Shown: positions 1-17,445 of the stretch, one piece after another
Position numbering within the stretch: position 1 is the first letter of the stretch
How the letters are laid out: every line of letters starts with the position of its first letter
Assembly: GCA_964578735.1 (NCBI GenBank)
Contig: CAZOEM010000009.1
Coordinates: 1 to 17,445 of the forward strand
Length of the DNA: 17,445 bases
From: an uncultured Halobacteria archaeon
Lineage (GTDB): Archaea; Halobacteriota; Syntropharchaeia; Alkanophagales; Methanospirareceae
Direction of reading: 5' to 3'
Made by a program: the position numbers and the translations under genes
The notes under the pieces: model-generated
The model's input: the letters and a program-made list of their open reading frames with translations, nothing else
Told to the model about the DNA's origin: nothing
Database searches by the model: none

Positions 1-48
1 GCGAGCTATTGTATATACGGGATATTGTAGCCTATAAAACCCATAATG

Positions 49-177
49 TCAGGCTATAATGATCGTGTTATTACTCTGGTCTTCTCCGGCTGCCATCCCT
101 ATGGGGGTTATCCCGATAACCAGCCCTATTGCTACAACGAGAAATAACGCATAAGCTATTTCCCTATCTATTTCCAT
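49..177 (-). CDS. hypothetical small membrane peptide (42 aa)
   Basis: Below the ORF-track size cutoff, so translated by hand on the minus strand. ATG at 177, product MEIDREIAYALFLVVAIGLVIGITPIGMAAGEDQSNNTIIIA, TGA at 51-49. A GGAGGTG Shine-Dalgarno-like motif (188-194, minus strand) lies about 10 nt upstream. One hydrophobic helix. No family recognised. Confidence 0.35.
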   Translation of the reverse strand: MEIDREIAYALFLVVAIGLVIGITPIGMAAGEDQSNNTIIIA

Positions 178-281
178 TTCTTTTTAACACCTCCTTGTGT
201 CTTGCTATAATACATAGTAGTTTATAAGTCAATAGCTTACTTAAAAAGCTTCGACATTTTTTTTACGAATCGAAAGTTAAT

Positions 282-1433
282 TTAATAGTTTTGCATCTTC
301 CTGAAGATAGTCGGACAGCTTATACAGGTTATTATCGCAAGCAATATAATTGCCGATTCCATTGTTGCATCTATCAATCCGAGTTCCAAACCAACAGCAG
401 CCATAGCAATTATCAAGCTCAATCGCGAAGAGAGTAACACACCTGCGGATATGCTATCCTTCACTGAATAACGAACGATAAAAAGCAGCGACGGGACTAG
501 CTTCACCACAAATGCGGTTACAAGTAACATAGGTACAAGATAAATCCCTCCTCCTGCTAGTGCTCCCAGATCAAACTGCATACCAACGGTTATAAAGAAT
601 AGGGGTATGAGGAATCCGTAACCAATCCCGAAGAGTTTCTGTTCGAGCACTGTCCCACCGCGGAACAATAGGGAAAACATCACACCAGCGAGAAACGCAC
701 CCAGTATAGCCTCGACATCTGCTATCTCGGATATGGCAACGAATACGAGCAATAATGCGAATGCGGCCCTTACGCCCATCTCTGACGGCTGGTCGGATTT
801 GAACCAAGCAGAAAGACGCTCGGGATAATGCCAAATCACAAGCTTACCCAGGTAATACACGGTGAAAAACAGAATGAAAACGAGCGCAATTAAAAACATC
901 CCCTCTGTGATTCCTTTTTTAATCTGTATCGTGTAGCCCGTAAGGAGCAGCGTGGTAGTAAAATCAGCAATGAATGCTGATATGAGTATCGTCTGCCCAA
1001 ATTCACTCTTTAACATCCCTAGTTCCCGAATCGTTGGGACAATCAATCCTACTGCGGTGGTTGAGAGGACAAGGGCAAGATAAAAGCCATAGCCCTGTAG
1101 ATGTGTCAGGAATATTGAAATGCCAAGCGTGGCGATGAATACAAATGTACCGATGATAAAAAGTCTCGCTCCATGTACCTCAACCATAGAAAAATCTATC
1201 TCCAGCCCTACTAAAAACATCAGAAATATAAGTCCAAAGCTTGCAAGAAAATCTATTACTATCCTCCCTTCCGCTTCGATTGAGAACCCTAAAAGCCCTA
1301 GTAGGATTCCACATAGAATCTCTCCAACCACTGCGGGAACGCCGATTCTACCGGAAAGAATCGGGATGATGAATGCAAAGACCGCGATTAGCAACAGGAG
1401 TATATACGAACTTATTATTATGGTCATCGTCAT
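282..1433 (-). CDS. cation:proton antiporter, CPA2 / Kef-NapA type (Na+/H+ exchanger family), 383 aa
   Basis: The ORF is hydrophobic throughout, with about 11-12 predicted TM helices. The N-terminus RIGVPAVVGEILCGILLGLLG is typical of Na_H_Exchanger/Kef proteins. It sits 10 nt downstream of a TrkA-N regulator gene on the same strand. Confidence 0.85.
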   Translation of the reverse strand: MTMTIIISSYILLLLIAVFAFIIPILSGRIGVPAVVGEILCGILLGLLGFSIEAEGRIVIDFLASFGLIFLMFLVGLEIDFSMVEVHGARLFIIGTFVFIATLGISIFLTHLQGYGFYLALVLSTTAVGLIVPTIRELGMLKSEFGQTILISAFIADFTTTLLLTGYTIQIKKGITEGMFLIALVFILFFTVYYLGKLVIWHYPERLSAWFKSDQPSEMGVRAAFALLLVFVAISEIADVEAILGAFLAGVMFSLLFRGGTVLEQKLFGIGYGFLIPLFFITVGMQFDLGALAGGGIYLVPMLLVTAFVVKLVPSLLFIVRYSVKDSISAGVLLSSRLSLIIAMAAVGLELGLIDATMESAIILLAIITCISCPTIFRKMQNY

Positions 1434-1443
1434 ATCTTATCTG

Positions 1444-2595
1444 TCACACCGCGGTTAGCACAGAACAGGGGGCGTCATTTATTATTCTCCTTAATATATC
1501 TGATCCCATAACTCCTTTTCCTTGCCCGGGAATTACGACAAGTTCGTAATTACCACTTTTTACTTCCTTTATCGCTTCTATCCTTGGGTTACCTTCCACC
1601 CGCTTCTCTATAATCTGTACGTTTCCTTCTTCGCCCAACTTTCTTATACTCTTTATTAACTCACTCGGGACCTCCTCCAGGAAGAGTAAATGAAGGTCGG
1701 AACTGCACATATGCGCCATCTGAACTGCGTATCTGCCAACGCTCTCTGACGTATCTGAAGAATCGAGTATGGCAAGAATAGTTTCGTAATACCGGAAGGT
1801 CCTTGCTACAAGGACGGGACAGGAAGCGGATTTGATTAACCCCAAAACGACACTCCGTTTAAATACCTTATCCAATATACCCAGCTCTTCATGGTCTATT
1901 ACTATACAATCCGGGTGATATGGTTGCCCTTTTGTCTCTAAGTTCATTATCACTCCTTCCGGATAACGCCCGTGTTTCTTTACAATATCGGTCAGTTTTT
2001 CCTCTTCCAACAGGATTTTTAGTGGTACGCTTCTTACCATAGCCATGAATTTCATTTCCTGGCTGTCTATATCCGGAGAAGATACAGCAGTGACCTCTGC
2101 CTTTGCTACGGAAGCAACTAACAACGCTTCTTTGAACGCTTTCTCAACCGCATTATTATCCAATATGAGAACGAGGATTTTAGTGAATTGTATGTGATTC
2201 GCTGTAGCATCAGAGCGCATCAGATCGCTGATGAGATTTGCTACTATCCTTGTAGGAAACATGAGGTATTGAATGCCCAGCTCCTGGAATCGCTCTCTAT
2301 TCTCCTGATATTCTACCCGAACAATTATCTTTTGTACTCCGTGCTTCTTCGCAATGGCTGCAGCTCGGTAATTGACGTCGTCATCGTTTGTGAGCGAAAT
2401 AAAGGTCTTTGCATCTTTCAAACCCACTTGCATTAACAGTTCTTCATCAGTTCCGTCACCGATAATCACCTCGACACCCGCTAATTCCGATAGCTCTTCT
2501 GCTTTTTCCGGTTTTATCTCGATTATTACTGTCTCGTGCAACTGTACCGCTAGCTCTCTTCCTGCTCTACCACCACCAACAATGATATTTCTCAT
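1444..2595 (-). CDS. TrkA-N (RCK/KTN, NAD-binding) domain protein fused to two universal-stress-protein-like domains; probable regulator of the downstream antiporter
   Basis: The N-terminus MRNIIVGGGRAGRELAVQL carries a Rossmann GxGxxG motif as in TrkA-N. Two USP-like C-terminal signatures follow: LGLIKSASCPVLVAR and GSDILRRIINDAPCSVLTAV. The stop lies 10 nt from the antiporter start. Confidence 0.75.
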   Translation of the reverse strand: MRNIIVGGGRAGRELAVQLHETVIIEIKPEKAEELSELAGVEVIIGDGTDEELLMQVGLKDAKTFISLTNDDDVNYRAAAIAKKHGVQKIIVRVEYQENRERFQELGIQYLMFPTRIVANLISDLMRSDATANHIQFTKILVLILDNNAVEKAFKEALLVASVAKAEVTAVSSPDIDSQEMKFMAMVRSVPLKILLEEEKLTDIVKKHGRYPEGVIMNLETKGQPYHPDCIVIDHEELGILDKVFKRSVVLGLIKSASCPVLVARTFRYYETILAILDSSDTSESVGRYAVQMAHMCSSDLHLLFLEEVPSELIKSIRKLGEEGNVQIIEKRVEGNPRIEAIKEVKSGNYELVVIPGQGKGVMGSDILRRIINDAPCSVLTAV

Positions 2596-2668
2596 TTCTT
2601 CTTCTCTCTCTCTTTGCTTTCGACGGAACTAATCTAATAGAAATTACCCTATCCAAGTTTAAGAATCT

Positions 2669-2676
2669 ATTTATAG
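2669..2676 (+). promoter_or_regulatory. TATA-box-like element upstream of polB
   Basis: ATTTATAG lies about 49 nt upstream of the ATG at 2725, and a purine-rich RBS (GAAAGGAAG) lies between them. The GTG at 2680 offered by the ORF track is only 4 nt past this box, which argues for the 2725 start. Confidence 0.4.
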
Positions 2677-2724
2677 TACGTGCATTGCAAAGATGTATTT
2701 ACTGTAAGCGAGAAAGGAAGAAAA

Positions 2725-5214
2725 ATGGGGGAAGAGGGTTTTCTGCTGGACATTGATTACATAACGGAAAAAGACGAGAAAGGTACTGAAAAGCCGGTTA
2801 TAAGACTATGGTGCAAGAGCAAAGAGGGTGCGGATTTTATCGTTTTGGACAGGAATTTTGAGCCTTACTTTTATGCTTTCTCTTCTTACGCTAATGGTCA
2901 CTATATAGAAGGAAAGAAGAGACAGATAGAAGAAATTGCTATAGCAAGAGAAGAGGAAACGATAAGAGTTAAGCGAGTGGAATTATGCCAGAAGAAATTC
3001 CTCGGGGTCAATCAGAACGGCTTAAAAATTTTCACTTCACATCCGAGGCATGTTCCGCTATTGCGAGAGGCAGTCAGTAGGGTGGGGCTTACCGTGTTGG
3101 AAGCGGATATTCTATTTGCAATTCGGTACTTGATAGACAAGCAGTTGAGACCTTTTGACGGTATAATTGTAGAAGGTGAAGGAGTAGAGCTGAGCTATGG
3201 GACGGCTATTGTCGCTTCCAGGGTGAGCTATAATAAGATGGAAGGGCTCCCGGCACTCAAAATTCTCGCTTTTGATTGCGAGATGGCTACTCAGGGCGGC
3301 TATGGCATGCCATCACCTGCAAGAGACCCTATAATAATCATTTCCGTTGCATATTACGAGGGAGAAGAGGTAAAGTCGAAGTTGTTTGTGATAGATGATG
3401 GAGATTATGCACGTGGTGACGATGAAAAGCTACTACGCGATTTTTTGGACTTCGTAGGATATTTACAGCCGAACATCATTGTGGGCTATAATTCAGACGG
3501 TTTTGATTGGCAATATATACGTGAGCGAGCAAAATTGTACGGGCTTCGTCTGCGTGTGGGCGCAGATGGCAGTACGGTCCGTTTTGAAAAAGGGGGCGCA
3601 TTGCCGGGAGTAAATATTAGAGGCCGGTTAAATGTAGACCTTTTCAAGCTTGCAAAGCGAGACCTGGACAGCGTGAAGGTAAAGAAATTAGAAAATGTAG
3701 CTGAATTTCTCGGCGTAGTGCGTAAAACGGAGCGCGTGAATTTATTGCCGCGCGAGATTAACGAAAGCTGGTTTAATGTCTCTGGACGAGAGCGATTATA
3801 CGAATATGCAGAAGCAGATGCGGTCAGCGCATTGGGGATAGCGGGGAAGATGTTACCGCTACAAATCGAGCTGTCTAAAATGGTTGGTTATCCGCCGGAC
3901 GAGCTAGCAAAGATGGGTAGAGGCCGTCAGGTAGAAGCTTTTTTGACTGCGGAGGCATTTAAACGGGGTGAGCTGGTGCCGCCGAAAGGGGGATCGGAAA
4001 AGACATTCGAGGGCGGTTTCGTGCTTCTGCCGGAAAAGGGCCTGCACGAAGATGTCATCGCTCTCGACTTCTCTTCTATGTACCCGACCATCATGATCTC
4101 TTTTAACATCTCGCCCGATACTTTTGTTGATGCTATGGAAGCCAGGGAAGAGGACGTGTATGTCGCACCGGAAGTGGGCCATGCATTCAGGAAAGCGCCG
4201 GATGGATTCTTTAAAAGGATAATGAGCGATTTGATTACGAGAAGGAGAGCGATAAAGGCGGATATGAAAAGCTATGAAAAAGCGAGTGATGAATATCGCC
4301 TTTTAGACATACAACAGCAAAGTGTCAAGATACTCACGAACAGCTTTTATGGCTACACCGGGTGGAGTGCGGCGAAGTTTTACAAGCGAGAATGCGAGGA
4401 AGCGACAACGGCATGGGGGCGCCATTTCATAAAGCGAGCAGTGAAAATGGCAGAAGAGTCCGGGTTCAAGGTTATTTATGGCGATACCGATAGCATATTC
4501 GTAAAATTCCCGCTTGAGGTCGATGGCGGTAGAAAAGAAGTGATATTGGCGAAGGCGGAAGAGATTTCCGCGCGAATAACAAAAGAACTCCCGCTTGAAC
4601 TCGCATTCCAGGATTTCTTCAAAACCATCTTCTTTACGGGAAAGAAGAAGCGGTATGCCGCGCTTACCGATAAGGGTGAAATCGTGGTTCGGGGATTAGA
4701 AGTGCGCCGTGGAGACTGGTGCGAGCTGGCGAAGGAGGTACAGACGGAAGTAATAGAGCTCATTTTAAGGGATAAAGACCCGGAGAAGGCAATGGCATAT
4801 GTTAAAAGCGTAATAAGGGACTTAGAACAGGGGAATTTACCCGTGCATAAGCTGATAATTCACAAATCGCTCACTCGAAAGATAAGTGCGTATGATACGA
4901 AACAAGCGCATGTTATAGCAGCGGAAAGGGCTTTGGCTTCTTCGTCTCATATTACATACGAGGTGGGCTCAAAAGTCCCTTATGTGATACTAAAAGGCGC
5001 GGGGAAGACAAGTGATCGCGCTTTTCCCATCGATATTATGGAGCGAAGCGAAAGGAATGCAATATACGCGGAGGGGAAAAGCCATCAGATTGACGTCTCT
5101 TATTATCTCCTGCATCAAGTAATACCTGTTGCCCATAGGGTGCTGCAACTTTTTGGTTATGTCACTTCATCTTTTGCGGTGGGGGGGCAGAAGACATTAG
5201 GGGATTGGTTTTGA
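2725..5214 (+). CDS. polB: family-B DNA polymerase (archaeal PolB), 829 aa from the ATG at 2725
   Basis: Exonuclease motifs FDCEM (Exo I) and YNSDGFDWQY (Exo II) are present. Polymerase motifs are DFSSMYPTIM (A), KILTNSFYGY (B) and YGDTDS (C). No intein-like insertions were seen. Confidence 0.95.
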   Translation: MGEEGFLLDIDYITEKDEKGTEKPVIRLWCKSKEGADFIVLDRNFEPYFYAFSSYANGHYIEGKKRQIEEIAIAREEETIRVKRVELCQKKFLGVNQNGLKIFTSHPRHVPLLREAVSRVGLTVLEADILFAIRYLIDKQLRPFDGIIVEGEGVELSYGTAIVASRVSYNKMEGLPALKILAFDCEMATQGGYGMPSPARDPIIIISVAYYEGEEVKSKLFVIDDGDYARGDDEKLLRDFLDFVGYLQPNIIVGYNSDGFDWQYIRERAKLYGLRLRVGADGSTVRFEKGGALPGVNIRGRLNVDLFKLAKRDLDSVKVKKLENVAEFLGVVRKTERVNLLPREINESWFNVSGRERLYEYAEADAVSALGIAGKMLPLQIELSKMVGYPPDELAKMGRGRQVEAFLTAEAFKRGELVPPKGGSEKTFEGGFVLLPEKGLHEDVIALDFSSMYPTIMISFNISPDTFVDAMEAREEDVYVAPEVGHAFRKAPDGFFKRIMSDLITRRRAIKADMKSYEKASDEYRLLDIQQQSVKILTNSFYGYTGWSAAKFYKRECEEATTAWGRHFIKRAVKMAEESGFKVIYGDTDSIFVKFPLEVDGGRKEVILAKAEEISARITKELPLELAFQDFFKTIFFTGKKKRYAALTDKGEIVVRGLEVRRGDWCELAKEVQTEVIELILRDKDPEKAMAYVKSVIRDLEQGNLPVHKLIIHKSLTRKISAYDTKQAHVIAAERALASSSHITYEVGSKVPYVILKGAGKTSDRAFPIDIMERSERNAIYAEGKSHQIDVSYYLLHQVIPVAHRVLQLFGYVTSSFAVGGQKTLGDWF

Positions 5215-5237
5215 TGATGTTACTAAGGTCAAGTAAC

Positions 5238-5254
5238 CGAAAAGCTTTTATATA
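5238..5254 (+). promoter_or_regulatory. BRE/TATA promoter of the histone gene
   Basis: CCGAAAAGC (BRE-like) is followed by TTTATATA (5247-5254). This lies about 31 nt upstream of the ATG at 5285, implying a very short or absent leader. The ORF-track start at 5273 would then lie upstream of the expected transcription start. Confidence 0.55.
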
Positions 5255-5284
5255 CCCACCCATTATCTTATCATGGTAATAAAA

Positions 5285-5485
5285 ATGGCTGAACTACCTA
5301 TAGCACCTGTAACCAGGTTGGTGAGAAATGCCGGAGCAGAGCGAGTAAGCGAAGAAGCAAGTATGGCGCTAGTAGAGCTTTTAGAGGCAGAGGGCGAGAA
5401 AATAGCTGCAAAAGCGGTAAGCCTCGCTAAACACGCCGGAAGGAAGACAGTAAAAAAGGAAGACATCGACGAAGCAGTAGCATAA
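5285..5485 (+). CDS. archaeal histone (HMfA/B family), 66 aa
   Basis: MAELPIAPVTRLVRNAGAERVSEEA...AKHAGRKTVKKEDIDEAV aligns closely from memory with HMfB ([24 protein letters not shown]...ARHAGRKTIKAEDIELAV). Confidence 0.9.
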   Translation: MAELPIAPVTRLVRNAGAERVSEEASMALVELLEAEGEKIAAKAVSLAKHAGRKTVKKEDIDEAVA

Positions 5486-5508
5486 ACCAAAAAGGGTAAT
5501 GTAATTTG

Positions 5509-5545
5509 AAGGGTAATTAGTAAATTTACCCTTTATTTCATTTTT

Positions 5546-5547
<2 letters not shown>
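5509..5547. terminator. hairpin plus T-run between the convergent histone and nadM genes
   Basis: AAGGGTAA (5509-5516) pairs with TTACCCTT (5526-5533) across a 9-nt loop. This is followed by TTTATTTCATTTTTTT, and the T7 run abuts the nadM stop codon. Confidence 0.45.
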
Positions 5548-6127
<580 letters not shown>

Positions 6128-6144
6128 TTAACGAGTGGGTTTAT

Positions 6145-6152
6145 TTTATATA
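6145..6152 (+). promoter_or_regulatory. TATA-box-like element upstream of the DJ-1/PfpI gene
   Basis: TTTATATA lies about 58 nt upstream of the ATG at 6210, and a GGGGGGAG RBS lies 6-13 nt before the start. Confidence 0.35.
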
Positions 6153-6209
6153 AATAGATGTCTATAGGTAAGTATACGGAATAACAAAGGAAAAGGGGGG
6201 AGATTTGGA

Positions 6210-6758
6210 ATGACTAAAGCGGTATTATTTTTAGCTACGGGATTTGAGGATATTGAAGTTGCAAGTATTATCGATACGCTCAGTAGAGGCGGAGTAGAAG
6301 TAGTAATTGCAGGCCTACAAGCAGGAGCTGTTGAGGGTAAGTATAGAATAAAAGTGGTTCCTGATATATCGATTGATGAGATAGAGCTCGAGAAATACGA
6401 TGCTATCATTTTACCGGGCGGATACCCGGGCTATGCTAATCTTGGAGCTGATAGGAGAGTTTTAGAGGCGGTAAAAAAAGCATTTGAAATAGGGATATTC
6501 GTGGCTGCTATTTGTGGGGCGCCTTCGGTCTTAGCAAAGGCAGGGGTATTAAACGGTAAGAAAGCGACGATTTATCCGGGGATGGAAGCGGAGTTGAGAG
6601 GGGCGAAGCCAGGTAATGAGCGAGTTGTAGTTGATGGTACGATTGTTACCAGCCAGGGTCCGGGTACGGCAATAGAATTCGGAGTGAAATTAGTAGAGAT
6701 ATTAGCAGGCGAGAAGAAAGCCCAAGCGCTTAAAAACGAACTCGTAGCGAATTATTAA
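6210..6758 (+). CDS. DJ-1/PfpI (ThiJ/YajL-type) family protein, 182 aa
   Basis: The layout is that of a class I glutamine-amidotransferase-like fold. It has the nucleophile-elbow Cys in VAAICGAPSVLA, LPGG upstream and TSQGPGTAIEF downstream, all typical of DJ-1/ThiJ. Confidence 0.85.
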   Translation: MTKAVLFLATGFEDIEVASIIDTLSRGGVEVVIAGLQAGAVEGKYRIKVVPDISIDEIELEKYDAIILPGGYPGYANLGADRRVLEAVKKAFEIGIFVAAICGAPSVLAKAGVLNGKKATIYPGMEAELRGAKPGNERVVVDGTIVTSQGPGTAIEFGVKLVEILAGEKKAQALKNELVANY

Positions 6759-6895
6759 GGCAACAAATAAAAGGAGGATAATAAAAATCACCCAAATCCT
6801 GGTCCTTTCTGTCATGGAAATACAGAGGCATCGGCGGCATAAAGGCAACGGGTATTACCAGGTAGATGATAGAGGTAGGGGTATCCTTTAGTTAT

Positions 6896-7198
6896 TTACT
6901 CTAATTCCAGTTTGATACCGCCAACGCGTGGAGCTAGTACATTGTAGAGTATCGCGAATATAGCGTATATTATAAACACCAGTATGAAAGTCACCACGGG
7001 AAATACTATTAACGCTGCGATTCCTAAGCCCGCTATTCTTATCCCTGCCGGTTCCGCTGCGCCAGGTATTGCACCTATGAATGCACCCATTGTCGCCACG
7101 TAAATTATTGCAACGACAAAAGCCAGTACTGCCTCAATCAATGCTAGCATTAAAGCAAAAGGCACCACTGGTACCTTTTTTATCGTTTTTGTTTCCAC
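6896..7198 (-). CDS. hypothetical membrane protein, 100 aa, about 3 TM helices
   Basis: GTG start preceded by GGGGGTGAG with 9-nt spacing. TTTATAAA lies about 70 nt upstream. The sequence is strongly hydrophobic (Ala/Ile/Val/Gly-rich). No family recognised. Confidence 0.55.
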   Translation of the reverse strand: METKTIKKVPVVPFALMLALIEAVLAFVVAIIYVATMGAFIGAIPGAAEPAGIRIAGLGIAALIVFPVVTFILVFIIYAIFAILYNVLAPRVGGIKLELE

Positions 7199-7316
7199 TT
7201 TTTTTTCTCACCCCCTTAAATTTATTTTAAACATTTAACTTACTAAAAGGGGCATAGGGAAATACCACTTTATAAACTTTTCGGTTATATTAAATTAATA
7301 TCGCCTGACGTTCACT

Positions 7317-8360
7317 TCACAGTTTCATCCTACCTACATCCACGTATCTTATCCCATCCGCTACGGTAAACGCGAATATCATCCTCTTCCTTACGCCGTG
7401 TGCGAGCCTTACAGCCCTTGATAGTTCCGGCAATGAGAAAACATGCTCTTCGGAGAGCACGTGGACTAAATACAACGAGTGTTTCAGTTGCATCGCTTTG
7501 TAGACCCGGAAATGAGAACCGAACTTGAACCCCGTCTTCACCATCTGTCCCTTTTCCATCAAGTCCTCGTAAACTGCATATTTATCTGCAAAATCCGCTT
7601 CTATTCCGCTTGCATATTCGATGAATCGCTCAAAGGGTTGAGAGTTGAGAGTTGAGAGTTGAGGCGCTACTTCTATCTCTAGCATACCTTTTCGCATCAG
7701 AAAAGCAGCTTCGAGAAAAGAGAGCAGCAGCCGCTTCTCTTTCGTTAAATTACCATAAAAATAGGTCCTGTAAAGAGTCTCGGCCAAATCAGCATCCCAT
7801 AGGACTACACGATCACCGAACAGGGTCGCTTTTACTTTTACATTTAGCTCTTCTTTTCTCGCTTCCGGCCTCTCAAACTTAGCGTCTTTCACTTCATAGT
7901 ATGTGATGTCGCTTTCTTCATCAACAACAGCAATAATGGGCTCTTTTCGCATGTTCCGAGCTAAAATAAGCAGCTCCACTAATTCTTTCAACGATATAGT
8001 ATCGCTTTCCGATAGAATACGGATAAAATGTCTCGCGGGCTTCTCGCCTGGCTTAACGCCACGAGGATAAAGCCAAAAATCTACTCCGCCTGGCTGCACT
8101 ACATAGCCTCGCTCTTTCAAGTCATTGTAGACGAGGTATCTCAATCCGAACTCTGGTGAGAGGACCAATGCACGTTTAAAGAACTCGTCCGGATTTATCT
8201 TGTTCCCTTCTTCATCTCTTATCTCTATCTTATCCGTTTCAAGCAGGCCAGCAGCTTCTTCCAACTCTAACCGGCCCCTTTTTCTATCGTGCCCTCTCGC
8301 CGGGGCATCTGCTTCTGACCCCGCTACTATAACCTTCCCGCCTGAAAGTACTCCTTGCAT
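7317..8360 (-). CDS. endA: tRNA-splicing endonuclease, tandem-duplicated (alpha2-type) EndA, 347 aa
   Basis: Two EndA repeats are present. The N-terminal repeat has YLVYNDLKERGYVVQPGGVDFWLYPRG. The C-terminal catalytic repeat has YAVYEDLMEKGQMVKTGFKFGSHFRVYK...KHSLYLVHV...RLAHGVRKRMIFA, which holds the conserved Tyr/His/Lys context. The length matches the Archaeoglobus/Methanosarcinales/haloarchaeal type. Confidence 0.85.
   Translation of the reverse strand: MQGVLSGGKVIVAGSEADAPARGHDRKRGRLELEEAAGLLETDKIEIRDEEGNKINPDEFFKRALVLSPEFGLRYLVYNDLKERGYVVQPGGVDFWLYPRGVKPGEKPARHFIRILSESDTISLKELVELLILARNMRKEPIIAVVDEESDITYYEVKDAKFERPEARKEELNVKVKATLFGDRVVLWDADLAETLYRTYFYGNLTKEKRLLLSFLEAAFLMRKGMLEIEVAPQLSTLNSQPFERFIEYASGIEADFADKYAVYEDLMEKGQMVKTGFKFGSHFRVYKAMQLKHSLYLVHVLSEEHVFSLPELSRAVRLAHGVRKRMIFAFTVADGIRYVDVGRMKL
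7637..7664. repeat. heptanucleotide tandem repeat inside endA: (GTTGAGA)x3 + GTTGAGG
   Basis: Read directly from the sequence. Copies lie at 7637-7643, 7644-7650, 7651-7657 (all perfect) and 7658-7664 (one change). On the minus strand it encodes PQLSTLNSQP between the two EndA repeats. Confidence 0.9.
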
Positions 8361-8386
8361 CTATAATATAGCTTCTTTGTATTTGT

Positions 8387-8833
8387 TTACAATATCGTAA
8401 TTATAGCAATACCGAAAGCAAGTGTTATCCCCATCCCAAAAAGAATTAATGACATAGCAAACATGTGCAAAGTCTTTAGATCGCTTATCCCAGATAGCAG
8501 CGATGAGTTCAGGTCAGTTAGCCCAAAAAGAATTTGCGCCTGGGTTATATCTGACTCGGATGTGAGATTTTCCCCCCTCCTTTTTATTTCCTCCTTTATC
8601 TTCTTCGTCTCTTTTAATATCTTTATCACTTCTTCTACCCGGTCCTTCTCGCTCTCCTCTGCCCGTTCCTTCTTCATTCTTCGCAGAAAAAAGAACGCAT
8701 AAGCGAAAGCAAAAGCTGCGAGAATGAGCGCCAGAGCTACAAAAGTGTATCCTATCATCCTGTTCAACGGTATATTACCATTTAATACTGTCGCTACCTC
8801 AACGCCTGCTGCAAGCACCAATACGAAAATCAT
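8387..8833 (-). CDS. hypothetical membrane protein with a central charged coiled-coil segment, 148 aa
   Basis: Two N-terminal TM helices are followed by the Lys/Glu-rich helix RRMKKERAEESEKDRVEEVIKILKETKKIKEEIKRRGE and a C-terminal TM helix. No family recognised. Confidence 0.5.
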   Translation of the reverse strand: MIFVLVLAAGVEVATVLNGNIPLNRMIGYTFVALALILAAFAFAYAFFFLRRMKKERAEESEKDRVEEVIKILKETKKIKEEIKRRGENLTSESDITQAQILFGLTDLNSSLLSGISDLKTLHMFAMSLILFGMGITLAFGIAIITIL

Positions 8834-9319
8834 CTTTCTTCTTTTTTATATCTGTATCGCAGATTCATAAACCTTCTATACAAACATAAATAAGCTTTTT
8901 GTTCCGCCATTCAAAGAGGTCAACAAAGATTCAACATATGTCAAAAGGCAGAAGTAAGGGCTCTACCTTTATTTAAAGTTATCTACAAGGCATATACGTT
9001 TGTCCAAAAAATAACTTGCATACTTCTGTTTATTTCATAGGTTAGAGTTACGGAAAGCCCGAAAAATGTTATATGATCATAACATATGATAGAAAAGTAT
9101 GCCCCAAGTGTGTAGAATGGGGACACCGAGGGGGTGGAAGAAGAATCGTATGGGTACTTATTTTGGAGATACGAAAAAACCCGAAAACTTTATAAACTCT
9201 CCTATCAGTGGTAGCTGTATAGTATACCTGAAAAGGCTACTATAAATAGGCAGAAGGGAAGCTACAGTGAAATGTAGCGGAAATATGGTGAAAAAAAAGT
9301 AGGAGGTGATAAACGAAAA

Positions 9320-10420
9320 ATGAAAACTATTTATGATTCGATGCAAAAAAAAGCGAAGAAGATATTGCCATTGGTTGTTGTTGCCGTGCTATCTGTATCG
9401 CTGGGGTGTACAGTAGCAGTGGTAGCAGATTCTAGCTGTGCCTGTCATTCCTACATGGGCGGGCCTGACATTAATGCGAATTTTGAGACATCACTGCACC
9501 ACACCGGTGCGGGGATGAAAGGCGAATATGAGCGAGGAGCGGCAGGAGAATTCGACATTAATATGACTGAGTATTATGAGCAGTGGAACTGCTCTAGCTG
9601 TCATGCCAGCACTTGCGGAGATTGTCATGGGCAGTATGGAACTGAGACCACGACGGAGGGGCATGTTGGGGTAGATCCGAGTACGGATATGTCGACCTGT
9701 GACAAGTGCCACTATCTGAAACAGACCTCGATCTTTAAGGGGGAGCTACCAGGACATACCGGGAGCAAAAAACCGATAGTAGGTGACGTAATAGATCATC
9801 CGATGGACGTCCACTATGAGGAAGGGCTAACATGCATGGACTGCCATACTGCGGAAGAGATGCACGGTACTGGTGTTGAGTACACCACAATGCTAGAAGC
9901 AGTGAATGTATCGTGTGAGGATTGCCACAACAGTCCGGGAAAGACTGTCGAGATCAAGGGCGAGAACCTCTCGGTGACACAGTATTCGAATGATATCCCG
10001 TCACACAGAATACATGATAATCTCGACTGTACAGCATGCCACACAGGATGGGCGCCCAGATGTATAAACTGCCATTTAGATACTAGGGCAGGCTGGGGAG
10101 TACAATTGGATGACTTCCATCTTGCTATTGGCGCAGATGGTGATATACAACCATTCATGAAACAGGTGACAGAATATGCTAAGCCGATAGACAATATGAC
10201 CGAGAATATGACACATACAGGATATGCTGCGTGGAAGACACATACAGTTACAAGAGAGGCAAAGAATTGTACAGCATGCCACAGGAGCTCTGAAGCGCTA
10301 TGCGAGGGTTGCGAGGGTCAACAAATACTCGGAGAAGGAGGTTCATTTATACCACAAGAGATAATAGACTGGGTTTTAGCTATACCACAAGGGATATTAG
10401 ACAGGATTTCCAAGCCATAA
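9320..10420 (+). CDS. secreted octahaem c-type cytochrome, 366 aa
   Basis: GGAGGTGA RBS lies about 10 nt upstream. The N-terminal signal/anchor is KKAKKILPLVVVAVLSVSLGC. There are eight CxxCH motifs (CSSCH, CGDCH, CDKCH, CMDCH, CEDCH, CTACH, CINCH, CTACH) plus an N-terminal CACH. Seven N-x-S/T sequons are present. Confidence 0.85.
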   Translation: MKTIYDSMQKKAKKILPLVVVAVLSVSLGCTVAVVADSSCACHSYMGGPDINANFETSLHHTGAGMKGEYERGAAGEFDINMTEYYEQWNCSSCHASTCGDCHGQYGTETTTEGHVGVDPSTDMSTCDKCHYLKQTSIFKGELPGHTGSKKPIVGDVIDHPMDVHYEEGLTCMDCHTAEEMHGTGVEYTTMLEAVNVSCEDCHNSPGKTVEIKGENLSVTQYSNDIPSHRIHDNLDCTACHTGWAPRCINCHLDTRAGWGVQLDDFHLAIGADGDIQPFMKQVTEYAKPIDNMTENMTHTGYAAWKTHTVTREAKNCTACHRSSEALCEGCEGQQILGEGGSFIPQEIIDWVLAIPQGILDRISKP

Positions 10421-10498
10421 AAAAAAAGCCAACTGAACAAACAGAACGACAGAAATGTTAGTGACACTGTATCTTGCAACGCGCAAACATTAGAAATA

Positions 10499-10542
10499 GG
10501 GGCATGGGTCCTTGAGAACAGCTTGGACCCCCATTATTTTTT
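10499..10542 (+). terminator. hairpin plus T6 run downstream of the octahaem cytochrome gene
   Basis: GGGTCC (10506-10511) pairs with GGACCC (10525-10530) across a 13-nt loop, with extra flanking G/C and AT pairs. This is followed by ATTATTTTTT (T6 at 10537-10542). Confidence 0.4.
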
Positions 10543-10666
10543 CACTGTGCTGAAGATGCAAAACAAGAAGAGAAAAATCTTGATACCCAAAGTCTTGTGT
10601 TAATCTCGTGGTATCTTGTTGTTTAAAAAATAGAAGTTTTGAGCAAGAAAGAAGAGGTGACAAAAG

Positions 10667-11686
10667 ATGAACGAAAAAGGATCGGTGGTCAAACTGGACA
10701 AGCTGGATAAAGAACTGCTACAGCAATTACAGGACAATTTCCCGGTGCAGAAGAGACCCTGGACTGATTTGGGGAAGAAACTCGGAATCTCGGAGGACGA
10801 GGTGCTATCGCGCATACAGCGGCTTTCCGCAGATGGCGTTATCCGAAAACTCCGCACGATCCTGGATGCCAAAAAGTTGAACACCTGTTCTTCCACTCTG
10901 ATGGCGATGAAAGTGCCCGAGTCGAATATGGAAGGGGTTGTCAATGTCGTTAATGAATACATGAGCGTGACTCACAACTATCGCCGTGAGCATGACTATA
11001 ATCTCTGGTTTACCGTGACAACATGCGGTAGTAAAGACTTAGGAAGCACGGTGGAAGAGATAAAAAGAAGAACCGGAATCCCGGAGCACGACATCTTAGA
11101 CCTCCCTACTACCGCTGTGTTTAAGATTGACGTCCGCTTTAAATTTACCAATGGTGGTCTAAAAGCGATGAACGGGAACACTAACGGGAACACTAACGGG
11201 AACTCTAACCTGAACAATGCGGATGCTATAAATAAGGCCATTATATACAGCACGCAGGAAAGAATACCTCTAGTTGATGAGCCATTCGCGGAAATAGCAA
11301 AGGAGACGGGGATAAGTCAGGACGAAGTGATCGCGCGGTTAAATGAGCTGATAAGTCAGGGTGTTATCAAACGACTGGGTATTTCTATCAATCAGCGAAA
11401 GATAGGCATCGTGGCTAATGCGGTAGTGGCGTGGAAGGTGCCGCAGGAACAGGTAAAACGCGTTGGGACTCTGCTGTCCGCATATAGGGAGATAACCCAC
11501 TGCTACGAACGAGTGACCGTGCCCGGGAAGTGGGAATGCAATTTGTTCACAGTAATCCACAGTTACAATCGAGAATCCGTAGAAGAAACCGCGAGAATGA
11601 TGTCAGAAGCCGTTGGCATCTTCGACTATCTGGTCATGTTCAGTAACGAACAATTTAAACGGACCAGCGTTATGCACCCATACTAA
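10667..11686 (+). CDS. ahbAB: siroheme decarboxylase, fused AhbA-AhbB (NirD/L/G/H family, Lrp/AsnC-like fold), 339 aa
   Basis: There are two homologous halves of about 160 aa. Each starts with an HTH-like segment (LDKELLQQLQDNFPVQKRPWTDLGKKLGISEDEVLSRIQRLSADGVIRK and INKAIIYSTQERIPLVDEPFAEIAKETGISQDEVIARLNELISQGVIKR). Each is followed by the conserved THNYRR / THCYER and NLWFTV / NLFTVI segments of AhbA/B. An Asn/Gly-rich linker joins the halves. Confidence 0.8.
   Translation: MNEKGSVVKLDKLDKELLQQLQDNFPVQKRPWTDLGKKLGISEDEVLSRIQRLSADGVIRKLRTILDAKKLNTCSSTLMAMKVPESNMEGVVNVVNEYMSVTHNYRREHDYNLWFTVTTCGSKDLGSTVEEIKRRTGIPEHDILDLPTTAVFKIDVRFKFTNGGLKAMNGNTNGNTNGNSNLNNADAINKAIIYSTQERIPLVDEPFAEIAKETGISQDEVIARLNELISQGVIKRLGISINQRKIGIVANAVVAWKVPQEQVKRVGTLLSAYREITHCYERVTVPGKWECNLFTVIHSYNRESVEETARMMSEAVGIFDYLVMFSNEQFKRTSVMHPY
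11171..11218. repeat. 12-nt tandem repeat encoding the (NGNT)n linker of AhbAB
   Basis: AACGGGAACACT occurs twice perfectly (11171-11194). It is followed by AACGGGAACTCT and the degenerate AACCTGAACAAT. The translation is NGNT NGNT NGNS NLNN. Confidence 0.9.
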
Positions 11687-11704
11687 TTTGACAATGTCAA
11701 ATTA
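11684..11704. repeat. perfect 21-nt palindrome overlapping the ahbAB stop codon
   Basis: TAATTTGACA-A-TGTCAAATTA has 10-nt arms and a 1-nt centre. The TAA stop (11684-11686) forms the first three bases. Confidence 0.85.
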
Positions 11705-11762
11705 ACACGATTTTCAAGGTGGACCATATAACCGCAGGGTTATCTAGGTATATAAAGTATAA

Positions 11763-11799
11763 CTTCTGCCTATTTAGGACGCAGATTTACACGGATTTA
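11763..11799. repeat. intergenic repeat element, copy A (3' side of the radical-SAM gene)
   Basis: The sequence is CTTCTGCCTAT-TTAGGACGCAGATTTACACGGATTTA. It matches copy B at 13092-13142 apart from 3 substitutions and a 13-nt insertion in B. ACGCAGA (11780-11786) recurs inverted as TCTGCGT at 11817-11823. Confidence 0.8.
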
Positions 11800-11916
11800 A
11801 GGGATATAAATTATGACTCTGCGTTCGCCAGGAATTAATTATTATAACCCTCCAACAGAAAACGAAGTTTTTGGATGTAAATTAGCTGATTGGAACCATC
11901 CAATGCTTAGCCTTAG

Positions 11917-13038
11917 CTACAATTGATTTGCACCCGAAGGGTGCTTTCTTGTTGCCCGATTTTCATGCCCCCGGTAGGGACACCACGGCTCCTCGGCTAA
12001 ATAGTCGCCTTTTAATTCCCCTGGCTCTTGTAAACCGCCGCATACGTCTACGAAGCTCGTTAAGCCATATGCTCGCGCGCGACAGCCGCCGCAAATAGCA
12101 CGATATTCGCAAGTCCCGCACTTGCCTTTCAAGTTGTCTAAGTCACGAAGCGCTTTTAGTACCGGCGAATGGTACCATATATCGCGGAAATGCGTCTCTC
12201 GTATATTACCAAGTTTTATCGGTAGGTATGGACATGGGGTGACTTCGCCAGTGGGATAAATGCGGCAATATGCGAGCCCGGCAATACAGCCTCGCTTCCA
12301 CTGCTCCAGGCTCAATCCCTTTTGCGATGCAATACGCATAAATTGCGGTGCACAAACGGGCCTGATGTCGAGTTTATATTTGCACTCTGCTATCTTATCG
12401 AGGGTCTCATCAAGCATCTGCTCATACATGTCCGCGGATATATCTTCTATCGCTTTCCCCCTGCCGGTAGGCACGAGGAAGAAGAGGTGAAAAGAGCTTG
12501 CGCCATGCTCTTCTGCCAGCGCCATGATAGAATCAATTTCCGCATAGTTCTGCTGTGTCACTGTTGTATTCACCTGAACGGCTATATCGTGCTCTATGCA
12601 CGTGTCAATCCCTTCTAATGCACGTATCCAGGAACCTTTAACGCCACGAAATGCATCATGGCGCTCGGGGACAGAGGAATCAATACTGATAGCAACTGCC
12701 GATACACCGCTGGATTTCAATTCCTTCGCAACAGGGTCTGTTATGAGTGTTCCATTAGTGCCCATAGCAACTGTCAAGCCCTTCCCTTTTGCGTAACGAG
12801 CGAGTTCAAAGACATCAGCACGTAGCAGTGGCTCGCCACCACTCAGTATGAGGATGGGTTTGCTTACTTCTACTATCTGGTCTATCAGCATCTTCCCTTC
12901 TTCCGTGCTCAACTCCCCTTTTCCCGCCCTTTCTTCTGCATCTATATAGCAATGAGGACAGCGCAGATTACATGCGAAGGTCATGTTCCAGGAGATAAGC
13001 CGCAGTTGCGGCTGTTCTTGATTCTTCTCTTTTGACAT
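11917..13038 (-). CDS. radical-SAM haem-biosynthesis enzyme of the NirJ-like AhbC/AhbD family with a C-terminal SPASM/twitch Cys cluster, 373 aa
   Basis: CNLRCPHCY is the CxxxCxxC radical-SAM cluster motif, and ILSGGEPLL is a SAM-binding GGE motif. The C-terminal auxiliary-cluster cysteines are CPYLP...KGKCGTCEYRAICGGCRARAY. The gene is adjacent and convergent to ahbAB. Sequence alone does not let me separate AhbC from AhbD. My recollection that ahbD neighbours ahbAB in Methanosarcina barkeri weakly favours AhbD. Confidence 0.8.
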   Translation of the reverse strand: MSKEKNQEQPQLRLISWNMTFACNLRCPHCYIDAEERAGKGELSTEEGKMLIDQIVEVSKPILILSGGEPLLRADVFELARYAKGKGLTVAMGTNGTLITDPVAKELKSSGVSAVAISIDSSVPERHDAFRGVKGSWIRALEGIDTCIEHDIAVQVNTTVTQQNYAEIDSIMALAEEHGASSFHLFFLVPTGRGKAIEDISADMYEQMLDETLDKIAECKYKLDIRPVCAPQFMRIASQKGLSLEQWKRGCIAGLAYCRIYPTGEVTPCPYLPIKLGNIRETHFRDIWYHSPVLKALRDLDNLKGKCGTCEYRAICGGCRARAYGLTSFVDVCGGLQEPGELKGDYLAEEPWCPYRGHENRATRKHPSGANQL

Positions 13039-13091
13039 AGGGAAACCCTCTCTGTGTACATTTATGCTTTTTTATTCTATATGTTGTATGG

Positions 13092-13142
13092 CTTCTACCT
13101 ATAAATTTAATTTAGTTTAGGACGCAGATTTAGACAGATTTA
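13092..13142. repeat. intergenic repeat element, copy B (5' side of the radical-SAM gene, in the divergent promoter region)
   Basis: The sequence is CTTCTACCTAT + aaatttaatttag + TTTAGGACGCAGATTTAGACAGATTTA, in the same orientation as copy A. ACGCAGA occurs at 13123-13129 and again at 13142-13148. CAGATTTA is repeated with about 10-nt phasing. Confidence 0.8.
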
Positions 13143-13370
13143 CGCAGAAGACTATTTCCACAAAGTATCTAATAAATTCATATAATGGTATGGCTAAATA
13201 TGATAGCATATACAAATTGTTCCCCGTTGGGGTTATCCATTTGGGTAACGAATCGGGAAAAATCGGAAAGTAGTTATTAAGTAACCAATAAAAGTTACGC
13301 TAGTGGAAAGAAGTGGCCTCTAATGGTTACTATAAAAGGTGAAACAACAAGGGGGTGAAAAGAAGAAGAA

Positions 13371-14063
13371 ATGAACAGTAGTAAATTGGTCCTTGTAGCT
13401 ATAGCGATTGTAGCAGTGGGGTTATTCGGTCTTCCGAGCAGCGTGTCGCTCTTCAGTGGGCAGCACACATGGTATGACCTAGGTGAGAGTGCGGGTAGTG
13501 ACGTTCCCTGTGAGAAGTGCCATGCGGATATAAACGATGAGATGATTGATGCAGACAATGGTATCCACGAAGCCTTAGCCGGGCCCGGATGCAACTGCCA
13601 TAGGATACCTTCTGAGGTACCCAATGTTGCTATAGGTGGTTACGGCGGTAAATCACCGGAACCAGGTACCACAGCTCACGCTGCGGAAACCATAGCTTGT
13701 ATGTTCTGTCATGAAGATGGTACAGTGTTTCCTTTCGCAGGTGGATTCAGTCAGGAGGCGGTTGAAGCAGCAGCAGGTGGTAGCACTACGCCATACACTT
13801 ATAGTAGTGGTGGCATAGGTGGAGAGCATGCAGCTCACAACCAGTTCATTGGACAGGCAATAGAGAATACGTTGATGGAAGATTCGAATGAAGCATGTAT
13901 CGCATGCCACACAAGGGTCGGTGTGGACATCCAGTGGACGAAGAATGTGGGTATGAACTTCCAGGCAAGAGAGAACGATCTCGGACTCTGGACAGTTAGC
14001 GACTTCACCGCGACAGGCCATGACCTAACGAATGTGTCTTATCCGAACGAATGGGTGACGTAA
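13371..14063 (+). CDS. small secreted multihaem c-type cytochrome, paralog 1 (3 CxxCH + 1 CxCH), 230 aa
   Basis: GGGGGTGA RBS. The leader is MNSSKLVLVAIAIVAVGLFGLPSSVSLFSGQHTWYD. Haem motifs are CEKCH, CMFCH and CIACH. CNCH aligns with the second CxxCH of paralog 2. The blocks AHAAETIACMFCHE and LMEDSNEACIACHT are shared with paralog 2. Confidence 0.8.
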   Translation: MNSSKLVLVAIAIVAVGLFGLPSSVSLFSGQHTWYDLGESAGSDVPCEKCHADINDEMIDADNGIHEALAGPGCNCHRIPSEVPNVAIGGYGGKSPEPGTTAHAAETIACMFCHEDGTVFPFAGGFSQEAVEAAAGGSTTPYTYSSGGIGGEHAAHNQFIGQAIENTLMEDSNEACIACHTRVGVDIQWTKNVGMNFQARENDLGLWTVSDFTATGHDLTNVSYPNEWVT

Positions 14064-14075
14064 ACCACAACCAAC

Positions 14076-14103
14076 TTTTTCCCTTTTTTATTTTTTGTCT
14101 TTT
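14076..14103 (+). terminator. oligo-T tract between cytochrome paralogs 1 and 2 (possible partial terminator)
   Basis: TTTTTCCCTTTTTTATTTTTTGTCTTTT begins 13 nt after the paralog-1 stop. Oligo-T tracts act as archaeal termination signals. Paralog 2 has its own GGAGGGGGGG RBS downstream. Confidence 0.4.
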
Positions 14104-14142
14104 GGATAGATAAAGTAGGAGGGGGGGCAAAGATAAGAAGAA

Positions 14143-14793
14143 ATGATCGGCAGTAAAATGGTTCTGATGCTGATAGCAGTAGTTGCAATAGGTATCTTCG
14201 CTCTTCCGAGCACGATGTCCATGTTCGGTGGGCAGCATACCTGGTATGACATTGCAAGTGACGGTGTACCATGTGTGAAGTGCCATGCCGATACATATGA
14301 AGAGTTCTCTCGGTCTGAGGTTCACTCATCATTTGCACGTAGAGACGCAAGTGATGCTTGTTATGCGTGTCATAGGGCGGACCCACATCTAACCTATGCA
14401 ACGGGTGGCGGCAGTAGTGCAACTCCAGCAGCACATGCCGCCTCCACAATTGCATGTATGGCATGTCATGAGTTCAATGCACATGTACGTGACAATAACG
14501 AAGGACCATTTGCTCATGGGTTTGAACAGCCCAGTGGCTCGCCGTTTTCCTATGGTGGCGTAGGGAGTCCACCACAAGGTAGCTTTATTCGCGATGGTAA
14601 TCATACACGACATAATGCATACGTTCAGGGTGCGGTAGATAGTGATTTGATGGAAGACTCAAACGAGGCATGCATTGCCTGTCACACAACCATACCAGTG
14701 GAAATAGACGGGGACATCGGGTACGCGATGCACTCGCAATCGGTCGCTGACCGTTTAGGCGATTGGACCGTTGGACCAGACAGTTCAAAATAG
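14143..14793 (+). CDS. small secreted tetrahaem c-type cytochrome, paralog 2, 216 aa
   Basis: The leader is MIGSKMVLMLIAVVAIGIFALPSTMSMFGGQHTWYD, in the same register as paralog 1. Haem motifs are CVKCH, CYACH, CMACH and CIACH. The 5' leader and first 36 codons are also similar to paralog 1 at the nucleotide level. Confidence 0.8.
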   Translation: MIGSKMVLMLIAVVAIGIFALPSTMSMFGGQHTWYDIASDGVPCVKCHADTYEEFSRSEVHSSFARRDASDACYACHRADPHLTYATGGGSSATPAAHAASTIACMACHEFNAHVRDNNEGPFAHGFEQPSGSPFSYGGVGSPPQGSFIRDGNHTRHNAYVQGAVDSDLMEDSNEACIACHTTIPVEIDGDIGYAMHSQSVADRLGDWTVGPDSSK

Positions 14794-15043
14794 TTTATCA
14801 ATCGTGATTATTAAGTTTTTAGGGGTTCATACATAGAATCGAAATTAAATGTTCCGTATCACTGTCCGTACCGAGCGTACAGAGGGAAGAAAGTCGTCAT
14901 AGTGACGATTGGTTGCTGCCACCGTGGAGCCAATCCTGATTCCGGCGCCTGAGTGAGGGGTTGTAGCGGTCCATCCAGGGAACAAAACAAAACAACAAAT
15001 ATTTATACACATAATACATAGCTAAGTTAAGAAAGGGGAAACA

Positions 15044-15805
15044 ATGGAACCAGTTATAGAAGCGGTGGTACCCGTTATTGCGGTTAGCGTATTCATAGCA
15101 GGGCTATTTTACGTTTTTTATTCGGTTGCGGTAAAAGGGTCTGAATCGCCACTGCGTTTCTATAACCACTTTGATAAAGGCTACCATGAGTATTCGCGTA
15201 ATAAAAAGGTAAAAGAAAAGATGATAGAATACAGGACCTTTTCGGGCGTTGGAGCCCCCTCTTTTTTGCGATCTGTCCTGCCATTCACCCTTTTTATCGC
15301 CCTTATACTCATTCTTCTATTCAAGATTGTCTTTTTCACTGTTATTGTCTCTGATAGTATGCAACCCACGTTCAAAAAGGGGGACCTTGTACTAATGCAA
15401 AAAATATCTACCGCGCCAGAGGCGGGAGACATAATCATGTTTGAGCAGAAGAAGATTATTCTTCCCGTTACGCATAGGGTTATCGCCGCAACTGATGAAG
15501 GATCAAAGACGGGGGGGGACGCGAGAGGGGTAACAGACCCCTGGAGTGTGCAAAACGAAGCGATCATGGCTAAAGCCGTGCAGATAGGTGGTAGACCCAT
15601 AGTACTGGAAGACGTTGGCAATTATTTCATTCTGGAGACAAGCGAAATGGGCTATAACCCCAACTATGGCTCGGAATATGCGTTTATGAAGGGTGTCTTT
15701 TCTCTGCTGCGCTTCTATGGGTATGTAGTGTGCGTTATTGCAGTCATGGGCTATGTGTTACTGTCTTTAAATGAGAGGAAGAGGAGGGGGAATGTACAAC
15801 TATAA
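15044..15805 (+). CDS. signal peptidase I, ER/archaeal S26B type (Sec11/SipW-like), 253 aa
   Basis: Box B is VSDSMQPTF (Ser nucleophile) and box C is KGDLVLM. Box D is VTHRVIA, with His rather than Lys as general base, which is the S26B hallmark. Box E-like is GGDARGVTDPW. There is a TM helix before the catalytic domain, a C-terminal TM helix, and an extra N-terminal TM plus a 60-aa loop. Confidence 0.8.
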   Translation: MEPVIEAVVPVIAVSVFIAGLFYVFYSVAVKGSESPLRFYNHFDKGYHEYSRNKKVKEKMIEYRTFSGVGAPSFLRSVLPFTLFIALILILLFKIVFFTVIVSDSMQPTFKKGDLVLMQKISTAPEAGDIIMFEQKKIILPVTHRVIAATDEGSKTGGDARGVTDPWSVQNEAIMAKAVQIGGRPIVLEDVGNYFILETSEMGYNPNYGSEYAFMKGVFSLLRFYGYVVCVIAVMGYVLLSLNERKRRGNVQL

Positions 15806-16118
15806 GCGGATGCTTCTCTTTATTGGTCTCGTAGCCGCAATTATCGCCGCCATGCCAAACACAATATCCTTGTTCGGTGGGGATCATACAATGCCACGAG
15901 AAGTCGCTTGTGACCGGTGTCATGAACCGCGCGAAGTGGGGTCTTCTGCTTTGGGCATGTACAGGGGTGATGAATCCTGTGCTAGTTGTCACCACTGCAA
16001 TCTAGCCAATTACACAGCGCTAAGAGAAAATGGCACGGGTGCATGTACGGAATGCCATGAAATTGGCCTCGGGTGTCCACGTGAAGGGAGATTTACAAAA
16101 AAGATACAAAATGACTGA
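15792..16118 (+). CDS. mini trihaem c-type cytochrome, paralog 3, 108 aa from the ATG at 15792
   Basis: GGAGGGGG lies immediately upstream of the ATG at 15792, and the gene overlaps the signal peptidase 3' end by 14 nt. The leader MYNYKRMLLFIGLVAAIIAAMPNTISLFGGDHTM shares its register with paralogs 1 and 2 (P22, S26, F28, G30, H32, T33). Haem motifs are CDRCH, CASCH and CTECH. Confidence 0.7.
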   Translation: MYNYKRMLLFIGLVAAIIAAMPNTISLFGGDHTMPREVACDRCHEPREVGSSALGMYRGDESCASCHHCNLANYTALRENGTGACTECHEIGLGCPREGRFTKKIQND

Positions 16119-16929
16119 TGATATGCCACAAACCAGGATCACAATGTCGATAACGGAAAAAGTAGGCCTGGGTATTACACTAATCATAGCAATATCCCTA
16201 ATTGGCTATGCCATATTTTCTTTGTTAATAGACCTACTATTGCTGCATTTGGATTGGTTCGCCATTGTGATCGATTTAATATCGCTCGCTATTGGGATCG
16301 CACTTGGCTATTTCTCCATTCGCATATATAAGAAATCGGTATATTACGAGGGATTAGTGAATTCCGCATTTGACGAGGGTATATATGCGCGATTGGAACC
16401 GGTACTGCGAAAAGTTGCGGAGACGCACGTGGAAATGGGTGGTTTAGAAAGTCGGTTAGATATAATTGATCGTAAAGTTCAAACAGTCATAGACGAGCAG
16501 GTGAACTTGGAATCGCAATTAGAAGTAGAAAAGGCAATTGCTCCGGGAACGTCTATGGGCTTTATAATAAAAACCATCCTCTTAGCCCTAATCACGATGT
16601 CCGGTTTTCTGTTCATGATCTCTACCTCAATAGGATATGCGCATTTTGCTACTCTTCTCTTTTTCATCCTCTGGTGGTTGCTCATATCTCATGAATTCAA
16701 ACTCTTTAATAACTCTGCTGCATGGGTGATGATCTTTGCCCCTATTCTTAGTGTTCCCGTTGGCTATATGATCCTGGATTGGAACCTCGGACTTAATCCA
16801 AACAATCTGGTTGCTCTCTTTTATCTCTGCCTCGTGTTATATGTCTTCTTATACTTCTGTTGGGCTGTATATGAGACAAAGGGGACGCTGCCTTTTAGTA
16901 GCCTTAATAGATATTTAAATAAGAAGTGA
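16111..16929 (+). CDS. hypothetical polytopic membrane protein (2 TM + about 80-aa coiled-coil-like loop + 4 TM), 272 aa from the ATG at 16111
   Basis: The start overlaps the paralog-3 stop (ATGACTGA, 8-nt overlap). TM segments include GLGITLIIAISLIGYAIFSLL, FAIVIDLISLAIGIALGYF, FIIKTILLALITMSGFLFMI, FATLLFFILWWLLI, AAWVMIFAPILSVPVGYMIL and LVALFYLCLVLYVFLYFCWAV. No family recognised. Confidence 0.6.
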   Translation: MTDDMPQTRITMSITEKVGLGITLIIAISLIGYAIFSLLIDLLLLHLDWFAIVIDLISLAIGIALGYFSIRIYKKSVYYEGLVNSAFDEGIYARLEPVLRKVAETHVEMGGLESRLDIIDRKVQTVIDEQVNLESQLEVEKAIAPGTSMGFIIKTILLALITMSGFLFMISTSIGYAHFATLLFFILWWLLISHEFKLFNNSAAWVMIFAPILSVPVGYMILDWNLGLNPNNLVALFYLCLVLYVFLYFCWAVYETKGTLPFSSLNRYLNKK

Positions 16930-16939
16930 AAAGAAAAAG

Positions 16940-16956
16940 CGAAAAGTTTTTAAATA
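16940..16956 (+). promoter_or_regulatory. BRE/TATA-like promoter of the terminal cytochrome gene
   Basis: GCGAAAAG followed by TTTTTAAATA closely resembles the histone promoter CCGAAAAGCTTTTATATA. It lies about 31 nt upstream of the ATG at 16987, implying a short leader. Confidence 0.45.
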
Positions 16957-16986
16957 GATGTATCCCTATACAAATACAACGGGAAA

Positions 16987-17445
16987 ATGAACAAAAAATT
17001 AGTCTGTGCTGTTATAGCCATAGTAGTAGTAATAGGGATGATAGCAGGCTGTGTTAAGGAGCCAGTGTCGAAAGAGCCGGTAGTGGTAACGCCGACTGTG
17101 GCACCAACCGCGCCACCAACTGCAAAACCAACCGCGCCGCCGATTATGGAAATGACGACAAGTTGTGAGATGTGTCATAAGACAGAATCGACAGCTGAGT
17201 TGGGTAAGCATGTAACGGGCGGGTTATTGGTCAATGGTAAACCAGGCTGTTTCAACTACTGGGGCTGTCATGGCGCGAATAATGCAACCGTACATACGGT
17301 CCATCCACCAGGGAAAGTTGGATGTGCAGCATGTCATGGCACGGAAGCACCTACGAAACCACCAATTGGTCCTGGCGGGACAACCTGTGAGCTATGCCAC
17401 GGGTATCCAAAGCCATTAGAGCCAAGCGAAGGAAACCTCGTTTGG
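16987..17445 (+). CDS. lipobox-bearing multihaem c-type cytochrome with Pro/Thr-rich linker, 5' partial (153 codons, runs off the window)
   Basis: Absent from the ORF track because it has no stop, so translated by hand: MNKKLVCAVIAIVVVIGMIAGC|VKEPVSKEPVVVTPTVAPTAPPTAKPTAPP.... Haem motifs CEMCH, CAACH and CELCH follow, plus CFNYWGCH. IAGC is lipobox-like. The frame stays open to the last base. Confidence 0.7.
   Translation, partial: MNKKLVCAVIAIVVVIGMIAGCVKEPVSKEPVVVTPTVAPTAPPTAKPTAPPIMEMTTSCEMCHKTESTAELGKHVTGGLLVNGKPGCFNYWGCHGANNATVHTVHPPGKVGCAACHGTEAPTKPPIGPGGTTCELCHGYPKPLEPSEGNLVW

What the first reader, a model, noticed from the sequence alone, without database searches (positions are those of the whole stretch)
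13371..17445. Candidate extracellular-cytochrome processing/assembly operon: three paralogous mini multihaem cytochromes coupled to their own S26B signal peptidase and a 6-TM coiled-coil membrane protein
Seen in sequence: the same strand carries, in order, cytochrome paralog 1 (230 aa), paralog 2 (216 aa, tetrahaem), an S26B signal peptidase, paralog 3 (108 aa, trihaem), a 272-aa polytopic membrane protein, and then a lipobox cytochrome with a Pro/Thr linker. The paralog-3 start overlaps the peptidase stop by 14 nt. The membrane-protein start overlaps the paralog-3 stop by 8 nt (ATGACTGA). This implies translational coupling and fixed stoichiometry. None of the three paralogs has a C-terminal anchor, PGF-CTERM-like tail or second TM, so after leader cleavage they would be free outside the membrane. 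Established knowledge (from memory): Bacillus tapA-sipW-tasA pairs an ER-type S26B peptidase with fibre subunits, and TasA-like archaeal bundling pili have been described. Polymerised multihaem cytochrome filaments are known from Geobacter (OmcS/OmcE/OmcZ), and tetrahaem-subunit filaments have been reported from Pyrobaculum calidifontis and Archaeoglobus veneficus. Inference: this cluster combines the two ideas. A dedicated peptidase would mature small cytochrome subunits that then polymerise or dock. Paralog 1 would be the major subunit, paralogs 2 and 3 minor or adaptor subunits, and the membrane protein plus the lipoprotein cytochrome a base or electron-input module. I know of no description of a peptidase-coupled cytochrome module like this.
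Basis: partly seen in the sequence, partly recalled or inferred. Interest (0 to 1): 0.85.

Follow-up and report, generated by a model that had tools for sequence, protein, structure and literature searches.

The report
ANME-1 nanowire-cytochrome genes with own signal peptidase
This stretch of a methane-oxidising archaeon (ANME-1) genome encodes relatives of a cytochrome known to form conductive filaments, next to a signal peptidase and a membrane protein; the cluster is already in the literature, but it offers candidate genes for how such filaments are made.

Summary

**What the genes are**
- Paralogs 1 and 2 are full-length homologues (E about 1e-38) of the Archaeoglobus veneficus cytochrome-filament subunit AvECN (PDB 8E5G). 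They keep all four non-motif histidines.
- Paralog 3 is a C-terminally truncated member of the same family.
- The peptidase is an active-looking archaeal-type S26B signal peptidase I.
- The 272-aa membrane protein is the '8x TMH' protein of Chadwick et al. 2022. That paper already describes the peptidase + membrane-protein pair in ANME, Geoglobus and Ferroglobus cytochrome clusters, including an ANME-1 cluster first highlighted in an earlier ANME-1 metagenome study. So the claim that this is undescribed is wrong.

**What I add**
- In 11 of 13 related loci the peptidase stop overlaps or abuts the start of an AvECN-family gene.
- The family's signal peptide and cleavage site (LPSTVS|LFxGQH) are unusually conserved.
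- Paralog 1 carries a conserved CxCH motif at haem site 2.

**Against a strict nanowire-operon reading**
- The A. veneficus AvECN locus has no peptidase within 10 kb.
- Most AvECN-family arrays lack one nearby.
- The membrane protein also occurs with a CcmF block alone.
- The six genes are probably several transcription units.

**Verdict:** new member of a known kind, moderate interest.

The parts
13371..14063 (+). P1: AvECN-family cytochrome, 230 aa. It has three CXXCH plus one CxCH, and four conserved non-motif His (H32, H66, H103, H156).
   Evidence: PDB 8E5G chain A, E 7.4e-38 over residues 1-205; conserved His columns; 8e5g is the only significant Foldseek PDB hit, although the model is poor.
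13371..13448 (+). P1 signal peptide (residues 1-26). The predicted signal peptidase I site is PSSVS|LFSGQH.
   Evidence: 129 family members. Proline at -5 in 124 of 129. Thr/Ser/Ala at -3 in 126. Ser/Ala/Thr at -1 in 129. F+1, G+3 and H+5 in 129 of 129. The hydrophobic region is also conserved.
13590..13601 (+). Non-canonical C-N-C-H at haem site 2 of P1.
   Evidence: CxCH sits at this position in 22 of 164 family members from ANME-1, Syntrophoarchaeum and Archaeoglobaceae.
14076..14103 (+). T-rich tract after the P1 stop codon; candidate archaeal terminator or attenuator.
   Evidence: Read. The inference rests on the established role of oligo-T in archaeal termination and was not tested.
14143..14793 (+). 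P2: AvECN-family tetrahaem cytochrome, 216 aa, four canonical CXXCH.
   Evidence: 8E5G chain A, E 1.8e-38 over residues 1-189; 56% identical orthologue in L002.
14794..15043 (.). 250-nt intergenic gap with a TATA-like TATTTATA at 15000-15007. In syntenic L002 this position holds three extra secreted-protein genes.
   Evidence: No Rfam family matches. Folding is no better than shuffles.
15044..15805 (+). Archaeal-type (S26B) signal peptidase I, 253 aa. By hydropathy it has three hydrophobic segments (about residues 5-27, 77-99 and 222-244). The catalytic residues are S105, H144 and D159/D165.
   Evidence: TIGR02228, 56.7 bits against a cutoff of 51.85; aligns to the SEC11A/C SGSM and HRV motifs; catalytic residues invariant in 58 homologues.
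15792..16118 (+). P3: truncated AvECN-family paralogue, 108 aa, three CXXCH. It keeps the family signal peptide and the LFGGDH motif. Its start overlaps the peptidase stop by 14 nt.
   Evidence: 27.5 bits against the family HMM; 59% identical orthologue in L002; it is the truncated form of the full-length peptidase-coupled paralogue seen in L039, L078, L018 and L032.
16111..16929 (+). 272-aa polytopic membrane protein, identical to the '8x TMH' protein of Chadwick et al. It has six predicted TM helices plus a helical hairpin at residues ~72-142. The motif WWLxIxxEF and the membrane-embedded D41 and D55 are conserved.
   Evidence: together shows that the locus-tag order BSM_13360/13380/13430 matches; no Pfam match; only 76 cluster representatives among 1.84 billion proteins.
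16987..17445 (+). Lipobox (IAGC) cytochrome with a Pro/Thr linker; partial. Orthologues are 175 aa with four CXXCH.
   Evidence: It follows the membrane-protein gene in 24 of the 36 related loci that hold that gene; many of the others are too short to tell.
9320..13038 (.). Upstream context, syntenic in relatives. It comprises a 366-aa multihaem cytochrome (9320-10420, +), an AhbA/B-like sirohaem decarboxylase fusion (10667-11686, +) and an AhbD/NirJ2-like radical SAM protein (11917-13038, -).

Best explanation
The region is the 5' part of the conserved ANME-1 (Methanophagales) extracellular-electron-transfer cytochrome island.

**Shown**
- P1 and P2 are subunits of the AvECN family, the tetrahaem cytochrome that polymerises into the A. 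veneficus filament.
- The next transcription unit encodes a catalytically intact S26B signal peptidase I. It is translationally coupled to a truncated AvECN-family paralogue (P3) and to the narrow-family membrane protein called '8x TMH' in the literature.
- A lipoprotein cytochrome follows. In syntenic contigs the island continues beyond the window with a 5-haem cytochrome, a 142-aa protein and a CcmF-type haem lyase.

**Inferred mechanism**
- AvECN-family precursors are exported by Sec and receive haem from the Ccm system.
- This peptidase, rather than or in addition to a housekeeping one, cuts them at the conserved site LPSTVS|LFxGQH.
- The cut frees an N-terminal arm whose invariant His is one of the four distal haem ligands. 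In AvECN three of the four haems take their distal His from another subunit, so release from the membrane-bound leader would permit polymerisation outside the cell.
- The membrane protein most likely works with the peptidase and/or the Ccm machinery inside the membrane. It is less likely to be an external anchor.
- P3 is a degenerate paralogue whose conserved part is the leader plus the LFGGxH arm. It could be a primer or cap, a competitor substrate, or simply retained for translational coupling.
For: - **Family membership:** (E ~1e-38 to 8E5G); four motif His and four non-motif His are conserved (H66 in at least 90%, the rest invariant). (PMC12203936): in AvECN three of four haems get their distal His from another subunit; the modelled 8e5g chain has 220 of 262 residues, consistent with a removed leader.
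- **Peptidase:**
- **Conserved coupling:**. In 11 of 13 related loci that hold the peptidase, and in the window, the peptidase stop overlaps or abuts (-1 to +35 nt) the start of an AvECN-family gene. The exceptions are L001 and L075. L001 (Geoglobus) still has peptidase, membrane protein and two AvECN-like genes side by side.
- **Conserved leader and site:**
- **Not the essential housekeeping enzyme:**. Cytochrome-free ANME-1 genomes lack this peptidase and the membrane protein.
- **Island continuation to CcmF:**
- **Precedents for dedicated peptidases in filament operons:**
Against: - The experimentally proven AvECN locus has no peptidase or membrane-protein gene within 10 kb.
- Only 14 of 79 AvECN-family loci have the peptidase in the flank.
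- The membrane protein also occurs with the lipoprotein-cytochrome/CcmF block without peptidase or AvECN genes (L101), and once in a housekeeping context (L096).
- In ANME-2 the pair is reported next to CcmF2 and a giant S-layer cytochrome. This fits a general cytochrome-maturation role.
- No ANME-1 filament of this protein has been seen.
- AlphaFold2 models of P1 (pLDDT 53.8) and of the membrane protein (pLDDT 68.8) are poor.
- Which His is donated between subunits was not checked in the 8E5G coordinates.
- The number of S26 genes in the source genome is unknown.
Confidence: 0.55

Rival explanations
1. The region is a general cytochrome c maturation island, as Chadwick et al. 2022 propose. 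The peptidase removes leaders from all or most multihaem cytochromes of the cell. The membrane protein is a haem-handling or Ccm accessory factor. The AvECN-family genes are merely neighbours in a cytochrome-rich island.
For: -: in ANME-2a/2b/3 the pair lies next to CcmF2 and ANME MHC-B, and both genes are lost together with all cytochromes and Ccm genes in one ANME-1 subclade.
- the membrane protein is followed by a lipoprotein cytochrome, a 5-haem cytochrome, a 142-aa protein and CcmF in at least 9 loci.
- L101 keeps that block without peptidase or AvECN genes.
- there is no peptidase at the AvECN locus.
- WW and one near-invariant His are conserved in the membrane protein.
- some homologues are fused to TPR repeats, with a weak match to the CcmH/CycH TPR family.
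Against: -: the peptidase is start/stop-coupled specifically to an AvECN-family gene across distant lineages.
- the AvECN-family leader is conserved far beyond what a generic signal peptidase needs.
- the other cytochromes of the island (366-aa MHC, lipoprotein cytochrome) carry lipobox-type leaders, not type I leaders.
- the membrane protein has no match to PF01578 or any other Pfam family.
Confidence: 0.3
2. P1-P3 are not filament subunits in ANME-1. Instead they are small secreted, monomeric or loosely associated electron carriers that shuttle electrons between the membrane and the S-layer cytochromes.
For: -: Chadwick et al. treat the small ANME cytochromes as possible intermediate carriers.
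- there is no confident structural model.
- P1 has an atypical CxCH site.
- genomes carry several paralogues each, which could have diversified in function.
Against: -: about 40% identity to AvECN over the full length.
- all four distal His are conserved, although in AvECN three of four haems are completed only by a neighbouring subunit. A monomer would therefore leave haems under-ligated.
Confidence: 0.15
3. The 272-aa membrane protein is the membrane anchor or base of the cytochrome assembly. The first reader proposed this, and according to Chadwick et al. it had been posited earlier. In this view P3 and the lipoprotein cytochrome form the electron-input module.
For: -: 8-nt overlap with P3.
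- the lipoprotein cytochrome gene lies immediately downstream in most loci with enough sequence.
- the anchor idea exists in the literature.
Against: -, read with the positive-inside rule: both termini and the ~70-residue helical hairpin are predicted to be cytoplasmic, and the outer loops are only 4-10 residues.
- No haem motif is present, and there is only one near-invariant His.
- P3 orthologues lose haem sites.
- Chadwick et al. argue against the anchor role.
Confidence: 0.12

Closest known systems
AvECN, the extracellular cytochrome nanowire of Archaeoglobus veneficus (PDB 8E5G; Baquero et al. 2023, Cell; paper not held, details taken from citing papers)
   Same: - P1 and P2 are full-length homologues, at about 40% identity by tblastn and E ~1e-38.
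- The leader, the four haem sites and the four distal His are at the same positions.
- The genes occur in tandem paralogue arrays, as in A. veneficus.
   Different: - P1 has CxCH at haem site 2.
- Both proteins lack the Asn/Thr-rich C-terminal tail of AvECN.
- Here the array sits next to a signal peptidase and a membrane protein, which the A. veneficus locus lacks within 10 kb.
- No filament has been shown for ANME-1.
ANME 'signal peptidase + 8x TMH' cytochrome-maturation gene pair (Chadwick et al. 2022, PMC9012536; ANME-1 cluster first highlighted in the earlier ANME-1 metagenome study that paper cites)
   Same: These are the same two genes in the same order relative to CcmF. BSM_13360, 13380 and 13430 correspond to the peptidase, the membrane protein and CcmF in syntenic L002.
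   Different: - The published account predates the AvECN structure.
- It does not, in the passages I read, link the pair to filament-forming cytochromes, to start/stop coupling with an AvECN-family gene, or to the conserved leader.
- I count six TM helices plus a helical hairpin rather than eight TM helices.
- I find homologues fused to TPR repeats in Thermoplasmata MAGs.
tapA-sipW-tasA of Bacillus subtilis, and the haloarchaeal Tafi cluster (TafD signal peptidase with helper TafG)
   Same: A dedicated type I signal peptidase is encoded in the operon of the fibre subunits it processes. Tafi adds an accessory protein proposed to assist the peptidase, and it has major and minor subunit paralogues.
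   Different: - The substrates here are c-type cytochromes, not jelly-roll pilins.
- The peptidase scores 34 bits against the SipW model, whose cutoff is 190.
- The membrane protein has no DUF5305 (TafG) match or any other Pfam match.
OmcZ/OzpA of Geobacter sulfurreducens and its archaeal homologues
   Same: A protease gene lies adjacent to a nanowire cytochrome gene, and the proteolytic step is needed before filament assembly.
   Different: - OzpA is a subtilisin-like protease that removes C-terminal domains from an octahaem precursor.
- Here the enzyme is an S26B leader peptidase acting at the N-terminus of a tetrahaem protein.
- There is no sequence relationship.

Membership tests
AvECN-type filament-forming tetrahaem cytochrome (PDB 8E5G) | Significant full-length sequence similarity to the solved subunit | tested here: met
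   P1 scores E 7.4e-38 over residues 1-205, and P2 scores E 1.8e-38 over residues 1-189. P3 alone is not significant against 8E5G (E 1.3), but it scores 27.5 bits against the family HMM.
AvECN-type filament-forming tetrahaem cytochrome (PDB 8E5G) | Four c-type haem attachment motifs at the conserved positions | tested here: inconclusive
   P2 has four CXXCH, so the feature is met. P1 has three CXXCH plus CNCH at site 2, and whether CxCH binds haem is unknown. P3 has only the first three sites.
AvECN-type filament-forming tetrahaem cytochrome (PDB 8E5G) | Four non-motif His that complete bis-His ligation. In AvECN three of the four haems receive theirs from another subunit. | tested here: met
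   H32, H103 and H156 are invariant, and H66 is present in at least 90% of 43 sequences, including P1 and P2. The literature basis is. In the alignment, P3 keeps only the first of these.
AvECN-type filament-forming tetrahaem cytochrome (PDB 8E5G) | Polymerises into an extracellular filament | not testable with these tools
   This needs cryo-EM or biochemistry, or multimer modelling with haems. The AlphaFold2 monomer was poor.
Signal peptidase I, archaeal/ER type (MEROPS S26B; NCBIfam TIGR02228) | Score above the curated family cutoff | tested here: met
   56.7 bits against a cutoff of 51.85. Pfam PF10502, 30.9 bits against a cutoff of 22.9.
Signal peptidase I, archaeal/ER type (MEROPS S26B; NCBIfam TIGR02228) | Catalytic Ser and His (not Lys), plus conserved Asp residues | tested here: met
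   SDSM and THRV align with SGSM and VHRV of SEC11A/C. S105, H144, R145, D159 and D165 are invariant in 58 homologues.
SipW-type dedicated fibre peptidase (NCBIfam NF046067) | Equivalog-level similarity to SipW | tested here: not met
   34.4 bits against a cutoff of 190. It may work like SipW, but it is not a SipW orthologue.
SipW-type dedicated fibre peptidase (NCBIfam NF046067) | Encoded in one operon with its fibre-subunit substrates | tested here: met
   the peptidase overlaps or abuts an AvECN-family gene in the window and in 11 of 13 related loci. Substrate cleavage itself was not tested.
ANME 'signal peptidase + 8x TMH' pair (Chadwick et al. 2022) | Same two genes in the same position relative to CcmF in an ANME-1 cytochrome cluster | tested here: met
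   One search gives the locus tags BSM_13360, 13380 and 13430. These match the gene order in L002, L005, L011, L027, L083 and L085.
Haem-handling proteins (CcmC/CcmF/CcsA, Pfam PF01578) | Profile match, and a Trp-rich WWD loop flanked by two conserved His | tested here: not met
   no Pfam match at E <= 0.1; the only candidates are WW inside predicted TM4 (W188, W189) and one near-invariant His (H178). This does not exclude a different kind of haem-related role.

The most novel reading that the evidence does not exclude
The S26B peptidase and the '8x TMH' membrane protein form the dedicated biogenesis machine of AvECN-type nanowires.

- They recognise the family-specific, conserved leader inside the membrane.
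- They cut at LPSTVS|LFxGQH and so release an N-terminal arm whose histidine ligates a haem of the neighbouring subunit.
- Leader cleavage would then be the switch that starts polymerisation at the cell surface.
- The peptidase-coupled paralogue (P3 here) would act as primer or cap.
- The CxCH site of P1 would be a new kind of haem c attachment, serviced by the island's own CcmF.
Probability: 0.3. Interest if true: 0.8.

Novelty: new member of a known kind. Interest (0 to 1): 0.5.

Why it matters
ANME-1 archaea oxidise methane by passing electrons to partner bacteria, and how they wire themselves to those partners is unresolved. A 2025 preprint on cytochrome nanowires states that how these filaments are secreted and assembled is unanswered. 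A 2026 review I searched names no biogenesis factors for the archaeal filaments.

This locus does three things:
- It shows that ANME-1 carries close relatives of a proven archaeal nanowire subunit.
- It places them next to two conserved candidate assembly genes, so the assembly question becomes testable: co-expression, deletion in Geoglobus, N-terminal mapping.
- It flags a conserved CxCH haem-site variant that may need a special haem lyase.

The cluster itself is not new, which limits the surprise.

Tried and rejected
- **Baquero et al. 2023 (the AvECN paper).** It is not held by DOI or PMC id. I could not check what it says about gene neighbourhoods or the first modelled residue. Statements about AvECN come from citing papers.
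- **AlphaFold2 of the membrane protein.** 44 sequences gave pLDDT 68.8 and pTM 0.36. Foldseek against PDB gave nothing below E = 1. A profile search against PDB sequences also gave nothing. No fold assignment is possible.
- **AlphaFold2 of P1.** 43 sequences gave pLDDT 53.8, which is too poor for interface analysis. Foldseek still returned 8e5g as the only significant hit, with TM only 0.32. I treat that as sequence-driven.
- **The 250-nt gap.** I looked for a structured RNA or a tRNA. There is no Rfam hit, no tRNA, and folding is no better than shuffles. Rejected.
- **The 366-aa minus-strand gene downstream in L002.** I tested whether it was the '8x TMH' protein. It has one N-terminal and one C-terminal hydrophobic segment only. 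Rejected. Supplementary locus tags then identified the 272-aa protein as '8x TMH'.
- **A type IV pilin-like (class III) leader.** The leader lacks the [KR]-[GAS] cut site before the hydrophobic stretch and has a canonical -3/-1 site after it. Rejected.
- **Metagenome scan with the membrane-protein alignment.** It reached only ANME-1-like relatives, 25 loci at 43-81% identity. ANME-2 contexts could not be examined directly.
- **Counting S26 genes in the source genome, or in A. veneficus or G. acetivorans.** This was not possible, because only flanks of matches can be fetched.

Full report
**1. Observation**

| Gene | Coordinates | Size | Notes |
|---|---|---|---|
| P1 | 13371-14063 | 230 aa | three CXXCH plus CNCH |
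| P2 | 14143-14793 | 216 aa | four CXXCH |
| S26 peptidase | 15044-15805 | 253 aa | |
| P3 | 15792-16118 | 108 aa | three CXXCH; 14-nt overlap with the peptidase; GGAGG-like Shine-Dalgarno sequence just upstream |
| Membrane protein | 16111-16929 | 272 aa | 8-nt overlap with P3 (ATGACTGA) |
| Lipobox cytochrome | 16987 to window end | partial | Pro/Thr linker |

Three details qualify the word 'operon'.
- A T-rich tract (14076-14103) follows P1.
- A 250-nt gap with a TATA-like TATTTATA (15000-15007) precedes the peptidase. The gap contains no Rfam family and folds no better than shuffles.
- A 57-nt gap precedes the lipoprotein gene.

Only peptidase-P3-membrane protein are demonstrably coupled. 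Exact-sequence look-ups and close homologues place the contig in ANME-1/Methanophagales.

**2. What the cytochromes are**

P1 and P2 match one solved structure: chain A of PDB 8E5G, the A. veneficus cytochrome filament. The E-values are 7e-38 and 2e-38, and the matches cover essentially the whole proteins. That protein is AvECN (AEA46122).

A family alignment shows the four haem-motif His plus four further conserved His (P1 numbering H32, H66, H103, H156). According to a review citing the structure paper, three of the four AvECN haems take their distal His from another subunit. A monomer of this fold would therefore be incompletely ligated. Conservation of all four His in P1 and P2 argues that they polymerise too. 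This is an inference; no ANME-1 filament has been shown.

P3 is a true but truncated family member.
- It scores 27.5 bits against the family HMM.
- It stops just after the conserved AGGF motif.
- It is the short form of a full-length (210-278 aa) paralogue that occupies the same position in Syntrophoarchaeum and other MAGs.
- Its orthologues in sister ANME-1 lineages retain three, two or one CXXCH. The leader and the LFGG[QD]H motif are always kept.

**3. The peptidase**

- It exceeds the curated cutoff of the archaeal signal peptidase I model TIGR02228.
- It aligns with the catalytic SGSM and HRV motifs of human SEC11A/C.
- S105, H144, D159 and D165 are invariant in 58 homologues.
- It falls far below the SipW equivalog cutoff.

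**4. The membrane protein**

- It has no Pfam or NCBIfam match.
- Its family is narrow: 76 cluster representatives among 1.84 billion proteins.
- AlphaFold2 gives six TM helices plus a long helical hairpin, at modest confidence. No structural neighbour was found.
- By the positive-inside rule the hairpin and both termini are cytoplasmic.
- D41 and D55 (inside TM1 and TM2) and the motif WWLxIxxEF are conserved as far as Geoglobus.
- Supplementary locus tags of Chadwick et al. (peptidase BSM_13360, '8x TMH' BSM_13380, CcmF BSM_13430) match the gene order in syntenic contigs. This protein is therefore their '8x TMH'.

**5. Neighbourhood conservation**

A syntenic Methanophagales contig (L002) has the same upstream genes: multihaem cytochrome, AhbA/B-like and AhbD-like haem biosynthesis genes. 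It then has three AvECN paralogues, three extra secreted proteins, the peptidase, P3, the membrane protein and the lipoprotein cytochrome. About 3 kb further on come a 5-haem cytochrome, a 142-aa protein and CcmF. The finding is thus the 5' part of a larger island that runs off the window.

In the complete genome of Geoglobus acetivorans, the peptidase, the membrane protein (27% identical, opposite strand) and two AvECN-like genes are adjacent.

A scan of one genome per GTDB species found 205 AvECN-family stretches, usually in tandem arrays of 2-5.
- Of the 79 loci analysed (76 kept from the scan plus the three fetched earlier), 14 have the peptidase and 11 the membrane protein in the flank.
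- Where the peptidase is present, its stop overlaps or abuts the start of an AvECN-family gene in 11 of 13 loci, and also in the window.
- The AvECN locus of A. veneficus itself has a radical SAM gene, AvECN, a five-haem paralogue and another cytochrome. It has no peptidase or membrane protein within 10 kb.
- The membrane protein also occurs with the lipoprotein-cytochrome/CcmF block alone (L101) and once among housekeeping genes (L096).

**6. The leader**

In 129 family members the N-terminus reads M-x3-K-[IL]-[VA]-L-L-x-[IV]-A-x-x-A-[IV]-G-x-x-[AV]-L-P-S-T-V-S|L-F-x-G-Q-H-x-W-Y.
- Pro at -5 occurs in 124 of 129.
- Thr/Ser/Ala at -3 occurs in 126 of 129.
- Ser/Ala/Thr at -1 occurs in 129 of 129.
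- F+1, G+3 and H+5 occur in 129 of 129.

This is a canonical type I cleavage site. The hydrophobic core is at least as conserved as the mature domain, which is unusual for Sec leaders. It suggests recognition by a specific partner in the membrane. The other cytochromes in the window carry lipobox-type leaders instead. The modelled 8e5g chain has 220 of 262 residues, consistent with leader removal. It does not fix the cut site.

**7. Mechanism**

Best explanation, about 0.55 for the functional part:
- AvECN-family precursors are exported, receive haem, and are cut by this peptidase at LPSTVS|LFxGQH.
- The freed N-terminal arm carries one of the four distal His, and subunits then polymerise.
- The membrane protein assists inside the membrane.

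The main rival, about 0.3, is the published view that the pair serves cytochrome maturation in general. The two views are not exclusive.

**8. Comparison with what is known**

- The gene pair and its association with cytochrome clusters are published.
- Dedicated signal peptidases in fibre operons are known from Bacillus (SipW) and from haloarchaeal Tafi, where the peptidase TafD has a helper, TafG.
- A protease-coupled cytochrome nanowire is known in OmcZ/OzpA.

In the literature I could search I did not find three things: the tie between this pair and the AvECN family, the start/stop coupling, and the conserved leader. I could not read the AvECN paper itself, so it may already mention neighbourhoods.

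**9. Verdict**

The locus is a new member of a known kind. Interest is 0.5. The cluster is not new, but it gives concrete candidate genes for the open question of how archaeal cytochrome nanowires are made, and it shows a conserved CxCH haem-site variant.

Noticed in passing
window 13590-13601 (P1 residues 74-77); also L002, L004-L007, L012-L020, L045, L046, L048, L066, L073: Haem site 2 of P1 is C-x-C-H rather than CXXCH. The same variant sits at the same position in 22 of 164 AvECN-family ORFs from ANME-1, Syntrophoarchaeum and Archaeoglobaceae. In the ANME-1 and Syntrophoarchaeum arrays it is usually the first gene of the tandem array. From memory, I know of no described CxCH haem c attachment motif. 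A CcmF gene lies in the same island in relatives.
   Followed up: partly
window 15792-16118; L027 13050-13397; L029 5550-5843; L039 8016-8645; L078 (minus strand): The gene coupled to the peptidase stop is a full-length tetrahaem AvECN paralogue in some lineages. In ANME-1 it is truncated after AGGFTNK, with three, two or one CXXCH left. The leader and the LFGGxH motif are always kept.
   Followed up: partly
L002 7538-9950, compared with window 14794-15043: The syntenic contig carries three paralogous secreted proteins (236, 275 and 225 aa; no haem motif, no Pfam hit on record) between the AvECN array and the peptidase. The window has only a 250-nt gap at that position.
   Followed up: no
L080 10001-11779 (A. 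veneficus CP002588): AvECN and the five-haem paralogue next to it share a nearly identical C-terminal stretch of about 75 residues (from NEACIACHTYVPVKINW onward). This suggests recent gene conversion or duplication.
   Followed up: no
P0269, P0277, P0281 (TPR fusions; Thermoplasmata MAG names for the clusters of P0277 and P0281); P0271 (1483 aa): The membrane-protein domain also occurs fused to N-terminal TPR repeats, and once inside a large beta-propeller/Ig-domain protein. The family therefore reaches beyond ANME and Archaeoglobi, contrary to the BLAST-based statement in the literature.
   Followed up: partly
L032 14632-15927; L033 12504-13652: Nine-haem proteins of 383-432 aa begin with the AvECN-type leader and an LF.G.H module. 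They sit between the peptidase-coupled paralogue and the membrane-protein gene. They may be extended family members.
   Followed up: no
window 10667-13038: An AhbA/B-like sirohaem decarboxylase fusion and an AhbD/NirJ2-like radical SAM/SPASM gene lie directly upstream of the cytochrome array. The radical SAM protein scores 376-382 bits, below the 500-bit equivalog cutoffs. The arrangement is syntenic in relatives, so haem synthesis, haem attachment and cytochrome genes are clustered.
   Followed up: partly
window 16057-16110: Public gene calls give the membrane protein 290 aa, starting at 16057, and one call gives P2 211 aa. Orthologue lengths and conservation favour the 272-aa start at 16111, which creates the 8-nt overlap with P3.
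   Followed up: partly
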